From: an uncultured Candidatus Saccharibacteria bacterium
GTDB lineage: Bacteria > Patescibacteriota > Minisyncoccia > Phycocordibacterales > UBA2100
Direction of reading: 5' to 3'
Length of the DNA stretch: 64,000 nucleotides
Assembly: GCA_964512835.1 (NCBI GenBank)
Contig: CAZELA010000001.1
Coordinates: 297,372 to 361,371, forward strand
The notes beneath the pieces are model-generated. The model was not told where the DNA came from and did not search any database. It saw only the letters and a program-made list of their open reading frames with translations. Positions 1 through 64,000 of the stretch are shown here, one piece after another. Position 1 is the first letter of the stretch. Every line of letters begins with the position of its first letter. The translations under genes and the position numbers were made by a program.

Positions 1-6
1 CCTGCG

Positions 7-660
7 GTGCGCTCGCGCATCCAGGGCCGATTCGCCATCAACGGTGCCGAAACGGTTGAAGATGCGCTCGACCAGATGCAGCGCTCCCGCAAAAAGTACG
101 CGGACCAGCCGGAATTCATCAATCTGAAGGATCCGACCTGGTACGCGTACCAAAGCAAGCAAGGTGCTTTGAGGTCGCTCGCCGACGCTGCGCAGACACG
201 AGATGTGCCGGAGAATCCGATAATGAAGGATATCTTCGGTGCTGTCGCGAAGGAGTACGGTCCGGATACGCACGAGTTCTTCGCGCGTCTCTATGTTGCC
301 GTGACCGAGCGGTACCCCGCGTTTTCCTCGCGTGACCTGCGGAATATTGATTCCGCAACGGACCTGCGCGTCATGGACTTCGATGTCCCGGACGAATGGT
401 TCGAGAAGAATGACGTATTCCATGATCAGGATCTTGCCCGTCAGACGGCGATGGTCCTCGAGCTCCGGAATGCGAACATGAAAGGTCTGCGATACGGCGA
501 CATCGTTCGTCAGGAATGGGTGCGGTATCTCGACAACTACGCCACGATCGCTGATCAGCAATTCGACCGCGAGGTCGAAGCTGAGCTTCATGCGATCCGT
601 GTGCGTGAGGAAGTGAGGCGCCGCCTCGGCATCAAGACCGAACTCAAGGGAGCAGCGTAA
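7..660 (+). CDS. hypothetical protein (217 aa; may be 5'-truncated by window edge)
   Basis: Complete ORF in six-frame track. Stop TAA 658-660 abuts ATG 661 of next gene (TAAATG), suggesting translational coupling. No family recognised. Confidence 0.5.
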   Translation: MRSRIQGRFAINGAETVEDALDQMQRSRKKYADQPEFINLKDPTWYAYQSKQGALRSLADAAQTRDVPENPIMKDIFGAVAKEYGPDTHEFFARLYVAVTERYPAFSSRDLRNIDSATDLRVMDFDVPDEWFEKNDVFHDQDLARQTAMVLELRNANMKGLRYGDIVRQEWVRYLDNYATIADQQFDREVEAELHAIRVREEVRRRLGIKTELKGAA

Positions 661-1923
661 ATGACGATCATGCCGCAGTTGGTGGCGGCCGGGCTCTTCG
701 GGCGCGGCCTCATCACCGTAAACGACGGCGTACTCGTGGACCGTTACAACGCGTGTCTTGCCGAAATGGATCTGCAGCAGACAAAGCTGCAGACCTTCCA
801 GATCGACAAGATGGGCTGGAGTCCCGAGATCGCCGCCGAACAGGGCAACGACTACTACCTGTCGCACGGGGATGCGAATCCTCTGGCGATAGTGCTGATG
901 CCCGAGCAGTGCTCGCCCAAAGTGCCGATCTATTTCCCGCAACACTCGTTCGATTGGGAATTGATGGCGCAATGGGACAAGGCTCACCGCACGCAGGTAT
1001 TCGAGCTGACACGCGACACCGCGATCTGGCTTGATATCGACCAGGAGGTCGATCTCTACCAGAGCCCCGGTGACCTGCTGACGGTCTACGAAGTGATGGT
1101 GCGCGCGCGGACGCCCGACGGGCTCATCGCGCGCGCCAAAGTGCAGCACGACCTCGTGAACGAATTCATCCGCACGGAAGATTCGTACCTCGACGGCGCG
1201 CTCATCGAAAAGATCCGCGTTAACCGCAACGAGAACGGCGACTTGCGCAAGCGAGCGCTCGTGATCCGCGATTACGCGTTTTCTGATCTGCGCAACTTCT
1301 ACTCGCGCGCGTTCGGGGGTGTATTTATCTTCCGTTCGCGCGGGGAACCGCTCATCATGTGCCGCGACCCCAAGATCGCACGCAAGTACGGTCTGGACGT
1401 CGCGGGGGAACACATGCATGAGAAATTGCTCTCGCGCGGGTACGCCCAGAACGACGTCAACTGGTGGCGAAGCAACCTCTACCGGTTGCAGATCATCGCG
1501 GAGTCGTTTCTGATGGACGTGCTGGATAAGGAGGAGCCCGAGCTCGAGTTCCTCTCGCTCAACAGCGCGGAGCAGAAGGCGATCATTCGGAAATACGGCG
1601 ACCAGCTCGGGATCCATCTCGAACTGCGTCGTCTGATCCGGCAGCTCGAGAACGGCGAGACGAACGTTCGTGTGGGACATGAAGCATCACGCTTCCTGAT
1701 CCATTCGGCGGCCGATCTCACGCCCGTTACTCGGGAAGTGGTCGGACAGCTTCTCACCTACATCAACGGTGGGCGGCTCGTGCCGTTGTTCTATCGACAC
1801 CAAAAGACGGAGTTCGCGAAGGCGTTTGCCACGGAGTGGAAGACGCCGAAGCGACAGTGGGCCCTGACTCGAATCAGGGAGCACTACGATCTGGCGAGTA
1901 AGTCCTCGCCGACGCCGTCGTAA
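661..1923 (+). CDS. hypothetical protein (420 aa)
   Basis: Long ORF, high-GC codon usage, start abuts the upstream stop. No motifs recognised. Confidence 0.5.
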   Translation: MTIMPQLVAAGLFGRGLITVNDGVLVDRYNACLAEMDLQQTKLQTFQIDKMGWSPEIAAEQGNDYYLSHGDANPLAIVLMPEQCSPKVPIYFPQHSFDWELMAQWDKAHRTQVFELTRDTAIWLDIDQEVDLYQSPGDLLTVYEVMVRARTPDGLIARAKVQHDLVNEFIRTEDSYLDGALIEKIRVNRNENGDLRKRALVIRDYAFSDLRNFYSRAFGGVFIFRSRGEPLIMCRDPKIARKYGLDVAGEHMHEKLLSRGYAQNDVNWWRSNLYRLQIIAESFLMDVLDKEEPELEFLSLNSAEQKAIIRKYGDQLGIHLELRRLIRQLENGETNVRVGHEASRFLIHSAADLTPVTREVVGQLLTYINGGRLVPLFYRHQKTEFAKAFATEWKTPKRQWALTRIREHYDLASKSSPTPS

Positions 1924-2071
1924 GTCAAAAAACTCATACTGTTCTCACATTCAAAGCATGGAAGGCGACCCCTTCCATGCTTTTTGTTTTTATGGTATAA
2001 TAGTTCCAGATTCCGTCTCAAAAAGTCGGAACTGTTCTACTGATCTTCACACTAGAAAAGGGGTTACAGAC

Positions 2072-2722
2072 ATGATCGCCTCTGTTACTACGTGGGTCAC
2101 AGGCTACCTGTTTTGGTGGCTGTGCGGATTCCTCGTCCTCGGCATCGTGCTACAGGTCATCGACATGTTCACGGTGAAGTACGAGGACTCACCGTGGGTG
2201 CCGTCGTACCGCAAATGGTACAACCGCTCACGGCCCGTTGATCAGCAGCTGCCTCCGGGCACTATGGGTTGGTTCTATAACCAGCCGCTTCGCCGGCGTC
2301 ACAACCGCGCGATGCTCGTTTCGGGCGCGCAGTCACTCGGAGCAGTCGCGTTCGGGTCGAATGCGTTACTCGAATTCGTCGCATTTCTTGCAGAAACGTG
2401 GGTGACATTGCCGGGCCTCTGGCTCGGACTGTTCGCCTTCAACTATCTGTGGAAACAGGACGAGTACATCGAGCGGGCCGATCAAATTCGCACGCGGATG
2501 ATGGGGATGTCGTGGCAGGCTCTGGTCGCGAAAGTCAGCGCGCTGTTTGCGCGTCGGACGATCGCGAGTATGACGCCGATGAATGCACCGACTTCACCAT
2601 CAGCTCCTGCGACGTCGCAACCGGCTCCCGCGCAACCCGCGACGCCGGTCGCACGACCGAAAGACGGCGGCATGAGCGCCGCCGATATCATCGCACGGCA
2701 CAAAGACGGGAGGGCGATTTGA
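2072..2722 (+). CDS. small membrane protein with Pro/Ala-rich C-terminus
   Basis: ATG 2072 preceded by AAAAGGGG. Two predicted TM helices (WVTGYLFWWLCGFLVLGIVLQVI). C-terminus APTSPSAPATSQPAPAQPATP. Confidence 0.5.
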   Translation: MIASVTTWVTGYLFWWLCGFLVLGIVLQVIDMFTVKYEDSPWVPSYRKWYNRSRPVDQQLPPGTMGWFYNQPLRRRHNRAMLVSGAQSLGAVAFGSNALLEFVAFLAETWVTLPGLWLGLFAFNYLWKQDEYIERADQIRTRMMGMSWQALVAKVSALFARRTIASMTPMNAPTSPSAPATSQPAPAQPATPVARPKDGGMSAADIIARHKDGRAI

Positions 2723-4392
2723 ACTCGCACGAAACGTTTCCGGAGCGCGCAATCGCGCTCGACTGGGAGTGGCAGCCGCCGCACTACAAACTCGCGTTTT
2801 CGAGCTACGGCTCGCAGGCGTGGGGATTCGTCGTGCAGCACCGCACTGCGTTTGTGAGTGTCGCGCTTGCGCTCGCGTTCGGACTCTTCGTATTCCGATA
2901 CGAGTTTCAGCCGACGGCGGTTGCGCTGCGTATCTACGCGGACGCGATCGTCGTCACCGGAGCGGTGTACGCACTGACATGGTATGTGCTCGCACGGTAC
3001 TTCACCAAGTGGAAGCGAATGCGCTTCGTCGGCACCATTGCCGGCGTGGCCGTCGCGCTTGCGCTTATGTGGGCGGGCACGAGCGTGCACAGGTATATCG
3101 GTCAGTACTGGCGTTACAAGACACTCAATCTTGTCGAGCTGGATCGGATGCCGATCACAGAGCACGAGCGTGTGCTGTCGCTCAACGGCATCTACACGCT
3201 CGCCAAATCGCTGCGCGATCAGACCGAGCGTGTGTCGAAACCGACGTTCATCAAAACGCCGACGGGCTATTGCTGGTCCATGGCGGTCGAACCCGACCGT
3301 TTGTGGCAGCAATGGCACGACGACATCGATGAGGTCTTGTGTGTGCCCGGCGGCGACTCATCGCCCGATCTTGCGAGGCGCGGGCTCATCCCCGTGCACC
3401 TCACGTTCGGCGAGAATCTGCTCTGGTCACGCAACATCGACACCTGCTCGCGACGCGCGCTCGGACTGTTCCGGTTCTTCAGTTATGAACCGGAGCGACC
3501 GTTCGTTGCGGAGCGTGACGGCAAGCGTGTGTGGATTGTGCCGTGGATCAGATGGGTCGGTACACTCGGTGTGTTCTTCCCGCGGCCGGAGTTCGGCGGC
3601 GTGCAGATCATTCCTGAGACACCGGAGTATTCAGCACTCCGCCGTTGGCTCTGGGAGGCGCCGAAACGCGTTCTCACCGGCTGCGGAGAATGGATACCTG
3701 CGCAGGACGTGCACAATCACGAATTCCTGCGTGGCCAGAATCTGATGCCGGACAGCGTTTCGCGCTCGTATGCCGAATCGTTCCGGTTCCAGGAAAGCAT
3801 CCTCGGACCGCTCGGCTTCTTCAAGGCCGGCGACGTGCGTATCGCGGACAGCGAAGGCGATATGAACAAGCAGCCGTACACGTCGTACTACAAGATGCCG
3901 CTCTCGGACAACCGGGGCGACAAGCTCTACGACTCGTTCGCACTGGAGCCGAATGACGTGGGAAAGAAGACGCTCGTGACGAGCCTTTTCGTTCCCGGCG
4001 ACGGCATCGGTCCGAGCTATGTTTATCGGCACTCGCTTCGCAACGAAGCACCGATGGGCATTACCTACGTGGACAGTCAGGTGCGCCAATCACGCCCTGA
4101 TTTCTTCTGGTCGGACCGCCGCGTGGAGGAGCATCGTTACTACATCCGTGACCTTCCTGACACGAAGGGCCGGGTGAAGCGGCGCATCATGTACCTCTCC
4201 GTCGTGGTGCTCGTGGAGAAGAAAACGGACGATAAGGGAGCGACGGAAGTCACGACCGGCTCGACTCCGTTCATCGCCATCACCGATTCGGACTCACGCG
4301 AGGTGGAATGGGTTGATGCTCACCACCCCGAACAGTGGGACGAAAAATTGAAGGCCAAGTTCGGCCCTCGGTGGAGCGAACGGGCGAAGTAA
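2719..4392 (+). CDS. large membrane-anchored hypothetical protein (about 557 aa)
   Basis: Long ORF 2398-4392. First plausible start is TTG 2719 overlapping the upstream TGA (start speculative). N-terminal 4 hydrophobic helices then about 400-aa soluble domain of no recognised family. Confidence 0.45.
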   Translation: MNSHETFPERAIALDWEWQPPHYKLAFSSYGSQAWGFVVQHRTAFVSVALALAFGLFVFRYEFQPTAVALRIYADAIVVTGAVYALTWYVLARYFTKWKRMRFVGTIAGVAVALALMWAGTSVHRYIGQYWRYKTLNLVELDRMPITEHERVLSLNGIYTLAKSLRDQTERVSKPTFIKTPTGYCWSMAVEPDRLWQQWHDDIDEVLCVPGGDSSPDLARRGLIPVHLTFGENLLWSRNIDTCSRRALGLFRFFSYEPERPFVAERDGKRVWIVPWIRWVGTLGVFFPRPEFGGVQIIPETPEYSALRRWLWEAPKRVLTGCGEWIPAQDVHNHEFLRGQNLMPDSVSRSYAESFRFQESILGPLGFFKAGDVRIADSEGDMNKQPYTSYYKMPLSDNRGDKLYDSFALEPNDVGKKTLVTSLFVPGDGIGPSYVYRHSLRNEAPMGITYVDSQVRQSRPDFFWSDRRVEEHRYYIRDLPDTKGRVKRRIMYLSVVVLVEKKTDDKGATEVTTGSTPFIAITDSDSREVEWVDAHHPEQWDEKLKAKFGPRWSERAK

Positions 4393-4404
4393 GTTCCTTT
4401 TGAC

Positions 4405-4441
4405 GGGCGGGTCGCAGCGATGCGACCCGCCTTTCTTTTTG
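4405..4441 (+). terminator. rho-independent terminator
   Basis: GGGCGGGTCGCA-gcga-TGCGACCCGCC hairpin followed by TTTCTTTTT. Confidence 0.7.
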
Positions 4442-4503
4442 TATCAGTTGACGTATCGGTATATTTAATGTTTAGTATAAACAGCAATCAGGGGGAGGGC
4501 TTC

Positions 4504-4971
4504 ATGCTCGCTTTTACGAGAAAGTCATGGTTTCCGAAGCTGCCGTCGCTCGATAGCATCAAACATGCAATCTACATGCTCGCGCCGGACCGCTTCCGGA
4601 CGCAGGGCATCGGCGCGAACAAGCGTTTTGTCGAACAGATTCGATACGTTCAGAATCTGTTCGTAAAAACGAACGCCGGAGTCGGTGCCACGGATGCGAA
4701 GGTTTTCGTCTGCAGGAAATGTGCGTCGCGCAGTCTTCCGGCTGTCGCGCGGGAGCTCACGTGCACGCGTGTGGTCCTCGACCGCTCCGTCGTCGGAAAA
4801 GTCATCGGACGCATGCGGTGGCGATTGCCCGAATGCACGACCTGCGACCACGAGTTGTCGCTCGAGGTCACTGATCCGATTCTCATCGACCACGGTCGCC
4901 TGAGCGAAGGATACGTCGACATTCCGGACGACATTCTGCTGTTCTTCGACGCTACCATCGAAGACGCCTGA
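4504..4971 (+). CDS. hypothetical Cys4 (zinc-ribbon-like) protein
   Basis: ATG 4504 preceded by GGGGGAGGG RBS. CRKC ... CTTC cysteine pairs. Confidence 0.45.
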   Translation: MLAFTRKSWFPKLPSLDSIKHAIYMLAPDRFRTQGIGANKRFVEQIRYVQNLFVKTNAGVGATDAKVFVCRKCASRSLPAVARELTCTRVVLDRSVVGKVIGRMRWRLPECTTCDHELSLEVTDPILIDHGRLSEGYVDIPDDILLFFDATIEDA

Positions 4972-4995
4972 CGGTTCATTCAACAGCGCCTGTGT

Positions 4996-5029
4996 TCCCA
5001 CACAGGCGCGCTTCTTTTTATCTGAACGC
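4996..5029 (+). terminator. rho-independent terminator
   Basis: GCGCCTGTG-ttccca-CACAGGCGC hairpin then CTTCTTTTT. Confidence 0.7.
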
Positions 5030-5054
5030 TCAATTGCACTGCTATCCTGTAGGT

Positions 5055-5951
5055 GTGGAATTGCAATCGACGACGTCAACGAAAACGCTGCTTTTTGCGA
5101 TCTTCTTTTTGATCGTACTGTTTTTAGGAGTGACGTATCTGTACGACCTGCAACAACAGGACAGTGTCGCGTATCGGGTCAAACACAATGGCGACATCCC
5201 GGTGATAAAGAACGACGAACAGGCTGCTGCGGCCATGCGCAATGCGCTCATGCCGCTGACGCCGAGCACAGGAGAGGCGGTGACATATGTTGAGGTGGCT
5301 GATTCGTGCAACTGGGCGTATGCGGGTGAATGCGTAAATATTCGCTCCGGTCCGGGGACAGAGTTTCCCGCTGTGACAAAATTGCGAAAGGGGGTTGTGC
5401 TTCGTGTTGAAAAAACCGTGCGCAATAATTTCCGCGACTGGTACAAGATCACGTTTGACGAGTTTGTGCGGTATCCCGAACGCTTGGGACCGGAGCTCTA
5501 TGTTGCGAGCGATGCCGTGAAGGGTTTTCAACTCGAGGCGCCGCATGATCTCAGAAAAAACGAGGTACGTGATGAGAACAAGCGGATCTACGTGGATCTT
5601 TCGGATCAGGTCCTGCGCGCATACGACGGGGACACGCTGTTTATGGTCGCGGACGTATCGACCGGCCTCGACGGCATTCCCACGCCGGTCGGCGCATATG
5701 AAATATTCCGCAAAACACCGAGTAGATACATGCAGGGGCCGATACCCGGACAAACGAGTGACGAATACGATCTGCCCGGAGTGCCGTGGACGATGTATTT
5801 CACCGACGACGGAGCTGCTATCCACGGTGCGTACTGGCACGATGAATTCGGATTTCAACATTCGCACGGTTGCGTGAACTTGCCGCTCAATCTTGCGCGA
5901 AAACTCTATGAGTGGACACCGCTCGGGACGCTCGTGATCGTGCAGCAATAA
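5055..5951 (+). CDS. L,D-transpeptidase (YkuD domain) with SH3b-like domain, membrane anchored
   Basis: C-terminal HGCVNLP catalytic motif and GIPTPVGAYEI typical of YkuD. SH3b-like VNIRSGPGTEFPAVTKLRKGVVL. N-terminal TM anchor. Start GTG 5055 or TTG 5061 after AGGTG; ATG 4992 lies inside the upstream terminator. Confidence 0.75.
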   Translation: MELQSTTSTKTLLFAIFFLIVLFLGVTYLYDLQQQDSVAYRVKHNGDIPVIKNDEQAAAAMRNALMPLTPSTGEAVTYVEVADSCNWAYAGECVNIRSGPGTEFPAVTKLRKGVVLRVEKTVRNNFRDWYKITFDEFVRYPERLGPELYVASDAVKGFQLEAPHDLRKNEVRDENKRIYVDLSDQVLRAYDGDTLFMVADVSTGLDGIPTPVGAYEIFRKTPSRYMQGPIPGQTSDEYDLPGVPWTMYFTDDGAAIHGAYWHDEFGFQHSHGCVNLPLNLARKLYEWTPLGTLVIVQQ

Positions 5952-5953
5952 AT

Positions 5954-5998
5954 AAAAGAAAAGGCGGCCGCAGGAATTCCTGCGGCCGCCATGTTTGT
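5954..5998. terminator. bidirectional terminator between convergent genes
   Basis: GGCGGCCGCAGG-AATT-CCTGCGGCCGCC perfect hairpin flanked by A-run and T-rich tracts. Confidence 0.75.
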
Positions 5999-6007
5999 GC
6001 TGACCGG

Positions 6008-7531
6008 TTAGCGAGAGTAGTTCGGCGCCGGACGAACGATTTTTACGCTCGGGTGCGCTTCGGCCATCCCTGCCTGGGACTGTTCCCAAAACTCCGCGTA
6101 CTGATGCAGGCCGGCAATGTCCGGGACGCCGAGGTATCCCATGCATTTACGGATGCCGCCCGTAAGCTGAATGAGCTCCTTGCGGAGCGGTCCCTTATAG
6201 GGGACCGTGCCTTCGACGCCTTCGGGAACAAGCTCTTCGACATCGAGATCGCTTTCGACGCCGTAGCGATCACGCGCCGCGTCGCTGTCGATCATTGCTC
6301 CCATCGACCCCATGCCGCGATAGAATTTGGCCATCGCGTTACGTTCGGGATCGAACTGAAGTTGCCCCGGCGATTCGTCGGTGCCGGCGAACAGACCGCC
6401 TGCAACAACGAAGTCAGCGCCGGCAGACAGCGCCGCCGCCACATCACCCGAATATTTCAGGCCACCGTCTGCGCCGACCATAACGCCGGAGCCGCAGAGT
6501 GCGCGAGCAACTTCGTACACTGCGGTGATCTGGCCCTTGCCGATACCTGCAACGACACGTGTCGTACAGATCTGGCCCGGTCCTTGTCCGACGAGAACTG
6601 CATGCGCTCCGGCTTCCGCGAGACGAAGTGCGCCTTCGGCGGTGGATACATTGCCGACGACGATGGGAATATTCGGGTGCCTACTGACAACCTTCTTCAC
6701 TGTCTCGATGACGTTTTCGCTGTCACCGTGTGCCGTTGAGATGTAGAGCACGTCGCCGTGCTTACGAACCGCTTCGTGAGCGCGATCCATGGCGTCGTTG
6801 CCCGCCCCGATATCGACCGCAACGCGCAACTGCCCGTTCTTGTCGATATTGAGCGGCAAGTTGCCCGGCTTGAAGATGCGCTCCAGATTCGAGTACAGAT
6901 ACATCTGGACATCTTTACGATTGTCGCCGAGCAGGTACACGACCTTTTTCTTGCGCCTGATCATGAGTTCGTACGCTTCACGTTGCGTGATGCCTTGCGG
7001 TGCGACCACCAGTTGGTCGAACGGTGTCATCGCGTCGCGCACGAGCGTGGAATGATCGTGACAGAACTGGAAGTCGCTCGAGGACATGTGCCCGGCAAGC
7101 TCGCCGGTTGTGTCGACGCACGCGAACGTATCGAACGGGTAGCCCTTTTCCTTTTTCAGGTTGAGGACCTGCTGCACCGTCCAATCACTCATGACCGTAA
7201 TCGGCGTTTTGATCAGGCCGTTGCGGTAGAACTTTACGCGATCCACCTCGCGCGCCTGATTTTCCACGCTCATGCCGCGGCCCTTGTGGAGGACGCCGAT
7301 GCCGCCGTTCTCCGCCATCGCGATTGCCATTCGATGTTCGGTGACCGTATCCATCGGCGACGAGACGAACGGAATATTGAGCGTGACGTCGCCGGCGAAT
7401 GTGGTGCGCACGTCGGTATTTTTGGGCAGAATCTTTGAGTGCCGCGTAGCCATGCGGACCTCGGAGAACACCAGCGAGCGGCGTTCCCGAATTGCTGTAT
7501 CAAGGACCAAGTCCGGAACACGTGCAGTCAT
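6008..7531 (-). CDS. guaB: IMP dehydrogenase
   Basis: IPFVSSPMDTVTE, CBS-domain insert, catalytic loop GPGQICTTR, GIGKGQITAV. Confidence 0.9.
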   Translation of the reverse strand: MTARVPDLVLDTAIRERRSLVFSEVRMATRHSKILPKNTDVRTTFAGDVTLNIPFVSSPMDTVTEHRMAIAMAENGGIGVLHKGRGMSVENQAREVDRVKFYRNGLIKTPITVMSDWTVQQVLNLKKEKGYPFDTFACVDTTGELAGHMSSSDFQFCHDHSTLVRDAMTPFDQLVVAPQGITQREAYELMIRRKKKVVYLLGDNRKDVQMYLYSNLERIFKPGNLPLNIDKNGQLRVAVDIGAGNDAMDRAHEAVRKHGDVLYISTAHGDSENVIETVKKVVSRHPNIPIVVGNVSTAEGALRLAEAGAHAVLVGQGPGQICTTRVVAGIGKGQITAVYEVARALCGSGVMVGADGGLKYSGDVAAALSAGADFVVAGGLFAGTDESPGQLQFDPERNAMAKFYRGMGSMGAMIDSDAARDRYGVESDLDVEELVPEGVEGTVPYKGPLRKELIQLTGGIRKCMGYLGVPDIAGLHQYAEFWEQSQAGMAEAHPSVKIVRPAPNYSR

Positions 7532-7627
7532 TGGAGCCTCCGGGGTTTTGCATCTATAAATGCAGAAAATCGGGCTTGCGGCCCGACAACTGCCTCAGAA
7601 TAGCCCTGAAGCACGGCATATGCAACC

Positions 7628-7662
7628 GAAAAAAGATAGGGTCGGCTCTGGCGAGCCGACCC
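7628..7662 (-). terminator. rho-independent terminator of the GH1 gene
   Basis: GGGTCGGCTC-tggc-GAGCCGACCC hairpin followed on minus strand by TTTTTTCGG. Confidence 0.7.
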
Positions 7663-7678
7663 GTTGATCGTAAAAGAA

Positions 7679-9022
7679 CTAGACGGCAGTAGCGACAATC
7701 GGCCGCGAGATCACGCTGGCATACCTGCCCGCGAGCTCCAGCGTGCGGCCGTTCGCGTAAATGATGTCGCGGTACAGCACCGCAGAGAATCGCGGATGGC
7801 GCTTTTGGGTCGTGCGGTCGACCATGAACAGTCCGAATGTTGGGCCGAACCCGTACTTCCATTCGAAGTTATCCATCAATGACCAATGCAGATATCCGAT
7901 CAGTGGGACGCCTTCGCGCACGGCTTTTTCGAGCCAGCCGATAGATTCCCAGAGATACCAGCATCGCCGGTGATCGAGCTGTTCGGATATTGCGTGCCCA
8001 TGCTCAGTTACCATGACGGGAACCTTGTAGCGGGCGTACGTCTCCGTGACCGTGTGGTAGATGGCCTCGGGGCACATGCCCCAATGCTCGTGCTTCGCGC
8101 CGATCATGTCGGAGCGGACCGGATGGTCGGTGCACGGATCGTGCCCCTCCCATCCGAAGCGATTCTTCGTCGCGTCGGCGGTGTCCCAGTACGAATGCAT
8201 GTAGGTCTGAATGCCGACAAAGTCGACAAGGCCTGCGGCATGCAACGGGTCGATCCAGTCCGTGTGGAACTTGTCTTCCTGAGCCTTCTGTGCGGGATCA
8301 TTCGATGAGTTCCAATTGATAGCCATCGCGATACCGACCTGCGCATCCGGCAAGAGCTCCTTGATGAGCGTGTGCGACGCACGATACGCGCCCTGCAATT
8401 GCCGGAATGCTTCCCAATACCCGCCTTCGCTTGCCATCTGCGGCGGCCACATATCCCAGCGATACGAGAACGTCGCATAGACGTTGGGCTCGTTCAAGAC
8501 CGTGAAGTACTTGATTGCGCCGAGATAGGGCAGAACCTTTTGTACGAGTCGGGCGAATTGCTCCGCCGCGTCGTACTGCGTCCAGCCGCCGACACGTTCG
8601 AACCACCGCGGATGCGTCCAGTGGTACAGCGTGATGATCGGGATGAGTCCCATCGAGCGCGCCGTGTTGCACATGTCGCGATAGCGGTTGAGCTCGGCTT
8701 CGTCGTAGACACCCTGTTCGGGTTCGAGACGGAGCCAGTCGATGCTGAATCGGATGGCGTTGTGACCGAACGCATGCGCCATCGAGAAGTCCTGCTTGTA
8801 GTGCTCGTTGAACTTGCACGCGTCGCCGGCGATGAATTCGCGCAGGCGTTTCGGTTCTACTCCGTCCTGCAGCAATTGCCGCAGGCGCGGCTTTGAACGT
8901 TCCCAGTCCGGCCAGTTGCCTTGTGTGCCGCCGCTGACCTGATACTCCGCCATCGCCGCTCCCCACAGAAACCCTTTCGGAAACGGTGTATACGACGGTG
9001 CCCGTACGCCTCGTAGTGCCAT
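7679..9022 (-). CDS. glycoside hydrolase family 1 beta-glucosidase
   Basis: FLWGAAMAEYQVSGG, TLYHWTHP, acid/base LNEP, nucleophile VTEHG (TENG-like). Start at MALRG (ATG 9022); ORF extends further upstream. Confidence 0.85.
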   Translation of the reverse strand: MALRGVRAPSYTPFPKGFLWGAAMAEYQVSGGTQGNWPDWERSKPRLRQLLQDGVEPKRLREFIAGDACKFNEHYKQDFSMAHAFGHNAIRFSIDWLRLEPEQGVYDEAELNRYRDMCNTARSMGLIPIITLYHWTHPRWFERVGGWTQYDAAEQFARLVQKVLPYLGAIKYFTVLNEPNVYATFSYRWDMWPPQMASEGGYWEAFRQLQGAYRASHTLIKELLPDAQVGIAMAINWNSSNDPAQKAQEDKFHTDWIDPLHAAGLVDFVGIQTYMHSYWDTADATKNRFGWEGHDPCTDHPVRSDMIGAKHEHWGMCPEAIYHTVTETYARYKVPVMVTEHGHAISEQLDHRRCWYLWESIGWLEKAVREGVPLIGYLHWSLMDNFEWKYGFGPTFGLFMVDRTTQKRHPRFSAVLYRDIIYANGRTLELAGRYASVISRPIVATAV

Positions 9023-9073
9023 GGCAAACCCCTTTTTTGCCTTATTGAACCTCCAAATGTGTACACCCGCGGC

Positions 9074-9115
9074 GCCCAAAAAGAAAGCGCCGATGGAAAC
9101 GGTTCCATCGGCGCT
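9074..9115 (-). terminator. rho-independent terminator of the GH17-like gene
   Basis: AGCGCCGATGGAAACGGTTCCATCGGCGCT hairpin followed on minus strand by CTTTCTTTTTGGG. Confidence 0.7.
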
Positions 9116-9119
9116 TGTA

Positions 9120-9926
9120 CTACGCAACAACGAGTTCAACAGGCCAATACTTGCGCGGGGAATTCGCGGATTCGCGAATGCCCCAGTGTGCTCCGGGCAA
9201 GCCCTCGAACTGAATCTTCCAGAGTTCATTGAACGCTTCGAACCAGAAGATCACAACGCCGTTACGACGTGACCACGCGATCATCTCGCTGCAGTAGCGC
9301 GCAGCACTTTCCATAGATGCGACCGACGAATGCCGAATGCCGTCGGGCGTTTCCCATGAATGTGTGCCGCCGTCTGACGGCCATCCCGTTTCCAGAATGA
9401 TCGTCGGCTTGTAGCTGCTTGCGACCCTGATCCGTCGGTACATGCTGTCAAAATCGCTGTGCGCATGCTCAATCGGGACACCATGCCAGAACGGGTAGTA
9501 GTGCATGCCGACCACGTCGCACTCGCGCATGACCTCCGGATGCAAGAGCAAGAGCTTTGCGTCCTCCGCGGTTGTTACGAGCGTACCTTTCGGGACACGT
9601 GCTTTGACGTACCGCAGACATGCGATCAGTGTTTCGGGCGAGACTCGTTTGAACAGCAGCGATTCATTTCCCACGATTACGAGTCGCGGCCTGAACGTGT
9701 GTGCGGTCTCGATCAATTCGTCGAGTGCGATCTTGTGAAGACTTGCGTCTTCGCCGAGCCATGCGCCCGGCACGATCTTGAGACCGTTTCGAATGGCCTC
9801 GAGATAGTAGGGTTCGTTGCCGTACATGCGGATCGCGTAGGCGTCCCGCGCAACCGTTATGAGAGCGGGGGTCACGATGTGCGGCTCGCGACCGACCGAG
9901 AAACACAGTCCGTCGAGCTTGATCAT
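9120..9926 (-). CDS. GH17-like glucan endo-1,3-beta-glucosidase family protein
   Basis: VIVGNES and ILETGWPSDGG match the two catalytic-glutamate motifs of GH17 (VGNE / ETGWPS). Confidence 0.6.
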   Translation of the reverse strand: MIKLDGLCFSVGREPHIVTPALITVARDAYAIRMYGNEPYYLEAIRNGLKIVPGAWLGEDASLHKIALDELIETAHTFRPRLVIVGNESLLFKRVSPETLIACLRYVKARVPKGTLVTTAEDAKLLLLHPEVMRECDVVGMHYYPFWHGVPIEHAHSDFDSMYRRIRVASSYKPTIILETGWPSDGGTHSWETPDGIRHSSVASMESAARYCSEMIAWSRRNGVVIFWFEAFNELWKIQFEGLPGAHWGIRESANSPRKYWPVELVVA

Positions 9927-10023
9927 GTGAAGGTCCTCCTCTGCACCGTACTGTATCGCATTCGAGCAAAAGAAAGCCGCCTTCCCAACGAATTCGGGAA
10001 GGCGGCAAGTTTCGGTTCGGATT

Positions 10024-11172
10024 CTATTCCGCCGGCGCGAGATATGCGTCGGGGAGCGGGAACTCGGACGCGGTGGCGAAATTGTCCTCGAGCTTATCGA
10101 CGCCGATCATTTGCGCCTGCGTATCAACGACTGTCGGCCATTGATTCGGAAGCGTGAGCAGCGCGCCGCGCATTTCGTTAATGGCGTAGACCGTCGCACC
10201 GGCGACACCGAGCGAAAAAAAGCCCGATGCCACAAGCAGCGGCAAGACCGCAACCAGCACGAACTGCCAGCCCTGCTGATTCATACTTTTCCATCCGAGC
10301 AATTTCAGGTTCGGACGAAACGTACGCAGATACGTCGACTGCCAGGCATTGAGATGTTCGCGGGCGATATCTCGCTGTTTGACGCGCTCCGTGATGGAAA
10401 GACTGTTGAGATCCTTCATGCGCGCTTCGTTGGCTTCGATGTCGCTGCGGAAATGCGCCCGTAGCGTGTAGCTCAAGTCGAGCAATCCGGGGAGCGGGCG
10501 TCCGAGCTTGTACGCAAAGACTCCTTCGAGCGTGCTCCATAGAACAACAAAGTACAGCAGCCATCCCGGCAGATACCGAGAGAGCCACGGTGACAGATCG
10601 GCGCTGAGCGAATACGTCATGTGGCCGAAGAGTGCGAGGATCGCGACGGAGCGACACAGCGGCACGAACAGATGCACAAGATTGTGTGCAATCAGAAACG
10701 GCCGGTCGACGATGATCTGACTGAGCCCGTCCGGTGCGTCACCGTTGAATGTGCGCTTATAGTCCATGATCCACGAATCACTGAACCATGTGCTGGATAC
10801 TTTGGCCCAGAACACGATGTAGTAGTTCTTGATCAGCTCGCTCTTGGGTTCGATCACGAACAGCAGAACGTAGAGTCCGACGAACGGCAACACAAAAGCC
10901 GATACTTGTTCGTAGCTCCCGCCTTTTTGGACGAGATCGCCGACAACGCGGCCGAGCGTTGCGAGGTAGTACGCTGCAACGGCGTTCACGACGGCGATGA
11001 CGCCGAGGGCAATAGCGCCGCCCCACGCGATGAGTCGTACGTGCCGTGAACCGAAGAAAAACGATCGGAACGTTGCGGACCTGAAGAAGGGTCTCGCGGC
11101 ACGGTCTCCCGAACGGAGATCTTGTGTCATCGTGTCCTCCCACTGGTTTGATACTTGGTACAGGTGAGTCAA
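10024..11172 (-). CDS. polytopic membrane protein, transporter-like (ABC TMD or SbmA/BacA-like fold suspected)
   Basis: About 6 TM helices, no ATPase domain. Start uncertain (MTHLYQ or internal MTQDL). Confidence 0.35.
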   Translation of the reverse strand: MTHLYQVSNQWEDTMTQDLRSGDRAARPFFRSATFRSFFFGSRHVRLIAWGGAIALGVIAVVNAVAAYYLATLGRVVGDLVQKGGSYEQVSAFVLPFVGLYVLLFVIEPKSELIKNYYIVFWAKVSSTWFSDSWIMDYKRTFNGDAPDGLSQIIVDRPFLIAHNLVHLFVPLCRSVAILALFGHMTYSLSADLSPWLSRYLPGWLLYFVVLWSTLEGVFAYKLGRPLPGLLDLSYTLRAHFRSDIEANEARMKDLNSLSITERVKQRDIAREHLNAWQSTYLRTFRPNLKLLGWKSMNQQGWQFVLVAVLPLLVASGFFSLGVAGATVYAINEMRGALLTLPNQWPTVVDTQAQMIGVDKLEDNFATASEFPLPDAYLAPAE

Positions 11173-11387
11173 AGACCGAAGAAAGTCAGAAGACTTTGAC
11201 TCAGTCCATTAGAGCACGCACGAGGGGAAGTGCGGTCTATACACGGGGGACAAAATGTCCTCTGAATATCCTTATTTGACACGAATATGTTTGAATGGTA
11301 CCGTATTTTCGGTTTCCCGCGCTCAGCATTTGAACTGCAATCGAGATCCATCGCGTCGCTCTGCATGCGTCATGCATGTGATCAACG

Positions 11388-11741
11388 ATGGTGGTGAAAA
11401 TGTTTTTGAACGATTGGGAAAACATCGATGAAATGAAGAATGACTTCGAGATATCGGACGTCGAGCTTGCTGGTGTCCGTATTCTCCTCGCTTCCTATAC
11501 CTGCGAGAATTACGATGGCTCTGCCTTCGTATTGTTTGAGCGGGATGGGAAGTTGTACGAGGTCAACGGCAACCACTGTTCTTGCTACGGTTTAGAAGGA
11601 CAATGGGAGCCGGAAGAGACGACGGTTGAGTCGTTGAGACATCGCCTGGAAAAGGGATGGCTCGGCTGGGCTTGGGACGGCACGGCTAACACCTTTGCCG
11701 ACGAGTTTGCAAACGTACTCAATACGATCGAACGTCGGTAG
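11388..11741 (+). CDS. hypothetical protein
   Basis: 117-aa ORF followed by a clear terminator. No family recognised. Confidence 0.45.
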   Translation: MVVKMFLNDWENIDEMKNDFEISDVELAGVRILLASYTCENYDGSAFVLFERDGKLYEVNGNHCSCYGLEGQWEPEETTVESLRHRLEKGWLGWAWDGTANTFADEFANVLNTIERR

Positions 11742-11750
11742 GTTGACTGA

Positions 11751-11781
11751 GCGGAGGGCCCGGCCCTCCGCTTCTTTTTTT
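11751..11781 (+). terminator. rho-independent terminator
   Basis: GCGGAGGGCC-CGGCCCTCCGC hairpin then TTCTTTTTTT. Confidence 0.75.
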
Positions 11782-11851
11782 GCCCGCGTTTCGCGGAATC
11801 GGGGACACCTGTTATCTTTATGCCAATTGGGGAATCGGAGTACTCAATCAA

Positions 11852-11922
11852 TGGGGGATCGTCTAATGGTAGGACTTCAGGTTTTGGTCCTGAATATCAT
11901 GGTTCGAGTCCATGTCCCCCAG
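11852..11922 (+). tRNA. tRNA-Gln (anticodon UUG)
   Basis: Manual cloverleaf: acceptor TGGGGGA/TCCCCCA (7 Watson-Crick pairs, U1-A72, discriminator G73 as in bacterial tRNA-Gln), D-arm GTCT-AATGGTA-GGAC, anticodon arm TCAGG-TTTTGGT-CCTGA (U33, anticodon TTG), 4-nt variable loop, T-arm CATGG-TTCGAGT-CCATG. CCA not encoded. Confidence 0.9.
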
Positions 11923-11964
11923 CAAAAAATTGAGCACCGCGAATATTTTTTGCGGGGGACATGG
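11910..11964. repeat. 20-bp inverted repeat forming a hairpin through the tRNA-Gln 3' end
   Basis: CCATGTCCCCCAGCAAAAAAT (tRNA T-stem 3' side plus acceptor 3' side plus trailer) pairs with ATTTTTTGCGGGGGACATGG 14 nt downstream, with one bulged A. Confidence 0.8.
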
Positions 11965-11978
11965 AGAGGAAAGGGGTC

Positions 11979-12033
11979 GGGAAAACACCTGTTTTCCCGT
12001 GGAGGAAGGTTTGGGAAAACCGTGGGTTTCCCA
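11979..12033. repeat. pair of similar short hairpins GGGAAAAC-N-GTTTTCCC
   Basis: GGGAAAACAcctgTTTTCCC at 11979-11998 and GGGAAAACCgtgGGTTTCCC at 12014-12033. Confidence 0.6.
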
Positions 12034-12034
12034 G

Positions 12035-12068
12035 AGGTCCTAGTCCCCCAGGTCATGGACTCGAAGCC
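12035..12068. repeat. rearranged copies of tRNA-Gln 3'-end segments
   Basis: GGTCCTAG-TCCCCCAG-GTCATGGACTCGAA holds a direct copy of the tRNA 3' end (TCCCCCAG) and an inverted copy of the T-loop and stem (CATGGACTCGAA is the reverse complement of TTCGAGTCCATG). Confidence 0.6.
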
Positions 12069-12203
12069 CGGAGCGATATGAGGCCAGTAGGCCGAATCGC
12101 GAGGGCCGGGTAGCGAGCCGAGGAGCACGATGGTGCGACGAGAGCGGAGCGCGAGCCATGTTTCCCAGCTCGTCATTTTTCGTTTTCGTGTTAGTTTTCG
12201 GGA

Positions 12204-12557
12204 ATGGAAAACAAAAAAGGCGGCTGCCATTGCGGTAAGGTGCGTTACGAAGCGGAACTTGATCTCTCGAAGCCAGTTATAGAGTGTAATTGCTCAATCT
12301 GTGCCGGTAAGGGCATGTTGTTGACATTCATTCCCGAAAATCATCTCACTATTGTTTCTGGAGAAGACATGCTCACCGAGTATCGATTCAATACAGACAA
12401 AATTGCCCACCTTTTTTGCAAAGTATGCGGCATGCAGTCGTTTGCGAAAGCCACCGATCGGGAAGGGAATCCCACGTACGCGGTCAATGTGCGCACAATT
12501 GACGGTATAGATCTTGATGCTTTGAATCGCATGCCTTTCGACGGAAAGTCTCGCTAG
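12204..12557 (+). CDS. GFA (glutathione-dependent formaldehyde-activating, Mss4-like) family protein
   Basis: GGCHCGKVRYE and ECNCSIC zinc-binding cysteine motifs. Confidence 0.8.
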   Translation: MENKKGGCHCGKVRYEAELDLSKPVIECNCSICAGKGMLLTFIPENHLTIVSGEDMLTEYRFNTDKIAHLFCKVCGMQSFAKATDREGNPTYAVNVRTIDGIDLDALNRMPFDGKSR

Positions 12558-12571
12558 TACCGAATCGATCG

Positions 12572-12892
12572 ATGTACCCTATGGCAAAAATGATCGCAAT
12601 TTATAAAACCCCAAAAGATATTGATGCGTTTGAAGATCACTATTTTAATGTGCATATTCCGCTCGCAAACCAGCTCCCAGGGCTCATAAAATATGAAATA
12701 AATGACGGAGCAATCTTGTCTACCACCGGACACAACGATGTGTTTCGCGTGGCTACGCTCTATTTTGAGACCATGGAAGCGTTGAAGGCTGCCTTTGCGT
12801 CAGATATAGGAATGCAGTGCGCCGCAGACCGAAAAATCTTGGCGGATAATGAACACGTACAGATATACCTGTTTGATACCAAGGAGGCCTAG
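12572..12892 (+). CDS. EthD / Dabb-like alpha-beta barrel family protein
   Basis: MIAIYKTPKDIDAFEDHYFNVHIPLA pattern typical of EthD-like stress proteins. Confidence 0.55.
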   Translation: MYPMAKMIAIYKTPKDIDAFEDHYFNVHIPLANQLPGLIKYEINDGAILSTTGHNDVFRVATLYFETMEALKAAFASDIGMQCAADRKILADNEHVQIYLFDTKEA

Positions 12893-12965
12893 CTCTTATG
12901 CCGCGCGGATCCAACTTCGTACCAAACCCCCGGCCGCAGACTTGAGTCGAAGATTGCTTAGAAAA

Positions 12966-13820
12966 TCAGGGGTGCTCATCCGTGACCGCTCCGAGTTTCC
13001 TGAATCGCTCGAGTTTAAGCAGCGCTGCGCTTTTCTGCTCAGCCGTTAGATTGTCAGCGTGCTCGATTTTTTTCTGGAGTAGATCTGCTATCGCCACCGG
13101 ATTCTTAAATTCATATATATTATCGATATACACGGCGGCCCTTTCATCGTCCTTTATAAAGTTCTTTGCAAATGGGTCTATGCGCAGACCAAGCTTCCTA
13201 CACAGATAATCGAATTTTCTTCGATGAAATACGGATTCGGTATGTGTCCCATCGCGATGAACATCCTCGCCGTGTACTCGTTCTCGAACCGTTATTCCTC
13301 TTCTATTTGAAATATCATGAATGTCCGCAATCTGATCAGGATAGAGAGCGTGCAGAATCTTTATAAGATCGAACTGACGAAGAAACTTTGCACGATCAGC
13401 TTTTGAATCGAGTGAGACTGTTTTTAGCTTCCACTGGTCCCAAATTCCGAGTACTCGCTCTATGTCGAACCCCTTCATGTGTAGGAGGACAGCCTTTCGT
13501 TCATCAGTATGTTCGTAGGCGAGTCGTTCAGAACCTGAGCCCATTTTCTTTACGGTGTCGAAATCTGTTCTTGAATTGGGGTTCTGCTTAGCGCCAAAGC
13601 TCGCTGCTAAATGGTCGGCTTCGGGCGAATAATCAAATCTGTCCGGATCTGTAGGACGGGCAACGTGCTCTCGAATTTGCCGAGAGATTTCTGAAAGAAG
13701 CTTGGGTATTTCAGGTTTTCCGAATATCTCAACGCCCTCTCCCTCATCAGACGGAGTCCGGATTTCGGCGCGTTCGGCTGATTTACTTTTCCCTTGAGTA
13801 CCCGCCCGTTCCAGGTTCAT
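12966..13820 (-). CDS. hypothetical protein (284 aa)
   Basis: Long ORF in AT-richer context. No family recognised. Confidence 0.45.
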   Translation of the reverse strand: MNLERAGTQGKSKSAERAEIRTPSDEGEGVEIFGKPEIPKLLSEISRQIREHVARPTDPDRFDYSPEADHLAASFGAKQNPNSRTDFDTVKKMGSGSERLAYEHTDERKAVLLHMKGFDIERVLGIWDQWKLKTVSLDSKADRAKFLRQFDLIKILHALYPDQIADIHDISNRRGITVRERVHGEDVHRDGTHTESVFHRRKFDYLCRKLGLRIDPFAKNFIKDDERAAVYIDNIYEFKNPVAIADLLQKKIEHADNLTAEQKSAALLKLERFRKLGAVTDEHP

Positions 13821-13951
13821 CCTGAAAGGGTATCATGTTAGTTCCGGCTTCGTACCAAACACCGCGCGAAATTTGAGCTCCGGCACACCCGGGTTTGTCG
13901 GTCGGCCACCGACTTCACGGAAAACATATCGCGATATGAAATAAAGCGGTA

Positions 13952-14350
13952 ATGAAAGGATTTACCACGTCCATCGAGACGGAGTCACTTACTAACGAGG
14001 ATTTTCGCCGCGTCCTGTACACAACACACAATTGTCAGCTCGTGCTGATGAGTCTTAAACCCAACGAGGAAATCGGAGAGGAGGTACATGGCGTGGATCA
14101 ATTTCTGCGCTGCGAGCAGGGAGAGGGCGTGTCTGTTCTTGATGGGGTAGAACACCCCTTTACCGACGGATTTGCTGTCATCGTACCGGCCGGAACGAAA
14201 CACAATATTATGAACCGCTCGAGCACGCAGGATCTAAAGTTGTATACGCTGTACGCACCGCCCCACCACATCAAGGACAAGGTGCATAAGACAAAAGCGG
14301 ATTCTGAGGCCGATGAAAACAACGACCATTTCGACGGTCAGACATCGTAG
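13952..14350 (+). CDS. cupin domain protein
   Basis: EEVHGVDQFLRCEQGEG ... VIVPAGTKHN two-motif cupin signature. Confidence 0.65.
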   Translation: MKGFTTSIETESLTNEDFRRVLYTTHNCQLVLMSLKPNEEIGEEVHGVDQFLRCEQGEGVSVLDGVEHPFTDGFAVIVPAGTKHNIMNRSSTQDLKLYTLYAPPHHIKDKVHKTKADSEADENNDHFDGQTS

Positions 14351-14503
14351 TGATGCGATTCGTTAGCTGAGCAAATCGAATCGTCAGTTCGCCGCCTTGT
14401 GGTAGAGAAACTAGAAATCTTCTTGCGGTCATCCGAATAGGATGACCGCCTCGTTTTTTGATAGACTAGTTCAACCCCGAATCAATCACCCATCAGTCGG
14501 TCT

Positions 14504-15031
14504 ATGAATATTCAAATCGGAGAAATGCGACCTGAGCACGTAGAAGCTGTTCAGGATGTCTTGTATCGAACATGGCTCGAGACATATCCGAATGTCGAAG
14601 TGGGTATAACCGTCGAGGATATTGAGGAGCGATGGAAAGATCGTAACTCCGAAGAGCGTCTCAGTCGTCGTAAAAGTGAGCTGCAGAAGAAGGATTCTCA
14701 CCGCAAACAGATAGTAGCTACTGCCGACGGGGAAGTTGTCGGTGTTTCTATCGCGACGCAGTCGGATACGGCGAATCGACTCAACGCGATGTATGTCCTT
14801 CCGGAATACCAGGGGAACGGTATCGGAATGACGCTGTGGAATGAAATACAAAAGTTTTTTGACCCTGCAAAAGATATCGTCGTCGGCGTCGCGACATACA
14901 ACACACGCGCGATACGTTTTTATTCAAAGTTGGGATTTGTCGACTCGGGTCGCCGGTATACCGATGATAGATTTCAAATGAAAAGCGGAGCACTGATTCC
15001 TGAGATGGACTTGGTCATCCGCGCTCAGTAA
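14504..15031 (+). CDS. GNAT family N-acetyltransferase
   Basis: VLPEYQGNGIGMTLW acetyl-CoA-binding motif. Confidence 0.8.
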   Translation: MNIQIGEMRPEHVEAVQDVLYRTWLETYPNVEVGITVEDIEERWKDRNSEERLSRRKSELQKKDSHRKQIVATADGEVVGVSIATQSDTANRLNAMYVLPEYQGNGIGMTLWNEIQKFFDPAKDIVVGVATYNTRAIRFYSKLGFVDSGRRYTDDRFQMKSGALIPEMDLVIRAQ

Positions 15032-15069
15032 GGTTCCGCCTTCATAGCAAACGCTCTGTCAGTTTTTTA

Positions 15070-15747
15070 ATGTATTCTCATCTGAATATGCACGAGCGCC
15101 ACGATCACACCCACGGTCATCATGCTCATGATCATGACCATGGTCATGCGCATGGCCTGGTATCGGAAGACATCCTGCGCTCAAAAGAGGGCATTCGCGC
15201 TGTATCACAGAGTCTCGTTGTGCTCGTGATAACCGCCGCTATACAAATTGCTATTTTCTTAACTACAAATTCCGTCTCACTCCTTGCGGACATGATCCAC
15301 AATATTGGCGATGCCATGACCGCTATACCGCTTGCAGTTGCGTTTTGGCGACGAGACATGCAAACCGAGAAATATGCAGGCTATTTTGTCGTTGCGACTA
15401 TCTTTGTCAGCGCGTGTATTACAGTGATTGAAGCGATTCACAGACTATTTGTGCCTGCGGAAGTTACTCATATACCTGTGTTGCTACTGGCGGGTATCGT
15501 CGGTTTTGTGGGTAACGAGATCGCCGCGTACATTCGTATCCGCGCGGGCAAACACTTGCACAGTAAGGCGCTGATTGCCGATGGGTACCATGCACGTGTC
15601 GACGGAGTCGTGAGTCTCGCGGTCGTAGCGAGTGCGATCCTTGTATTCTTGGGGCTCGACGTAGCTGATCCGATCATCGGCCTTGCAATCACGGTGGTAC
15701 TGATCCGCATTGCGTGGCAGTCATTCCTGACAATCCGCGCAGAGTGA
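15070..15747 (+). CDS. cation diffusion facilitator family transporter, TM domain only, His-rich N-terminus
   Basis: HERHDHTHGHHAHDHDHGHAHG tail, SLLADMIHNIGD TM2 motif, 6 TM helices. Ends without the usual cytoplasmic C-terminal domain. Confidence 0.65.
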   Translation: MYSHLNMHERHDHTHGHHAHDHDHGHAHGLVSEDILRSKEGIRAVSQSLVVLVITAAIQIAIFLTTNSVSLLADMIHNIGDAMTAIPLAVAFWRRDMQTEKYAGYFVVATIFVSACITVIEAIHRLFVPAEVTHIPVLLLAGIVGFVGNEIAAYIRIRAGKHLHSKALIADGYHARVDGVVSLAVVASAILVFLGLDVADPIIGLAITVVLIRIAWQSFLTIRAE

Positions 15748-15950
15748 TGAGTCCGTCTGTGCTGCGTCACGGCGCGACCGATTTGATAGAGTTTGGAGAT
15801 GGCGTATCTAATGGCTGACAGCCTCGGCGGAGTGCCGATCAGAGCGACCGTCGTACTACGTATCGGCGACCAGAATAGTTTTCTACACAAGAAAACTTAT
15901 TACGACCTATCAGTATCGAGATAGGCACCGACCTCGTCACAAGAGATTGT

Positions 15951-16526
15951 ATGAGTGAATCCGAACAACCCGTAAAACCATTCAAAACTGCCGCAGCCTT
16001 CGCGTTGTGGCTCAAAAGGAACCACGCCAAATCACCCGGCGTATGGATCAAATTCTTCAAAAAGAATTCCGGCGTGCAAAGTATTGTCTATAGCGAAGCG
16101 CTCGACGAGGCGCTCTGTTGGGGCTGGATAGATAGCCAGTCGAAAACGTTTGATGACAAATCGTACCTGCAGCGATTCACACCGAGGCGATCCAAAAGCA
16201 TCTGGTCCAAACGCAATCGCGAGCACGTAGCTCGGCTGATCAAAACAAAGCGCATGCAGCCCGCGGGGCTCAAAGAGGTGACCGCTGCAAAAAAAGACGG
16301 CCGTTGGGAGGCTGCGTACGACGGGTCCAGGGATATGCAGGTGCCCGCAGACTTCCTGAAGGAACTTTCCAAGAATAAGAAGGCTAAGGAATTTTTCGAT
16401 ACGTTGAATCGTGCGAACACATACGCCATCGCGTGGCGCTTGCAGACCGCCAAGAAACCGGAGACGCGCGAAAAGCGCTTTCGGGCACTCCTGCAGCTGA
16501 TGATTGCCGGCAAAAAGTTGCACTAG
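15951..16526 (+). CDS. YdeI/OmpD-associated family protein
   Basis: ALCWGWIDS and C-terminal AIAWRLQTAKKPETREKRF motifs. Confidence 0.7.
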   Translation: MSESEQPVKPFKTAAAFALWLKRNHAKSPGVWIKFFKKNSGVQSIVYSEALDEALCWGWIDSQSKTFDDKSYLQRFTPRRSKSIWSKRNREHVARLIKTKRMQPAGLKEVTAAKKDGRWEAAYDGSRDMQVPADFLKELSKNKKAKEFFDTLNRANTYAIAWRLQTAKKPETREKRFRALLQLMIAGKKLH

Positions 16527-16558
16527 GCATTGCCGCTGAACGGCACTATTATGAGTGC

Positions 16559-17209
16559 ATGAAAAACACACTCATCGTTCTGGGCGTAATCATAGTTGTG
16601 GGAGGAGGGGTGTATGCGCTCGTGCCTCGCGAGACTCTTAAACAGTATTTCCAAACGGGTGATATACCGACGCAGGCGCAGTTCGAGTCCATCATCGACT
16701 CATCGGTACATATGACCGACGATCGGCCTGTGGCTGAAGCAAAGGAATATAATCCGACCAAAAACTATGATGCGGGCGACACTGTGGTGAAATCCGATGC
16801 TGTTGTACAGGCGAAAGTTCTGACCGAAGGCCAAAAAGAATTTACGCTGGAACCCAAACAGTCGGCGACGTTCCGATGGGCTTCTGTTGTTCCGAAGACG
16901 AAGGAGTCTGTTACGTACCGCCTCAAGGTGTGGCAGCTCATGCAGGGGCAGACCGGCGCCCAAGCAATGGCAAAAAATTCTCCCGTTGTTACAAAAGAGG
17001 TGACGGATGCTTCCGAAATCACCGTGAATGGCATACTAACCGGCCCGTGCCGACCGCCGTATTTGTGCGATTTCGTTTGGAGTGTCGAAGTGGTTTCAAG
17101 CGGCGGACAGTCGACTTCGGGAACCATTGCCCCCGCCTCAGTGCCGACGAAACAGGAAGATGGCGCATCGGCTGAAACTGAGAGCGCTTCCGGTGGCCTG
17201 ATGCGCTAG
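16559..17209 (+). CDS. membrane-anchored secreted hypothetical protein
   Basis: ATG 16559 (MKNTLIVLGVIIVVGGG signal anchor). Track ORF start 16433 overlaps the upstream gene. Confidence 0.45.
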   Translation: MKNTLIVLGVIIVVGGGVYALVPRETLKQYFQTGDIPTQAQFESIIDSSVHMTDDRPVAEAKEYNPTKNYDAGDTVVKSDAVVQAKVLTEGQKEFTLEPKQSATFRWASVVPKTKESVTYRLKVWQLMQGQTGAQAMAKNSPVVTKEVTDASEITVNGILTGPCRPPYLCDFVWSVEVVSSGGQSTSGTIAPASVPTKQEDGASAETESASGGLMR

Positions 17210-17384
17210 CCCGACAATGGCGGCCTGTGCCATTTGATAGGATTGGCGCGCATGATGAATTTTCACGTCACGTTTCAGTTCCTCTGGTACGACTTCTGGG
17301 TCGGTGTGTTTTATGATCGGAACAAAAAAGTTGTGTATATCTGCCCGTTACCAATGTGTGTAATAAAAATATGGCGCGCATAGT

Positions 17385-17807
17385 ATGAATGAAGAATTGT
17401 TGGTTACGTACACTTTTGATGCTCTGGTCCAAGTGGTGTGGAATGCATGGACCGCTCCCGAGCTCATAGCGCGGTGGTTTGCGCCGGGTATCGAAATGGA
17501 CGTGCGCGAGTTGGACGTGCGACCTGGTGGCCATTTCCGATTTGCAGATACGGCGGAGCCCGACGGCGGTGAATACACGGGTACCTATCTGACAGTTGAC
17601 CCCCTCAAGGAACTTTCGTTTAGTGTTGTTGACTACTCGCGCACCGAGCACGCAATGGGAGAAAAAGCAGGGTTCAAGATTGTGTTTGAAGAACAGGACG
17701 GCAAAACAGTCTTGTCGCTCACTTCAGTCCCGCCTGCACCCTTCCATCAGGAAACGTTCGATGCTTGGACCGGCTGTTTCCAGCGGCTCGCGAACGTTAT
17801 ACAGTGA
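17385..17807 (+). CDS. SRPBCC (AHSA1 / polyketide-cyclase-like) domain protein
   Basis: VWNAWTAPELIARWFAPG start typical of Activator-of-Hsp90-ATPase-homolog family. Confidence 0.7.
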   Translation: MNEELLVTYTFDALVQVVWNAWTAPELIARWFAPGIEMDVRELDVRPGGHFRFADTAEPDGGEYTGTYLTVDPLKELSFSVVDYSRTEHAMGEKAGFKIVFEEQDGKTVLSLTSVPPAPFHQETFDAWTGCFQRLANVIQ

Positions 17808-17812
17808 TCAAT

Positions 17813-18241
17813 ATGGCAGAGCTCAAAACCCAAGTGAACAAGGCGAGTGTCGGCACCTTCCTGAAGTCGATCAAAAATCCCAAGAAGCGCGAGGATTGCA
17901 TCGCCATCTCGAAGCTGATGGAAAAGGTCTCGAAATCGAAGCCCGAAATGTGGGGGAAGTCGATCGTGGGATTCGGTCGGCGCACCTATACGTACGCCAA
18001 CGGCAAAACCAATGAATGGATGGTGATCGGATTTGCGCCGCGCGCCGCAAACATCGCGCTCTATGGTCTGACTGTGTACACGATGACGAATGGCGGACTG
18101 GTGGATGGCGACAACGACCATCTGCTGAAACTCGGCAAATTCAAAAAAGGGGGCGGCTGCTTGTACATCAACACATTAGAGGATGTGAACGTAAAAGAGT
18201 TGGAAAAAATTATCAAGCTTGCCTTGAAGCGAAAAAAATAA
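17813..18241 (+). CDS. DUF1801 (YdhG-like) domain protein
   Basis: VGTFLKSIKNPKKREDCIAISKLMEKV ... WMVIGFAPRAANIALYG pattern. Confidence 0.6.
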   Translation: MAELKTQVNKASVGTFLKSIKNPKKREDCIAISKLMEKVSKSKPEMWGKSIVGFGRRTYTYANGKTNEWMVIGFAPRAANIALYGLTVYTMTNGGLVDGDNDHLLKLGKFKKGGGCLYINTLEDVNVKELEKIIKLALKRKK

Positions 18242-18243
18242 AT

Positions 18244-18504
18244 ATGTCGGCAAAACACATTTCTTATCTCGTACTCGCACTTATTGCTGTGATCCTGTCA
18301 GGGGGCATGTTGCGGATGATCAATGATGCTGAGGGGCCGAATCTATTGATTGTCGGCGTGTTCGCTGCTGTCATATTCGGCGCATCGCTCGCGGTCAACT
18401 ATTTCCACTCATCGAATCTTGTCGTGACCGGAAAGGCGCGACTGATTATCGCGGTTGTCGTGCAGATTATTACGACTGCAATTCTGTATTTCTTCCTCCG
18501 TTAG
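18244..18504 (+). CDS. small membrane protein
   Basis: ATG 18244, three hydrophobic helices. Confidence 0.4.
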   Translation: MSAKHISYLVLALIAVILSGGMLRMINDAEGPNLLIVGVFAAVIFGASLAVNYFHSSNLVVTGKARLIIAVVVQIITTAILYFFLR

Positions 18505-18508
18505 CTCT

Positions 18509-19474
18509 ATGTCGACGCGCGCGGTCTGTGCAGTACTGCTCGCCGCCTATAGCTACATTCTGCTCAAGATAATGGTGCTTCGCGAGATACCGCTTGTGTC
18601 GGTGGGCCGACTCATGCTGCACTTCGGTGGTGCCGATGCGAACGGCTCGTCAAATCTTGTTCCGTTTAAAACGATTCTTTCGTATCTGTCCGGCAGCAAG
18701 GGATTGGTTATTGTGGGCGTGAATATCGCGGGGAATATCGGCCTCACTGTCCCGCTTGGAGTTTTGCTGCCGTCTGTGTGGCGAACCGTCTCGTGGAAAT
18801 ACGCGCTCCTGCTTTCTTTTGCGACGGGGTTTTTGGTAGAGGGTATGCAAGTGGTGCTCGATACCGGCATCTTCGATATCGACGACGTGCTTTTGAACGG
18901 GCTCGGGGTGATGATCGGCTACTGGATATATTTGTTTGTTGCTCACGGACTTGCCGCGCCACGATACAGAAATGTGGTCATCGCGTGTTTACTTGTCGTC
19001 TCGGGTGCGGCCGTTCTTGCCGTGGCAATATATCCGGGCATACGATTGTCGGCCGCACCGGGCCCGGACGTGTTACGTGGGTCACAGATAGCGGCATTTC
19101 CGCCGATGGGTGTTACGTGTTTTGACAACTTCTCATCGGTCGTCGCAGGTGGCTACGCAAACCCGTCATTCAACGTGCCTGAATTCGAATTAAAAGATGT
19201 CACGCACTTCAGATGTGCCTCGGCACGAGGCTTCGAGCAATACGAGATTGCAGGCACAGACAGGGCGGGCCATACATTCTATGTGCACCATGCATCCGGC
19301 GGCGTGGCAGCGTCCGGAGCTGATTCGTATATCGATCATTGCTCGGTACGCGACGACGTGATTGTTATGAGCACAAAGTCGATCGGGCGGAGCGGGATGT
19401 CCGAGCCGGGCACCTGTGTCTTCACCGAGGGCTTTCCCAGAGACGCGGATAGTATCTATGTATTCAACAGGTGA
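18509..19474 (+). CDS. VanZ family protein with extra C-terminal domain
   Basis: LVPFKTILSYL ... NIAGNIGLTVPLGVLLP ... DIDDVLLNGLGVMIGY VanZ-like motifs. ATG 18509. Confidence 0.65.
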   Translation: MSTRAVCAVLLAAYSYILLKIMVLREIPLVSVGRLMLHFGGADANGSSNLVPFKTILSYLSGSKGLVIVGVNIAGNIGLTVPLGVLLPSVWRTVSWKYALLLSFATGFLVEGMQVVLDTGIFDIDDVLLNGLGVMIGYWIYLFVAHGLAAPRYRNVVIACLLVVSGAAVLAVAIYPGIRLSAAPGPDVLRGSQIAAFPPMGVTCFDNFSSVVAGGYANPSFNVPEFELKDVTHFRCASARGFEQYEIAGTDRAGHTFYVHHASGGVAASGADSYIDHCSVRDDVIVMSTKSIGRSGMSEPGTCVFTEGFPRDADSIYVFNR

Positions 19475-19507
19475 TTGATAGTACGCGTGGAATGGTAATC
19501 TGCTTCT

Positions 19508-20110
19508 ATGCGAAAAATAATTGTTCAGGAATTCATTACACTCGATGGTGTCATGCAGGCGCCCGGAGGTACAGAAGAAGACACGGAAAGCAATTTTCAA
19601 TTCGGAGGCTGGACCGCACCGTATTTCCACGAAGCGGACCAAGAAGGTGCGACATTTATGGAGCGCTGGATGCAGTCGACCGACATTCTGTTGGGGGAAA
19701 AGACCTTCAAAATCTGGGAGAAATTTTGGCCAACTCACGAGGATATGTGGCCGGGGATCAATGCTGTAAAGAAATACGTGTTGAGTCCCGATCTCGAAAA
19801 GACGGACTGGAACAATACAATCTTTTTGCGAAGTGTGGACGAGGTGAAGACTCTCAAAAACGGTGACGGCGGCGACATAAAGGTGCACGGGAGTGCCAAC
19901 ATGGCACAGTCACTTTTTAAGAATGATCTTGTCGATGAACTGTGTCTTATGATTTTTCCGATAACTCTCGGACAGGGTAAGCGATTGTTCCAGGAGGGAA
20001 CGATTCCGGCCGCGTTTCGGATGACCGACCACAAAGTCACAAAAAACGGTGTGATCTTGGCCTACTATGAGCGCGCGGGCGAAGTGCAAACAGGAGAGAT
20101 CGCAGGCTAG
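19508..20110 (+). CDS. dihydrofolate reductase family protein (RibD C-terminal-like)
   Basis: MRKIIVQEFITLDGVMQAPGG start and VHGSANMAQSL, typical of YwjB/RibD-C family. Confidence 0.7.
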   Translation: MRKIIVQEFITLDGVMQAPGGTEEDTESNFQFGGWTAPYFHEADQEGATFMERWMQSTDILLGEKTFKIWEKFWPTHEDMWPGINAVKKYVLSPDLEKTDWNNTIFLRSVDEVKTLKNGDGGDIKVHGSANMAQSLFKNDLVDELCLMIFPITLGQGKRLFQEGTIPAAFRMTDHKVTKNGVILAYYERAGEVQTGEIAG

Positions 20111-20136
20111 CATACTAAACGGGCTACAATACGAGT

Positions 20137-20667
20137 ATGCATAGTAGGACTCCGACGAAAGATGAGCTCATCGACCAGTATCCGGACATTGATATCAATA
20201 TGGACGGCGGACCTGATTCCTTTCAGGAGGGCCTGCCTATCATTGAACGCGATCCGATAGCGATCATCATCAAACACCCGAGCGAGAATACTTATTTACT
20301 GGCAAATTGGAAACAGGCGGACTGGAAAGGGTTCGTTACGGGTGGGATCGAAGAGGGTGATTCCGTAGAGGACACGGTCCGAAAAGAGATTCACGAAGAG
20401 ACGGGTTACAAGAATGTCGGAGCGATCGTACAGACCGATATTGTTTCTCATGCTCTCTTTTTTCATCCGGTAAAAAATGTAAACCGGCTCGCGCATTACC
20501 ATCTGGTGTCCGCTCAACTTGTGGACCTTGATCGCGACGCAGTTTCGGCGGAAGAGCAGGCAATTGCCGACTTTGTGTGGGTACCGTTTCAAGATGTGGA
20601 AGGCATGCTGACCAGGCAGGGTATCAAGCACCTATGGCGTGCCTATAACGAACAGAAAAACGCCTAG
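20137..20667 (+). CDS. NUDIX hydrolase
   Basis: Nudix box GGIEEGDSVEDTVRKEIHEETG. Confidence 0.8.
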   Translation: MHSRTPTKDELIDQYPDIDINMDGGPDSFQEGLPIIERDPIAIIIKHPSENTYLLANWKQADWKGFVTGGIEEGDSVEDTVRKEIHEETGYKNVGAIVQTDIVSHALFFHPVKNVNRLAHYHLVSAQLVDLDRDAVSAEEQAIADFVWVPFQDVEGMLTRQGIKHLWRAYNEQKNA

Positions 20668-20669
20668 CC

Positions 20670-21020
20670 ATGACTCACCGCATACTCGCGATCCTCTTTA
20701 TATTCATCGGAGAAGTATTTTCGATCGGGGCTCAGCTCGCTGCGTCCAAGCGCGTGGTTCATGGTGCGGAGGGTGCGACTGCATATTTGTGGTGGATGTA
20801 CCTCATCGGTGCGCTCGGAGGGGTGCTGATCGTCGCGGGGTATGTGTATGCGTACCTCTACTTCAAAAACATCTGGATTGTTACGGCGATATCGATCGGT
20901 TCAATCGTTGTGTTTGAGCCTATCCTTGCACTCATCCTATTCAAAGAGGTACCCACCATGGGCGCTCTGATCGGTATTCTGCTGGGGGTACTCGGTATCC
21001 TGTCGGCACTTATACTGTAG
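20670..21020 (+). CDS. small membrane protein
   Basis: Four hydrophobic helices. Confidence 0.4.
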   Translation: MTHRILAILFIFIGEVFSIGAQLAASKRVVHGAEGATAYLWWMYLIGALGGVLIVAGYVYAYLYFKNIWIVTAISIGSIVVFEPILALILFKEVPTMGALIGILLGVLGILSALIL

Positions 21021-21464
21021 TGCCGCGATATTCCCATTCCCACACGAGACCGTCTTCGGGGTGGAGTACTTCGCCGGTTTTTTCAAAATTATTTTTGCGC
21101 AGAACGCTCGCCGACGGACCTTCGATCGGCATAGTGCGCGCAATGATCGTGATCGCGTTGTCGGTGTCCTGTGCGATTCGTATGAGTCTGCATGCCATCT
21201 CGGTCGCGTATCCGTGATTCTCGAACTTCGGAAACGTGAAATACGCGATTTCAACGCGGTCATTTGACGGAGGTGTTTTAAATGCGCACGTGCCGATGAT
21301 GGTCCCGTTATCGATCGCAACATAGGCGACCCACGGCTGCACATAGCCCTCGCGTGTGTAGTTCTTTGTTATCTCGGGGAGAATCTCGTCGAGTGCGGGA
21401 GAGTCGCCGGGGTTTATGCCGCCGACAATGCCGTCTTTCTGCACAGGGATCAATTCAAGTTCCA
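21010..21464 (-). CDS. GNAT family N-acetyltransferase (RimJ/RimL-like)
   Basis: VEIAYFTFPKFENHGYATEMA. Start at MELELIP; longer ORF would overlap the next gene. Confidence 0.65.
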
Positions 21465-21535
21465 TGTCGAGAGTATACGGATTCGCGCAAAAAAATACAC
21501 CGGAGGCCGCGAGGTCTCCGGTGTGCATCATGGAT

Positions 21536-21814
21536 CTATCCGAGGCGTTTGAGTCCCTGCGCCGACAGCATGAATGAGCGGGGATCATCAGACTCGTCAT
21601 GCTCGATGAGTGCCTGCGCGAATAGCTCGCGCAGGCACTTGGGCAGAATGTGGTACCGGTATTCCCAGATACCCGCGAGTTCAGGATTTCGCCAGTACGT
21701 GATCAGTGTGCCGGATCCGTCATCATGAACAATGACGCTGGCACTGTGCCAGAACCGTTGATTCGGATCGAATTTCCTGATTACCTCGCGCGTTCGTCTG
21801 AGTGGGCTGCTCAC
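21536..21814 (-). CDS. hypothetical small protein
   Basis: 92-aa ORF overlapping the upstream small ORF by 4 nt. Confidence 0.4.
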   Translation of the reverse strand: MSSPLRRTREVIRKFDPNQRFWHSASVIVHDDGSGTLITYWRNPELAGIWEYRYHILPKCLRELFAQALIEHDESDDPRSFMLSAQGLKRLG

Positions 21815-22080
21815 CCGCGAGCTCCACCTACGTGTCGGTGATACTGCTCGTTCAGTTCCGCGAAGAATGCAGGGGTCATGCCGGTTTCCTCAGCGAGAGC
21901 ATCGCAGAGCGCCGGGTAGATCGTGGGCAGCATTTCGCCCAGCACCATCCGGACATCCTGTTCATTCAGTCCGTATTTGCGGGCGAATGCTTCCGCATCC
22001 AGACCTCTTTCCTTGAAAAACCGTTGCTGCACGGTACGCCACGGCGTCAGCGGAGCGCTCCATTCCCGTGTTCCCGACAT
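21811..22080 (-). CDS. hypothetical small protein
   Basis: 89-aa ORF, first gene of a two-gene minus-strand pair. Confidence 0.4.
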   Translation of the reverse strand: MSGTREWSAPLTPWRTVQQRFFKERGLDAEAFARKYGLNEQDVRMVLGEMLPTIYPALCDALAEETGMTPAFFAELNEQYHRHVGGARG

Positions 22081-22177
22081 AGTCGTTCTCCTGTGTTCTA
22101 CCGTAATGACAATACCTCAGGGGTCGGCACATTCAAGCGGCTATGCGCGAGCTGTCGAACTGCTATCATCGGTGCAT

Positions 22178-22732
22178 ATGGAAATTGAGGTAAAGGCAAA
22201 AGTAGCGGATCTCTCGGCGATACGCGCGCGGATCGTTGCGCTCGGCTGCACATTCACTGATCCTGTTGTACAAGACGATACCGGGTATGTGCGAAATGTG
22301 GGATCAATGGATGCGTTTCTCGGAAACGATGTGTTCTTGCGCATCCGCGTGCAAAGTGACGGACGTGTCATGTACACCGCAAAAAAGCCGTCACGGTTTG
22401 CCGGTGACGGACTTGCAAAGACTGAGCACGAAGTAACTGTAAGTTCCGCCGAAGAGCTCACACGTATCCTGGAGCTTTCCGGGTTTGTCCGGGCGGTCCA
22501 TGTGCGTAAATCACGTCAGACAGCCCACTACAACCAGTACGAAATCTGCTTGGACGAGATAGAGGGCCTCGGCTCTTTTATTGAAGTGGAAGTGATCGGC
22601 GAAGAGGTAGATGCAGATTCGGTGCAACAGGACATGCGGGCATTTCTGCAAACACTGGGCATTCGCGCAGAGGATCAGGTACGAAAGGGATATGACATTC
22701 TCATACTCGAACGAGAGTACGGTATACAATAG
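22178..22732 (+). CDS. CYTH domain protein (class IV adenylyl cyclase / CyaB-thiamine triphosphatase family)
   Basis: MEIEVKAKV start with EXEXK motif, length and acidic-residue pattern of the CYTH fold. Confidence 0.65.
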   Translation: MEIEVKAKVADLSAIRARIVALGCTFTDPVVQDDTGYVRNVGSMDAFLGNDVFLRIRVQSDGRVMYTAKKPSRFAGDGLAKTEHEVTVSSAEELTRILELSGFVRAVHVRKSRQTAHYNQYEICLDEIEGLGSFIEVEVIGEEVDADSVQQDMRAFLQTLGIRAEDQVRKGYDILILEREYGIQ

Positions 22733-22733
22733 T

Positions 22734-22919
22734 GCCATGACGGCGAAAAAAACGATCAAAGATGGAGCGCGATGTAGGGTTGTAAACGGCACGCACGCCG
22801 GCGCATCGGGCACAATCCGCGATATAAAAACCAGTGCAACCGGCCACGTAACGATCACGGTCGTGCAGAAAAACGGAGAGCGTTTCAAGACGCTCGCAAG
22901 GAACGTAACCGTGATATAG
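22734..22919 (+). CDS. small KOW-like hypothetical protein
   Basis: 61 aa. KDGARCRVVNGTHAGASGTI resembles a KOW motif. Confidence 0.35.
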   Translation, partial: AMTAKKTIKDGARCRVVNGTHAGASGTIRDIKTSATGHVTITVVQKNGERFKTLARNVTVI

Positions 22920-22921
22920 AC

Positions 22922-23464
22922 ATGAAAGCGTACGTGGTTTTGCTCCGGGGAGTGAATGTGGGAGGCACCGGCACTATCTCTATTGCGGCTCTCAAGAAAG
23001 AGCTCGAGAAAGCAGGGTTTACGGATGTAGCGACATATATCAATAGTGGGAACGTAATCCTAAAATCCGATTCATCCGAAGCTCGCATAAAAGACACTGT
23101 AGAAACAGTACTATCCACGAAATTTAAACTAGGGATTCACCATACGGTCCTCGTACTCTCGGCTTCTACGCTTGCATCCATTGTAAAAAACAAGCCCAAA
23201 GGCTTTGGCGATGATCGAGCAAAATATTACAGTGATGTGATTTTTCTCATGGGGATCACAGTAAAGCAGACGATGCCGATTTTCCGTCCGAAAGAGGGCG
23301 TCGACACGATATGGGCGGGGAAGCGGGTCGTGTATTCACAACGACTTGGTTCTATGCGCACGAAGAGTCGTTTGAATAAGATCATGTCGTCACCACTCTA
23401 TAAATCCATGACGATTCGTACCTGGGGAACTGTTACGAAGCTTCTCGCTCTCATTCATCAATAG
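22922..23464 (+). CDS. DUF1697 family protein
   Basis: MKAYVVLLRGVNVGG hallmark N-terminus. Confidence 0.7.
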   Translation: MKAYVVLLRGVNVGGTGTISIAALKKELEKAGFTDVATYINSGNVILKSDSSEARIKDTVETVLSTKFKLGIHHTVLVLSASTLASIVKNKPKGFGDDRAKYYSDVIFLMGITVKQTMPIFRPKEGVDTIWAGKRVVYSQRLGSMRTKSRLNKIMSSPLYKSMTIRTWGTVTKLLALIHQ

Positions 23465-23553
23465 AGATTGGTCGATTGGTTACGAACCTTACAATGGGCA
23501 CAGGCGGTGCACGTCCGGAGACCGGTGGAAAACACCAGTGATACAATTCTGGC

Positions 23554-23997
23554 GTGGAAAAGATTCGATACCAGAGTCCTAAAGAGGCAATTGAGCAGGA
23601 CGAGTTCCCTGAGCATTCATTCGATCTTATTGTCGATGGAAGGAAGATAGGTGCCGCAGATTTGGACTATTTTTCCAGACCAATTCCTATGTATCGTTTA
23701 TCCAGTCTTTACGTTGGGGAGCCAAGAGAAGGAGATATATATCGCGGTCAGGGGTACGGAAGTACGGTGATGGCACGGGTAGAGGCCTGGCTGCTCAAGA
23801 AGAAAAAGCCCGGAATTCTGCATGACAGAATCGATCAGAGTTCTCCGGCAAAAGGTATGTACGCGCGGCGTGGCTGGGTCCCGGTACCTGATATGGAGGA
23901 CGTGTATGTATACAATTGGCCCAAGGATGTTGATTTGTCGGTTCTAAAAGGTGCAGATCATCGATACGTGCCTCGTGAATTACGTCGACGTAAATGA
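23554..23997 (+). CDS. hypothetical protein (possible acetyltransferase-like)
   Basis: ORF only. GQGYGSTVMARVEAWLLKKKKPGI weakly GNAT-like. Confidence 0.35.
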   Translation: MEKIRYQSPKEAIEQDEFPEHSFDLIVDGRKIGAADLDYFSRPIPMYRLSSLYVGEPREGDIYRGQGYGSTVMARVEAWLLKKKKPGILHDRIDQSSPAKGMYARRGWVPVPDMEDVYVYNWPKDVDLSVLKGADHRYVPRELRRRK

Positions 23998-24071
23998 TAA
24001 AAACTCGGGCCGTGAATTTTTGTAGACACAAGAACTGCGGATAGGGGTAAATAATAAGAACGGTACATGCT

Positions 24072-24542
24072 ATGGATCTCGTGATCAGGAAAACTCGTAA
24101 TGGGCGCGGAATTTTTGCGGCGCGGGATTTTGACCCCGGAGAAACACTCTACGAAGTCACGGGCGCATTTGTAAGCGGGGACGAAGATGACGATGTTGAT
24201 GAATCGTTCCAATCGAACACATTTCGATATGACGCAGATCGCTATATTTCACCAGCAGGAGAGATTGGTGATTTTCAAAATCATTCCTGCGAGCCGAATG
24301 CCAAAGTCATAAAGCACGACGGTCGTCTGTATGTCGCCGCCGCACAAGCTATTGCACACGGTACGGAAGTGTTGATTGACTACTCGACAATCATTGCAGA
24401 CGACGATAGTTGGACCATGCGCTGTTCGTGCGGCACATCATCGTGTCGGGGCGTCATCGGGCAATTTAACTCGTTACCGAACACCGTACGTATTCGCTAT
24501 ATCACTACCGAAATGGTTCCCGAGTATATTCGCGCTCTTTGA
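24072..24542 (+). CDS. SET domain protein (lysine methyltransferase fold)
   Basis: NHSCEPN SET signature, ELxxDY-like VLIDYS, post-SET cysteine cluster CSCGTSSCRG. Confidence 0.75.
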   Translation: MDLVIRKTRNGRGIFAARDFDPGETLYEVTGAFVSGDEDDDVDESFQSNTFRYDADRYISPAGEIGDFQNHSCEPNAKVIKHDGRLYVAAAQAIAHGTEVLIDYSTIIADDDSWTMRCSCGTSSCRGVIGQFNSLPNTVRIRYITTEMVPEYIRAL

Positions 24543-24600
24543 GCACCCTCGTATCGCCGACGTCTGTTGCGCGAACGCAAACCGCGTGTATAAAAATAGT

Positions 24601-24840
24601 ATGAAAAAAACATTGAGCACAGGAGACGTTGTTGTTATCAGCTTAACCGTTATCTTTTTTGTCGCGGCCTTATTCTTAAAGGGGTTCACAAAGGATCTGT
24701 TACTCGAGATCGGCGTGCTCTTGGTTTCGATAAAGCTGATCATGTTTAATTACAAGCAGACGATGTTTGATACTGATGTCGTGCAGCGTCTCGACGCACT
24801 TCAAAAGGACGTTACTGAATTGAAGGGGCGAACGCGCTAG
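24601..24840 (+). CDS. small membrane protein
   Basis: ATG 24601, two TM helices. Confidence 0.4.
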   Translation: MKKTLSTGDVVVISLTVIFFVAALFLKGFTKDLLLEIGVLLVSIKLIMFNYKQTMFDTDVVQRLDALQKDVTELKGRTR

Positions 24841-24863
24841 GCTACTCGCGCACGCCCGTTCAT

Positions 24864-25187
24864 TTGCTAGAGTGCTGTATGTCTGACACGGCCATGTCCG
24901 GAGGAACTGCGCACAAGATACCCGCCGATTTGAAGAAGAAACTTGCATCCGACAAAGCGGCGCTTTCAAAATGGGAGAGTTTGACACCGCTCGCACGCAA
25001 CGAATGGATCTGTTGGGTTGTTTCGGTCAAGAAAGAGGAAACGCGAACTGAGCATCTGGATCGTGTACCTGTCGAGTTGAAAGAGGGTAAGCGCAGACCG
25101 TGCTGCTGGATCGGATGCATTCATCGTACGGACAAAGACATCAGCCCCTCAATCAAAGGTATTTTGGCAAAGCGTGCCAAGAAATAA
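24864..25187 (+). CDS. YdeI/OmpD-associated C-terminal-domain-like protein
   Basis: LARNEWICWVVSVKKEETRTEHLDRV parallels the C-terminal motif of the YdeI-family gene at 15951. Confidence 0.5.
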   Translation: MLECCMSDTAMSGGTAHKIPADLKKKLASDKAALSKWESLTPLARNEWICWVVSVKKEETRTEHLDRVPVELKEGKRRPCCWIGCIHRTDKDISPSIKGILAKRAKK

Positions 25188-25193
25188 AAAAAT

Positions 25194-25213
25194 CGCCGGC
25201 GCGAACGCCGGCG
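25194..25213 (-). terminator. terminator-like hairpin oriented for a minus-strand transcript
   Basis: CGCCGGCG-cgaa-CGCCGGCG hairpin. A-runs on both sides on plus strand, so U-run follows the hairpin only for a minus-strand transcript. Confidence 0.55.
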
Positions 25214-25229
25214 AAAAAAGTGGTCCAAG

Positions 25230-25560
25230 CTGACCTCCGACAGTCTGTGCCAGACGCGTTGCGTCGCCGACAGAACTTCCGTCTCCCGTGTGGGCGGTAT
25301 TTCAAGGTCGAATCAGACCCAGCCGAAACCGGATCCTCATTTTCTCCCGCCTATCCTACGCACATCAGGACGAGTCTTCAGTCCACCTCCGGAGATTCGA
25401 ACTCCGGGGCTGATCGCGGTTTCCCACTGAACAACAGGCCATTAGGGCTTCGAACCCCTACACCGCACGAGGGATGGCTCCCATCTAGGTGTTTGCCTGG
25501 ACCGCGCGAAGTATAGACGCACTGGCCACACTGTCAAAAAAGATGGACATGATAAAATAA
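25230..25560 (-). other. about 330-nt non-coding structured region with three tRNA T-arm-like motifs (unclassified RNA or tRNA relics)
   Basis: No ORF over 60 aa on the GC-rich segment. Minus-strand reading has GGGGTTCGAAGCCC, CCGGAGTTCGAATCTCCGG and GGGTCTGATTCGACC stem-loops 55 and 87 nt apart. No complete cloverleaf could be built. Confidence 0.3.
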
Positions 25561-25565
25561 ACCCA

Positions 25566-25656
25566 TATGTCAAAAGGAATGGATCGTAAAAAAGAGGCCA
25601 AAAAGCCCAAGAAAGAAAAGCCGAAAAAGGACAAAAGTCGTCCGTACAACAATTAA
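25566..25656 (+). CDS. small lysine-rich peptide (29 aa), speculative
   Basis: MSKGMDRKKEAKKPKKEKPKKDKSRPYNN. Below the 60-aa track cutoff, read from sequence. Confidence 0.3.
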
Positions 25657-25728
25657 TACCGAAGTGTCGACAGAAATACCGCCCCCACAGGGTGGTTTTC
25701 TTTTTTCGGGGCAGGTATACCATGAACA

Positions 25729-26149
25729 CATGGACATCAATTACATCGCAATTTTAGTAGCGACCGTTGTGCAATTTATTATCGGGGCAATTTGGTATAT
25801 GCCGCTCTTCGGAAAACTGTGGGGCAAGATCCACGGCTTCGACCATGAAAGCCCGGAAGTGCAGGCTGAGATGCGTAAGGGTATGTTTCCGCTCCTCGCA
25901 GTTCAATTTCTCGGCACGCTCGTTACGTCCGCAGTGTTCGTGCTGCTGCTCAACGGCATGCCGTACGACTGGAATCGGTACGGATTAGTCGGATTCATGT
26001 GGCTCGGCTTTGTCGTGCCAACGCAAGTCTCAGCGGTGCTATTTGGCGGCACGCAGCCGCAGTGGATCGTAAAAAAGATCCTCGTCATGGCATTCGGTTC
26101 GCTCGCGTGCCTCGAAGCGCTCGCATTCGTGGTCGTAACAATGAGTTAG
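25729..26149 (+). CDS. DUF1761 family membrane protein
   Basis: MDINYIAILVATVVQFIIGAIWY start typical of DUF1761. Confidence 0.6.
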
Positions 26150-26167
26150 TAGTTGTCGTGAAATAAA

Positions 26168-26194
26168 CGAGAGGCCGGAACTGGGTTCCGGCCT
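26168..26194. terminator. bidirectional terminator
   Basis: GAGAGGCCGGAAC-tgg-GTTCCGGCCTCT hairpin between convergent genes. Confidence 0.65.
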
Positions 26195-26208
26195 CTTTCG
26201 TATGGCAT

Positions 26209-26529
26209 CTAGAGCTTGTTTGCCCGGGCGGACCGCAGAAGCCTGATCTCGTCCCGGATCTCTTCGAGCTCACCCTTGAGTCGCTTCTCGTCGGCGAGCA
26301 GCGGCTGGAGGTATTCATCGAAGACGCCGTGCTTCGCGATGACCTTGGCGCGGGCCTTTCGAAATGCCGCGCGCTTCCTGGTGTTCTCCTCGATCATCTT
26401 TGCGGGCATCGGACCGCCGAACACAACCTCGGTCTGGAATTCTTTCCTCGAGGAAAGGGCGGATAATTCCAGATCGCACGCGTCGCTCGGGCTCAATTCC
26501 GGTAGATGTATGATCCGTCCGCTCATCAT
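26209..26529 (-). CDS. hypothetical protein (106 aa)
   Basis: ORF only. Charged coiled-coil-like C-terminus. Confidence 0.4.
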   Translation of the reverse strand: MMSGRIIHLPELSPSDACDLELSALSSRKEFQTEVVFGGPMPAKMIEENTRKRAAFRKARAKVIAKHGVFDEYLQPLLADEKRLKGELEEIRDEIRLLRSARANKL

Positions 26530-26538
26530 GCGATCCTT

Positions 26539-26772
26539 TCAGGCCTGATATTGCTCGGCAAGCTTTTTCTTCAGATTGCTGGCACATACTGCAGTCGCGC
26601 ACCACAGTGACGTTTTGGAATACGGGTACCCGACGACCGGTGAACTGGAATTTGTGTCTTTTCCGCATCCACAGGCGCATTTGGGGTACGAGCTCTTCAG
26701 TGCAGGCGGTTTTTTCGGCTCAGTGAACATTAGTGCCTCCCTGGTATGTCTCGCGGTAGCGTACTCTTGCAT
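26539..26772 (-). CDS. small Cys-rich hypothetical protein
   Basis: [10 protein letters not shown] and [10 protein letters not shown] cysteine motifs. Confidence 0.35.
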
Positions 26773-26808
26773 CGGCCTCTAGGCAACTGCAATTGCTATA
26801 CTGAACGT

Positions 26809-27297
26809 ATGACAAAAAAGATCGTACTCGCGGGCGGGTGCTTTTGGGGGTTGCAGGATCTTATTCGTGCACAACCGGGTGTCGTGCATTCGGAGGTCGG
26901 CTATACCGGAGGCGAGGTAGAAAATCCCACATACGACAATCATCGCGGTCACGCGGAGGCTGTCGAAATCGAATACGATCCGTCCGTGACCTCGTACAAG
27001 AAATTGCTCGATTTCTTCTTTCAGATACACAATCCGACGACCCTAAACCGCCAGGGCAATGACGTCGGCACGTCGTATCGGTCAGCGATTTTTTACAGTA
27101 ACGAGGAGGAGCGAAAAGAAGGCGAGGATTTTATCCGCATCGTCGACGAGTCTGAGCGCTGGCCGGACCCGGTCGTCACAACGCTCGAGCCGCTCACACG
27201 GTTTTGGCGGGCCGAAGAGTACCATCAGGATTATTTGCAGAAGAATCCGGGAGGCTATACCTGTCACGCGATCTACTTCGACAGCTACCTCAAGTAA
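26809..27297 (+). CDS. msrA: peptide methionine sulfoxide reductase A
   Basis: GGCFWG active-site motif, [10 protein letters not shown]-like and YHQDYL. Confidence 0.9.
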
Positions 27298-27347
27298 GAA
27301 GAATGAATGAATTTCGTCTCTCTGACACTAGCAATCAACACACGTCT

Positions 27348-27929
27348 ATGAGCAAACTATCTATCGGAGTTGTCGGCGCTGTAGCCATTCTTATTGTGGG
27401 GTATATAGCGTTGAATTACGGGGCGCCGAAACGCGAAGCTGCAGTATTGGATTCCACTCCGTACGATGCGACAGTAGCAGGCACCTACGGCTGTCTTCCG
27501 CATCGTGATACTACGGGCCCGCAGACGGATGAATGTGCGTTCGGGCTGCATGCAGATACGGGCGAATGGTATGCGGTCAATTTTGGTGCGTCTGCGCAGG
27601 CTGCAGAGCAGTTTCGTAGTGGCGCACACGTAAAAGTGCAGGGCAATATTGTGATCAAGGAAGCGCTGAGCTCAGACCATTGGCAGAAATACGATATGAA
27701 GGGGATCTTTACGGTGAACGAGACGCTTGAGTCATCGTCGTCCACACCGACGTCAGGCGGCAGTGCAAAGATCAACATCAATGCTGTGTGTGAGGGTGCG
27801 CTCGCATACATGACATTCCCGAGCGGGGATGAGGCGGACCGGTTCGTGTCGGAGTGCAAAGAAGGCAAGCATCCGGAAGTGATTGAAAAATATAAGGCCG
27901 ATATGCAGGTCGATGGAGCGGCCATCTAG
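27348..27929 (+). CDS. membrane-anchored secreted hypothetical protein
   Basis: MSKLSIGVVGAVAILIVGYIAL signal anchor. Several Cys. Confidence 0.45.
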   Translation: MSKLSIGVVGAVAILIVGYIALNYGAPKREAAVLDSTPYDATVAGTYGCLPHRDTTGPQTDECAFGLHADTGEWYAVNFGASAQAAEQFRSGAHVKVQGNIVIKEALSSDHWQKYDMKGIFTVNETLESSSSTPTSGGSAKININAVCEGALAYMTFPSGDEADRFVSECKEGKHPEVIEKYKADMQVDGAAI

Positions 27930-27957
27930 GCGCAGTGCCATCAGGTATAATCCGAAG

Positions 27958-29502
27958 ATGCACAATCTCAAACGGGTTTTATTGGCTTTATTCGCTACGC
28001 TTCTCTTTGCTCCGGCATTGGCCTCTGCCGCAACCGCAAGCATACAGAATCTTTCAAGCGCTACGCCGCTCGCAAAAACGAGTGTTACGTTCAATATGTC
28101 GGTCTCAGGGTTCAGCTCGCCCTATTACACGATTGTCGACTCCTTTCCGAACTCCAGCATTAATTCCACCAATATGAATTTTGGCGGAAATTTCCAGTGG
28201 ACACCGAATGTTACCGATATTGGTACGCACACCCTTACGGTCACAACGAATGACAGTGACGGACACACGGTTGCCGTTACACAGCAGATAACGGTGCTCC
28301 CGCCGCCGTCAATCTCGATCCAAAATGTCTCGCCACAGAATTCCATCATGCCCGGTGCGGTCATGACGTTCACCGTCGCATCGCCGGGCTTCGTCAACCC
28401 CATATTTTCCCTGAGTGATTCTTTCGGAGGTTCTACCGTGTCAAATGCGTCCACGATGCAAAACGGTGCGTTCTCATGGACACCCGATACATCCCAAAAT
28501 GGCGAGCACGCAATCACGGTGTACGCGAGCGACTCGCAGGGTCACAGCGCGCAGGCTACTGTGCTGATGCGCGTAGGCTCCGGTCCGACGCTAACTGTGC
28601 CGTCAAACATAAATACAACCGTTGCTATCGGCCAATCAATTTCGTTTACCTTGAATCCGCTGAATTATTCACCGACCGGATTTACGGTATTCGACAAATT
28701 CTCGGGCACATCATCAATCACCAACAATGCGCTCACGACCAACGGTCTCTTCCAGTGGGTACCGACCGCGGTTGATGCCGGTCAGCACACGATCACATTC
28801 ACGGGACAGGTGGGTGCGTACGGACAGAGTGCGAGCACGAGCGTGGTTATCAATGTGCTCGGAGCGAACGGGCAACTCGTGACGCCGCCCACAACAACCT
28901 CCTCATCAGGCGCATCGGTGTCGAGTTTGCAGGCCCAGCTCGCGCTCTTGCAGGCGCAACTGAGCGGCGGTGCGCAATCCGCTCAGACTACGCGAACAAC
29001 GACCTCGGTCGGTAGCAGCTTCATCTTCACGCTTAATCTAAAACAGGGCTCAGAAAACGACGAAGTCACGGAACTTCAAAAGATTCTGAAGAAGCTCGGA
29101 TATCTCACCGTCGAGCCGAACGGATATTTCGGACCGTCGACTGTCGCCGCAGTAAAAAAGTTCCAGGCAGCCAAGGGTCTCACGCAGCTCGGCTCGGTAG
29201 GACCGGGAACGCGACTGGAGCTCAATTCGCTCACATCAGGTAGTCAGACTTCTGCGCCCGCTACTCCCGTAACCGGAAGCGGTTACGTATTTGATCACTT
29301 CATGGGACCTGGTGATGACGATTACACTGACGTGTACGAACTACAAAAGCGACTTGCATCGCTCGGGTTCCTTACCGCAACACCAAACGGCTTTTACGGA
29401 ACCGCTACCGAAGCAGCTGTCAAAAAATTCCAGACAAAACACGGACTCACTGCGACGGGATTTGTAGCCAAGGCAACGCGCGCCGCACTCAATTCGCAGT
29501 AA
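27958..29502 (+). CDS. secreted repeat protein: four Ig-like repeats plus two C-terminal peptidoglycan-binding (PG_binding_1-like) domains
   Basis: Signal peptide MHNLKRVLLALFATLLFAPALASA. Four about 90-aa repeats (FQWTPxVTDxGxHTxTV). Two LQKxLxxLGYLTxxPNGxFGxxTxxAVKKFQ modules. Confidence 0.65.
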   Translation: MHNLKRVLLALFATLLFAPALASAATASIQNLSSATPLAKTSVTFNMSVSGFSSPYYTIVDSFPNSSINSTNMNFGGNFQWTPNVTDIGTHTLTVTTNDSDGHTVAVTQQITVLPPPSISIQNVSPQNSIMPGAVMTFTVASPGFVNPIFSLSDSFGGSTVSNASTMQNGAFSWTPDTSQNGEHAITVYASDSQGHSAQATVLMRVGSGPTLTVPSNINTTVAIGQSISFTLNPLNYSPTGFTVFDKFSGTSSITNNALTTNGLFQWVPTAVDAGQHTITFTGQVGAYGQSASTSVVINVLGANGQLVTPPTTTSSSGASVSSLQAQLALLQAQLSGGAQSAQTTRTTTSVGSSFIFTLNLKQGSENDEVTELQKILKKLGYLTVEPNGYFGPSTVAAVKKFQAAKGLTQLGSVGPGTRLELNSLTSGSQTSAPATPVTGSGYVFDHFMGPGDDDYTDVYELQKRLASLGFLTATPNGFYGTATEAAVKKFQTKHGLTATGFVAKATRAALNSQ

Positions 29503-29507
29503 TACGT

Positions 29508-29690
29508 ATGGAGGACAAGGAGACGATAGAAGTCCTCACGAAGATGCTCACCGACCATTCGTTCAGTGATCGCGAGGAAGAAGCGATTAGGAACGCGATC
29601 GGTCTTATGGGTTGGACGAAACTGGTTGATGCATGGAAAGAGAATAAGAAAAAAGTACGCGATCGAAAATTGTCGGACCTCGATCTGTAA
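29508..29690 (+). CDS. small hypothetical protein
   Basis: 60-aa ORF directly after the upstream stop. Confidence 0.3.
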   Translation: MEDKETIEVLTKMLTDHSFSDREEEAIRNAIGLMGWTKLVDAWKENKKKVRDRKLSDLDL

Positions 29691-29749
29691 GTGGCATTCG
29701 GTCTTTTTTCGCTGTACTCTTGCAGAGGACTCAAACCGAGGGGAGCACA

Positions 29750-29926
29750 ATGACTCAGATCGCAGTCCAGGTTGAAGCGACAAAGGCCACGTTCACCGGT
29801 CGCTGCCAAAAGTGCGGCAGTGCCAATATGTGGAGCGAGGGCAACAAGTTCGGATGTGACTCCTGCGGTGCGCAGTACTGCACCGAAGATTCGCAGCCGA
29901 TCCATCGGCTTGCGCGCAGGGATTGA
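29750..29926 (+). CDS. small zinc-ribbon protein
   Basis: CQKCGS ... CDSCGAQYC. Start at MTQIAVQ. Confidence 0.35.
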   Translation: MTQIAVQVEATKATFTGRCQKCGSANMWSEGNKFGCDSCGAQYCTEDSQPIHRLARRD

Positions 29927-29942
29927 TCTCTGGTAAAGGCAA

Positions 29943-29976
29943 GAACCGGGCAGCGATGCCCGGTTCGTCTTTTTGG
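29943..29976 (+). terminator. rho-independent terminator
   Basis: GAACCGGGC-agcgat-GCCCGGTTC then GTCTTTTTGG. Confidence 0.75.
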
Positions 29977-30053
29977 TTGTGAGACAATACCGTCGATATC
30001 GATGAGCATACTGCTCGATATGTGTATCAAACCTGATTTATAATGCAGGCATC

Positions 30054-30716
30054 ATGCTGAGGCTGTTTATCCGGTCGCTACCGGGAAATATCGTTCGTAG
30101 TTTCGCGGGGCGAAAGCTGTTCTTTCTTCTTTCGGCGATCGCGGCAACATATGCGATCGTTCAAACAGGGACTGACTGGAACTATTTACTGTGGGTGCGG
30201 GATCCGCACCTTAACAAGATGTTTTTCCCTGCGGTTATCATCGGCGCGTTCGTGCCCGTATCAGTGCCGCTTTTTCTTGTAGTTTCCGGCCGAATATTCA
30301 ATTCACTGCGAACGAGTCTCGTGGGATGGGCACTCGGACAGGCGGCGCTCATCGGATCCATCGTCTCGTCGTTCCTGAAGGCTCTAACCGGCAGATTGCA
30401 ACCTGACCTGACCAATCTTTTGGTCGATTCCAGTCACGGATTCCAGTTCGGATTCCTGAATCACGGCATATTTTGGGGTTGGCCCTCGTCGCACACCACT
30501 ATCGCATTCGCAATGGGCATCACGCTTATCTATCTGTATCCGCGTCATCGGCACGTAGCGTTTTACGGACTCATCTACGCATTTTATGTGGGTATAGGCG
30601 TGTCGCTTTCCATCCATTGGCTGTCCGAGTTCATTGCGGGGGCGCTTATCGGAACCGCAATCGGTATGACGGTCGGCCCGTTCTTCCGTGACCACATGAA
30701 AAAGCTCGCAAGATGA
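30054..30716 (+). CDS. PAP2 family phosphatase
   Basis: KALTGRLQP (KxxxxxxRP), PSSH (PSGH), SIHWLSE (SRxxxxxHxxxD-like) motifs. Confidence 0.7.
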   Translation: MLRLFIRSLPGNIVRSFAGRKLFFLLSAIAATYAIVQTGTDWNYLLWVRDPHLNKMFFPAVIIGAFVPVSVPLFLVVSGRIFNSLRTSLVGWALGQAALIGSIVSSFLKALTGRLQPDLTNLLVDSSHGFQFGFLNHGIFWGWPSSHTTIAFAMGITLIYLYPRHRHVAFYGLIYAFYVGIGVSLSIHWLSEFIAGALIGTAIGMTVGPFFRDHMKKLAR

Positions 30717-31441
30717 TACACTCTCCGCATATGTCAGAGACACCGCATTACGAGCCCCACAAAGACGACTCGCTTTCACATCAAAATTGGCTGCGCGCGG
30801 CCGTGTTGGGTGCGAATGACGGTATCGTATCGGTCGCAGCGCTCGTCGTGGGTGTCGCCGGTGCAACAACTGTTACGCACGATATCTTTATCGCCGGGAT
30901 CGCCGGTCTTTTGGCGGGTGCGCTCTCAATGGCGGTCGGCGAGTATGTATCAGTAAGCAGTCAACGTGATACTGAAAAAGCGCTCCTCGCGAAAGAGCGC
31001 TATGAATTGGAGCACTTTCCGGCGGAGGAGCTCGAAGAGCTCACGAAGATATACGAGGGCAAGGGCCTCGGTCGCAAAACGGCCGAGATTGTTGCACGCG
31101 AGCTGACGGAACATGACGCGTTCGGCGCTCATGTAGAAGCAGAGTTGCATATCGATCCGAATGAATTGACGAGCGCATGGCAGGCTGCTTTTGCGTCCGC
31201 TGCATCATTTACGGTCGGTGCGATTATTCCGCTTGGAGCGATACTGCTGCCTCCGGAACAGTACCGGGTCGCGGTCACGTTTCTCTCGGTCTTATTTGCA
31301 TTGACCTTGACCGGTATTCTGAGTGCGCGGGCGAGCAACGCGAACCCGTTCGTTGTGGTACCCCGTATGATCGCCGGCGGAGGCTTTGCGATGATCGTTA
31401 CGTTCGTGATCGGTAATCTATTCGAGGTTCCGGTAGCGTAG
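30713..31441 (+). CDS. VIT1/CCC1 family iron/manganese transporter
   Basis: LRAAVLGANDGIVSVAALVVGVAGA hallmark. ATGA overlap with the upstream gene. Confidence 0.8.
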   Translation: MIHSPHMSETPHYEPHKDDSLSHQNWLRAAVLGANDGIVSVAALVVGVAGATTVTHDIFIAGIAGLLAGALSMAVGEYVSVSSQRDTEKALLAKERYELEHFPAEELEELTKIYEGKGLGRKTAEIVARELTEHDAFGAHVEAELHIDPNELTSAWQAAFASAASFTVGAIIPLGAILLPPEQYRVAVTFLSVLFALTLTGILSARASNANPFVVVPRMIAGGGFAMIVTFVIGNLFEVPVA

Positions 31442-31518
31442 TAGTTGTACCCGGACGCTCATATACGGTATAACAGTGCGGGCACACAGGTGCCGCAATA
31501 GGGAAAGGGAGATCACTC

Positions 31519-32547
31519 ATGCGCAATTCAGTGCGCTTTTTGTTTGCGTTGATCGCGTCAGCTTATCTCTGCGGAAACACTTCCGCAGCCGTGCCGTCCG
31601 GTTGTACGACCGATACGAAGGACCAAGAAGCTGCGATTGCGGTGTGTACGACGGCGATCGACTCAGTGAAGTCGTCGAAGGACGACGTGGTTGCAGCGCT
31701 CAAGATTCGCGCCGAATTGCACGTGTACATCGGCAACAAGGACGATGCGCAAGCGGATCTGACGCGAGCGCTCGACTACCGGCCGAACGATTCGTCGATC
31801 TACGCGGCGCGAGCGGCTGCACGCGAGGACTACGACGGCGAGAGTGCGATCGCAGACATGGGCAAGGCGATCGGACTCCATCCGAAGAAAGCCTCGTACT
31901 ACGTACAGCGGGCCAAGCTGCGTCTCAATCAGTCGCAGGGTTATCGTGCGGAAACCGACTTTTCGGATGCCATCAAACTGGAACCGAAGAACCCGGATCT
32001 CTACGAGGAGCGGCTGAACTTCTACACCGAGCAGCACGAGTTCGTGAAGGCGCTTGCAGATGTTACGAAAATGATCGAGCTCGGCAAGACTCAGCGCTGG
32101 CTCACTCGCGCTCAGATCTACATTCAACTCGGGCGGTATTCCGAGGCGATGTCCGATCTCGATAAAGTTGTGACCGACAAAGAATTCGATCCGGACAAGT
32201 CGTCGATCACTGCTGTGCTCGCATACGGTATGCGCGGCTACTGCAACATCACGCTCAATCAGATCGACAAGGCGGTCGCCGACTACTCGAAAGCGATCAC
32301 CGCCTTCGATCATCCGGCGCTCCGCATGTTGCGGGGCAATGCGTTCGTGCAGATGAAACAGTACGAGCTCGCGATCCAGGATTACACGGCGCTCTTGAAG
32401 GACAAGCCGGATAATGTCGACGCCTACCACCTGCGAGCGACCGCCTACGAACTCAACGGCCAATCGAAGCTCGCGCTGTCGGATCGCACTGAAGCGGCGC
32501 TGTACGCGTCAGGCCTCAAGCAGCCGAAGAAAGTCTTCGACCAATGA
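31519..32547 (+). CDS. secreted tetratricopeptide repeat protein
   Basis: Signal peptide then multiple 34-aa TPR-like repeats. Confidence 0.7.
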   Translation: MRNSVRFLFALIASAYLCGNTSAAVPSGCTTDTKDQEAAIAVCTTAIDSVKSSKDDVVAALKIRAELHVYIGNKDDAQADLTRALDYRPNDSSIYAARAAAREDYDGESAIADMGKAIGLHPKKASYYVQRAKLRLNQSQGYRAETDFSDAIKLEPKNPDLYEERLNFYTEQHEFVKALADVTKMIELGKTQRWLTRAQIYIQLGRYSEAMSDLDKVVTDKEFDPDKSSITAVLAYGMRGYCNITLNQIDKAVADYSKAITAFDHPALRMLRGNAFVQMKQYELAIQDYTALLKDKPDNVDAYHLRATAYELNGQSKLALSDRTEAALYASGLKQPKKVFDQ

Positions 32548-32567
32548 ACCTTGGTGCAGGTGCACCG

Positions 32568-32607
32568 GAAACCCCGCGTTACAGCGGGGTTCTCTTCATT
32601 TTTATTT
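32568..32607 (+). terminator. rho-independent terminator
   Basis: GAAACCCCGC-gttaca-GCGGGGTTC then TCTTCATTTTTATTT. Confidence 0.75.
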
Positions 32608-32630
32608 CAAAAGTCACGTATACTTTCCGT

Positions 32631-33245
32631 ATGGAGACTTTCAAGGTTTTGGTTTTGAATGCGTCGCTCAAGCACGGTGATGCTGCTTCAAATACCGAGG
32701 ATGTTGCGCTGATGGTAATCGAATCAATGAGGGGGCACGCCACCATCGACCATGAGATCGTGCGACTGGCGGACAAGCGGATACCGGTCGGTCTTGGTTT
32801 CAAAGAAGGCGACGACGACGAATGGCCATCGATCGCAGAGAAAATCGGCAATGCCGACATCGTGATCTTTGCTACACCCATATGGTGGGGCGGTCGTTCG
32901 AGTCTCATGCAGTGTGTAATCGAGCGCATGGATGCGTTTGATGAGGAGGCGCACGCGGGTGGGCGTAGTGCACTATTAAACAAGGTTGCCGGAGTCGTTA
33001 TAACCGGAAGTGAGGACGGTGCTCAGGCGACTCTCGCCGGGATCCTGTCCACGCTTACGTTTTTGAACTTCACCATTCCGCCGCAGGCGTGCACGTATTG
33101 GGTCGGAGAGGTGGGTATGGATCCAAAGACCGACGCAGAGCGCAGGCGCGCAAATCCTGCTGTTCTCGCTATGGCGCAGGCGACCGCTCGTAATCTTGTC
33201 GCGGTAGCCAGAATCCTCAAAACCTCACCGCTGTCAGCGTCGTAA
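32631..33245 (+). CDS. flavodoxin-like fold NAD(P)H-dependent FMN reductase family protein
   Basis: FKVLVLNASLKHGDAASNT ... IVIFATPIWWGG pattern. Confidence 0.6.
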   Translation: METFKVLVLNASLKHGDAASNTEDVALMVIESMRGHATIDHEIVRLADKRIPVGLGFKEGDDDEWPSIAEKIGNADIVIFATPIWWGGRSSLMQCVIERMDAFDEEAHAGGRSALLNKVAGVVITGSEDGAQATLAGILSTLTFLNFTIPPQACTYWVGEVGMDPKTDAERRRANPAVLAMAQATARNLVAVARILKTSPLSAS

Positions 33246-33276
33246 TCGACGAGTTTCCGGTACGTCATAGCACCAT

Positions 33277-33849
33277 ATGGCGAAGCTATATCCGGTGCTC
33301 ATCATAGGAGGAATACTTATCATTGCAGGCTGGCTTGTCTGGGGCAGTGTACATCCTGACGCGCGCCCTGCGCTTGGTAGCGCCACCACTACAGGAGTCA
33401 CACATACTGAAGCGATTTCAGCGGGTGGGGAGGCTGTTACACATGAGTGTAATGCGGACGGTAGACAGTGTGCTGACGGTAGTGTCGTCGGCAGGACAGG
33501 ACCACTGTGCGAGTTTGCAGCGTGCCCTAAGACGGGCGCGCAGAGTGGAACGATACGTACCTACATCGGTGGCGCGCAGAGCGCCCTCAATGTGACCATA
33601 ACTCCGCGGCAGGTTGTCGACGACAGTCGTTGTCCTACCGATGTGCAGTGCATCTGGGCGGGAACCGCTCACGTAAGGGCCAGTATCAACACATCCGCCG
33701 AGATGCGGGATGAAACATTCGAACTCGGCAAGCCGCTTCGTCTCGGCGCGTACACGATTACGCTCTCCGAGCTGACTCCTGCCAAGTCGGCAGGGGACGA
33801 AATACCCGCTTCATCGTATAGATTCGTATTCACGGTCAGTCGTTCCTAG
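33277..33849 (+). CDS. membrane-anchored Cys-rich hypothetical protein
   Basis: TM anchor then several paired cysteines. Confidence 0.4.
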   Translation: MAKLYPVLIIGGILIIAGWLVWGSVHPDARPALGSATTTGVTHTEAISAGGEAVTHECNADGRQCADGSVVGRTGPLCEFAACPKTGAQSGTIRTYIGGAQSALNVTITPRQVVDDSRCPTDVQCIWAGTAHVRASINTSAEMRDETFELGKPLRLGAYTITLSELTPAKSAGDEIPASSYRFVFTVSRS

Positions 33850-33865
33850 TGTTTGGTACAGTGTC

Positions 33866-34228
33866 GTGATGGCATTATTCGAGGAACGACCGAACCCGTT
33901 TCAGCGAAAAAAAGAGACATTCAGCGAGCGGGTCGTGAAGCTTGCGCTTGCAATCCCTGAGGGAAAGGTGACGACGTATGCAATTATTGCGCGTAAGGCC
34001 GGCGGCCAGGCGCCGATGCTTGCGCGAGCCGTTACCGGGATACTGGCCAAGGCATGGGACAAGGGAGAAAAGAACATCCCATTCCATCGAATCGTGTACA
34101 GCGACGGTAAGATCTGGACGTCGCCTGAATATCACAAAAAAAGATTGTCGCTCTATAAAAAGGAGGGGCTGAAAGTTGACGCAAAGAACCGCATCGTCGA
34201 TTTTATTGACCATCTGTATGAATTTTAA
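33866..34228 (+). CDS. alkyltransferase-like (MGMT DNA-binding domain) protein lacking the active-site Cys
   Basis: PFHRIV in place of the MGMT PCHRV active-site motif, within an MGMT-like HTH domain. Confidence 0.65.
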   Translation: MMALFEERPNPFQRKKETFSERVVKLALAIPEGKVTTYAIIARKAGGQAPMLARAVTGILAKAWDKGEKNIPFHRIVYSDGKIWTSPEYHKKRLSLYKKEGLKVDAKNRIVDFIDHLYEF

Positions 34229-34250
34229 AACGCGTACATATAATGAATCT

Positions 34251-34667
34251 ATGAACAACGAAACGTTTACGACAACCGTCAGTATTAATGCGTCGCTCGA
34301 ACTGGTCTGGTCATATTTCACGGACATAAAACACATCGGTGAGTGGGCAAACGGCTCACCGGATTGGGAAACGACCGCCATAAAGAATGATCTGCAGCCG
34401 GGTGGGGAGTTCCTTTCGAGAATGGCAGCAAAGGACGGCTCGCAAAGCTTCGATTTCGGCGGCGTATACGACGAAGTCATACCTCACTCGAAAATTGCAT
34501 ACACTATGGGTGACGGTCGCACGGCAATGACGACATTTACAAAAGACGGGGACTCGACCCGAGTCGATCAGGTAGTCGACGCCGAAAAAGAAAATCCTGT
34601 CGAATTTCAAAAGGCCGGATGGCAGAGCATGCTCGACAATCTCAAGGCGTGTATCGAGCGAATCTGA
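34251..34667 (+). CDS. SRPBCC (AHSA1-like) domain protein
   Basis: Pattern like the gene at 17385 (LVWSYFTDIKHIGEWA). Confidence 0.65.
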   Translation: MNNETFTTTVSINASLELVWSYFTDIKHIGEWANGSPDWETTAIKNDLQPGGEFLSRMAAKDGSQSFDFGGVYDEVIPHSKIAYTMGDGRTAMTTFTKDGDSTRVDQVVDAEKENPVEFQKAGWQSMLDNLKACIERI

Positions 34668-34672
34668 AGACT

Positions 34673-34783
34673 ATGACCGTGACACCAACAACGTGCAGCC
34701 GCGGCCACACATTTCGTAAGTCAAAAGACGTGCCCACGTGCCCGGTTTGTTGGCCGGGGCGGTATAAAAACACGAAAAAGTAG
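34673..34783 (+). CDS. 36-aa zinc-ribbon peptide, speculative
   Basis: MTVTPTTCSRGHTFRKSKDVPTCPVCWPGRYKNTKK (CxxxH ... CPVC). Below the track cutoff. Confidence 0.3.
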   Translation: MTVTPTTCSRGHTFRKSKDVPTCPVCWPGRYKNTKK

Positions 34784-34856
34784 AGCGTTGACACATGTAC
34801 TGAGGTAACGCATAGTTTCGATCGGAACTGCTCGCTGACACTACATAGGGTGCCTT

Positions 34857-35747
34857 ATGAACATAGACAAACGTCAGCTTCGGATGACGATTCTGAAGAG
34901 CTGGGGCTTTACGCTCATGGGCTTCTTCAACATCTTTGTCCTGTTGCTGATCGCCTCACTGCTTGCGCTGCGCTTCGGCGGCCCGGTCGCGATCTTCGCG
35001 ATTCTGACCCCCGCACTCGCGATGATGTGCCTCTTCTTTCTCCTCGGAGAAGTGGTGGTGAACCTCATCTTCGATGCGCAGACGCCGCATCCCGAACACG
35101 ACGCACGGTTTCTCGCGTCGATGAAGCGTGTGAAGAAAAAGACCGGCATGTGGGTTATGCCGCGTGCATGGATTATCCCGATGGACCAGCCGAATGCGAT
35201 GGCATACGGGCCCGGAATTCCCGGCATGTGTGCCGTCGGCATTTCAAGGAAGCTCGTCGACATGCTGAATGACGACGAGCTCGACGGCGTTCTCGGACAC
35301 GAATTCGTCCACATTCTGTGCCGCGATACCGGCCTGCTTGCGATCATCAGTCTTGCGCTCGGTCTCATCGACAAACTGCGCGGACTGCTGAGCAACAAGA
35401 ACGCGATGATCACACAGTCTCCGATCACGCTCGTGATCGGCTGGATCATCTACTTCGCCGGCAAGTTGGCGTTTGCCGTGTCGCGGTTCTCGATTTCGCA
35501 GGAACGCGAGATCGCGGCGGACGCGTTGAGTGCGTACTACAACGACGACGCGAAACCCATGATTTCCGCACTGCGGAAACTCAACGTGTGGGTTCTGAGG
35601 AACAGGAAGGAAGACGGCGAGAAGCCGTTCTTCCAGGACCTCATGGTTGCCCATCCCGGAATGGACGAGCGGATCGCTTCACTCGAAGCGCTCATTCATC
35701 ACGAGACGTTACTGATCACTAACCAGGCAGAGGAGGAGCACGCGTGA
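34857..35747 (+). CDS. htpX: M48 family zinc metalloprotease
   Basis: HEFVH zinc motif, NAMAYGPG motif, four TM segments. Confidence 0.8.
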   Translation: MNIDKRQLRMTILKSWGFTLMGFFNIFVLLLIASLLALRFGGPVAIFAILTPALAMMCLFFLLGEVVVNLIFDAQTPHPEHDARFLASMKRVKKKTGMWVMPRAWIIPMDQPNAMAYGPGIPGMCAVGISRKLVDMLNDDELDGVLGHEFVHILCRDTGLLAIISLALGLIDKLRGLLSNKNAMITQSPITLVIGWIIYFAGKLAFAVSRFSISQEREIAADALSAYYNDDAKPMISALRKLNVWVLRNRKEDGEKPFFQDLMVAHPGMDERIASLEALIHHETLLITNQAEEEHA

Positions 35748-37396
35748 ATCAGATACCCAGAAATATCCGCGCAACCGGAAACGGCGGCGGGGGAAAAGCG
35801 GCTGTGCCGGACGAACGTCCGCACGGCACAGGCGGATTCTGGTGGAAGTTCAACGTGATCGTGCTTGCGATCACGTTCGGGTTCTTCTACTGGATCTTTC
35901 CGCACCTCACGCAGAATGTCGTGTTCGACATGATTCTGCGCAACGGCTGGTATTTCATTCCCGGCTTCTTTCTTGCACTTGCGGCGCTCCGGTTCGGAAC
36001 CCGTAACCGCGAAGATCTGATGTCGGGTGAGCTCGGCAAACACCGGCGACCGATTTCGGTGCTGGTTACAGCCGGTACCGCATTTGTGTTGTGGTGCGCG
36101 TTCGTGTGGACCTCGACCGACTACCTGATCTACAAAACGTACGGGTCGTCGTTTACGGCACGCGCCGGGCTCATCCCGTCGTCGCCGGAGTTCACGCGCT
36201 TCACCCCCAAGGCGAACGCCTGCAACGATATCGGTAACTCGATCTCGACCAGCGGCGAACATGTCGACTGCAGCTACGCTGCACCGATGGTGACGTCGAA
36301 AGGGTTCTCGTGGGTCGCGCCGATCGTGCCGCGCGGTCTGTGGAACACGCTGTTCGTGAACAACCCCGGCTTCCTCGTCCTCGACGATTCGGCCGGTTCG
36401 TACGCGAATCCCTCGAAGCGTCTCGTGCGCATCGACGACGAACAGAAAGTCGGACCGGGTATGGAATGGTTCGATAATCTACAGTACAAGCTCGCGCACA
36501 ACGACTTCTTCGCGAACTACGACACGCCGCACTACCTGCCGCTCGATGATTCGAAGCCCGACAAGCTCTCGCTCGTCGTGCCGAAGATCAAGTATTTTCT
36601 CTGGCGCCTGCCCTACTGGGGCGGCGTCGTGATCGTGCACTCCGACGGCAGACTCGAGGATCTCGACGCGGAAAAGGCGGTTGCGGATCCGCGGCTGAAG
36701 GGCAAGTGGATTTATCCGCTCGCGCTCAGCCGGCTCTACATCTCGATCCAGAACTACGGATTGGGATGGGGGCTGCTTACGCCGTTCGTCACGATTCAGG
36801 GCAACCTGGAAATCGAACAGCTCTCGAGCGGTAATCAGTTTCCGTTCCTCACGCAGGGCGCGGATAACAAGCCGTATCTCGTGACTGCGACGCGTGGTCA
36901 GGGAAGTGCTCGCGGACTCTACCGCATGTACTTCACCGATGCGTCTACCGGCGTGACCACGTTCCATCAGTTCGGCCAGCACGAAGTGGTCTACGGTGCG
37001 GGTGCGGCCAAAGCGCGGCTCACCAACATCCAGGGCTATCAGTGGCATCACGAGGGCGAAAAGGGTGGAACGGGAACGATCATCGCGATCGAACCCGTCT
37101 ACGTCGTCCGTCCGAACGATCCCACGCTGTACTGGAAGTTCACGATCACCAACGTGACCTATTCCGGTATTTCGGCGACGGCGGTTGCGAACTCCGCTCA
37201 GCCGGACGACATCAAGGTCTTTCCGCACAGGCAGGACTACGAGTCGTGGCTGAAGGGGAACAATGTTTCTCCGGCATCGGCTACCGCGGTTTCCGCCGCG
37301 GGCGCGTCTGTCCGCGACGAAGTCCTCTCGAAGATTGAAGGCATGACGCGCGAGCTCAACTCGCTCCGCGGTCTCGTGCAATCGCTCCCGAAGTAG
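35744..37396 (+). CDS. large membrane-anchored hypothetical protein (550 aa), translationally coupled to htpX
   Basis: GTG 35744 overlaps the htpX TGA. Three N-terminal TM helices, then about 400-aa domain with no recognised motifs. Confidence 0.5.
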   Translation: MNQIPRNIRATGNGGGGKAAVPDERPHGTGGFWWKFNVIVLAITFGFFYWIFPHLTQNVVFDMILRNGWYFIPGFFLALAALRFGTRNREDLMSGELGKHRRPISVLVTAGTAFVLWCAFVWTSTDYLIYKTYGSSFTARAGLIPSSPEFTRFTPKANACNDIGNSISTSGEHVDCSYAAPMVTSKGFSWVAPIVPRGLWNTLFVNNPGFLVLDDSAGSYANPSKRLVRIDDEQKVGPGMEWFDNLQYKLAHNDFFANYDTPHYLPLDDSKPDKLSLVVPKIKYFLWRLPYWGGVVIVHSDGRLEDLDAEKAVADPRLKGKWIYPLALSRLYISIQNYGLGWGLLTPFVTIQGNLEIEQLSSGNQFPFLTQGADNKPYLVTATRGQGSARGLYRMYFTDASTGVTTFHQFGQHEVVYGAGAAKARLTNIQGYQWHHEGEKGGTGTIIAIEPVYVVRPNDPTLYWKFTITNVTYSGISATAVANSAQPDDIKVFPHRQDYESWLKGNNVSPASATAVSAAGASVRDEVLSKIEGMTRELNSLRGLVQSLPK

Positions 37397-37524
37397 GATC
37401 AGTCCTCAAACAATAGTTCTCAAGAATCGACGCCGCGGCCCCGTGCCGCGGCGTTTTCTTTTTGGTTGACCGGACTGAGTAGTTGGAGCATATTCAAAAT
37501 AGGTTCAACAGGAGGAATTGTTCG

Positions 37525-38478
37525 ATGACAGCCATTCATAAGCACGACCGCTATCGCGGCGCGATGGTCGGATTGCTCGGTGGTGACGAAATCGGGGGTC
37601 CGTACGAGACGTGGGGTGCTGCGGAAATCGCTGCAGACATTGATCGTCGCGGCGGCCTCACCATGTTCGACTATGTGAGTCCGTGGGCAAAGCTGCTTGA
37701 AGGCTCCACGAAGGTGCTGCCGAAGGGGCGCCCGACGGATGATTCCGATCACGCTGCAGCGCTCGGATTGAGCCTCGTCGAGCATCGTCGGGTCGTCCCC
37801 GAAGACATCTATGCTCGGCTTCGTCGGATTACATTCGAGCACGTGAGTCCGCTGTGGAACGGTGTCGCAAAGAATGCCGGCCACACGACACGAACAATGC
37901 TTCGTCCGGCAACGCTTGCAGAATCGCAAGCGCTTACCGTCGAAACATATCCGAGCAACGGTTCGCTCATGCGTGCGGCTGCGCTCTCGCTTTTCTACGG
38001 CTCCTTCGAAGCTGCGGATCACGTAGTCATCGATTCGGTAACGCGCATCACGCACCGGCATGAGGTTGTCGAAGATTGCACCGGCGCGTTTGTCGCGACA
38101 CTGTGCAATCTGCTCGAAGGTCATGATCCCGAATATTCGATCAAATCGCATATCGGATTCTCGCTCTCTGATCATGTGAGCATGCACTGCGATAGGGTCA
38201 CACCGAAAGACCCCGGCACGTGGCCGGCTCGTGGAGCGGCAACGTTCACGCTGCATGTTGCATATTGGTCTTTGATGCACGCAACCAGTTATGCCGACGG
38301 TATCGAAAAGGCGATTCGTGTCGGAGGTGATTCGGAAACCTATGCAGCGGTTGCGGGGGCACTTTTGGGTGCTCGGTTCGGCATTCACGACATCCCTGGT
38401 GCATGGCGCAAAGACATGATGGGTGTCGACGTGATGCTCGGCATTGCCGACGACCTGTACGAGATCGCTCACCGCTGA
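37525..38478 (+). CDS. ADP-ribosylglycohydrolase family protein
   Basis: RYRGAMVGLLGGDEIGGPYE N-terminal motif, NGSLMRAAAL, GGDSETYAAVAGALLGARFG. AGGAGGAA RBS before ATG 37525. Confidence 0.8.
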   Translation: MTAIHKHDRYRGAMVGLLGGDEIGGPYETWGAAEIAADIDRRGGLTMFDYVSPWAKLLEGSTKVLPKGRPTDDSDHAAALGLSLVEHRRVVPEDIYARLRRITFEHVSPLWNGVAKNAGHTTRTMLRPATLAESQALTVETYPSNGSLMRAAALSLFYGSFEAADHVVIDSVTRITHRHEVVEDCTGAFVATLCNLLEGHDPEYSIKSHIGFSLSDHVSMHCDRVTPKDPGTWPARGAATFTLHVAYWSLMHATSYADGIEKAIRVGGDSETYAAVAGALLGARFGIHDIPGAWRKDMMGVDVMLGIADDLYEIAHR

Positions 38479-38493
38479 GGTGGGTACTAAAAA

Positions 38494-38530
38494 ACGGCCG
38501 CCTTTCGAGGCGGCCGTGCTTTTATATAAT
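38494..38530. terminator. bidirectional terminator between the ADP-ribosylglycohydrolase and NrtR genes
   Basis: ACGGCCGCC-tttcga-GGCGGCCGT hairpin with AAAAAA upstream and TTTTATATAATTT downstream. Confidence 0.75.
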
Positions 38531-39220
38531 TTCAATCTCTTTGACCTTGTCGCTCGCAAACCGATACAGCTGCGCGGGCCGGAAGCGTCCGCCGGTTCGC
38601 TTGCGCGGCAGTTCTTTGAGAATATCGAGCTTCAGGATTTTTTTACGGAAATTGCGCTTATCAAGTTCGTGACCGAGCGTAGCCTCGTACATTTGTTCGA
38701 GCTCCGTCAGCGTGAACTCTTTCGGCATGAGCTTACCGATCAGTGTTGTGTAGGTCATGCGCGAATGTAGGCGAGTGAGTGCTACAGACAGCATGTCGGT
38801 GTGATCGTATGCAAGCGTGACTTTCTTGCCGGCGGGGGCCCACCAGCAATCATCTGTGTCGGACTGTTCCGTGTGCGAGAGCGAGCTCCACGGAACATAC
38901 GCGATGTAGCCCACGGCGACCACGCGCCCGCGCGGATCGCGATCGACTTGGCTGAATGTATAGAGCTGTTCCATGTACACCTTGTCGGGATCGACACATG
39001 CTTTTGCAGAGAGGTGACGGCGCGCGGCGTCTTCTGCGGTTTCTTTCGGATCAATAAGGCCGCCGGGGAATCCCTGTGAGTTTGCGAAGTAGGGTGGTCG
39101 ATTCACGGCAACGAGTCGCATATGAAGCTGACCGTCCTTGACGGTAAACAGCGTGACGTCGGTTGCGAGCACCGCAAAGCGCAGATGCTCCGGAGAGGGA
39201 ACGAATGTTCCGTTGGACAT
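38522..39220 (-). CDS. nrtR: NrtR-family Nudix-related transcriptional regulator
   Basis: Degenerate Nudix domain with EQLYTFSQVDRDPRGRVVAVGYIA signature. C-terminal winged helix EFTLTELEQMYEATLGHELDKRNFRKKIL. Confidence 0.75.
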   Translation of the reverse strand: MSNGTFVPSPEHLRFAVLATDVTLFTVKDGQLHMRLVAVNRPPYFANSQGFPGGLIDPKETAEDAARRHLSAKACVDPDKVYMEQLYTFSQVDRDPRGRVVAVGYIAYVPWSSLSHTEQSDTDDCWWAPAGKKVTLAYDHTDMLSVALTRLHSRMTYTTLIGKLMPKEFTLTELEQMYEATLGHELDKRNFRKKILKLDILKELPRKRTGGRFRPAQLYRFASDKVKEIEII

Positions 39221-39287
39221 AGATACACTGTACAGAACAAATAGTTATTGTCAAATATACACTTATCAACAGGTTATTTAGTGTAGT

Positions 39288-39447
39288 ATTGACACTATGT
39301 GAAACCGGGAATACTGTGCGAAGTAGGAGTAGGACATTTGTTCTCTGACATAGTGCGTACATATATTGACAGTGTCAGTTCAAAATGTGACAGTTTCGCC
39401 GGTTTGCTACTTCGTTAGCACATGGTCTTTGACAGTGTGCTAGTGAA
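39288..39447. promoter_or_regulatory. three direct repeats T(A/T)TTGACA(C/G)T(A/G)TG in the nrtR-operon intergenic region (candidate operators or promoters)
   Basis: tattgacactatgtg 39288, tattgacagtgtcag 39364 (with TGTCA-N10-TGACA inverted repeat), tttgacagtgtgcta 39434. Confidence 0.45.
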
Positions 39448-39465
39448 TCTAAGGTAACTGAAACT
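39437..39465 (+). promoter_or_regulatory. putative sigma-70-type promoter of the 39493-44749 operon
   Basis: TTGACA-N16-TAAGGT, then AGAGGAGAA RBS 8 nt before ATG 39493. Confidence 0.35.
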
Positions 39466-39492
39466 GAGTTCAACCCAGAGGAGAACTACCAG

Positions 39493-40686
39493 ATGACGAC
39501 CGAATCCAATGCCGCACCCGCGGTTGTGCCGCAGGCGTGGATCGACTACATCGGCCCGTTCGTTTCCGTGATCGGCAAGCCGATCGAGGACGTGAATACG
39601 GCGCTCAGCTCCATCGTCGGCGACCCCGGCGACCAGGCGATCGCGCTCCTCAAGGACGCGAACCTGACCCCGGACGCCGCGATCAAGAGTGCGTTCCAGG
39701 GTATGCCGCTCGGCATTCTGAATCTCGCGATCACCAAGCTCCGTGCGGCACCTGTTGCCGCCACGCCGGTTTCGTTCGGCGGGCTCGATATTCTGCCCGA
39801 CGTGCCGACCGAGCAATCGTGGCTCTCGGCGCTCCGCGCAGGCGGGGCACTGAAGGTCAGTCAGGCGACGGTCACCTCTGCGATTCGTGCGACGCTCGCT
39901 CACCGCGCCGGTCTCTACGACCTGCCGGCGATCCTGGTCGAACGCATCGAGAAGTTCGCCGATGACAACGCCGAGCAAGTCGGCACCGACTTCTTCGCGC
40001 TGCGCAAGCAGTTGCGCAAGAAGGAGTACGCCGAAGTGTTCGAGGCGATCGGCATCGACGGTCTCGACGGCAACTACGTCACCGACAAGCGCAAGAATGA
40101 TCTGTTCGTCCGCATCGACGGCGACCTGTGGCCTGCCATCGTGTCCTTCCAGGGCACGCTGAAGGGCTGGGTCGACTCGTGGCAGACGCAGTCCAACAAT
40201 CCCGGACTGATGATGCAGAACATGATGGCGATCATGTCGGGCGGCGTCGGCGCCGTTCCGCAGGCATTCATGATGCAGGCGCCGGATACCGGCGTGCTGC
40301 ACGATGCGGCCGACGGCTTCAACGACGTGATCAACAAGGTCTTCGCCGGCACCCGCATGCCGATCGCCAGTGCGCTCGCGCACGAAGCGACGCAGATCGT
40401 GAAGACGCTCGAGAATCCGGCACTGCCCGGATATATCGGTGCGGCCAATCGCGATCAGATGCTGCGTATGCTCGGCGTCGAAGTTGCGGCAACGTATCCG
40501 CGCATGGAGGTCAATCTGATCAAGTACGTGATGAGCGTGCTCAAGATCAAGGACCTCTCGGCCGGACCGGAAGAGCAGCAGTTCTTCGTCGCGCTCTCGA
40601 TGCTGGGCAATTCGATCCCGTGGGATCAGCTCGGCCTCGGCAAGCGCAATCGTCCCGACACTGAGCGGCGCCCTCGCGCGCTGTAA
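39493..40686 (+). CDS. hypothetical protein (397 aa), first gene of operon
   Basis: Ala/Gly-rich, no recognised motifs. Confidence 0.5.
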   Translation: MTTESNAAPAVVPQAWIDYIGPFVSVIGKPIEDVNTALSSIVGDPGDQAIALLKDANLTPDAAIKSAFQGMPLGILNLAITKLRAAPVAATPVSFGGLDILPDVPTEQSWLSALRAGGALKVSQATVTSAIRATLAHRAGLYDLPAILVERIEKFADDNAEQVGTDFFALRKQLRKKEYAEVFEAIGIDGLDGNYVTDKRKNDLFVRIDGDLWPAIVSFQGTLKGWVDSWQTQSNNPGLMMQNMMAIMSGGVGAVPQAFMMQAPDTGVLHDAADGFNDVINKVFAGTRMPIASALAHEATQIVKTLENPALPGYIGAANRDQMLRMLGVEVAATYPRMEVNLIKYVMSVLKIKDLSAGPEEQQFFVALSMLGNSIPWDQLGLGKRNRPDTERRPRAL

Positions 40687-40755
40687 CAGAACGGACATCA
40701 ATGGGAGGCGGCACCGTTCGGTGCCGCCTCGAATTCTTTGAAAAGGATTGCACCG

Positions 40756-41868
40756 ATGATGGATGCAGATCTTCTGCCCGTCTACGAACGCATCATGCAG
40801 GCCGCACGGCCTGAGGATGTGTTCGAAGAATTGTCGGTCGTGCTTCCGCCGCGTCTCATGGAAAAGCATTTACAACCCGAAATGGATGCGATGCGTACCG
40901 TGCTTGATGCGGACCGCTACTCGTCACTCGATGACAAGGAGGCGGCACGACTCGCCAAGCCGAAGCTCGAAGAGTTCTATCGGATGGCGCTCGAGCGCGC
41001 GGCCAAAGGCCTCTACGCGCCCGAGGACTACACGCCCTACGTTCCGACCGGCAACGGTCGGACGATCATCGTCGACGGCACGACATATACGGTCGGTGAA
41101 AAGTTCCACGTGGGAGAGCATTCCGCTCTCTACAAGGGACGCATGGCGATCGATCAGGGAAGCGCAGGGGTCATCATCCGGATCGCGAATGATCCGGATA
41201 CCAATCCCTACGTTCTCAACGAGATCGGCATGCTCGATCAATTGCATCGTGTCGACGTCGGATACTGGCGTCACATTCCGTTCATGCTCGGCCGCTTTTC
41301 CGCGGGCGATCGTATCGGTCTTGTGACGCGCTACTTCTCCGGGCATACGCTCACCGAGGTGCGCGCAAACAAACTGCATCGCGATGGTCTCGACCAGCGC
41401 CATGTTGTGTGGGTGCTCGACAGAATGCTCGGGCTTATGTGGTACTACCACGAGCTCGGCATCGTCCACGGTCGGATCGAGCCGGAGAGAATCCGTGTTC
41501 GGCCGTACAACCACAATGCGCTCCTTACCGGCTGGGGACACGCGGTCTTCAAGCCGGCGATCACCGGACAGAAGCTTGCTTCTGTCGGCGGAATATTCGA
41601 AGCCCCGGAAATCGGGGATTCGGGTGCCGTCGGTCCCTGGACCGACATCTATAGTCTCGGCAAAACGCTCATCTGGCTCATCGGCGGCGATCCTGCCACC
41701 AATGAAATGCCCGATCGTGTCGAACCGAAACTGCGACAGTTTCTGGCGAACATGGTGTGGAAGAGCCCCAAGGCTCGACCGCACAATGCCCGTCAGCTCT
41801 ACGACGCTCAAAACAGGTTGAAAGACACCCTGTGGGAGCGGCGATTCGTCCACATGCCCATGGCATAA
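40756..41868 (+). CDS. protein-kinase-fold protein with degenerate catalytic motifs (pseudokinase-like)
   Basis: VGEHSALYKG (Gly-loop-like), VIIRIA (VAIK with K to R), NEIGMLDQL (C-helix Glu), HELGIVHGRIEPERIRV (HRD/HGD loop with D to G/R), GWG for DFG, TDIYSLGKTLIWLIGG (subdomain IX). Confidence 0.6.
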   Translation: MMDADLLPVYERIMQAARPEDVFEELSVVLPPRLMEKHLQPEMDAMRTVLDADRYSSLDDKEAARLAKPKLEEFYRMALERAAKGLYAPEDYTPYVPTGNGRTIIVDGTTYTVGEKFHVGEHSALYKGRMAIDQGSAGVIIRIANDPDTNPYVLNEIGMLDQLHRVDVGYWRHIPFMLGRFSAGDRIGLVTRYFSGHTLTEVRANKLHRDGLDQRHVVWVLDRMLGLMWYYHELGIVHGRIEPERIRVRPYNHNALLTGWGHAVFKPAITGQKLASVGGIFEAPEIGDSGAVGPWTDIYSLGKTLIWLIGGDPATNEMPDRVEPKLRQFLANMVWKSPKARPHNARQLYDAQNRLKDTLWERRFVHMPMA

Positions 41869-41882
41869 CAAGGGAGACTACC

Positions 41883-43322
41883 GTGAAGACATCAAGGATC
41901 AGTTCACGCGCCGACGCAGAGGTTGCACTCACCAATGTGCGCTCCAGCGCGGCCGCGTTCTCGCATAGCGAAGCCATGACGCGCTCCGGCGCCGGACGGT
42001 GTCATCCGAACCTCAACCCGAAGGGTGTGGTTCGCGAGTGTCTCGATACGAGGCAGATGCCGTTCGTCACGCCGATCGCGATCGGCATGGATATCACGAA
42101 GTCGCGCGGCAACGATGCGCGAATCGTGTACGAACAGACGATGCCGCTTTTGGGCTCGTTGTTCATGTCGGGCGCCGTCACCGATCCGCAGATTCTGTTT
42201 GCGGGTATCGGCGACGCGACCGTCGACACGGCGCCGCTCCAGGTGGGGCAGTTCGAGTCCGATGACCGCATGGACAAGGATCTCGAGCGTATGTGGCTCG
42301 AGGGCGGCGGCGGCGGAACAGGCCAGGAGTCGTACGAGCTGTTTGCGTATCTGCTCGCTCGCAAGACCAAGATCGACGCGATCGACAAGCGCGGCAAGAA
42401 GGGCTATTGCTTCTTCACCGCCGACGAAGCGCCGTATCCGAGCGTGAAGAAGGCCGAAGTCGAGACCGTCTTCGGTGACAAGCTGAAGAAGGACATCCCG
42501 ACGCCGGATATTTTCGCGGAGTTACAGAAGAAGTTCCGCACCTTCCTGATCTATCCGGGTAAGCCGATGGCGGAACGTCAGGATGACATCGATGCCGAGA
42601 TTCGTCAGCGCTTGCTGAAGGCCGGCGGCCGGTTCGAGAACTGCTCGATCCGGGCGACGCTGATCTGGAACAATTTCAATGACCTGGATCTGCATGTCGT
42701 GACGCCGGATCGCGATCACATCTATTACGGCAATCGCACCTCCAGGTGCGGCGGCGCGCTCGATGTGGATCGCAACGCGACCGGTCGCGAGACCCGCGAG
42801 CCCGTGGAGAATATCCGCTGGCCCAAGGGGACCGCGAAGCCGGGCAAGTATCGTGTCTACGTCCAGAACTTCGCCGAGCACGAACGCAACGGCAAGGATA
42901 CGCCGTTCAAGGTCGAGCTCGATCTCGACGGCACGATCAAGACCTTCGAGGGTGTCATGAAGGCCGGCACCACCAAGGGGCCGAGCGACACGATCGCGTT
43001 CGAGTTCGACTACGTGCCGAAAGGCATGCAGCAGGCGAACGCGCAGGGTCGCGAGGCCTACGCCGACGAGACCATCCTCGGCGAGTGGCGCACGTGCATT
43101 CCGGACGGCCACATCATCCGGCTGACGGATGCGAAGTGGACGACCGAAGCCATGATCGGCGTCATGGGTATCCAGAGCGGAAAGAAGACACTCAGGCAGG
43201 TCCTCGCGGACATGCATGAACGTGCCGTCGATCCGAAGGGTATCAAGGACGTCGAGCTCGCGCTCAAGCCGTTCGCCGCGCAGGCGGTGATCGACGAGGT
43301 CGGCGAAGAAGCATTCACTTGA
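41883..43322 (+). CDS. von Willebrand factor A (MIDAS) domain protein with C-terminal beta-rich domain
   Basis: GTG 41883 after AAGGGAGA. IAIGMDITKS (DxTxS MIDAS), GGGGGTGQESYELFA (Thr motif), YCFFTADEAPY (Asp motif). Confidence 0.55.
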   Translation: MKTSRISSRADAEVALTNVRSSAAAFSHSEAMTRSGAGRCHPNLNPKGVVRECLDTRQMPFVTPIAIGMDITKSRGNDARIVYEQTMPLLGSLFMSGAVTDPQILFAGIGDATVDTAPLQVGQFESDDRMDKDLERMWLEGGGGGTGQESYELFAYLLARKTKIDAIDKRGKKGYCFFTADEAPYPSVKKAEVETVFGDKLKKDIPTPDIFAELQKKFRTFLIYPGKPMAERQDDIDAEIRQRLLKAGGRFENCSIRATLIWNNFNDLDLHVVTPDRDHIYYGNRTSRCGGALDVDRNATGRETREPVENIRWPKGTAKPGKYRVYVQNFAEHERNGKDTPFKVELDLDGTIKTFEGVMKAGTTKGPSDTIAFEFDYVPKGMQQANAQGREAYADETILGEWRTCIPDGHIIRLTDAKWTTEAMIGVMGIQSGKKTLRQVLADMHERAVDPKGIKDVELALKPFAAQAVIDEVGEEAFT

Positions 43323-43405
43323 CACGCAGTCAGTACCATCGCACATTACGGGAGCGCCTTTCGGGGCGCTCCTTTGCTTTTGATCTTTTACACAGGGGAA
43401 TAGCA

Positions 43406-44749
43406 ATGAAAAAACACGCGACAATCGTCGTTGATCTCGGGTTCGGCGATGCGGGCAAAGGCACCATCGTTGATTACGTCGCGCGACGCGGCGGCTACGC
43501 CTCGGTCGTTCGATTCAACGGAGGCGGTCAGGCTGCACACAATGTGGTCCTACCCGACGGCCGACACCATACGTTCCGTCAGTTCGGAAGTGCCACGTTC
43601 GTTCCGGGAATTCGGACGCATCTCTCGCGCTTCATGCTCGTGGATCCGTTCGAACTCATTCACGAAGCGAATCTCCTGGTGGACGCCGGCGTTCGTGATC
43701 CGCTTGCGCGGCACTCGATCGACGAGCATGCGCTCGTCGTTGCTCCTCATAGCAAGAATGCCAATCGCGTGCGCGAAGCCCGTCGTGGAAACGGCAGGCA
43801 CGGCACGTGTGCAATGGGTATCGGCGAGACGATGGACATGTCGATCAAACATCCGGACATGGCCATCCGTGCGCGCGACCTGCTCGATCTGAGCGTAGTC
43901 ACACGCAAGTTGAATCGCATCGCGGAGTATGTTGCGGCCGAGTTCAAGGACGATTCGCTCTACAAGGAGCTGGAGAATACGCCGGCTGCGAGCCGCACGG
44001 GTGCGTGGTTCGCAGATGCGCCGCCGAGCGAGTGGGCAGGAATGCTTCACGAGATCGGAAAACGCATCACGATCGTCGACGACAAACATCTGTGGCGCAT
44101 CGCGCGCAGCGGAAACTTGCTGTTCGAAGGTTCGCAGGGAGTTTTGCTCGACGAATGGCGCGGATTTCATCCGTATACCACGTGGTCGACAACGACTGCA
44201 GAGAATGCTCGAACCTTGCTTCAGGAAGCAGGCTACGAGTATTCAACGGAGACGATCGGCGTCCTGCGCGCGTTTCATACGCGTCATGGCGAAGGTCCGT
44301 TCCCGACGGAAAATGCGACGCTCACGAAACTGCTACCCGATAGTCACAACGACAACATCGGTCCGCAGGGAGTGTTTCGTGTCGGCTGGTTTGATGCGGT
44401 GCTCGCACAGTACGCGCTTGATGTATGCGGCGGCGTTGATTCGCTTGCGATCACACATCTCGATCGCTTCGACGCACTGGCTGATCCGCAGATCTGCCTC
44501 GGATACAAATCTGCAAACGGTGCGTTTGCGCGAATTCCGGTGAATCCGGTCAAGGAAGATCTTGTTGCGCAGGCAGAGATCACGAAGTTGGTCGCGCGTG
44601 CGCAACCGCTGTACCAACCCGCGCGCCTGGTGGGCGATCCCTATGCCAGGATGATCGCAGACATGGTTTCGACACCGGTCTCGATCACATCGTACGGGCC
44701 GACCTCGGCGGACAAGCGAGCCCTCGGGAGGCGCGTTCGCGCAGCGTAA
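43406..44749 (+). CDS. adenylosuccinate synthetase (PurA) family protein, divergent paralog
   Basis: P-loop GDAGKGT (GDEGKGK), NGGGQAAHNV (GGHNAGHT), EGSQGVLLD (EGAQGTLLD), HTRHGEGPFPTE (STRVGAGPFPTE), VGWFD (TGWLD), ITHLDRFD (LTKLDVLD). Several PurA substrate motifs altered. Confidence 0.75.
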   Translation: MKKHATIVVDLGFGDAGKGTIVDYVARRGGYASVVRFNGGGQAAHNVVLPDGRHHTFRQFGSATFVPGIRTHLSRFMLVDPFELIHEANLLVDAGVRDPLARHSIDEHALVVAPHSKNANRVREARRGNGRHGTCAMGIGETMDMSIKHPDMAIRARDLLDLSVVTRKLNRIAEYVAAEFKDDSLYKELENTPAASRTGAWFADAPPSEWAGMLHEIGKRITIVDDKHLWRIARSGNLLFEGSQGVLLDEWRGFHPYTTWSTTTAENARTLLQEAGYEYSTETIGVLRAFHTRHGEGPFPTENATLTKLLPDSHNDNIGPQGVFRVGWFDAVLAQYALDVCGGVDSLAITHLDRFDALADPQICLGYKSANGAFARIPVNPVKEDLVAQAEITKLVARAQPLYQPARLVGDPYARMIADMVSTPVSITSYGPTSADKRALGRRVRAA

Positions 44750-44763
44750 GTTCTTTGAGACTC

Positions 44764-44799
44764 AGCCTTCGGCCCACGCCGAAGGCTGTTCTTTTTTTG
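44764..44799 (+). terminator. rho-independent terminator of the operon
   Basis: CAGCCTTCGG-cccacg-CCGAAGGCTG then TTCTTTTTTT. Confidence 0.8.
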
Positions 44800-44813
44800 T
44801 GTAGGATGTACGG

Positions 44814-45164
44814 ATGGCCACACAGCCCGAAACAATGGAATTCATATTAGAAAAACTTGGCGATGCCAAAACATTTACGTCGCGCATGATGTTCGGTGAG
44901 TATGCGCTCTACGCCAACGGCAAACCGGTCGGGTTTGTGTGCGACGACCTCCTGTACGTAAAGATTCTGCCGGAAAGCGCCGCACTAGAGGATGAATGCG
45001 AAAAGGGACACGCGTACCCGGGATCAAAGCTTTATTACATTGTGGAGGAATCGCAGCTCTCCTCGCTCGAAGACTTGCCGCAGCTGTTGATCGACATGGC
45101 AAAATCTATCCCGGCAAAGAAAAAGAAAGCCAAAAAGACTGCGCATACACGTTCGACTAAATAA
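44814..45164 (+). CDS. TfoX N-terminal domain protein
   Basis: MMFGEYALYANGKPVGFVCDDLLYVK pattern of TfoX/Sxy N-domain. Confidence 0.6.
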   Translation: MATQPETMEFILEKLGDAKTFTSRMMFGEYALYANGKPVGFVCDDLLYVKILPESAALEDECEKGHAYPGSKLYYIVEESQLSSLEDLPQLLIDMAKSIPAKKKKAKKTAHTRSTK

Positions 45165-45187
45165 GCGCGTCCGTGTACAATCGCGAT

Positions 45188-45301
45188 ATGGGACGAATTT
45201 CACCGATTGCGCCGCGAAAGTCGAAGTCTCGCAAGACCGCTAAGCGTCTCGCGAAAAAGGCTGACATGCTCAAGGCCCGCGCAGCAAAAAAGCGCGCGTA
45301 A
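45188..45301 (+). CDS. 37-aa highly basic peptide, speculative
   Basis: MGRISPIAPRKSKSRKTAKRLAKKADMLKARAAKKRA, followed by GCTCCGG-taac-CCGGGGC hairpin plus TTTTG. Confidence 0.35.
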   Translation: MGRISPIAPRKSKSRKTAKRLAKKADMLKARAAKKRA

Positions 45302-45360
45302 ATCACAAAAGCTCCGGTAACCCCGGGGCTTTTGACTTATAGGCTCGGAAGTTCATACTT

Positions 45361-46122
45361 TTGGGCATGAGACACACCTATCTGGCGGCAGGCATTATTG
45401 CGGTCGTCTCAGTCGGCGTACTGTTGTTCACGCACTATGACCGCGGTGGTGCAGAGCGTATCGTTGAGGAGCAGGGTGCGTATTCGTATACATGCATGAG
45501 CGACGGTGGCGAGAAAACACAGCTCTCGATGACTCCTTCGCCAGATCTGTCGTCGCTTCAGGTACGTTTCAATACGGAAGCGAATACCAGCGTATTGAAT
45601 CGCGCAGAGCCGCTTGCGGGACAAGCTGCTCGCTACATGAACGAAAACCTCACACTGAGTGGAGTCGGCGAGCGTGTCACATTCTTTTGGCATGACGAGG
45701 CGGGCTTTACCTGCGACCCGGTACCGAGTCAGACGGAGGCACCATTCAATTGGGGCGATCCGTCCGAGGGTGCGGCTGTCTCGCACGAAAGTGCCGAGGC
45801 CGTACGCGCGAACATCGTGGGGATGTGGCGCAGTGTCGAAGACCCCTTGTCGCTCAGAGAGTTTTTAAGTAGTGGCTCAGTGATCGATACCTACGACGAC
45901 AAAGAACCGTACCGCCAAGGGTGGACTGTTTTCACTAAAAACGATGTAGGAACGACAACGCTCGGGTTTACGCCGGAAGCGGGGCTGGTATATATCAACA
46001 TGCGGGAAGGCGGTGATTTCGTTCCCGGAATGTTTTTCAGCGTCGACAAGTTGACTGCCGATGAACTTGAAATGACGTTCATGGATCGGGGAAACAAGCT
46101 TACATACAAGCGCGTTCAGTAA
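45361..46122 (+). CDS. membrane-anchored hypothetical protein
   Basis: N-terminal TM anchor. No family recognised. Confidence 0.4.
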   Translation: MGMRHTYLAAGIIAVVSVGVLLFTHYDRGGAERIVEEQGAYSYTCMSDGGEKTQLSMTPSPDLSSLQVRFNTEANTSVLNRAEPLAGQAARYMNENLTLSGVGERVTFFWHDEAGFTCDPVPSQTEAPFNWGDPSEGAAVSHESAEAVRANIVGMWRSVEDPLSLREFLSSGSVIDTYDDKEPYRQGWTVFTKNDVGTTTLGFTPEAGLVYINMREGGDFVPGMFFSVDKLTADELEMTFMDRGNKLTYKRVQ

Positions 46123-46152
46123 AACTTAACAATTACGCGGTACAATCCCGTC

Positions 46153-47079
46153 ATGCAAAAAATAACACCCGCGCTGTGGTTCGACAAAAACTGCGAAGAA
46201 GCGGTTAATTTTTATACGAGTGCATTTCCGAATTCGTCGATCAAAACGATTAAACGATACCCGGACGGCATGAATGAGGGCCCGATGCAGGGCATGGGCG
46301 GGAAAGTGCTGACCGCGGTCTTTGAGCTCGACGGACTCACGTTCCAGGCGCTCGACGGCGGACCGTATTTCAAGCTGAACCCGGCGATTTCTTTTATGGT
46401 GAACTTCGATCCGTCCCGCAATCCCGATGCTGCGGCTGATCTGGATGTGCTCTGGTCCAAGCTATCCGAAGGTGCGACGGTTCGAATGCCGAAACAGGAA
46501 TACCCGTTCAGTAAGATGTACGGCTGGGTAGAGGACCGATTCGGTGTGAACTGGCAGCTCATTCTTACGAATCCCGACGGAGAACCGCGTCCGAACATCA
46601 TTCCGTCGCTCATGTACACGAAGGATGCGAGCGGAAAAGCCGAAGAGGCGGCGAATTTCTACGTATCGCTGTTCACTAATTCCCGTATGGGTACGGTGGC
46701 GAAATATCCCGATGGAATGCCGGCCGGCGTGCCCGGAGGCGTCATGTTCGAGGATTTCATGCTCGACGGACAGTGGTTTGCCGCGATGGACGCGGGGCAG
46801 GAACATGACTTCCGATTTAATGAAGCTGTATCATTTTCCGTTGAAACTGCAGACCAGGAAGAAACCGATTTCTTTTTCAAGAGCTTGAGTGCCGTACCGG
46901 AAAGTGAGCAGTGTGGCTGGCTCAAGGATAAGTACGGCGTCTCGTGGCAGATTGTGCCGAAGCGAATGGCGGAACTGCTCTCATCGTCGGATCAGGAAAA
47001 GTCGACCAAGGCACTCAGCGCCATGCTGAAGATGAAAAAAATCGACATTGCGGGTCTTGAAGCAGCCTACAATTCCTGA
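46153..47079 (+). CDS. VOC-fold protein, tandem PhnB/YjdN-like (3-demethylubiquinone-9 3-methyltransferase-like) domains
   Basis: Two repeats each beginning ITPxLWFD / IIPSLMYTKDASGKAEEAANFY with GW ... NWQ motifs. Confidence 0.65.
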   Translation: MQKITPALWFDKNCEEAVNFYTSAFPNSSIKTIKRYPDGMNEGPMQGMGGKVLTAVFELDGLTFQALDGGPYFKLNPAISFMVNFDPSRNPDAAADLDVLWSKLSEGATVRMPKQEYPFSKMYGWVEDRFGVNWQLILTNPDGEPRPNIIPSLMYTKDASGKAEEAANFYVSLFTNSRMGTVAKYPDGMPAGVPGGVMFEDFMLDGQWFAAMDAGQEHDFRFNEAVSFSVETADQEETDFFFKSLSAVPESEQCGWLKDKYGVSWQIVPKRMAELLSSSDQEKSTKALSAMLKMKKIDIAGLEAAYNS

Positions 47080-47084
47080 GCGTC

Positions 47085-47969
47085 TCAGTCGTTGAACGAA
47101 ATCAGATAGGTATCGATCAGGCGCTGATCGAGATCATAGAACGTCTTGCCTTCCGCGTGCAGTCGGGTCGCAAGTTCGACGCCCACATATCGCCAATGCC
47201 ACGGTTCGAAAATAAAGTGACCGTTTCCTTTCGGATACGAGAGTATGAATCCGTATTCGTGCGCGTGTTCCTTGAGCCACGTGAATCCCTGCGTCTTATC
47301 GAATCCGCTGAGTCCGGCTTTCAGCTCAGGCATTGTAAAGTCGAGCGTAGTGCCGAGCTGGTGTTCGGAGTATCCTTGGTCTGCGGAGAATGAATTTGCA
47401 GTACCTGCTCCGTAGGTAACTTTGTACCCTTCTTTAAGTGCCGCCTGTGTATCAAAGGATCGGTAGGCCGAAAGGGCGAGTAGGTGTACGCCGCTCGAGC
47501 TTGCCGCATTGAACAGATCGTTGAGATGTTTCGACGCGGAGGTAAGGAAATATTCCTGCTTATCCGGTCGCGCAAGATACTGCGGGGGTATGGGGGCAAC
47601 CTGTGCCGGTACGTAATTTTCGTTCAAAAAGTACACCGACGAATATTTTGCGAGCAGCTGTCTGTCGGTTTTGCTGAGCTTATCCAGGATGCCCACAGTT
47701 CCCGCGATCGATTCAACCTGGGCTCCGAGCGCAGCTTTTTCCGCTTCGCGTTGCTCGAGCAGGTGCTTGAGGTCGTCGGCAAGTGTGTCGGAATTGATCA
47801 GGTCCTTGGTGAGCTGATCTGATTGCTCGGTAAGTCGGGCAGACAACTCGCGTTCGGCCGTATATGCGATCTCCAGTTTGTTGTATTCATTGACTCCAAA
47901 GACCAATGCGCATGCAAGCACGAGGGAGAGTATCGAAGCGACCGTGGCGGGTGACAGAAGGGTCTTCAT
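47085..47969 (-). CDS. M15B (VanY-like) D-alanyl-D-alanine carboxypeptidase family protein
   Basis: SEHQLGTTLD (SxHxxGxAxD) and EPWHWRY motifs. Start at MKTLLSP signal anchor. Confidence 0.7.
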   Translation of the reverse strand: MKTLLSPATVASILSLVLACALVFGVNEYNKLEIAYTAERELSARLTEQSDQLTKDLINSDTLADDLKHLLEQREAEKAALGAQVESIAGTVGILDKLSKTDRQLLAKYSSVYFLNENYVPAQVAPIPPQYLARPDKQEYFLTSASKHLNDLFNAASSSGVHLLALSAYRSFDTQAALKEGYKVTYGAGTANSFSADQGYSEHQLGTTLDFTMPELKAGLSGFDKTQGFTWLKEHAHEYGFILSYPKGNGHFIFEPWHWRYVGVELATRLHAEGKTFYDLDQRLIDTYLISFND

Positions 47970-48025
47970 CGACGCGATTGTAGCATGCGTCGAAATGCGT
48001 CGGCTTTTGCTATATAGTGACCCGA

Positions 48026-48910
48026 ATGACGACGAATACGACCGAGTGGCAGGTACTCCTGTTCTATAAGTACGTACCCGTAGCAAATCCGCAGGAATGT
48101 GCCGATGCTTTTCGGGTACGGGCGGCCGAGCTCGCGCTCACCGGACGCGCGATTGTGGCAGAGGAAGGATTGAACGCGACCGTCGAGGGCAGTATCGAAG
48201 CTACAGAATCATTTGCCGCGTGGATACTGTCCGATCCGCGGTTCGCCGACATGCAGATTAAGCGCTCGAAGGGTACCGGTGAGAGTTTCCCGCGCCTGTC
48301 AGTAAAGGTTCGTGCAGAGATCGTCGGAACAGGGTTTAGTCGCGACGAAGCCGACCCGTATGTTAAGACCGCGCCGCGCCTGACTCCGGAGGAGTTGAAA
48401 GCGTGGTACGAAGAGGCGCGCGACTTCACGGTGATCGACATGCGTAACAACTACGAATTCGCATCCGGTCACTTTAAGAACGCCGTCCAGCCCGACATCT
48501 CTGCGTCGCGTCATTTGCCGCTTGCGATGGAAAAGCTGAGTCCGCTCAAAGACAGACCGGTCGTTACGGTTTGTACGGGCGGGGTACGCTGCGAAAAAAT
48601 GGCCGCATATCTTTTGAGTCACGGTTTTACCGACGTGCATCAGCTCGACGGCGGGATCCATTCATATATGGAACAGTTTCCGGGAGAGGACTTTGAAGGG
48701 ACGCTCTACACATTCGATAAGCGCCTCACCATGGATTTCGGCGGCGAGCGCTCAGTGATAGGTCGTTGCCGTCTCTGTAATGCGTCAACCGAGCACTACG
48801 TTGATTGTGCTGAAGACACGTGTCACTACCATTTTCTGGCGTGTGCGAATTGCACCGACGAGCGCGGCAGGGCTTTTTGCAGTGATGAATGTCGGATGAC
48901 TCGCGTATGA
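48026..48910 (+). CDS. trhO: rhodanese-domain tRNA uridine(34) hydroxylase (TrhO/YceA family)
   Basis: WQVLLFYKY start, rhodanese active-site loop CTGGVRCEK, Cys-rich C-terminus. Confidence 0.75.
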   Translation: MTTNTTEWQVLLFYKYVPVANPQECADAFRVRAAELALTGRAIVAEEGLNATVEGSIEATESFAAWILSDPRFADMQIKRSKGTGESFPRLSVKVRAEIVGTGFSRDEADPYVKTAPRLTPEELKAWYEEARDFTVIDMRNNYEFASGHFKNAVQPDISASRHLPLAMEKLSPLKDRPVVTVCTGGVRCEKMAAYLLSHGFTDVHQLDGGIHSYMEQFPGEDFEGTLYTFDKRLTMDFGGERSVIGRCRLCNASTEHYVDCAEDTCHYHFLACANCTDERGRAFCSDECRMTRV

Positions 48911-49479
48911 ACATAAAGCAGGCGGAATTCATGCGCGGTATCCGCGGTACCGACGAACTATTGCAGGACGGGACTCCGCAGTTCGCTTTCATCGGGCGAT
49001 CCAATGTGGGTAAATCAAGTTTGCTCAATGCACTTACGGAACGAAAGCAGCTTGCGCGAGTCGGTAAGAAGCCGGGGAAGACAACAGAGATCAATATCTA
49101 TCGCATAAACAACGACCGATACTTTATGGACCTGCCCGGATACGGTTATGCCGAGGCAACCCCTGCCGAGCGCGAAAAATTGCGTAAACTCATTATTTGG
49201 TATTTCACGTCCGACGAGGCGCGGCCTGTCCTGACGGTTCTTATACTCGAGGCAAAAGCCGGTCTGACTCGATTCGATGAGGAGATGTTGCGGGTACTTC
49301 GCGAACGCGAACTTCCGTACGTGATCGTGCTCAACAAAGTCGATAAACTTTCGCAGAAAGAGCTCACCGAGAAAGTCCGCGATATCAAAGAGCGATCTCT
49401 GGAAGCCGAGATCATACAGACGTCGACCGAGACGGGTAAGGGGGTCAGTGCGCTGCGCGACCGGATACTCGGACTATGA
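48907..49479 (+). CDS. engB: ribosome biogenesis GTP-binding protein EngB/YsxC
   Basis: G1 GRSNVGKSSLLNAL, DLPGYG, NKVDK. ATGA overlap with trhO. Confidence 0.85.
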   Translation: MNIKQAEFMRGIRGTDELLQDGTPQFAFIGRSNVGKSSLLNALTERKQLARVGKKPGKTTEINIYRINNDRYFMDLPGYGYAEATPAEREKLRKLIIWYFTSDEARPVLTVLILEAKAGLTRFDEEMLRVLRERELPYVIVLNKVDKLSQKELTEKVRDIKERSLEAEIIQTSTETGKGVSALRDRILGL

Positions 49480-49850
49480 GCAAGCGCGTGCTGCTGAGCG
49501 CGATTGTGGTAGCGCTCGTGCTGGGTGTAACGCTCGGTTACTACCGTGGTGCACCGAACGATTTTGTAGAAGCGCCTGATACGTCGGTCGATTACGGATA
49601 TCGATGCGGTGACGGGTCGGAGTTCACTATTGTTCCAAGCGAGGATATGGCGTCACTGATGATCGTGCCCGCTACGAGTGCGGATTACGTACCGCAGACA
49701 GTGCTGAATCGCATAGCCACCGATGTGTTCGAGGGTGCCGGTGTTACATTTACGGCACATGATGTATCCGCCGAGCTCGGTACGACTGAACACGGGACCA
49801 CGACGTGCGCATCGATGAATCCGCCGAAGACCACGCTGTTTCATCATTAG
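49476..49850 (+). CDS. membrane-anchored hypothetical protein
   Basis: TM anchor. ATGA overlap with engB. Confidence 0.4.
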   Translation: MSKRVLLSAIVVALVLGVTLGYYRGAPNDFVEAPDTSVDYGYRCGDGSEFTIVPSEDMASLMIVPATSADYVPQTVLNRIATDVFEGAGVTFTAHDVSAELGTTEHGTTTCASMNPPKTTLFHH

Positions 49851-49861
49851 TACACTGCGGT

Positions 49862-50317
49862 ATGAACTATTGGCTCATAAAATCGGAACCGGGCTCGTAT
49901 TCAATCGATGATCTGATGCGCGACAAGAAAACTGCGTGGGAAGGTGTGCGAAATTTTCAGGCGCGGAATCATATGCGTGCCATGAAAAAGGGAGACCTGC
50001 TGCTGTTCTATCATTCATCTACAGATCCTGCGGGTGTCGCGGGTATCGCAACCGTTGTCCGCGAGGCGCACGCGGACATGAGCCAGTTCGCAGAGGGCGA
50101 CTATTTCGAGCCGAAAGCCACGAAAGAACGACCGGTATGGGAGTGTGTTGATGTTGCCTTCGTTGCAAAAGTGAAGCGGTTTGTACCGCTTAATGAGCTC
50201 CGCGGAGAACCGGCGCTTCGGGCAATGGTGCTGTTACAACGCGGATCACGTCTATCGGTGCAGCCGGTCACCGAGGGGGAGTTTGCCCACATTCAAGCAC
50301 TATCGGAGAAGGTATAG
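49862..50317 (+). CDS. EVE (PUA-like) domain protein
   Basis: MNYWLIKSEPGSYSIDDL canonical EVE N-terminus. Confidence 0.75.
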   Translation: MNYWLIKSEPGSYSIDDLMRDKKTAWEGVRNFQARNHMRAMKKGDLLLFYHSSTDPAGVAGIATVVREAHADMSQFAEGDYFEPKATKERPVWECVDVAFVAKVKRFVPLNELRGEPALRAMVLLQRGSRLSVQPVTEGEFAHIQALSEKV

Positions 50318-50342
50318 AGCATTTGAACGATATACTGTCCGC

Positions 50343-51611
50343 ATGAAGCTTCACACGCCGGTCTTGGTCGTGTTCGCACTCGTTGTATCTGTGTGGTTCG
50401 TTTCCGGACCGCTCCCATTCGTTACCCGACCGGATACGATGACTGCAAATAATGCCGCAGTCGTCGCCACATCGGTGACGGTAACGATTCCGAAAGGCGG
50501 CGCAAAACAGGTAGTACTTTCAAAAGACAGACTGCTGGCCCTTGCCGACACGTTGTATCAGGACGGGCAGGTGCCGCTCGGGGATTACCGGTATTCGACG
50601 ACTGTCGCAAAGCGCGGATCGGTGTATTTGTGCAACGCCCGCAAGGACAATCCCGGCTCATCGGTGAACGGTCCGTGGATCAAGGGCGACACATGGAATT
50701 TTCTCGACAAAGTGAACGTCTCGGGCAGTGTGTCGTGGAAGAACGCAAAATTCACTAATGTGGTCTCCGGTAACACGCGCACGCTTGCGGGTAATGCATT
50801 GCCGATAAGTCATACGACCGGCACGTTCCCTGTATCGCGGTCCGATGCCGCTGCCGCGTACGACCCGAATCCGAATACGATTGCCGCTCAGACGATATCG
50901 CTCAAGTTGCCCGCAAATCCCGTGTATTCAGAAACGCCGTACTGCATGGGTGGAGAGGTTGGCATCATGCTCACGGGGGTTCCACTTTTTAATGCCTTTG
51001 ATGCGGGTCTGCGCGATGCACCGGCACACGAATTACAGGACAGCTGCGACGGGCATCCCCAGGGCAGCGGCGAATATCACTACCACAGCATGTCGTCGTG
51101 CTTTAAGGATGACAGCGTGGAAACGGTGCTCGGCTATGCGTACGACGGATTTCCGATCACCGGATCGAAAGTCGCGGACGGTAAGTTCCTAACGACGGAC
51201 GATCTGGATGAATGTCACGGGATCACGAGTGACGTGATCGTAGACGGCAAAAAGAAGACGACATACCACTATGTCATGACCGTGGACTTCCCGTATTCTG
51301 CGGGTTGCTTCCGCGCGAAGCCTGTAACGACCGGACCGAGCGCCGGTCAACCCGGGCAGGGTGGCGCGCAGCAGGCAGGAGTACGGTCAACGGGTACACA
51401 GCAGATAAATCCGGCGGCGCAGAATCAACAGGCTCCGCAAGGCGGTCTGCCGACGCAGGCAGGCACACCCCCGCAGGAAGCAACGAACGCGTGCGCGAGT
51501 TCGACATTCAACGATGAATGCTCGTTCACCAGTCCGCGAGGGGACACTGTCTCCGGGGTGTGCGGGGCGCCGCCTGGTGCTACAAGGCTCGCCTGTATCC
51601 CGTCTCGGTAG
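50343..51611 (+). CDS. secreted YHYH-domain protein with Gln/Pro-rich linker and Cys-rich C-terminus
   Basis: Signal anchor. GEYHYHSMSSC YHYH motif. Confidence 0.55.
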   Translation: MKLHTPVLVVFALVVSVWFVSGPLPFVTRPDTMTANNAAVVATSVTVTIPKGGAKQVVLSKDRLLALADTLYQDGQVPLGDYRYSTTVAKRGSVYLCNARKDNPGSSVNGPWIKGDTWNFLDKVNVSGSVSWKNAKFTNVVSGNTRTLAGNALPISHTTGTFPVSRSDAAAAYDPNPNTIAAQTISLKLPANPVYSETPYCMGGEVGIMLTGVPLFNAFDAGLRDAPAHELQDSCDGHPQGSGEYHYHSMSSCFKDDSVETVLGYAYDGFPITGSKVADGKFLTTDDLDECHGITSDVIVDGKKKTTYHYVMTVDFPYSAGCFRAKPVTTGPSAGQPGQGGAQQAGVRSTGTQQINPAAQNQQAPQGGLPTQAGTPPQEATNACASSTFNDECSFTSPRGDTVSGVCGAPPGATRLACIPSR

Positions 51612-51669
51612 TAGAGGTGGCCTGTATTGACTCGTACATTAATCTGTGGCAGAATTGGTCCCTGCCACT

Positions 51670-51822
51670 ATGACGAAGAATTTCCTACAGGATGGTAAGT
51701 GGATCGAGAAACCGACCGCGGTGGCCGTCGTCATGTGTAAATGTGGCGGTAAATACATCAAAACACGACCCAAACAGACGGCATGCCTGCAGTGCATGAA
51801 GTCATTCGCAATCAACGCATAA
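51670..51822 (+). CDS. 50-aa zinc-ribbon peptide, speculative
   Basis: CKCGG ... CLQC. Followed by AACCGCCCTG-TA-CAGGGCGGTT hairpin. Confidence 0.3.
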   Translation: MTKNFLQDGKWIEKPTAVAVVMCKCGGKYIKTRPKQTACLQCMKSFAINA

Positions 51823-51877
51823 ACCAAACCGCCCTGTACAGGGCGGTTCTCCGTTTACACGTGGTACCGTACCCTGC

Positions 51878-52147
51878 ATGTACTTCGTGTACGTACTGCG
51901 ATGCAAAGACGACTCGCTGTATACCGGGATCACAAACGACCTGGAGCGGCGGCTCCGCGCACATAAAGCAGGAACGGCAAGCAGTTATACGCGGTCGCGT
52001 CGGGCGGATCGCTTTGTATATATCGAACGCAAGCGAACCAAAGGTACCGCGCTCAAGCGAGAAGCTGCCATCAAAAGACTGACGAGGGTGCAGAAACTCA
52101 CGCTCATCAAAAACGCAAAAGTTGGTAAAACGCCAACTGTGCGGTAG
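51878..52147 (+). CDS. GIY-YIG nuclease family protein (UPF0213/YhbQ-like)
   Basis: MYFVYVLRCKDDSLYTGITNDLERRLRAH matches the GIY-YIG core. Confidence 0.8.
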   Translation: MYFVYVLRCKDDSLYTGITNDLERRLRAHKAGTASSYTRSRRADRFVYIERKRTKGTALKREAAIKRLTRVQKLTLIKNAKVGKTPTVR

Positions 52148-52156
52148 GTTCTGTGG

Positions 52157-53605
52157 ATGTCCGGTATCGAAACCGTCGTACGGTTCAACAGTGTGTCGTA
52201 CGAATATAACGCGAAAAAACGCATCCTCGATGAGGCATCCTTTTCGATTAAGCGCGGGGCCAAGCTCACGCTCATGGGTCAAAATGGTGCGGGCAAGAGT
52301 ACTATTTTCGGTCTGATCACAAAGGCGATCGTGCCTGAAGACGGCGATATCAATATTCCGCACGGACTGTCGATTGCGATCGCACGACAGGTAATACCCC
52401 GAAAGGAGCTCGATCTCTCGGTACGGGATTTTTTTCAGGCTGTCTTTCCTAAAAAGGTGTACGACATCGATCCTAAGATCGATGAAGTACTCGAGATCGT
52501 GAACCTCCACGCGCCGCACGATCGCATTGTGCGATCATTCTCCGGCGGTCAGCAGGCGCGACTGCTGCTTGCCTCAGCGCTCATTCAGAATCCCGACGTT
52601 TTGCTGCTCGACGAACCCACAAACAATCTTGATAAAGAAGGCATCGCGCACCTGACCGTTTTCCTCCAAAAATATCCGAAGACGTGTGTCGTTATTTCTC
52701 ACGATGCGGACTTTTTGAATTCGTTCACGCAGGGAGTGTTGTATTTAGACGTTCGTACACAAAAGGTAGAGCAGTATGTGGGCGACTACAATGATGTGCT
52801 TGATCAGATAAAGGCGCGCATCGAAAAGGAGAACATGAAAAACGCGCAGCTCGCGAAGAAGATCCAGGCAAATAAGGATCAGGCTAATGTGTTCGCCCAC
52901 AAGGGCGGCGGCATGCGCTTGGTTGCAAAGCGAATGCGTCAGGCGGCGGAAGATGCGGAAGAAGAGATGGTTGATGTCCGCCGGGAAGATAAGACTATTA
53001 AGGCGTTCACCATACCGTGCCCGGAGAATATGACGGGCGAGCTGGTGCGTATAGAGTCATTCAAAGTGATTCTCGACCACAAGCCGAAGGTTAAAAAGAA
53101 GTTGGTCACACTCAAAAAGAACCAGCACCTGCTTTTGACGGGCCCCAACGGTATCGGTAAATCGACGCTGCTCGAGTCAATCGTTAATAAAGAGGACGGC
53201 ACGATTCTCGCCGATGGTGCTCGGGTGGGTTATTACCGCCAGGACTTTTCAAACTTGGATTTTGATAAAACGGTCCACGAGGAACTCATGGCCGTAATGG
53301 AAAAGAAGTATGAAGAAACACTACGTTCGGTCGCAGCGGGCTTTCTGCTGACCGGCGACATCATTTATACAAAAATCGGACACCTATCCGAGGGGCAGAA
53401 AGGTCTTGTCGCGTTTGCCCGGCTCGTGTTGATGAAGCCGGCGATCCTCATTCTTGATGAGCCGACGAACCATATCAACTTCCGCCACATTCCGGTCATC
53501 GGGAAGGCGCTCGACGAATACAAGGGTGCAATGATACTGGTCAGCCACGTTCCTGAATTTGTCTCCGGGGTGCGGATAGACGAGACCCTCGACCTATCAA
53601 AGTAG
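52157..53605 (+). CDS. ABC-F family ATPase
   Basis: Two ABC ATPase domains, each with Walker A (GQNGAGKST, GPNGIGKST), signature and Walker B motifs. No TM domain. Confidence 0.8.
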   Translation: MSGIETVVRFNSVSYEYNAKKRILDEASFSIKRGAKLTLMGQNGAGKSTIFGLITKAIVPEDGDINIPHGLSIAIARQVIPRKELDLSVRDFFQAVFPKKVYDIDPKIDEVLEIVNLHAPHDRIVRSFSGGQQARLLLASALIQNPDVLLLDEPTNNLDKEGIAHLTVFLQKYPKTCVVISHDADFLNSFTQGVLYLDVRTQKVEQYVGDYNDVLDQIKARIEKENMKNAQLAKKIQANKDQANVFAHKGGGMRLVAKRMRQAAEDAEEEMVDVRREDKTIKAFTIPCPENMTGELVRIESFKVILDHKPKVKKKLVTLKKNQHLLLTGPNGIGKSTLLESIVNKEDGTILADGARVGYYRQDFSNLDFDKTVHEELMAVMEKKYEETLRSVAAGFLLTGDIIYTKIGHLSEGQKGLVAFARLVLMKPAILILDEPTNHINFRHIPVIGKALDEYKGAMILVSHVPEFVSGVRIDETLDLSK

Positions 53606-53623
53606 CGTGCTACGCTTTACGGT

Positions 53624-54196
53624 ATGAATACCAGCCTGAAGCTTTCGTTCTTCGGGGTGATGATGCTCGCGCTTGCGGCGGCGATATTTGCTGCCGGACA
53701 CCAGACAAAAGGGGTTGAGCGCGCCGCAGGATCTGCTGCGCAGCGAGACATGTCGACATCGAGCGGCTACATACAGGAGCGTTCGCAGGCCCGACTGACG
53801 CCGTTGCAATACGAGGTGACGCAAAAAAACGGCACCGAACCGCCGTTCCGAAATGAGTATTGGGACAATCACCAAGACGGCATCTATGTCGACATAGTCT
53901 CCGGAGAAGTTCTGTTCTCGTCTGCAGACAAATACGATTCAGGTACCGGTTGGCCGTCGTTCACGAAACCGCTCGAGCCCGATAATGTCGTGACACGATC
54001 GGACACAGAGCTCGGGATTGAACGCACGGAAGTGCGATCCAAACATGCCGATTCGCACCTTGGCCATGTGTTCAACGACGGACCCGCGCCGCTCGGTCTT
54101 CGGTACTGTATGAACTCTGCTGCACTTCGGTTCGTACCGGCAGCCGATTTGGAGCGCGAGGGATACGGCGAGTACGCGCACCTCTTTCGACAGTAG
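53624..54196 (+). CDS. msrB: peptide methionine sulfoxide reductase B with N-terminal signal anchor
   Basis: [26 protein letters not shown]. Confidence 0.85.
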
Positions 54197-54205
54197 GAAC
54201 GGGAA

Positions 54206-54913
54206 TTAGAGCCCGAGCGTGTCAAGAAACTCCTTGAGCTCCGGGCCCGTGATCTTGCGATACTGACCGATCTTGAGTGCTCCAAGACGTATGTTCAAAA
54301 TGCGGGTGCGTTTGAGATCGCCGACACTCTGCCCGAGTGCTCCGCACATGCGGCGGATTTGATGTTTTTTGCCCTCGGTTATCGTAAACGTGAATTTTTT
54401 GTCACCACGTTTTACGATTGAGCACTGTTTCGTAACATAACCGCCGATATCGATGCCCGCCTCAAGTTTCTTTGCAAAATAGCTCGGCGGTTTTTCTCGG
54501 GTGAGAACCTCATATTCCTTTTCGTGTTCGTGTTCGGGGTTCAAGAGGGCGTCGGTTAGGCGGCCGTCGTCGGTCAGAATAATGAGGCCGTATGAATCCT
54601 TGTCGAGTCGTCCGACGGGAAATACCCCTTGAACCGGCAAGATTTCCTTGATCTCCTGTTCATCGGGATCGATGTCCTTTTGTGCCGAATGAGTGATTAC
54701 GCCGCGGGGCTTGTAGTAGGCGAGATAGCGGAAATCGCTTTTGGGGAGATCAACCTTCACCGTATCCGTTTCGTTGACCTTGTCGCCGAGCTGGGCTTTT
54801 TTGCCGTTAATGAGCACGCGTCCGTGCGCAATGTGTTCGTCCGCTTCGCGTCTGGTGCAGTACTTTTTGTGTGCGAGGTACTTGTTGATGCGCATCGGGT
54901 AGAGACTTTCCAT
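54206..54913 (-). CDS. RsuA/RluB-family pseudouridine synthase
   Basis: S4-like RINKYLA, catalytic GRLDKDSYGLIILTDDG, KKHQIRRMCGALG. Confidence 0.75.
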   Translation of the reverse strand: MESLYPMRINKYLAHKKYCTRREADEHIAHGRVLINGKKAQLGDKVNETDTVKVDLPKSDFRYLAYYKPRGVITHSAQKDIDPDEQEIKEILPVQGVFPVGRLDKDSYGLIILTDDGRLTDALLNPEHEHEKEYEVLTREKPPSYFAKKLEAGIDIGGYVTKQCSIVKRGDKKFTFTITEGKKHQIRRMCGALGQSVGDLKRTRILNIRLGALKIGQYRKITGPELKEFLDTLGL

Positions 54914-55067
54914 AGGGGGGAATTATGCAATGAACTAGGAAAAAAGCAAGCATCACCGTAGGTGATGAAGGGCTTCATAATTCCTACACTCGCGCTTGGC
55001 TACCATTGCCGTATACCCGCAACGCTGCGGGCATTAATTACCCATTATTAAAATAACTAATATACGT

Positions 55068-55319
55068 ATGGAACTTATTGCTTTTCTCGTTCTCGGCGGA
55101 ATCGCCGGCTGGATTGCATCTCTCATCATGGGTACCGATGCATCGCAGGGTATCTTTCTCAATGTTGTTGTCGGCGTTGTCGGTGCGTTCATCGGCGGTA
55201 TGCTGTTCAACGCGTTTGGTAATGCAGGCGTCACCGGCTTTAACATCTACAGCCTTGTAGTTGCCGTGCTCGGTGCCGTTGTACTTTTGTTCATCGTTCG
55301 TCTTTTCCGAAGTGTGTAA
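55068..55319 (+). CDS. GlsB/YeaQ/YmgE family stress-response membrane protein
   Basis: GGIAGWIASLIMG ... GGMLF pattern. Confidence 0.75.
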   Translation: MELIAFLVLGGIAGWIASLIMGTDASQGIFLNVVVGVVGAFIGGMLFNAFGNAGVTGFNIYSLVVAVLGAVVLLFIVRLFRSV

Positions 55320-55334
55320 TTGACGGTTCGGTAC

Positions 55335-55370
55335 AAAAAACGCGCCGACTGCGGCGCGTTTTTTGTTTAT
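55335..55370 (+). terminator. rho-independent terminator
   Basis: AAAAAACGCGCCG-act-GCGGCGCGTTTTTT. Confidence 0.8.
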
Positions 55371-55482
55371 GAACGACGGATAGTGTTGCGCGAGATATCA
55401 ACAGACCTAGCACAGTGTTCCTATTCGTGGTCAAAACAGGTGATACTCTGTTGTCATACATTAATAGTACTCTTTTTATTAC

Positions 55483-55866
55483 ATGGAGATCTTTCTCGCT
55501 AAGTTGTTTGGACTGTATTTTCTTACCATCGGCGTTATCATTTTGATTCGTCGCAAGGCAGTCATGCCGGCAGTAACGGAGCTCGCGGGTAATCGCCCGG
55601 TCCTGCTCACTATCTCGGTCATCGAGATCGGCGCAGGTCTTGCGCTTGCACTCGCGTACCCGGTGATTACCTGGTCCGTAGAAGGCATCTTTTCGGTCAT
55701 CGGCTACATGCTCTTGGTCGAAGGATTGATCTACCTCGCATCACCGTATCGCACCACGCAGAAGTTCATTCGCTCGTTCAATCGTTCTGAATGGTTCATG
55801 GCGGGTGCTGTTGCCTCGGTGCTCGTGGGCGGCTACTTGGTAGCCTACGGATTCAACCTCCTATAG
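55483..55866 (+). CDS. small membrane hypothetical protein
   Basis: Four hydrophobic helices. Confidence 0.4.
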   Translation: MEIFLAKLFGLYFLTIGVIILIRRKAVMPAVTELAGNRPVLLTISVIEIGAGLALALAYPVITWSVEGIFSVIGYMLLVEGLIYLASPYRTTQKFIRSFNRSEWFMAGAVASVLVGGYLVAYGFNLL

Positions 55867-55948
55867 ACCGTCATTCGTCTCCGTGTCTGAAACGCCGGCA
55901 TCAGTGCCGGCGTTTCGCATGTACCCGCGTTTGGTATACTTTTTGCAT

Positions 55949-56707
55949 ATGCCACTTCTCATTCCATTGTTGGTGATAGTCGGTGCGGTCCTACTCGTTA
56001 GCATTAAGCAAATCAATCAGTACGAACGCGGCGTAAAGTTCATGCTCGGTAAATTCAATATGATCATGGAGCCGGGTTGGCGCCTGGTTATTCCCGTTTT
56101 TCAAAGCTACGAAAAAGTTGATATGCGTGTAAAGGCGGTAGATGTGCCGGACCAAAAGGCGATTACGCGCGACAACGTGTCGGTTACCGTGAATGCCGTC
56201 CTGTACTACAAAGTCGACAATGCGGAAAAGGCGATAATCGAAGTAGAGGACTTCCGCTATGCAATTTCGCAATACGCACAAACGACGATGCGGAATGTGG
56301 TGGGCGAAGTAACGCTCGATGAACTGCTGGCACAACGTGAAAAGCTTGCCGCACGCATCGCAGAGATCGTTGATAAGGAATCAGATGCGTGGGGACTCAA
56401 TGTGAACAGTGTGGAGTTGCGCGATGTGTCGCTCCCGAGCGATATGGAACGCACGATTGCAAAGCAGGCGGAAGCAGAGCGCGAAAAGCGAGCCGTCATC
56501 ATTAATTCCGAAGGCGAACTCGCGGCGGCACACAATATGGCTGAGGCGGCACGCATTCTTGCAGAAGTGCCGGGAGCACTCCACCTACGCACACTACAGT
56601 CGATCAATGACATTTCTTCGGATCAGTCCAACACAGTAGTGTTTGGAGTCCCGCTCGAGATTTTGAAATCATTTGAAGGTTTCCACATCACGAAGAAGGG
56701 GCAGTAG
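55949..56707 (+). CDS. SPFH/band-7 (stomatin-like) family protein
   Basis: N-terminal TM anchor. IKQINQYERGVKFMLGKF ... TRDNVSVTVNAVLYYKV SPFH core. Confidence 0.75.
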   Translation: MPLLIPLLVIVGAVLLVSIKQINQYERGVKFMLGKFNMIMEPGWRLVIPVFQSYEKVDMRVKAVDVPDQKAITRDNVSVTVNAVLYYKVDNAEKAIIEVEDFRYAISQYAQTTMRNVVGEVTLDELLAQREKLAARIAEIVDKESDAWGLNVNSVELRDVSLPSDMERTIAKQAEAEREKRAVIINSEGELAAAHNMAEAARILAEVPGALHLRTLQSINDISSDQSNTVVFGVPLEILKSFEGFHITKKGQ

Positions 56708-56724
56708 CGTGTTATATAAGAGAG

Positions 56725-57999
56725 ATGGATAGGATTGCCCATTTTGGGGCGACCGCTTTTGCGTCGCTCTCTATACGGAGTTACCGTCGCCTGTTCGTTT
56801 CGCAGGCGATCGCTCTTTCGGGCACGTGGATGCAGATTGTCGCGCTCGGCTGGCTTGCGCTGCAACTCACCGGCTCGGGCGGGCAATTGGGATTGATCGT
56901 TGCCGCACAATTTTTACCGCTGCTTTTGTTTGCGCCGTGGGGCGGACTGCTTGCCGATCGTTCCGACAAGAAGATGATATTGCAGTACACACAATACGCG
57001 TATGTCGTCACGTCGATTGTACTGGGGTTACTTGTCGTAAGCGGACATATCGAGATATGGATGCTCTATATATTCGCGCTTGTGCTCGGGTTTGTGCGCG
57101 TGTTTGAAATGCCTGCGCGTCAGACAATCATTTCGGAACTCGTTTCTCCCGATCATCTGAAAAACGCCATCAGTCTCAATGCGTCCGTGAACAATCTTGC
57201 GCGCGCGATCGGTCCGTCTATTGGCGGTATCGTCATTGCAACAGCCGGTATCGGGTTCTGTTTTTTCTTTAATGCATTTACCTACGTGGTTGCCGCATAC
57301 GTGCTCACGCTTATCCGGGAGAATGAAATAACGCGCTCCGCACCCGCATCGCGTGCACCGGGTCAGCTCAGAGCGGGCTGGGCCTACGTGTGGAATACGC
57401 CGCTTATCCGCGACCTTTTGATCATGATCACGATTATCGGAACGTTCACGTTTGAGTTCCAGATCTCGCTCGCGCTATTGGCAAAGGTTACCTTTGGTAG
57501 TGATGCAACCGCATACGCAGCGCTTATGTCCGCATTTGGTGCGGGTGCCGCTATCGGCGGCATTATCGCCGCAAGCCGCAGTGAGACAGGCCCTGCTCCG
57601 TTCCTGGGATTTGGCGCACTTGCGGGGTTCAGTATTTTACTCGCGTCTGTCGCGCCCTCGCTCGGACTCGCCATTGCAGGCATGGTGCTCGTGGGGTTCT
57701 TTACGGTAAATATGGTGTCGACCGCAAATTCCATGATCCAAATGGAGTCGCATCCGGAAATGCGCGGACGCGTCATGGCGATCTGGAGCATGGCGATGAT
57801 GGGATCAACGCCGATTGGCGGCCCGATCATCGGATGGATCGGTGAATACACGGACGCCCGCGTGGCGCTCGCAACGGGTGGCGCTGCGATGCTGATCGCG
57901 GTTGTGTACGGGTACATCGCGCTCGTGCGCAAAAAGCCCGCCGACCACATCGCCCCCGACACCTCGCTCATCAAACTCGCCGAAACCCACCACGCGTAA
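56725..57999 (+). CDS. MFS transporter (EntS-like)
   Basis: 12 predicted TM helices. YRRLFVSQAIALSGTWM start typical of MFS_3. Confidence 0.7.
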   Translation: MDRIAHFGATAFASLSIRSYRRLFVSQAIALSGTWMQIVALGWLALQLTGSGGQLGLIVAAQFLPLLLFAPWGGLLADRSDKKMILQYTQYAYVVTSIVLGLLVVSGHIEIWMLYIFALVLGFVRVFEMPARQTIISELVSPDHLKNAISLNASVNNLARAIGPSIGGIVIATAGIGFCFFFNAFTYVVAAYVLTLIRENEITRSAPASRAPGQLRAGWAYVWNTPLIRDLLIMITIIGTFTFEFQISLALLAKVTFGSDATAYAALMSAFGAGAAIGGIIAASRSETGPAPFLGFGALAGFSILLASVAPSLGLAIAGMVLVGFFTVNMVSTANSMIQMESHPEMRGRVMAIWSMAMMGSTPIGGPIIGWIGEYTDARVALATGGAAMLIAVVYGYIALVRKKPADHIAPDTSLIKLAETHHA

Positions 58000-58092
58000 A
58001 GATAAATAAGCGTTCATAGCGCAACCATAAAAGTACTGATAGCGTGAGTGCGGGCACCACAAGGTGCACCTGTATATAGAGGAGGAAACGGA

Positions 58093-58359
58093 ATGAGGAA
58101 ATTCGTCCTGGTTGCGGCAGTTGTTCTTGCTGCCAGCCATGTTTCGGCACCCGCGAGCGCACAGGGTGTCGGGATTTATGTCGGCCCCGGTGGCGCCGGC
58201 GTCACGGTCGGCCCGCAGGGACCGCCGTATGCCGGTCAGCGATACTACGATGATCGACCGCGCGGCTACTATCGCGAGGGTCCGCCTGTGCAGCGCTGCC
58301 GCACCATCTGGGTCGACCGCGGAGGGTGGACCGAGCGGGTTCGTACCTGCGACTACTGA
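58093..58359 (+). CDS. small secreted Gly/Pro-rich protein
   Basis: GGAGGAAA RBS, signal peptide MRKFVLVAAVVLAASHVSAPASA. Confidence 0.4.
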   Translation: MRKFVLVAAVVLAASHVSAPASAQGVGIYVGPGGAGVTVGPQGPPYAGQRYYDDRPRGYYREGPPVQRCRTIWVDRGGWTERVRTCDY

Positions 58360-58384
58360 TCACGCGTTTCTACACGACATGCAA

Positions 58385-58414
58385 GGCGGGCCCCGTGCCC
58401 GCCTTTTTGTTTTG
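58385..58414 (+). terminator. rho-independent terminator
   Basis: GGCGGGC-cccgt-GCCCGCC then TTTTTGTTTTG. Confidence 0.8.
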
Positions 58415-58439
58415 GGCGCGGGCACGATACGATGTGTGA

Positions 58440-59774
58440 ATGCGTTCCCGAATAGCATTCATTGCGCTGCTGTTGCTTGCGCCATCATTTGTTTCCGCCG
58501 CGATTACCTCAGACCTACGGTACGGTTCAAAAGGTCCTCAGGTAAGTGAGCTTCAGCAATTTCTTATAGCGCAGAATATTCTCGTGGGAACTCCGACGGG
58601 AAATTTTTATACGATCACACAAAACGGAGTAAAAACATTCCAGCGACTTGTCGGTTTACCACAAACCGGCTTTGTAGGGCCGATGACGCGTGCAGAAATA
58701 AACGTACGCCTCCTCGGTGCGGCAAAAGCGTCGTCTACGCCCGCTGTGTCGACGCCGACCATTCCGGCCGTCACCGCATCGACATCGCCGGAGGTGGCGG
58801 CGTTAATTGCGCAGGTGCAAAAGATGCTTGGCGGTCTGCCGGGCGGTAATCAGTCGGCGGCTATCACGCAGACCGTTGCGACATCCACGACGCCGTTCGA
58901 GTTCGATCAAAAATGGCGCAATGCTGTCGTGAATTTGTTCTGCACCGATCGCTACGGCGGCGGGCTCTCGAGCGGTAGCGGTGTGATCATCGACCCGCGC
59001 GGCATCATCCTTACGAACGCGCACGTGGCACTCGATTTCTTGTTCCAGGATTGGCCGAACCCGAGCATCACTGAATGCGTTGTGCGCACGGGTATGCCTG
59101 CCTATCCTACATACAAGGCGATGCTTATCTATTTCCCGCAGGGATATGTGCAGGACACGGTATCTGCTCAGCCGGGCGCGAGCGACGACACCTTCCAATA
59201 CGGCAAAGACGACTACGCGCTTTTGGTTATTACGGGGCCAAGTAACGCACAGGTATCAATGCCGGCATCATTCCCGTATATGCCGATGAACTTTGCTCCA
59301 CCCGCGGTAAAAACGCCGGTGTATTTGTTGGGGTATGCATCCGAGTACGCGAGTTACGAAAGTCTCCAGCGCAGCCTCTACCAACTCGCGTCACCTGCAA
59401 CGGTTGACGCACAGCAGGGATTGCAGGGGAGTCGAACGATCGATGCGGTCGCGTTCAACGGCAACGTGGTCGGGCAGCACGGCTCTTCCGGCGGCGCCGT
59501 CATATTGAACGGCGGCCAGATTGCGGGACTCATGACCTTCTTCGATCGTAATCCGGGCCAGACAACGTCGGAAAAGGTCCTCAATGCTATTACAACCGGA
59601 TATATCGCCCGCGATTTTGAAACAGACACCACTGTGCCGTTTGCCACATTTATGGCAAATGACCCGTTATCGCTTGCTGCTCGTTTTGCCAGCACGACAG
59701 CTCCCGTGTACCAAAAGGCTTTTGCTCAAATGTGGAAGTCCCGCGGCATAACGATCCCCGGATACTACCAATAG
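58440..59774 (+). CDS. secreted S1-family (trypsin-like) serine peptidase with N-terminal peptidoglycan-binding domain
   Basis: Signal peptide. PG_binding_1-like LRYGSKGPQVSELQQFL ... GFVGPMTRAEI. GVIIDPRGIILTNAHV (His), GSSGGAV (Ser). Confidence 0.7.
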   Translation: MRSRIAFIALLLLAPSFVSAAITSDLRYGSKGPQVSELQQFLIAQNILVGTPTGNFYTITQNGVKTFQRLVGLPQTGFVGPMTRAEINVRLLGAAKASSTPAVSTPTIPAVTASTSPEVAALIAQVQKMLGGLPGGNQSAAITQTVATSTTPFEFDQKWRNAVVNLFCTDRYGGGLSSGSGVIIDPRGIILTNAHVALDFLFQDWPNPSITECVVRTGMPAYPTYKAMLIYFPQGYVQDTVSAQPGASDDTFQYGKDDYALLVITGPSNAQVSMPASFPYMPMNFAPPAVKTPVYLLGYASEYASYESLQRSLYQLASPATVDAQQGLQGSRTIDAVAFNGNVVGQHGSSGGAVILNGGQIAGLMTFFDRNPGQTTSEKVLNAITTGYIARDFETDTTVPFATFMANDPLSLAARFASTTAPVYQKAFAQMWKSRGITIPGYYQ

Positions 59775-59775
59775 C

Positions 59776-59805
59776 AAAAACCGACCGCGCTGCGGTCGGT
59801 TTTTG
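59776..59805. terminator. bidirectional terminator
   Basis: AAAAACCGACCGC-gct-GCGGTCGGTTTTT between convergent genes. Confidence 0.8.
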
Positions 59806-59837
59806 TAGGAGATGTGTCCGAGAGAACAATGATCCGA

Positions 59838-60705
59838 CTAGTGTCGGAACATGCCACCGAACGCGTGATCCAATAGGTCGAACACGGTCGTTGTGATGGC
59901 TTTACCCGAGACGGGAGTTGATGTGCCGTTCATGCCGATCGGGAAGAGTCGATGGATACGGTGGAAGATGTCGTGCGTACCCATTGGCGGTGTGGTTGTG
60001 CCCGTCGGAGGAGTCGTCGTGCCCGTTGGCGGGGTCGTGGTTCCCACACCCGGTGTCGTTGTGCTCGTACTGGTCGAGCTTTGGCTGGTGAGTGTCATCT
60101 GCCCGCGCACGACGCCGCCCGGATAGGCGACGGAATGCACATTGGCGTAGATAATGCCTGCCTTCAGCGCATTACCGAGATCCGTCAGGGTTGTGATCGG
60201 CATGGAGCATCCTGTCGTGGTTGCATGGAGGTCCGATGCACTGACCGTCGATGTGGCGACGAGCGTGCCGTTTACATCGGTCGAGCTTGCGCTCGGGTGA
60301 TACATATCGAGTACCACAGGACCGTTCGCCCCCGGGAGACCGCAGTGCAGGTGTGCCGCGGTGATGTCATCACCGTTCCACACACTCAGTACCTGCCACA
60401 TCATCGTGGTGGTGGTAGGCGAACCGGTAGCGCTCGTCATGTCGAACCAGATCCGTGCGTGACCGGTCGTTGTTGCGGTGGACGTACCCACGCCGTTCGT
60501 CGACGTGCTCGTGGTAGCGGAAACAGGCGGAACCTGATTTGTCCCGCTCAAGTCGGCGTCGAACACGTACGAAGTGGTCGTTGTGCCTGTTGTTGACGTT
60601 GCCGTATCCGCGTACGCGAGCGTGGTGTACCCGATCGAAAGCGCAAGCGCGAGTGTTGCACCGAGTGCCAGATACCCGAGCTGTTTCGTAATTGTTTGAT
60701 GCATA
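59838..60705 (-). CDS. secreted CHRD domain protein with Thr/Pro-rich tandem repeats
   Basis: AAHLHCGLPGANGPVVLD and ANVHSVAYPGGVVRGQ CHRD motifs. C-terminal (TTTPPTG)x3. Confidence 0.7.
59980..60063. repeat. 21-nt tandem repeat (x4) within the CHRD gene
   Basis: cccattggcggtgtggttgtg / cccgtcggaggagtcgtcgtg / cccgttggcggggtcgtggtt / cccacacccggtgtcgttgtg encoding TTTPPTG units on the minus strand. Confidence 0.7.
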
Positions 60706-60905
60706 TGTGTTTTCCTTATTGCTAATGTGCTGTGTCTTTTCGACCTGCAACGCATTGTTGAATACCGAAGGAGAAGAGGGCATGAAAGCACGGCAGTACG
60801 GATGCGCGGCCGCGTATGAAATAAGTCCGTCCCGCAGCGTGTATTAGAGAGTGAGAAGCAGCAATGATTCTCACCATGGTTTTAGAAGCTTAATTACAAG
60901 AAAGT

Positions 60906-61610
60906 ATGACAAAGACACAATCCCTCATCGCTATTCCGGCCATCGCGGCAACACTGCTCGCGGGCGGAGCGCTCGCAGGGTATGCAACACTCGCTTCGGC
61001 GCAGACGGCAGACTCATCGACGGGTTCGGCAGTAGCGACAATGATGAAAGGTATGCGAGATCGCGGACCACACGTCCACGGTACCGTCACTGCGGTGAGC
61101 GGCACGACCATCACCATCACTGATGATCGACAGAACACGACGTACACGATCGACGCGAGTGCGGCTACGTTCAAGAAGGCCGCGGAAGGAACGGCTCCGA
61201 CCACAGTAACGATCTCCGAGATCGCAGTAGGTGACACTATCAGTGCAATGGGGACCGTTTCCGGCACGACGGTCAAGGCGACCGAAGTACTGGAAGGCGA
61301 CTTCGGTCGTGGCGGTCACGGCGGCATGGGCGGTCACGGACGAGGTCCCGGCGTTATGGGCACGGTTACGGCAGTCAACGGTTCGACCATCACTGTCACC
61401 GATCAGCGCAGCGGAACGAGCTATACGGTGAACGCAGGTTCGGCAACTGTTCAGAAGATGACAACCGGCGCGCTCAGCGACATCGTCGTGGGCGACACAA
61501 TCGGTGTACAAGGCGATGTATCGGGCTCAACGGTAACAGCAAAGAACATCATGGATGATCTGCCTGTACCCCCGAACGGACCGTCTGCTGCTCCGACGCA
61601 GAATCAGTAA
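60906..61610 (+). CDS. secreted protein with two DUF5666-like repeats separated by a Gly-His-rich linker
   Basis: Signal peptide. Repeats GTVTAVSGTTITITDDRQNTTYTID ... VGDTISAMGTVSG and GTVTAVNGSTITVTDQRSGTSYTVN ... VGDTIGVQGDVSG. GRGGHGGMGGHGRGPG linker. Confidence 0.5.
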   Translation: MTKTQSLIAIPAIAATLLAGGALAGYATLASAQTADSSTGSAVATMMKGMRDRGPHVHGTVTAVSGTTITITDDRQNTTYTIDASAATFKKAAEGTAPTTVTISEIAVGDTISAMGTVSGTTVKATEVLEGDFGRGGHGGMGGHGRGPGVMGTVTAVNGSTITVTDQRSGTSYTVNAGSATVQKMTTGALSDIVVGDTIGVQGDVSGSTVTAKNIMDDLPVPPNGPSAAPTQNQ

Positions 61611-61707
61611 TCAATCGACGACACAACACACTCCAGAGCGCGCAGGCCCCCGACGCTATCAGCACAGGGGGTCTGCGGCATGGAAGACCTGCACTTTCAC
61701 ACGTACT

Positions 61708-62277
61708 ATGTCTCGCATGAGCGCAGCCGATACAGACGAAACGATTGCGTCCCGTGTTCAGGCGGGGGACGCGGATGCCTATGGCGAGCTCGTGGCCCGT
61801 TACGAAGCAAAGCTGCTTCGCTACGGCCGCAAGTTTCTTGCGCGCGACGAGGACCGGCAGGATATCGTGCAGGATGTATTCATCAGTGCGTACCAGAACA
61901 TACAGAGTTTCGATACGACGCAGCGCTTCTCGCCCTGGATGTATCGCATCGCTCACAACGCATTCGTGAACGAAATTCGCAAGAACGAACGCAGGCCGCT
62001 GTTGCCGTTTGATTTCGATACGGTCATCCCGCATGCGGTCTACGAAGATCCCGCAGAGAGCGAGCGGGAACAGAAGGATATGCGCGCGTATCTTGAGCGG
62101 GGGTTAGGCAACATTTCGTCCAAGTACCGCGAAGTATTGGTGCTTCACTATTTCGAAGACATGGCTTACAAGGACATCGCTGATATTCTGCAGGTGCCGC
62201 AAGGCACCGTGGGTATCAGAATAAAACGGGCAAAGGAGGCATTGCGGGCACAGTACACAGATAAAAACTATGAATAA
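61708..62277 (+). CDS. ECF-type RNA polymerase sigma-70 family factor
   Basis: Region 2 DIVQDVFISAYQ ... SPWMYRIAHNAFVNEIRK and region 4 DIADILQVPQGTVGIRIKRAKEAL. Confidence 0.75.
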   Translation: MSRMSAADTDETIASRVQAGDADAYGELVARYEAKLLRYGRKFLARDEDRQDIVQDVFISAYQNIQSFDTTQRFSPWMYRIAHNAFVNEIRKNERRPLLPFDFDTVIPHAVYEDPAESEREQKDMRAYLERGLGNISSKYREVLVLHYFEDMAYKDIADILQVPQGTVGIRIKRAKEALRAQYTDKNYE

Positions 62278-63046
62278 CGAACATCACAAAAAGGAGTCAT
62301 TGAAGGACGCGGTTCTTTCAAAGATCAAAGCGGGGGATGTGGCAATGAAGCCCCGACTGTATTTCACGTTGCAGGTGGGAGCTGTTGCGGTCGTTTCTGT
62401 TGTTGTTCTGATGCTCTCGATCTTTATATTCAATTTCATTCTGTTCTCCATTCGTATCAACAGTCACGATGCGTTCCTGGCGTTTGGCCCGCGAGGTATT
62501 CAGGGGTTCCTTATCTTCTTCCCATGGCTAACGCTCATGCTTGATGTGGTGATGATCGTCATACTGGAATGGCTCATACGTAAGTTTCGCTTCGGATACC
62601 GTATTCCGATGCTCTACATTGTGGGTGCGATACTAGCGCTCACATTCGTCGCCGGGTTTGCTCTCGATCGCGGAACATACTTCAACGACCGGCTCATGGA
62701 TCGAGCAGAACACGAAGGCCTGCCGCCTCCGCTCGCGTTTATGTATCATGGTGCCCGTCATGCGCCGCACGACGGAATCTGTCGCTGTACGGTCACTGCT
62801 ATTGAGAATTCGACAATCACGGTTGCCGATTTCCGCGACGGGGCGACAACGACCTACACAGTCCTCTTGCCGACTGATGATATACGAGCGACTTCGTCCA
62901 ATATCAAAGTCGGAGACGTAGTGTTCGTTGCGGGGGACAAGGATGAGGATGGTACGATTCGCGCCTTCGGCGTACGAAAGGAGAGCGACAAAGGGTACCG
63001 GAGCCGACCGCCTCAAGAGATTCCTGCGCAGGAGCGAATGAAATAA
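62270..63046 (+). CDS. putative anti-sigma factor, membrane protein with C-terminal DUF5666-like module
   Basis: ATGAATAA overlap with the sigma gene. Three or four TM helices. C-terminal CTVTAIENSTITVADFRDGATTTYTV ... VGDVVFVAGD resembles the repeat of the 60906 gene. Confidence 0.5.
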   Translation: MNNEHHKKESLKDAVLSKIKAGDVAMKPRLYFTLQVGAVAVVSVVVLMLSIFIFNFILFSIRINSHDAFLAFGPRGIQGFLIFFPWLTLMLDVVMIVILEWLIRKFRFGYRIPMLYIVGAILALTFVAGFALDRGTYFNDRLMDRAEHEGLPPPLAFMYHGARHAPHDGICRCTVTAIENSTITVADFRDGATTTYTVLLPTDDIRATSSNIKVGDVVFVAGDKDEDGTIRAFGVRKESDKGYRSRPPQEIPAQERMK

Positions 63047-63130
63047 TATCGATGCCTCGAGTGTATTAAGAGTATCGTGCCGGTGCACGAGTATTCTCTT
63101 TTAACACAATCCCTGCGATACTCTCTTCAT

Positions 63131-64000
63131 ATGCCTAGTGTTCGCTCTCTTTCCGCGCGTCTCTCGAATACATATACATGGGCGAAGGCACATCTCTATA
63201 TATCGGGACTTATCGCTATTGTGGTACTCGGCGGCGGCTACTATGCCTACGGAACGATTACGTCGACAGACGGGGAAACGCTGTATACGTTGGGTACCGT
63301 CTCCAAAAAAACCATCGTTGAATCCGTATCGGCATCCGGGCAAGTATCGGCCTCGAACGAGCTTTCCGTTACTGCCGACGTATCCGGCGATCTCACATCG
63401 GTGGCAGTAAAAGCGGGGCAGAAAGTCGGAGCCGGCGCAGTACTCGCGCGTGTCGATTCCTCGGACGCATATCGCACGCTTCGCGATGCGCAGGCAAATT
63501 TGGAAACCGCAAAACTCTCGCTGCAAAAAGTGCAGGCGCCCGCATCCGGTCTCACGCTCACGCAGGCACAGAATGCGCTTGCAGCGGCGGAAGACGCCAA
63601 GCGTACCGCCGACGAAAATCTTGCAAAAGCATATTTTAATTCAAACGGCGACATCGTCAGCGTCTTTTTGGATGTACCGGATATGGTGGCCTCGCTCGAG
63701 AGTATCCTTACCGGAACCGACGCCAATCGCTCACAGTGGAATATGGACTACTACGTAAACTCCATGCAGCAGTTCAATGACAAGGCGCAGATCTATCGCA
63801 ATGATGCGTATCAGAAGTTCACGAAGGCAAAAGTATCGTACACAAGCGCATATGCGCAGTATCAGACGCTCGGAACGAATGCAACACCTCAGCAGACGGA
63901 GGCGATGTTGTCCGAGTCCAAAGATATGCTCGATGCGCTTGCAGAAGCGATCAAAAGTACGGACGCCTTTATACGGCTCTACAAAACAACAATGGAGGGT
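63131..64000 (+). CDS. HlyD/MacA-like periplasmic adaptor (membrane fusion) protein, 3' partial at window edge
   Basis: Open frame from ATG 63131 to the window end (absent from track because it has no stop). TM anchor, then biotinyl-lipoyl-like SGQVSASNELSVTADVSGDLTSVAVKAGQKVGAGAVLARVDS and coiled-coil. Confidence 0.6.
   Translation, partial: MPSVRSLSARLSNTYTWAKAHLYISGLIAIVVLGGGYYAYGTITSTDGETLYTLGTVSKKTIVESVSASGQVSASNELSVTADVSGDLTSVAVKAGQKVGAGAVLARVDSSDAYRTLRDAQANLETAKLSLQKVQAPASGLTLTQAQNALAAAEDAKRTADENLAKAYFNSNGDIVSVFLDVPDMVASLESILTGTDANRSQWNMDYYVNSMQQFNDKAQIYRNDAYQKFTKAKVSYTSAYAQYQTLGTNATPQQTEAMLSESKDMLDALAEAIKSTDAFIRLYKTTMEG

Follow-up and report, generated by a model that had tools for sequence, protein, structure and literature searches.

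The 3′ end of the tRNA-Gln gene in the 64,000-nt stretch of DNA analyzed here (the window) is an empty chromosomal attachment site (attB): some genomes of the same clonal population carry an element inserted between positions 11926 and 11927, with CAGCAAA on both sides. We hold with moderate confidence that the site serves an element of the large serine recombinase (LSR) type and that the additional pieces of the tRNA 3′ end found downstream are degenerate attB-like copies stemming from earlier rearrangements. The tRNA gene was recognized both by the covariance model and by ARAGORN, with a cloverleaf and an anticodon. The features of the site and of the trailer following it are given below (coordinates in the window, strand, description).

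11852–11923, plus strand: tRNA-Gln gene (anticodon UUG), found by ARAGORN and as Rfam RF00005 (59.9 bits, gathering score 29); predicted cloverleaf minimum free energy (MFE) of −26.6 kcal/mol
11901–11945, plus strand: attB in its approximate extent, judged from the four att junctions and the usual 40–50 bp size of a serine-integrase attB
11920–11926, plus strand: core CAGCAAA, common to attB, attL, attR, and attP
11909–11930, plus strand: left arm of a palindrome, the last 13 nt of the tRNA and 9 nt of the trailer
11945–11965, minus strand: right arm of this palindrome, an inverted copy of TCCATGTCCCCC(A)GCAAAAAAT with 21/22 identity
11979–11998, no strand assigned: palindrome (hairpin 1) GGGAAAACACCTGTTTTCCC, perfect
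12013–12032, no strand assigned: palindrome (hairpin 2) GGGAAAACCGTGGGTTTCCC, one mismatch
12033–12051, plus strand: direct degenerate copy of the tRNA 3′ end, AGAGGTCCTAGTCCCCCAG, with GTCCTAGTCCCCCAG at 12037–12051 (13/15)
12051–12065, minus strand: inverted copy of the T-loop and T-stem, TTCGAGTCCATGaCC, a 14/15 inverted match to TTCGAGTCCATGTCC that directly abuts the direct copy
12151–12169, plus strand: second, weaker direct copy of the tRNA 3′ end, GAGCCATGTTTCCCAGC, which includes CAGC, with CCATGTTTCCCAGC at 12154–12168

An exact-protein look-up of the two genes flanking the site in JGI, Logan, and NCBI assemblies yielded 19 contigs, which stem from about 12 samples. All 19 were 100% identical to the window across their overlaps, and many of them stopped or changed within 11919–11975. 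Contigs from three samples (L007, L008, and L009) matched the window through ...CCCCCAGCAAA (11926) and then ran into CTTAGATACCCTTCGG...; another contig from the sample of L007 (L017) arrived from ...TTCGAACTTTTTCTAACAAACA and entered the window at CAGCAAAAAAT (11920). Two contigs of sample 3300045392 overlapped at the branch by exactly 55 nt (11919–11973), as is typical where an assembly graph built with k = 55 forks. Of the element, 126 nt of one end and 48 nt of the other were seen in this population, and we infer the LSR gene there from the near-identical ends of the Vogelbacteria copy described below.

Several Logan contigs began or ended inside the trailer (at 11982, 11997, 12005, 12063, and 12070), where no repeat was long enough to explain it; the population may thus harbor additional trailers of altered structure. 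A look-up of spurious trailer-spanning open reading frames for more junction variants returned a single contig (L014; JGI 3300045394 Ga0490021_007015, 1–800), with AT-rich phage DNA joined at 11863 inside the tRNA. The foreign DNA was 85% identical to a 33-kb phage, and the two matches overlapped by about 4 nt at the junction. As an attR of a prophage this contig was rejected: the junction cuts a Gp44-like baseplate gene of the phage mid-reading-frame, and the contig was therefore discarded as the product of an illegitimate or chimeric join that probably arose during assembly or library preparation.

Both foreign ends were contiguous in a Ca. Vogelbacteria MAG (L046), where they read ...CTAACAAACA-CAGCAAA-CTTAGATACCC... 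(in longer form, ...GTTCGAACTTTTTCTAACAAACA-CAGCAAA-CTTAGATACCCTTCGGAATTTTTGG...). The end in L017 was identical to it at 47 of 48 positions and the end in L007 at 122 of 126 (97–98%). The flanks of the window (attB), of L007, L008, and L009 (attL), of L017 (attR), and of L046 (attP) swap exactly around CAGCAAA, and in silico the empty and occupied junctions recombined with one core and no duplication. A gene encoding a 457-aa large serine recombinase (L046 5942–7312) was found 120 nt past the att junction of the Vogelbacteria copy, so a recombinase stands beside attP there. Its product contained Resolvase, Recombinase, and Zn_ribbon_recom domains (Pfam E-values of 1.7e-23, 3.4e-15, and 4.5e-08, respectively) with an N-terminal YARKST motif. 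Its identity to SPbeta SprA, to the serine integrases of Bacillus phages, and to any solved relative was below 30%. The same element end was adjoined by a 38%-identical LSR at another locus (L048). The proposal of the first-pass annotation, integrase-mediated insertion and excision at the tRNA gene, was thus borne out by the coexisting alleles and the att quartet, with the correction that the enzyme is of the serine and not of the tyrosine type. The last 43 codons of the Vogelbacteria recombinase are present in a tandem duplicate (L046 7282–7410).

At 14 of 17 loci the element end, GTTCGAACTTTTTCTAACAAACACAGC, kept its sequence through ...AACACAGC and diverged from there on; therefore, the crossover was placed within CAGC. 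The attP has the symmetric form TTCGAA-N16-CA-N16-TTCGGAA and, further inside, a TCTAA/TTAGA repeat, and from this dyad symmetry the central dinucleotide, and with it the crossover point, is probably CA (tRNA nucleotides 71–72). The left half of attB consists of the T-loop, T-stem, and acceptor 3′ strand of the tRNA and the right half of the first ~20 nt of the trailer. Only the tRNA half has its outer motif at the distance expected for attB: the T-loop TTCGAG lies 11 nt from CA, compared with 16 nt for TTCGAA in attP. In the right half, TTCGCG stands as far from CA as the motif does in attP; this half is not clearly symmetric to the left one and fits the scheme poorly. When the right half-sites of 12 attR junctions were compared, no common motif emerged.

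According to the proposed mechanism, the last ~20 nt of the tRNA-Gln gene and the first ~20 nt of the trailer would form the chromosomal attB. As the junctions show, the exchange is conservative and takes place within CAGC, and the tRNA is left intact, since G73 and CAAA are present in the element as well. The T-loop TTCGAG would play in attB the role of TTCGAA in attP, 5 bp closer to CA. Most other tRNA-Gln genes of the Candidate Phyla Radiation (CPR) compared (L020, L029, L035, L036, and L047) encode CCA (CAGCCA). The CAGCAAA of the window is closer to the attP of the element than those other trailers, which raises the possibility that an earlier element left behind its first trailer bases.

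A 22-mer of the L017 element end was also found beside a tRNA-Gln gene in a metagenome contig unrelated to the window (L022), and this 22-mer was then used for a genome scan. It matched 15 genomes, all of them Patescibacteria/CPR (Saccharibacteria, Parcubacteria, Kaiser-, Nomura-, and Vogelbacteria, and Paceibacterota), and in 5 of the 15 a tRNA-Gln gene was located 0.1–1.7 kb from the element end. The att region of the element had no match in plasmid or phage records; in viral contigs, the tRNA end, both element ends, and the L014 junction were all absent.

Just inside the conserved element end lay a non-coding, GC-rich module of 200–260 nt, conserved among the sampled Vogelbacteria, Paceibacterota, Saccharibacteria, and Nomurabacteria. 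It was located as follows.

L046 5418–5717, minus strand; L038 4907–5310; L043 5020–5320; L042 4487–4790; L047 278–577; L039 4767–5010; L022 1–218: GC-rich module

The module is predicted to form a long stem, in which 12 pairs were retained through changes on both sides, and had no Rfam match; it may serve the mobile element as a structured piece of RNA or DNA. In two Saccharibacteria loci (L039 4633–4790 and L047, minus strand, ~546–700), a 90–140 nt piece of the recombinase-side arm ran directly into the other element end, which was inverted; a recombinase gene was missing between the two. This arrangement may be an inversion or deletion derivative.

The site resembles those of phiC31, Bxb1, A118/LI, and SPbeta SprA in the conservative exchange without target duplication, the short core shared by attP and attB (7 bp here), the quasi-palindromic attP, the protein with Resolvase, Recombinase, and zinc-ribbon domains, and the outer motif positioned 5 bp nearer the center in the attB half than in attP. 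This would agree with the serine-integrase site architecture, including the 5-bp offset of the zinc-ribbon motif between attB and attP, that Rutherford et al. reportedly described in 2013. Unlike these serine integrases, the enzyme considered here targets a tRNA 3′ end in CPR/Patescibacteria hosts, it is only distantly related to phage and solved proteins (below the 30% identity given above), and a degenerate copy of its attB follows that site in inverted orientation. The 3′ ends of tRNA genes are the usual territory of tyrosine integrases.

Four copies of the tRNA end were found downstream of the gene, two inverted (11946–11965 and 12051–12065) and two direct (12037–12051 and 12154–12168, the latter missed by the first-pass annotation); the direct copies follow at spacings of 129 and 117 nt. 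The first inverted copy, which forms the right arm of the palindrome, comprises the tRNA half of attB, the core, and the first trailer bases, the sole difference being a missing A (11921). Because this A belongs to the core, the inverted copy is probably dead as a site. On the minus strand, the segment at 12033–12051 can equally be read as a copy of the 5′ acceptor strand of the tRNA followed by TAGGAC. Between these copies lie the two short palindromes, both of the form GGGAAAAC-N4-GTTTTCCC, which are the sole two such sites in 64 kb, with 0.02 expected.

For the chance test, the last 24 nt of the tRNA and 6 nt of the trailer were compared with the 275-nt trailer on both strands. Five diagonals scored at least 9, compared with a mean of 0.066 in 1000 dinucleotide shuffles, none of which reached 4 such diagonals, and the best single match had P(max ≥ 12.5) = 0.001. 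Some of the repeats are individually short (8–15 nt), but chance similarity in GC-rich intergenic DNA is as good as refuted by these values, with which other shuffle controls agree. The repeats and the two near-identical hairpins pointed out in the first reading are therefore all real and far above chance (5 diagonals, 0.07 expected). The search for other copies suggested there was run over the 64-kb window; besides those in the trailer none was found, including beyond 12169, and neither the trailer nor the rest of the window contained recognizable remnants of element ends. Decayed full-length tRNA pseudogenes were considered as a source of the copies and rejected, since the 5′ parts of the 129- and 117-nt units were no closer to the tRNA than shuffled sequences.

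A segment 36 nt upstream of the tRNA gene (TCGGGGACACCTGTTATC, 11798–11816) resembles hairpin 1 (TCGGGAAAACACCTGTTTTC), with 11 of 12 positions identical in the core and about 0.02 such chance matches by a rough estimate. In view of this resemblance, the role of the GGGAAAAC/CACCTG palindromes may be to bind a protein on either side of the tRNA gene and not to form hairpins in RNA.

Fragments of this kind were absent from 10 element-free loci with an identical tRNA 3′ end, and similar ones were found beside element ends in other CPR genomes. One locus (L049) had a perfect 19-nt direct copy 119–137 nt downstream of the tRNA gene, compared with 115–129 nt for the direct copy of the window; the element end lay ~100 nt beyond this copy, and the tRNA itself was unoccupied. 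In another (L042), two TTCGAGTCC fragments were present and a CAGC...GCTG palindrome abutted the element end. A strong palindrome including the tRNA end was encountered only in the window and in L035 among 17 tRNA-Gln loci. In L035 the distal arm of the palindrome was joined directly to the element end, which indicates that an inverted attB-like copy was used there; by its arrangement, this locus looks like the occupied form of the architecture that is seen empty in the window.

The similarity to these loci is why the copies in the window are read as degenerate attB-like relics of a hot spot. Serine recombination is conservative; it duplicates no DNA and leaves no partial tRNA copy. Therefore, the copies cannot be products of the recombinase acting in its usual way, and we infer the relic status of the fragments from the comparison with other loci. 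For the same reason, the argument of the first-pass annotation that partial tRNA copies are a hallmark of integration does not by itself explain the fragments; its description of them as relics of att sites gains support from the other loci, as an interpretation and not as an observation. Under the proposed mechanism, the inverted and direct fragments within 250 nt, including the hairpin arm, would have been left by earlier duplications or rearrangements at the hot spot and would not be needed for the tRNA. Candidate processes are template switching (at the palindrome), unequal exchange, and an older integration of the tyrosine type.

No orthologous locus for comparison was found via either neighboring gene, and databases contain hardly any relatives of this lineage. 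The SbmA/BacA-like neighbor failed as a synteny anchor, with no relative in GTDB genomes and three homologues only, at most 49% identical. The other neighbor, encoding 117 aa directly upstream of the tRNA (11388–11741, plus strand), was rejected as an anchor because it is a promiscuous phage-type protein: it had no Pfam domain, matched phrog_21421 ('integrase') with an E-value of 3e-35, and had more than 1300 homologues with 50–66% identity in phages and unrelated bacteria (Sinorhizobium, Paenibacillus). Its product is too small for a recombinase. Some genes of the window were 68–72% identical at the DNA level to loci of Paceibacterota, Saccharibacteria, and Kaiserbacteria; together with the element ends matching a Vogelbacteria genome, this makes a CPR host probable. 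In a further contig (L021), a tRNA-Gln(CUG) gene with the same 3′ half was directly followed by two genes (L021 3805–5074), which were 52% and 33% identical at the protein level to window genes at 61555–63046, 50 kb from tRNA-Gln(UUG). Judging by the look of their sequences, these two genes presumably encode an ECF-type sigma factor and its partner.

The first-pass annotation had also suspected the 13 kb downstream of the tRNA to be a variable, mobile unit, and the direct copies could accordingly be attR relics of tyrosine-integrase elements, with the low-GC DNA downstream as their decayed island. Direct 3′-end copies at 129- and 117-nt spacing fit such integrations, and the GC content drops at the tRNA from ~0.58 to ~0.50 (0.57–0.60 upstream and 0.47–0.53 in 12204–35000). 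The following ~20 kb encode small accessory enzymes: GFA, EthD, cupin, three GNATs, NUDIX, RibD_C, CYTH, SET, and DUF1697 were found in 12204–35000, together with a CDF transporter. Tycheposon islands of Prochlorococcus show the same pattern (10.1101/2020.12.28.424599). However, neither a tyrosine recombinase nor any other integrase, transposase, or mobility gene was found in 12–43 kb, the window contained no distal repeat of the tRNA end, and the downstream 13 kb were 100% identical in every contig covering them. On these three grounds the DNA of 12204–35000, which looks like a flexible island, cannot be called a mobile unit on present evidence, and the suspicion of a variable unit was not upheld. 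Moreover, nothing in the units between the copies resembled the 5′ portion of the tRNA, this reading leaves the two inverted copies unexplained, and the sole integration actually seen at this site is of the serine type. We therefore regard an origin of the copies from tyrosine-type islands as unlikely.

Tyrosine-integrase att sites in tRNA genes, including those of P4-type and lambda-type islands, are said to have been treated by Williams in 2002. The site of the window shares with them integration into the 3′ part with the gene kept intact and direct partial 3′ copies, which there mark old junctions. It differs in that its junctions share 7 bp only, the neighboring recombinase is of the serine type, and no tyrosine recombinase was found.

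The extra copies could instead be functional secondary att sites, serving as landing pads for integration or for DNA inversion while the tRNA stays untouched. A palindrome starting at the tRNA CAGC is present in both L035 and L042, and its distal arm borders on the element end; in L049 the element end lies beyond a perfect second copy with the tRNA free. The layout of a tRNA, two hairpins, and a partial 3′ copy ~120 nt further on is common to the window and L049, whose sequences are different. Nevertheless, in the population of the window the element occupies the tRNA itself and not a copy, the inverted copy lacks the core A, and the direct copies are degenerate with different right halves. 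The supporting loci are three, none with both junctions visible. For the window we consider functional secondary sites quite unlikely. We are similarly doubtful of the wider form of this idea, in which the tRNA-Gln of CPR bacteria would have a built-in array of attB-like self-copies as landing pads or inversion substrates for a phylum-wide family of serine-recombinase elements, with the T-loop as the motif recognized by the zinc-ribbon domain. If it were true, cargo could be captured or flipped beside the tRNA without risk to it.

The near-perfect hairpin between the tRNA 3′ end and its inverted copy was confirmed, with the coordinates given in the first reading shifted by one base. Its arms (11909–11928 and 11946–11965) are complementary at 17 of 20 positions without gaps; with A11921 bulged, they form a 21-bp hairpin of 12 + 9 base pairs with a 14-nt loop. 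The trailer might thus pair with the T-arm and the acceptor 3′ strand in order to terminate transcription or to control 3′ processing or CCA addition of tRNA-Gln. The hairpin alone is very stable, with a predicted energy of −35 kcal/mol; a 117-nt precursor had an MFE of −48.7 kcal/mol via the hairpin, with the cloverleaf lost, compared with −36.9 kcal/mol with the cloverleaf held fixed. A 224-nt transcript gave a folding z-score of −4.6, with the 5′ acceptor strand paired with the distal direct copy. Furthermore, since the CCA end is not encoded by the tRNA gene, 3′ processing is obligatory. The earlier term 'locked' for the tRNA 3′ end is therefore thermodynamically fair according to the folding model, though any inverted repeat would have this effect and its stability comes automatically.

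The hairpin shares with intrinsic terminators and structured tRNA 3′ trailers a stable stem-loop directly after a tRNA gene; it differs from them in lacking a U-tract, in using 13 nt of the mature tRNA for the stem, and in not being conserved at other tRNA-Gln loci. No T-run followed it on either strand (the sequence after 11965 is GAGAGGAAAGG); therefore, it is not a canonical terminator. A terminator scan returned a single site, upstream of the tRNA (11749–11773), and nothing at the hairpin, which argues against the idea that it terminates the tRNA transcript. An Rfam search of the trailer gave sub-threshold miRNA-like hairpin matches only (E = 0.5–9). Background pairing with the tRNA end was all that 14 of 16 other tRNA-Gln loci showed, 10 of them with an identical 3′ end; one of the two exceptions is L035, with its distal arm joined to the element end. 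Since the tRNA is probably essential, a fold that wins over its cloverleaf has more likely been tolerated than selected. We thus consider a function of the hairpin at the RNA level very unlikely. The hairpin itself is probably a by-product, made harmless, again probably, by co-transcriptional folding and RNase Z cleavage.

Among described systems with an attachment site scarred by earlier rearrangements, as we read the window, the closest are the Prochlorococcus tycheposons, in which a tRNA hot spot occurs in empty and occupied alleles, partial tRNAs downstream are old traces, and 27 of 937 elements use a large serine recombinase (10.1101/2020.12.28.424599). The recurrent tRNA hot spot, the coexisting alleles, the partial copies downstream, and the LSR, used by a minority of tycheposons, are common to both. 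In contrast to tycheposons, the fragments of the window lie within 250 nt and half of them are inverted, the flanking island has no integrase remnant, and the element family is unrelated in sequence and confined to CPR genomes.

In the literature searched, serine-recombinase elements were not described from the tRNA-Gln genes of CPR bacteria, and to our knowledge the mobile elements of this group are almost undescribed. The tRNA-Gln 3′ end is an active attachment site; its general kind is known, but the group in which it occurs has been little studied. The locus yields a complete att quartet together with an insertion polymorphism in an otherwise clonal natural population. CPR organisms are thought to exchange genes rarely; the 97–98% identical ends in Vogelbacteria and the occurrence of the same 22-mer in 15 CPR genomes suggest horizontal transfer. 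A serine integrase with a tRNA-based attB is a candidate genetic tool for CPR bacteria, for which we know of no such tool at present.

Follow-up and report, generated by a model that had tools for sequence, protein, structure and literature searches.

Positions 25230–25560 of the window, the 64,000-nucleotide stretch of DNA that was analysed, raise the question of what is encoded by a segment that lacks an evident protein product and carries tRNA T-arm-like stem-loops on its minus strand. The first-pass annotation had offered three answers: a tandem of decayed tRNA genes, the far att-side of an accessory region, or an unclassified structured RNA. Its statement that the segment holds no credible ORF was borne out for 25215–25510 on both strands, where the long ORFs only cross the terminator or begin upstream of the promoter. 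Translation of all three sense frames across four lineages revealed no conserved open frame, protein searches with translations of the RNA's sense frames found no match, and an antisense ORF compared with 1.84 billion representatives matched just three long repeat proteins of no relevance to the locus.

The minus strand contains a near-consensus sigma-70-type promoter at 25537–25510 (TTGACA-16 nt-TATACT, 11 of 12 matches), the position of which places the start of transcription at approximately G25503, the first base of helix P1. A weaker plus-strand promoter, assigned to a 29-aa ORF, overlaps the -35 element of the minus-strand promoter through a palindromic -35. The hairpin with a U-run annotated at 25194–25213 was confirmed as a strong intrinsic terminator for a minus-strand transcript, spanning 25214–25193 and reaching 25187 with its U-run (UCGCCGGCG-UUCG-CGCCGGCGA followed by UUUUUUU; 9 bp, 8 of them G-C). 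The predicted transcript covers approximately 25503–25187 on the minus strand, with an RNA body of 25503–25218. The unit is larger than the segment as first drawn, running from the promoter through the RNA body to the end of the terminator. The locus is a stand-alone minus-strand gene, the predicted product of which is a non-coding RNA of approximately 285 nt with a highly ordered fold, followed by the terminator hairpin.

Homologues were sought in 241 million metagenome records with a pattern built from the invariant loops alone. This gave three homologous loci (L146, L135 and L153), with nhmmer E-values of 2.5e-29, 6.7e-21 and 2.3e-18. Pairwise identity among the lineages is 56–65%, and the similarity reaches the two ends of the RNA and goes no further. 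The L146 and L135 copies are also trailed by equivalent terminator hairpins; promoter-like boxes were seen by eye near the homologues, none of which passed a consensus scan. The alignments were made with plain MAFFT, without fitting to structure. RNAalifold gave 78 pairs, 35 of them compensatory, while the curated structure contains 77 pairs in 13 helices, with 95.5% of cells paired across the four lineages compared to 34–50% when the partners were slid. A total of 38 pairs have changed on both sides, a number reached by none of 500 shuffles, although these counts rest on few evolutionary events because only four independent lineages are known. The fold of the single sequence is not unusually stable (z = -1.53). 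The 18 loci from the same species are identical or nearly so, and the sister genome (L012) differs at three RNA positions, all compatible with the structure; conservation relative to this genome is uninformative, also when compared with the flanks, since 23500–25400 is a recombination block of 100% identity. Covariation across homologous loci, proposed earlier as a check, shows 13 helices maintained by compensatory changes. Together with a promoter and terminator of its own and the presence of the RNA at this level of identity in three unrelated metagenomic contigs, it favours the unclassified structured RNA among the answers first offered.

All features of the fold described below are on the minus strand. 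The two ends of the RNA are united by P1 (helix 1), in which GGUCCAGGC at 25503–25495 pairs with GCUUGGACC at 25230–25222, the latter followed by AC. This helix has 9 bp with 100% of cells paired, and includes a change from C-G to U-A for which a U-G intermediate is seen. Two domains emerge from a three-way junction, where P1 and P2 are linked by an invariant AAA (25494–25492) lying within an invariant GCAAACA. The tRNA-like 5' domain (25491–25384) is closed by P2, formed by CACCU at 25491–25487 and AGGUG at 25388–25384 (5 bp, 100% paired, three pairs changed on both sides). P2 directly abuts the T-arm T2, giving an 11-bp stack resembling that of an acceptor stem and T-arm. The position of the D-arm is occupied by the S1 hairpin (helix 3, 25485–25469), in which GAUGG at 25485–25481 pairs with CCCUC at 25473–25469; its stem is 87.5% paired, with three pairs changed on both sides. 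The S1 loop forms an H-type pseudoknot, Pa (helix 4), between GCCAU at 25478–25474 and AUGGC at 25442–25438, which is 100% paired and appears as GCUGU/ACAGC in all three homologues. The T1 hairpin is carried by this pseudoknot. The GAAA arm (helix 6, 25435–25409), at the position of the long variable arm of tRNA, is a long hairpin of 10 bp with an invariant GAAA tetraloop (GGGAAAC), 100% paired and with seven pairs changed on both sides. Taken alone, the 5' domain is 98% paired, with 17 of its 30 pairs changed on both sides.

Three T-arm-like stem-loops had been described in the segment, of which two, T1 and T2, are canonical look-alikes. T1 (25458–25444) has the form GGGG-UUCGAAG-CCCU, with a loop of UUCRAAK in every member; the G-to-A change at the purine position of this loop arose twice, in L012 and L153, and a G-U pair of the stem is G-C in L012. 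T2 (helix 7, 25407–25389; CCGGAG-UUCGAAU-CUCCGG) is a canonical T-arm in which the loop GUUCGAAUC is invariant and four stem pairs have changed on both sides. Both consist of a G-closed 7-nt UUCRANY-C loop on a stem, the loops varying at R57 and position 60 only and the stems covarying. A count of G-UUCRANN-C hairpins with stems of 4 bp or more on both strands of the window (128 kb searched) gave three, namely tRNA-Gln, T1 and T2, against a Markov expectation of 1.47; the location of T1 and T2 on one strand, 53 nt apart, is accordingly not due to chance. Both differ from tRNA-Gln, the sole tRNA in the window. The third stem-loop, GGGUCUGAUUCGACC at 25321–25307, has a 6-nt loop and does not qualify as a T-arm. 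Its site is not conserved, reading GGAGUCG in the homologues, and in the fold supported by covariation it supplies the 3' side of P7, which is the apical hairpin, the GA of the kink-turn-like motif and the 3' strand of P6. The spacings between the stem-loops, given before as 55 and 87 nt, are 53 and 88 nt from loop to loop.

The T-arm-like hairpins are also what a tandem of decayed tRNA genes, or att remnants of tRNA 3' halves, would leave behind, and real att-type 3' duplications look similar, for example in L063, where a tRNA-Ala has a copy of its own 3' half after it. Relaxed ARAGORN searches, suggested as a check, drew only implausible tRNAs and tmRNAs, such as a poor 97-nt 'tRNA-His' with mismatched stems around T2 at 80% thresholds. 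Decay does not, however, preserve 13 helices by covariation at 56–65% identity, nor would it leave T-loops unchanged on stems that covary. A dedicated promoter and terminator flank the RNA, neither an intact tRNA nor an integrase lies next to it, and its T-arms do not resemble that of tRNA-Gln. The att-side reading is further opposed by the exact coincidence of the limits of homology with the ends of the RNA. In our judgement the covariation refutes the decayed-tRNA reading, and the chance that either form of it is correct is close to negligible.

The 3' domain (25383–25232) is closed by P3, in which 25383–25374 pair with 25241–25232 (helices 8–9) around a conserved 3x3 GAA/GGA internal loop. 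From it extends a long arm, P4-P5-P6-P7 (helices 10–13, 25372–25282), containing a conserved bulge (UAGNAUA, 25360–25352), a kink-turn-like motif and an apical hairpin of the UUCG type, P7 (25335–25316), in which six pairs have changed on both sides. P5 is GGCGG/CCGCC in the window compared to GAUGG/CCAUC elsewhere. The kink-turn-like motif is situated between the covarying helices P6 and P7, with a C-stem of GAA/UUC (25344–25342 and 25312–25310), a bulge plus GA at 25341–25336 and the opposite GA at 25315–25313. In the alignment the kink-turn sequence consensus fits all four lineages (GAC-NNN-GAR ... KGA-GUC, with GAA ... UUC in the window), its geometry being predicted from the sequence. The remaining hairpin, P8 (25281–25242), is variable: its sequence is not conserved, and a long hairpin was obtained in every member when the four lineages were folded separately.

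The fold was compared with known RNA families. ARAGORN at default settings found no tRNA or tmRNA in the region, and Rfam 15 (4227 families) gave no match there at gathering thresholds and only terminator-driven sRNA look-alikes at E<=10. The covariance models thus made no clean tRNA or tmRNA call, the result that had been named earlier as refuting the first-pass reading. The tRNA model RF00005 had no match at either level. The acceptor-like helix P2 has 5 bp rather than 7, its 3' strand runs into P3, its 5' strand follows on from P1 and AAA, and there is no free CCA end; the central loop, UUCGAAG here and UUCAAAG in L012, is a T-loop consensus and not an anticodon loop. The best scores of the tmRNA model, 17 bits and 8.8–12 bits, were confined to two of the homologues (L135 and L153) and compare to a gathering score of 47; they came from the T-arm alone and were all that Rfam gave for the homologues, and the window region had no match. 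A tmRNA was rejected: a tag ORF and a CCA end are both missing, U3-A occupies the terminal helix in place of a G3-U70 pair, and the tRNA-like domain lies inside the molecule with its elements in the standard order. The plus-strand 'GGGGCTGAT', likened earlier to a tmRNA 5' end, is simply what the complementary strand reads where the GAAA arm adjoins T2. RNase P RNA was likewise rejected by inspection of the alignment, in which neither P4 with CR-I (GGAAAGUCC) nor the CR-IV/V pairing is present; the sole GGGAAAC is the hairpin loop closed by 10 covarying pairs. At E<=10, neither RF00010 nor RF00011 matched any of the three stretches searched (801, 701 and 371 nt). Permuted tmRNA, SRP RNA, 6S RNA, a group I intron in tRNA, selenocysteine tRNA and the guide RNAs of IscB/TnpB each fail a defining feature.

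In bacteria of the candidate phyla radiation, essential RNAs are known to go undetected by standard models, so that a strongly diverged RNase P RNA, tmRNA, SRP RNA or 6S RNA has to be weighed. A length of approximately 285 nt and the closing helix P1 would suit RNase P RNA, and there are the weak tmRNA matches on L135 and L153. Among 35 circularised genomes from the candidate phyla radiation, 10 are reported to have RNase P RNAs that could be detected only below noise cut-offs (PMC8172020). Against this stand the missing P4/CR-I and CR-IV/V counterparts, the silence of the RNase P models and the features that exclude a tmRNA; moreover an essential RNA should be neither absent from related genomes nor so rare in metagenomes. 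We therefore consider a diverged essential RNA very improbable. The RNA family matches none of the curated families checked.

In all four contexts the next gene past the terminator is convergent, and this bears on whether the RNA could be a cis-acting leader, such as a riboswitch or a T-box-like attenuator working through its terminator. The RNA does end in an intrinsic terminator, and T-loops occur together with a predicted kink-turn, a combination known from T-box leaders. The opposite orientation of the downstream gene at four of four loci leaves such a leader without a gene to control, no alternative antiterminator pairing is conserved, and neither a T-box sequence nor an Rfam match to the T-box was found. 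A T-box leader was rejected on these grounds, and a cis-acting leader of any kind appears extremely unlikely. The four contexts are otherwise unrelated and have no protein neighbour in common, which, together with the convergent downstream genes, suggests that the RNA would act in trans.

One form of trans action to be considered is that the RNA binds tRNA rather than mimicking it, its T-loops and kink-turn docking the elbow of a real tRNA in order to sense, sequester or chaperone it. T-box leaders combine the same modules, and the RNA has two invariant T-loops in one compact domain as well as a consensus kink-turn sequence. The T-loops of the T-box and of RNase P are, however, interdigitated pentanucleotide modules placed in bulges or loops and not full G-UUCRAAU-C hairpins on an acceptor-like stem, and the conserved single strands contain neither a specifier-like element nor an NCCA-binding UGGN. 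With the Rfam T-box model also giving no match, a tRNA-binding role is unlikely.

The RNA of the window sits amid small accessory genes (NUDIX, GNAT, SET, OmdA and DUF1761). It is absent from the syntenic OmdA-DUF1761 junction, and from 10 kb on either side, in six related genomes whose DUF1761 homologues are 81–87% identical, and a synteny walk found no copy beside homologues of the 176-aa neighbour gene of L146. A scan of reference-genome contigs used the three-loop pattern, which included the non-conserved third loop and so does not give the true range of the family; apart from approximately 80 chance or tRNA-cluster matches, the scan returned just the sister genome (L046, which is the same contig as L012). 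Weak covariance-model matches of 16–26 bits in L182, L186, L163, L188 and L184 were rejected as tRNA 3' halves or chance, lacking Pa and other helices. A 19-nt inverted similarity to the neighbouring terminator was observed. The lack of the RNA at the syntenic position in these six relatives, and the recovery of only three copies from 241 million metagenome records, suggest that it is accessory rather than housekeeping.

Such a patchy distribution would also be explained if the RNA belonged to a mobile or defence-type accessory module, or were a ribozyme, with its partner or target encoded elsewhere. Its restriction to the species of the window and the sister genome, the unrelated nature of the other three contexts, the small accessory genes nearby, the rarity in metagenomes and a structural complexity typical of catalytic RNAs are all consistent with this. 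None of the four contexts, however, has an adjacent transposase, integrase, reverse transcriptase, nuclease or toxin gene; there are no element-defining flanking repeats, no target-site duplication was found, and the homology stops at the RNA ends. Two scans of the IMG/VR viral contigs gave chance matches or none, and blastn against GenBank phages gave no match. A mobile or defence-type module, or a ribozyme, is therefore unlikely.

The RNA is an undescribed class from the Patescibacteria, and apparently a rare one. The best explanation overall, in which we have about even confidence, is a stand-alone gene for an unmatched structured RNA with a tRNA-like 5' domain that would probably act in trans as a ribonucleoprotein scaffold. 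That the scaffold mimics tRNA is our best guess, drawn by analogy from motif resemblance, with no partner protein linked to the locus: Pfam scans of 22 window ORFs revealed no Ro60/TROVE or L7Ae-type protein, and no TROVE domain is found among the neighbours of the three homologues. The folded scaffold would probably present a tRNA-like elbow to a partner, protein or RNA, whose normal target is the acceptor/T-arm half of tRNA, and the kink-turn arm may bind a second partner. A more ambitious proposal is that the double T-loop domain works on tRNA or the translation apparatus, for instance as a trans-acting counterpart of the T-box or the RNase P specificity domain or as a new ribozyme, making the RNA the first member of a new Patescibacteria class of large, intricately folded RNAs; this we regard as quite improbable.

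Few large bacterial RNAs have numerous covarying helices together with pseudoknots and tertiary-contact motifs, and those that do have historically proved to be ribozymes, the cores of ribonucleoproteins or regulators of an unusual kind. To our knowledge the non-coding RNA of the candidate phyla radiation (Patescibacteria), which are uncultured and have reduced genomes, is almost unexplored. A 285-nt RNA with a tRNA-like elbow, two canonical T-loops and a predicted kink-turn offers a concrete handle on tRNA mimicry in these bacteria, and is open to direct synthesis and probing without culture of the host. The claim is bounded by the four lineages in hand and by the apparent rarity of the family.

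When the RNA is compared with known systems, the raiA motif/ModT, OLE, ROOL, GOLLD and HEARO RNAs share independent transcription and an intricate fold supported by covariation, but have no sequence or covariance-model similarity to it, and the RNA of the window comes from another phylum, the Patescibacteria, and so far appears much rarer. The Stem I of the T-box and the RNase P specificity domain also unite T-loop motifs and a kink-turn in one folded RNA, as the RNA of the window would with its predicted kink-turn; their T-loops bind the tRNA elbow, within a cis-acting leader and a ribozyme subunit respectively, while the RNA of the window has no regulated downstream gene, T-box sequence or P4 catalytic core. 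With tmRNA it shares the T-arm consensus, which is the only resemblance detected by Rfam, as well as pseudoknots and a comparable size. The tRNA-like domain of tmRNA is built from the ends of the molecule or permuted, has G3-U70 and CCA and encloses a tag ORF, in contrast to the RNA described here. The 5' domain follows a class II tRNA in the order of its elements, with an acceptor-like stem, a hairpin at the D position, a central arm with a 7-nt loop, a long extra arm and a T-arm, of loop consensus UUCRANY, that abuts the 3' acceptor strand. It differs in that the acceptor of 5 bp is shut in by other helices and so lacks a free NCCA end, the place of the 'anticodon' loop is taken by a T-loop with a middle base that is G or A between the sister genomes, and the loop at the D position is locked in a pseudoknot.

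The nearest match in concept is YrlA, the RNA partner of the Ro60 orthologue Rsr. YrlA is approximately 100–130 nt in length compared to approximately 285 nt here, and its Rfam model had no match in the window or the homologues; no linkage to rsr was seen, as judged from TROVE domains among the window ORFs and homologue neighbours. The RNA of the window differs further in its additional T-loop, its pseudoknot, its GAAA-capped arm and an entire 3' domain with a predicted kink-turn, and its closing helix is without the bulged Ro-binding signature. Both are stand-alone RNAs in which the 5' and 3' ends pair and an acceptor-like stem is stacked with a canonical GUUCGAAUC T-arm. The architecture of YrlA, a closing stem joined to a tRNA-like module with a T-arm, is found here in P1 and P2/T2, as a resemblance of architecture only, and by this analogy the logic of the proposed scaffold would be that of the bacterial Y RNAs.

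The RNA gene (minus strand, body at 25503-25218) lies in a segment that the first-pass annotation regarded as non-coding, and no believable ORF was found on either strand between 25215 and 25510. A near-consensus sigma-70 promoter (TTGACA-16-TATACT, 11 of 12 matches) is located on the minus strand at 25537-25510, giving a predicted start at approximately G25503, the opening base of a 9-bp helix whose other strand, 25230-25222, comes directly before the terminator. The terminator hairpin previously noted on this strand was confirmed as a strong intrinsic terminator at 25214-25193, with 9 bp (8 G-C) followed by seven U. Judged from these sequence signals, the locus is a predicted independent transcription unit. 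The -35 hexamer of the RNA promoter (TTGACA, minus strand) overlaps as a palindrome, at 25531-25537, with that of a weaker plus-strand promoter (CTGTCA) for a 29-codon ORF, the two promoters being back-to-back and divergent. This Lys-rich ORF (MSKGMDRKKEAKKPKKEKPKKDKSRPYNN, 25568-25657, plus strand) has its own terminator at 25678-25696, shows approximately 80-84% nucleotide identity in relatives and is annotated as a gene in several metagenomes. An inverted similarity of 19 nt (17/19) was also observed between 25285-25303 and 25673-25691, with GAAAUACCGCCCACACGGG in the J6/5-P5-P4 part of the RNA matched by GAAATACCGCCCCCACAGG in the ORF's plus-strand terminator; the window contains two copies only, with a chance expectation of 0.05.

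Three T-arm-like hairpins had been proposed on the minus strand. T1 (GGGG-UUCGAAG-CCCU, 25458-25444) and T2 (CCGGAG-UUCGAAU-CUCCGG, 25407-25389) are canonical look-alikes, while the third (25321-25307) has a 6-nt loop and failed the test; in the curated fold it consists of the 3' strand of helix P7, the kink-turn GA and the 3' strand of helix P6, and its loop is not conserved among homologues. The bare GTTCRANNC motif occurs in the window at chance frequency (29 observed, 27.5 expected). When a closing stem of 4 bp or more is required, the motif is limited to three occurrences in 64 kb, both strands included (tRNA-Gln, T1 and T2), compared to a Markov expectation of 1.47. The presence of T1 and T2 on one strand, 53 nt apart, is a real signal. 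Variation of the T1 loop is limited to UUCRAAK, with a G/A switch that arose twice, in the sister genome L012 and in the metagenomic homologue L153; such a switch is tolerated by a T-loop but not by an anticodon.

Searches against known RNAs gave no assignment. ARAGORN called only the tRNA-Gln at 11852, and in relaxed mode its output was not credible, consisting of a poor cloverleaf of 97 nt around T2 and of permuted tmRNAs that make no sense. Rfam 15 at gathering thresholds matched tRNA-Gln alone, none of the 4227 families being matched by the RNA; at E<=10 over 801 nt only small-RNA models were obtained, matching the terminator. No description of the family was found in the literature searched. 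The earlier hint of a tmRNA is not borne out: there is no conserved open frame, G3-U70 or CCA, and the tRNA-like part, which is internal and has its elements in standard order, is neither built from the termini nor permuted. The Rfam tmRNA scores, obtained on the homologues L135 and L153, reach 9-17 bits where the gathering score is 47, and come from the T-arm alone. RNase P RNAs of the candidate phyla radiation can fall below detection thresholds (PMC8172020), and RNase P was therefore also checked by eye; the P4 helix and the GGAAAGUCC core are both missing, the sole GGGAAAC is a hairpin loop, and short stretches gave no RNase P match even at E<=10.

The first scan of reference genomes demanded all three loops, a pattern that was too strict given that the third is not conserved, and recovered only the sister genome (GCA_964633425.1) plus chance or tRNA-cluster matches. 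Among the chance matches, L097 (Candidatus Saccharibacteria RIFCSPHIGHO2_12_FULL_47_17, approximately 5000-5260) contains a complete tRNA-Thr inside a 9-bp helix, UCCCGCACC...GGUGCGGGA, which interrupts an apparent tRNA-like sequence with matching acceptor halves (GCCACCU...AGGUGGC-U-CCA). This arrangement may reflect nesting or duplication of tRNAs, or else an intervening sequence of an unusual kind. Another, L099 (Candidatus Peribacteria, 1235-1500), is a long array of short TCGAA-rich tandem repeats, GGAATCTCGAAGCTCGAATCT..., followed by its imperfect inverted counterpart, ATTCGACATTCCA....

A pattern of the invariant-looking loops only (T1 loop, GGAAAC, then T2 loop) was run over 241 million metagenome records and gave 66 loci, three of which were true homologues by nhmmer: L135 (E = 2.5e-29), L146 (6.7e-21) and L153 (2.3e-18). 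The four lineages, these three and the window, share 56-65% pairwise identity, yet the loops of the pattern are invariant. All three homologues start with GGUUCARGCAAACA and end with GYUUGRACY and two more bases, followed by a hairpin of their own, which in L146 and L135 qualifies as terminator-like. When a covariance model was built for the 5' domain, it scored the four members at 134-149 bits and all other matches at 26 bits or less, the latter being tRNA fragments or chance matches.

The full-length and 5'-domain alignments were plain MAFFT alignments without structure fitting. RNAalifold gave 78 pairs, 35 with compensatory changes. The curated model, obtained by listing the helices able to pair in all sequences and then counting pairs, contains 77 pairs in 13 helices with 95.5% of cells paired, compared to 34-50% in slid controls. 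Covariation across the homologous loci shows the helices to be kept by compensatory change, with 38 pairs changed on both sides, a number reached in 0/500 shuffles. The 5' domain alone has 30 pairs, 98% of cells paired (slid controls 35-50%) and 17 pairs changed on both sides (0/500 shuffles).

P1 (25503-25495 with 25230-25222) is the closing helix and is followed by an invariant AAA linker. In the 5' domain, three pairs of P2 (CACCU/AGGUG) have changed on both sides, and since its 3' strand abuts the canonical T-arm T2 with zero intervening bases the two form an 11-bp stack, which resembles the acceptor/T-arm limb of tRNA. S1, a hairpin at the D-arm position, pairs through its loop with the strand immediately 3' of T1, giving helix Pa (GCCAU/AUGGC in the window, GCUGU/ACAGC in the three homologues); S1 and Pa make up an H-type pseudoknot, with T1 in its long loop. 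A further arm of 10 bp ends in an invariant GAAA tetraloop, and seven of its pairs have changed on both sides. The 3' domain contains P3, with a conserved GAA/GGA internal loop, and the 3-bp stem P6. P4 and P5 have a conserved UAGNAUA bulge, and P5 is GGCGG/CCGCC in the window and GAUGG/CCAUC in the others. In each of the four lineages the sequence NNN-GAR, opposite KGA, agrees with the kink-turn consensus. The apical hairpin, P7, has a loop of the UUCG type, and the variable hairpin P8 forms in all members from unrelated sequences.

Decayed tRNA genes or an att remnant, both suggested previously, are contradicted by helices kept through covariation at approximately 60% identity. Integration at a tRNA gene classically leaves a tRNA followed by a copy of its 3' half, and the RNA gene differs from such a remnant, exemplified by another chance match, L063 (Candidatus Moraniibacteriota, 7182-7330), where tRNA-Ala precedes a close copy of its 3' half with CCA at the end. 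The third option of the first-pass annotation, an unclassified structured RNA, was right, with a conserved covarying fold and no matching Rfam family. The locus is very probably a true gene for a structured RNA whose family is undescribed. It is rated, on four lineages, as a putative new class, set apart by the Rfam mismatch and the silence of the literature searched.

The flanking genes encode NUDIX, GNAT, CYTH, DUF1697, SET, OmdA, DUF1761 and MsrA proteins. Homologues carrying a taxonomic name assign the organism to Patescibacteria, and the sister genome bears the label "uncultured Candidatus Saccharibacteria". The RNA is unchanged in eighteen same-species contigs and differs from that of L012 at three positions, each structure-compatible (A-U to G-U in T2, G-U to G-C in T1, and G to A at the T1-loop purine). 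Identity to L012 is 100% over 23500-25400 and approximately 87% elsewhere, so that this block is uninformative on selective constraint. The block of approximately 1.9 kb spans half of the RNA gene together with the GNAT, SET and OmdA genes, and a second identical block lies at 29500-30000; the blocks suggest that the two lineages recombined recently. Four relatives at greater distance, with DUF1761 81-87% identical, have an OmdA-DUF1761 gap of only 20-45 bp, and in these the RNA was not found within 10 kb either side of the junction. The 29-codon ORF, between the RNA and DUF1761 in the window, is just downstream of DUF1761 in three of the four; L108, whose contig ends approximately 200 nt past DUF1761, gave no match to it. 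The absence of the RNA from this tight junction therefore makes the gene a lineage-specific occupant of the site. At L197 (4302-4973) an IS200/IS605-type Y1 transposase gene adjoins a homologue of the 176-aa RNA-neighbour protein of L146, with OmdA, DUF2975 and DUF1697 genes close by; these Patescibacteria genomes repeatedly contain the same small accessory genes, but in a shuffled order.

Because three copies were found in 241 million records and the RNA is absent at corresponding sites of six related or syntenic genomes, it provisionally looks like a rare accessory rather than a housekeeping RNA, the reference genomes having been scanned with the over-strict pattern. A viral or phage origin was rejected, the viral contigs and phage searched containing no copies. 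Across its loci the RNA has no conserved protein neighbour, the neighbours including Trp-repressor-like, FMN reductase, PaaX-like and unknown proteins. A cis leader was rejected because the gene after the terminator is convergent in 4/4 loci, and a guide RNA because no mobile nuclease or recombinase gene is adjacent.

The RNA combines a complex conserved fold with a tRNA-like limb bearing two T-loops and with kink-turn-like and GNRA modules, and would act in trans as a folded scaffold. From this analysis, tRNA mimicry or a ribonucleoprotein scaffold is a tentative and rather doubtful proposal for its function; the RNA may alternatively have a tRNA-binding role, T-box-like or RNase P S-domain-like, or an accessory, defence or ribozyme role. 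Its interest lies in its complexity and tRNA-like domain, tempered by the few members. In the bacterial Y RNA YrlA a closing stem is joined to a tRNA-like module that engages tRNA-recognising proteins, tethering Ro60. While membership of YrlA fails on size, covariance model and rsr linkage, YrlA is the closest concept to the RNA, which likewise has a closing stem and a tRNA-like module.

Follow-up and report, generated by a model that had tools for sequence, protein, structure and literature searches.

A predicted NrtR repressor locus with two operators and a divergent four-gene operon in a Saccharibacteria-like patescibacterium

The locus described here is part of a 64-kb stretch of DNA, called the window below. 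It is formed by a gene for an ADP-ribosylglycohydrolase (ARH), a convergent gene for an NrtR-family regulator, a control region and a divergent operon of four genes, g1 to g4 (Table 1). An initial annotation had named the first two genes in this way, and both identifications are confirmed: the ARH matches the Pfam ADP_ribosyl_GH profile at 1.4e-40 (140.3 bits, cut-off 26.2, profile positions 1-285 of 287 covered), and the regulator scores 86.9 bits with NrtR_WHD (cut-off 27) and 35 bits with NUDIX (cut-off 21.1). The bidirectional terminator that the two genes were said to share was also found, as a single hairpin with a T tract on both strands; in a related locus, L019 (related loci are cited by such numbers), ARH and nrtR are separated by a similar hairpin, which is GC-rich and has a T tract behind it. 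The AT-rich control region, given before as 270 bp, measures 272 bp (39221-39492) and has 39% GC, against 55-64% in the adjoining genes.

Table 1. Features of the locus, with positions in the window
Feature	Position	Strand	Basis or remark
ARH promoter-like site, TTGACC-17-CATATT	37466..37494	+	consensus scan
ADP-ribosylglycohydrolase (ARH/DraG family), 317 aa	37525..38478	+	Pfam PF03747
Bidirectional intrinsic terminator of ARH and nrtR, 10-bp GC stem, T tracts on both strands	38494..38517	.	
NrtR-family repressor, 232 aa	38522..39220	-	Pfam NrtR_WHD 1e-24, NUDIX 1.6e-8
nrtR promoter, -35 TTGACA (39254..39249), 16 nt, -10 TACAGT (39232..39227)	39227..39254	-	10/12 consensus matches
NrtR operator site A (predicted), TTATTGT-CAAATAT-ACACTTA	39245..39265	.	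motif scan
NrtR operator site B (predicted), TTAGTGT-AGTATTG-ACACTAT	39278..39298	.	motif scan
Repeat 1, TATTGACACTATG, right half of site B and P1 -35	39287..39299	+	
Operon promoter P1, -35 TTGACA (39289-39294), 17 nt, -10 TACTGT (39312-39317)	39289..39317	+	
Conserved leader block GTTCTCTGACA	39340..39350	+	five g1 leaders
Repeat 2, TATTGACAGTGTC, candidate second promoter P2	39364..39394	+	promoter reading inferred
Hairpin/palindrome TAGCACA...TGTGCTA; loop and right arm hold repeat 3 (39427-39439)	39411..39447	+	RNA fold
g1, conserved all-alpha protein, 397 aa	39493..40686	+	
g2, protein-kinase-fold protein, predicted pseudokinase	40756..41868	+	
g3, vWA domain + beta-sandwich + helical tail, 479 aa	41883..43322	+	
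g4, divergent adenylosuccinate-synthetase-like enzyme	43406..44749	+	

The regulator has the architecture of its family, with an N-terminal Nudix-fold domain and a C-terminal winged helix, and it aligns over its full length with Shewanella oneidensis NrtR (SoNrtR; Rodionov et al. 2008, PMC2330246; PDB 3gz5, 2.6e-27) and with the arabinose sensor AraR of Bacteroides thetaiotaomicron (BtAraR; PMC4666351; PDB 5bs6), which is narrowly ahead as the best PDB match at 1.6e-28. Its Nudix domain is predicted to be catalytically dead, since the Nudix box reads RHLSAK in place of REUXEE and the catalytic glutamates are gone. The recognition helix, DKRNFRK, is identical to K179-K184 of BtAraR, residues that contact GTGT in the crystal (PMC4666351), and a GTGT half-site core is common to both systems. 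With 141.7 bits against a cut-off of 400 for the NCBIfam equivalog NF050029 ('ADPR responsive transcriptional repressor NtrR'), the protein is a member of the family that falls outside that curated group.

Two 21-bp palindromes of canonical NrtR type, overlooked in the initial annotation, are predicted to be the operator. These sites A and B have a GT-N7-AC core and centres 33 bp apart, and they fit the form published for the family, a 21-bp palindrome with this core that occurs as tandem sites at prs-nadV (PMC2330246). A search with TTAGTGT-N7-ACACTAA at up to two mismatches returned only these two sites in the 64 kb, where 0.08 would be expected. In the shuffle test of the 272-bp region, 0.0165 sites were expected and none of the 2000 shuffles reached the two observed.

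Both palindromes coincide with promoter elements. Site A lies across the -35 of the promoter of nrtR, and this overlap implies autoregulation. The promoter is conserved in L002; between its -10 and the nrtR ATG there are 6 nt, so the nrtR mRNA is probably leaderless. Site B contains the -35 of the operon promoter P1 together with repeat 1. In six of seven orthologous loci the P1 -35 is kept and followed, after 17 nt, by a hexamer TAnnnT; in the seventh, L012, the spacer is 16 nt. All 21 bp of site A are identical in L002, L019 and L015 (in the last, which stops at a contig end, this refers to the final 19 bases), and L005-L007 and L012 have a site at the equivalent position. Site B is a perfect palindrome in L002 and L019 and has an equivalent upstream of g1 in L012, L013, L014, L015 and L017, as well as a degenerate version, with four mismatches, in L010.

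The motif is present in 12 related loci. Perfect copies flank nrtR relatives, at 61-65% identity, which are oriented divergently to prs-nadV, and the relatives at 64-65% identity (L005, L006) adjoin these genes. Moreover, eight further loci (L002, L010, L012, L013, L014, L015, L017 and L019) have it upstream of this four-gene operon. For L010 and L014 no nrtR was called on the stretch compared, and the nrtR of L013 is separated from the operon by a methyltransferase gene. The motif also occurs near a pnuC-like gene in L013, before nadM-like-x-ARH-pncB-nadE in L017 and before PP2C-...-ARH-nadE-pncB in L022, and the pncB/nadE strings with ARH of these last two loci adjoin nrtR. The relatives with the motif at prs-nadV and near the pnuC-like gene have 58-65% identity. 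The motif of this clade is found at NAD genes elsewhere and in the present intergenic region as well. The connection proposed earlier between NrtR and the divergent operon appears to hold; the motif overlaps P1 and recurs upstream of the operon in relatives. The absence of NAD biosynthesis and salvage genes from the surroundings was likewise borne out by tblastn of the 64-kb window with the Prs, NadV, PncB, NadE, NadM-like and PnuC proteins of relatives, which gave no match.

We think, with a probability of roughly three in four, that this is a classical NrtR repressor locus in which two operators control nrtR and the four-gene operon in response to an effector of the ADP-ribose type. One NrtR dimer would sit on each palindrome, blocking RNA polymerase at nrtR's own promoter from site A and at P1 of the operon from site B. 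Consumption of NAD would yield an ADP-ribose-type nucleotide that binds the dead Nudix domain and takes NrtR off the DNA, and its release would de-repress both nrtR and the operon. In vitro, ADP-ribose frees SoNrtR and SyNrtR from DNA (PMC2330246). The ARH, expressed from its own promoter, could free ADP-ribose from ADP-ribosylated substrates within the same theme of NAD/ADP-ribose recycling, although the circuit leading from ARH through ADP-ribose to NrtR is plausible but indirect.

Known systems come close to this arrangement. With the Shewanella regulator it shares the combination of Nudix domain and winged helix and the tandem 21-bp palindromes, but here the four-gene target operon is free of NAD genes, the half-site and the recognition helix are not those of Shewanella, and nrtR has a divergent promoter that overlaps with its own operator. 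The NrtR of Mycobacterium smegmatis, an auto-repressor of nadABC for which acetylation control has been reported (PMC6800001), resembles the present one in the divergent position of nrtR and target and in autoregulation, predicted here, and differs in the target genes.

Control of the operon may not be limited to the two operators. The initial annotation had described three direct repeats, T(A/T)TTGACA(C/G)T(A/G)TG, at 39288, 39364 and 39434. The repeats exist, but they start at 39287, 39364 and 39427, and the degenerate pattern is exact for repeat 1 only, as repeat 2 ends in C and repeat 3 begins with C. Allowing one mismatch, there are five occurrences of the pattern TWTTGACASTRTG in the window (0.29 expected), three of them in the control region. 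The common element is the word TTGACA. The first copy belongs to site B and P1, and the others to a leader of about 170 nt, in which they might act as a second promoter and as a hairpin. We regard repeats 2 and 3 as conserved leader elements and not as NrtR palindromes. Repeat 2 may be the -35 of the candidate promoter P2 (TTGACA at 39366-39371, 17 nt, TGT-GACAGT at 39386-39394). Situated downstream of the two operators, P2 would, if real, not be subject to repression.

A somewhat less than even chance can be given to the possibility that the leader (39318-39492) constitutes a second, NrtR-independent control, with a promoter at repeat 2 and, at repeat 3, a hairpin or an operator that is recognised by a different factor or acts in the 5' UTR. 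GTTCTYTGACA, TATTGACA, TGTGA(C/A)AGT and the repeat 3 palindrome are conserved in several loci; TATTGACA and TGTGA(C/A)AGT are both kept in L002 and L019, the former also in L013 and L015. In relatives, prs, ARH, pncB and nadM-like genes are preceded by words like GTTCTCTGACA. The hairpin at repeat 3 has a folding energy of -16.9 kcal/mol (z -2.8) and pairs with different stems in four loci, L002, L013 and L015 among them, with z from -2.8 to -3.6 in three, but it is weak in L012, L014 and L017. RNAalifold found no consensus structure for the whole leader in six g1 leaders, and a riboswitch-like leader is therefore not supported. Moreover, Rfam gave no match in the control region at permissive thresholds (at the gathering threshold one tRNA, and nothing else, was returned for the whole window), the candidate -10 elements are poor, and the sequences are too few for a covariation test. 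The inverted repeat TGTCA-N10-TGACA of the initial annotation is indeed present, at 39373-39392 within the span of repeat 2, but it is not conserved, being lost in L002 and L019.

Another question is whether the ARH takes part in the circuit. The enzyme retains the acidic metal-site motifs GRPTDDSD and GGDSET, and its TDD and GGDxxT motifs align with those of the Thermus thermophilus ARH (2cwc) and Tri1 (6dre). Its scores are below the equivalog cut-offs of both DraG (TIGR02662, 52.7 bits vs 337) and Tri1 (NF041672, 67.4 bits vs 490). About 130 homologues were found, for the most part in Patescibacteria. It is a tentative alternative, and in our opinion one that is less likely than not, that the ARH is a mere neighbour that reverses ADP-ribosylation in some other context, for instance toxin immunity as Tri1 does, and feeds no signal to NrtR. 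Tri1 is its best NCBIfam match, although far under the cut-off. The gene has its own promoter-like site and is separated from nrtR by the terminator; its upstream region (37380-37540) contains no match to TTAGTGT-N7-ACACTAA at up to five mismatches, nor is there an NrtR site upstream of the ARH in L019, and no ARH gene lies beside nrtR in L005, L012 and L013. On the other hand, linkage of ARH and nrtR was seen in three more lineages, the convergent pair is kept in L019 with 69% ARH identity, and the NAD salvage strings of L017 and L022 that are preceded by NrtR sites include ARH homologues.

The same linkage is known from Streptomyces, where nrtR1-draG-SCO1765 was interpreted as a tie between the regulator and reversible protein ADP-ribosylation (PMC2330246, Table 1). 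There, nrtR1 and draG are co-directional behind one predicted site, whereas the pair in the window is convergent, no site precedes its ARH and the operators are directed at another operon. Since the linkage of ARH and nrtR recurs and was described before for nrtR-draG of Streptomyces, the device is of a known kind. The new element is its target operon, a widespread module that these comparisons tie to NAD/ADP-ribose sensing.

The nature of the effector could also be different. NrtR would then act on sites A and B in response to NAD, as Corynebacterium NdnR, or to an unrelated small molecule, as AraR to arabinose, which we consider unlikely. Members of the family with different effectors are known (PMC4666351), AraR heads the PDB matches and the target operon is not a set of NAD genes. 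In addition, the SoNrtR residues Arg41 and Asn43 align with Val39 and Arg41 of the window protein, so that the phosphate pocket differs from that of SoNrtR in two contacts, and the alignment of the N-terminal aromatic contacts (Tyr10, Phe15) is ambiguous. However, the ADP-ribose contacts K76 and R98 of SoNrtR are conserved as K73 and R97, their AraR equivalents being Leu and Gly. AraR senses L-arabinose and has its nucleotide cleft filled by Phe36, Leu67 and Gly89/Tyr5 (PMC4666351), but the window protein has basic residues at the cleft-filling positions (Lys, Arg and Arg for Leu67, Gly89 and Phe36). Relatives carry the motif at prs-nadV, pncB-nadE and pnuC-like genes, and no sugar-utilisation genes were found next to nrtR in any locus compared.

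The model of the initial annotation, in which NrtR binds the direct repeats and the operon promoter has its -35 in the third of them, is very improbable in spite of their enrichment and of TTGACA-like words similarly placed in several orthologous leaders, for NrtR relatives (58-77% identity), among them those at prs-nadV, have perfect inverted repeats of the form TTAGTGT-N7-ACACTAA instead, repeats 2 and 3 are without the ACAC half-site, and an exact repeat copy at 25527 supplies the -35 to a promoter-like site that is unrelated. Repeat 1 is no more than the right half of site B. As for the third repeat, the spacer from TTGACA (39429-39434) to TAAGGT (39450-39455) is 15 nt and not 16, the nearest relatives L002 and L019 read TTTACA, and TAAGGT is not conserved. 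The sequence ACAGTGT-GCTAGTG-AATCTAA, at repeat 3, was examined as a possible third NrtR site and rejected, as it has four mismatches and no ACAC core and is missing in L002.

The product of g1 has 206 homologues, mostly in Patescibacteria and with 44-82% identity among the matches listed, some of them with a SAM-like N-terminal domain (SAM_TNK); its AF2 model (pLDDT 84) had no fold match, either in the PDB or among viral structures. The Pfam Pkinase score of g2, 30.3 bits, is under the cut-off of 31.7. Against PAK kinases, HRD is changed to HGR, DFG to GWG and the catalytic-loop Asn to Arg (PER), and the VAIK Lys is unaligned; since catalytic residues are missing, g2 is predicted to be a pseudokinase. 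For g3, the AF2 model (pLDDT 82.5) suggests a vWA/Sec24-like protein. Its Foldseek matches, at 1e-8 to 1e-6, are to SpaC, ArnB (8s05_B) and integrin beta I-like domains, and more than 2700 homologues are spread across phyla. Pfam Adenylsucc_synt matches g4 at 9.8e-65 (219 bits), and NCBIfam PurA cut-offs are not reached (182.6 vs 402 for NF002223). The full-length alignment with E. coli PurA keeps GDxGKG, His41, Gln224 and TR..GPFPTE, and TKLD is changed to THLD.

The archaeal ArnA/ArnB system with ArnC/ArnD (PDB 8s05) is similar in that a protein with vWA domain and beta-sandwich (g3 to ArnB, 4.3e-8) is found beside a kinase-fold gene. It differs because the kinase-fold partner in the window is without catalytic residues, and because the module adds a PurA-like enzyme and a helical protein and has no FHA or zinc-ribbon partner. 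PADLOC, run on seven proteins, matched only generic kinase models on g2, so a known defence system is not supported, and a literature search on the PurA-like/vWA/kinase module and DUF2135 retrieved nothing relevant. The sequence GTTCTTTGACA was considered as a regulon-specific motif and not retained. Part of its intergenic signal comes from the T tract in the terminator-like hairpins that follow g1 and g3, and the gene map used for placing it was crude and unreliable.

NrtR regulons have been used as a guide to NAD metabolism genes. A literature search for NrtR with Saccharibacteria found no paper. It is a tentative idea, and one that we hold with some doubt, that in Saccharibacteria-like Patescibacteria this ADP-ribose sensor has recruited the four-gene module into an undescribed system responsive to NAD or ADP-ribose. 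If true, the module might represent a purine-nucleotide branch or one of NAD recycling, or it might signal when NAD is depleted, in host-dwelling organisms that lack most biosynthesis, and the PurA-like enzyme might use a substrate other than IMP. The regulatory link would give a first testable handle on the module, whose expression should rise as ADP-ribose accumulates, and the ARH would find its place among the genes for NAD recycling in these reduced genomes. The operator motif of the clade can be used for mapping the whole regulon in Patescibacteria genomes. The four-gene module is conserved at 45-80% identity over many Patescibacteria, and beyond these it is also present on a contig of Kofleriaceae (Myxococcota) and on another contig of 1.16 Mb.

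The control region between nrtR and the divergent operon is predicted from its sequence to be a genuine, canonical NrtR switch. In the literature, NrtR operators are described as palindromes of 21 bp built around a GT-N7-AC core, frequently in tandem (PMC2330246). For comparison, loci with NrtR relatives were drawn from genome and metagenome collections. In L005 and L006 (NrtR identity 64–65%), nrtR and prs-nadV, the classical target of the Shewanella type, are divergently oriented, and the nrtR-prs intergenic regions contain perfect TTAGTGT-N7-ACACTAA palindromes; another one lies upstream of nrtR in L007 (62% identity). With up to two mismatches allowed, this motif has exactly two matches in the 64-kb window versus 0.08 expected, and both, sites A and B, are located in the control region with their centres 33 bp apart. 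For this region of 272 bp (39221-39492, 39% GC versus 55–64% in the flanking genes), 0.0165 matches are expected, and two were reached in 0 of 2000 shuffles. The nearest relatives, L002 and L019, keep both sites, with site B as a perfect palindrome. Moreover, the recognition helix DKRNFRK in the winged-helix domain of the window protein is identical to residues 178–184 of the solved relative BtAraR, which touch a GTGT motif in the crystal (PMC4666351); this agrees with the AGTGT half-site.

Features of the nrtR-ARH pair, the control region and the target operon (window positions)
Feature	Position	Strand	Remarks
ADP-ribosylglycohydrolase (ARH) ORF	37525-38478	+	Pfam PF03747, 1.4e-40, whole profile covered
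Hairpin common to convergent ARH and nrtR	38494-38517	both	10-bp GC stem, T tract on either strand
NrtR-family ORF	38522-39220	-	NrtR_WHD 1e-24; NUDIX 1.6e-8
nrtR promoter	within/next to site A	-	TTGACA-16 nt-TACAGT
Site A	39245-39265		TTATTGT-CAAATAT-ACACTTA; <=2 mismatches to TTAGTGT-N7-ACACTAA
Site B	39278-39298		TTAGTGT-AGTATTG-ACACTAT; <=2 mismatches to the same motif
Operon promoter P1	39289-39294, 39312-39317	+	TTGACA, 17 nt, TACTGT; -35 inside site B
13-mer repeats 1, 2, 3	39287, 39364, 39427		TTGACA words at 39289, 39366, 39429
Leader block GTTCTCTGACA	39340		conserved among orthologous leaders
Leader block TATTGACA	repeat 2		conserved among orthologous leaders
Leader block TGTGACAGT			conserved among orthologous leaders
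Palindrome around repeat 3			conserved among orthologous leaders
g1	39493-40686		all-alpha protein; fold search without match
Kinase-fold protein	40756-41868		without VAIK Lys, HRD Asp, catalytic Asn, DFG Asp
g3	41883-43322		vWA and beta-sandwich; resembles SpaC, ArnB, integrin beta I-like domains

The initial annotation had described the genes and their layout correctly, as the Pfam matches and the convergence of ARH and nrtR on one hairpin confirm. It had, in addition, proposed three direct repeats as the operator and the third one as the -35 of a promoter, and neither assignment was borne out: the NrtR-type palindromes are sites A and B, the conserved -35/-10 pair is P1 at site B, and TAAGGT follows the third TTGACA after 15 nt instead of the 16 nt claimed. 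The repeat pattern is indeed enriched in the window (5 observed versus 0.29 expected), and TGTCA-N10-TGACA is present at 39373-39392. Since the -35 of P1 lies within site B, repeat 1 is the right half of site B joined to this -35. The 13-mer recurs exactly at 25527 (-), where it supplies the -35 of an unrelated promoter-like site close to consensus (TTGACA-N16-TATACT; 25400-25545, -), which reads into a stretch of ~100 nt that may hold a small RNA or a short gene, in which Rfam gave zero matches at the gathering threshold.

P1 is conserved: the -35 within site B, the 17-nt spacer and a TAnnnT hexamer recur in six of seven orthologous loci, and the spacer is 16 nt in the seventh. On the other strand, the -35 of nrtR lies in site A. 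The -10 of nrtR (TACAGT) ends 6 nt from the ATG and no Shine-Dalgarno sequence was seen before it (39218-39232, -), as is also the case in L002 and L019 and approximately in L005. Thus, we think that nrtR is probably leaderless, and probably autoregulated.

P1 leaves a leader of ~170 nt, in which repeat 2 and TGT-GACAGT could form a second, extended -10 promoter. The segment 39411-39447 folds into a hairpin (-16.9 kcal/mol, z -2.8) that is paired through differing stem sequences in L002, L013 and L015 and is weak in three other loci. No consensus fold was found for the whole leader, and the Rfam search of the control region gave zero matches. The word GTTCT(T/C)TGA(C/A)A occurs at 39340-39350 and 39424-39434, and also in L005-L007 and L017; in related loci it lies 20–150 nt 5' of the start codons of g1, prs, ARH, pncB and nadM-like genes. 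With up to two mismatches, it is found 33 times in the window versus 15 expected.

Regarding the effector, ADP-ribose frees SoNrtR and SyNrtR from DNA in vitro (PMC2330246). The closest solved relatives of the window protein are BtAraR (1.6e-28) and SoNrtR (2.6e-27). Its Nudix box reads G-LIDPK-E-TAEDAAR-RHLSAKACV, so that the REUXEE glutamates are lost and the domain would act in ligand binding, not in hydrolysis. In the alignment, the SoNrtR contacts Lys76 and Arg98 correspond to K73 and R97 (Leu and Gly in AraR), and SoNrtR Asn43 corresponds to an Arg at the position of AraR Phe36, which occupies the phosphate space (PMC4666351). Thus, the pocket resembles one for a nucleotide and not one for arabinose, though it is not identical to that of SoNrtR, whose Arg41 is aligned to Val.

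It had also been suggested that ARH, by releasing ADP-ribose, forms a sensing circuit with NrtR. The ARH scores far under the cut-offs of the DraG and Tri1 equivalogs, and its acidic motifs TDD and GGDxxT are alignable to solved ARHs. The circuit is plausible in that the ARH-nrtR linkage recurs and an nrtR-draG pair is known from Streptomyces (PMC2330246); however, ARH lacks an upstream NrtR site both in the window and in L019, even with up to five mismatches, and the window ARH has a promoter-like site of its own. The arrangement ARH-> <-nrtR g1-> is repeated in L019 (ARH identity 69%). In L017 (7981-14315), one strand carries nrtR, g1, kinase-like, g3, PurA-like, GNAT, nadM/Nudix-like, a 274-aa gene, ARH, pncB and nadE, with an NrtR site before the nadM-like gene. 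In L022 (2979-12527), nrtR is followed by a one-mismatch NrtR site before PP2C, 638-aa, isochorismatase-like, 267-aa, ARH, nadE and pncB genes. From these recurrences, L017 and L022 being from other Patescibacteria, ARH is a recurrent companion of NAD salvage genes under the NrtR motif; its role as supplier of the effector we infer.

The whole locus is 100% identical in contig CAZWFX010000003.1 (an uncultured Candidatus Saccharibacteria MAG). The synteny g1-kinase-like-g3-PurA-like is kept in L002 and L012-L017, and the L010 contig stops within the fourth gene. NrtR palindromes lie 5' of g1 in all Patescibacteria loci whose sequence extends upstream of it; the one exception is L011, a more distant locus, where neither nrtR nor an NrtR site was found. 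Two sites precede g1 in L012 (33 bp apart), L013 and L014, the latter with no nrtR called within the 7 kb fetched upstream; L013 has a methyltransferase gene between the operon and nrtR, which bears its own site. L010 has one three-mismatch and one degenerate site, and L015, L017 and L019 also carry sites upstream of g1.

Beyond the Patescibacteria hits, the module occurs in L021 (5526-10868, 1.16-Mb contig) and in L020 (3181-9455, Kofleriaceae, Myxococcota). The L020 copy has a divergent PurA-like gene, and a search for a g1 homologue found none there. These copies, and the >2700 homologues of g3, argue for an old and widespread module. The NrtR link was found only in Saccharibacteria-like Patescibacteria loci, in a site scan that covered L021 among the outside copies (no site upstream of its g1). 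The new content is thus the regulon: an uncharacterised conserved helical/pseudokinase/vWA/PurA-like module under predicted NAD/ADP-ribose control in these Patescibacteria.

With its four catalytic residues missing, the kinase-fold protein (59–81% identity among orthologues in related loci) would be a conserved pseudokinase, and the product of the fourth gene is a divergent PurA-like enzyme with most of its catalytic residues retained. For g3 and the PurA-like gene, the mechanical ORF starts (41757 and 43319) probably lie 5' of the true ones: judged from the lengths of homologues and from the Shine-Dalgarno positions, these would be GTG 41883 and ATG 43406. ATG 40756 or 40759 is the probable start of the kinase-like gene. 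GC-rich hairpins followed by T tracts, kept in L012-L017, lie after g1 (40705-40730) and g3 (43350-43381). Just 5' of the second one, a TTGACA-N17-(T/C)AnnnT promoter-like site over the g3 stop codon (43319-43347) is present in six of eight loci, which together with the hairpins suggests graded operon expression and a transcription start of its own for the PurA-like gene.
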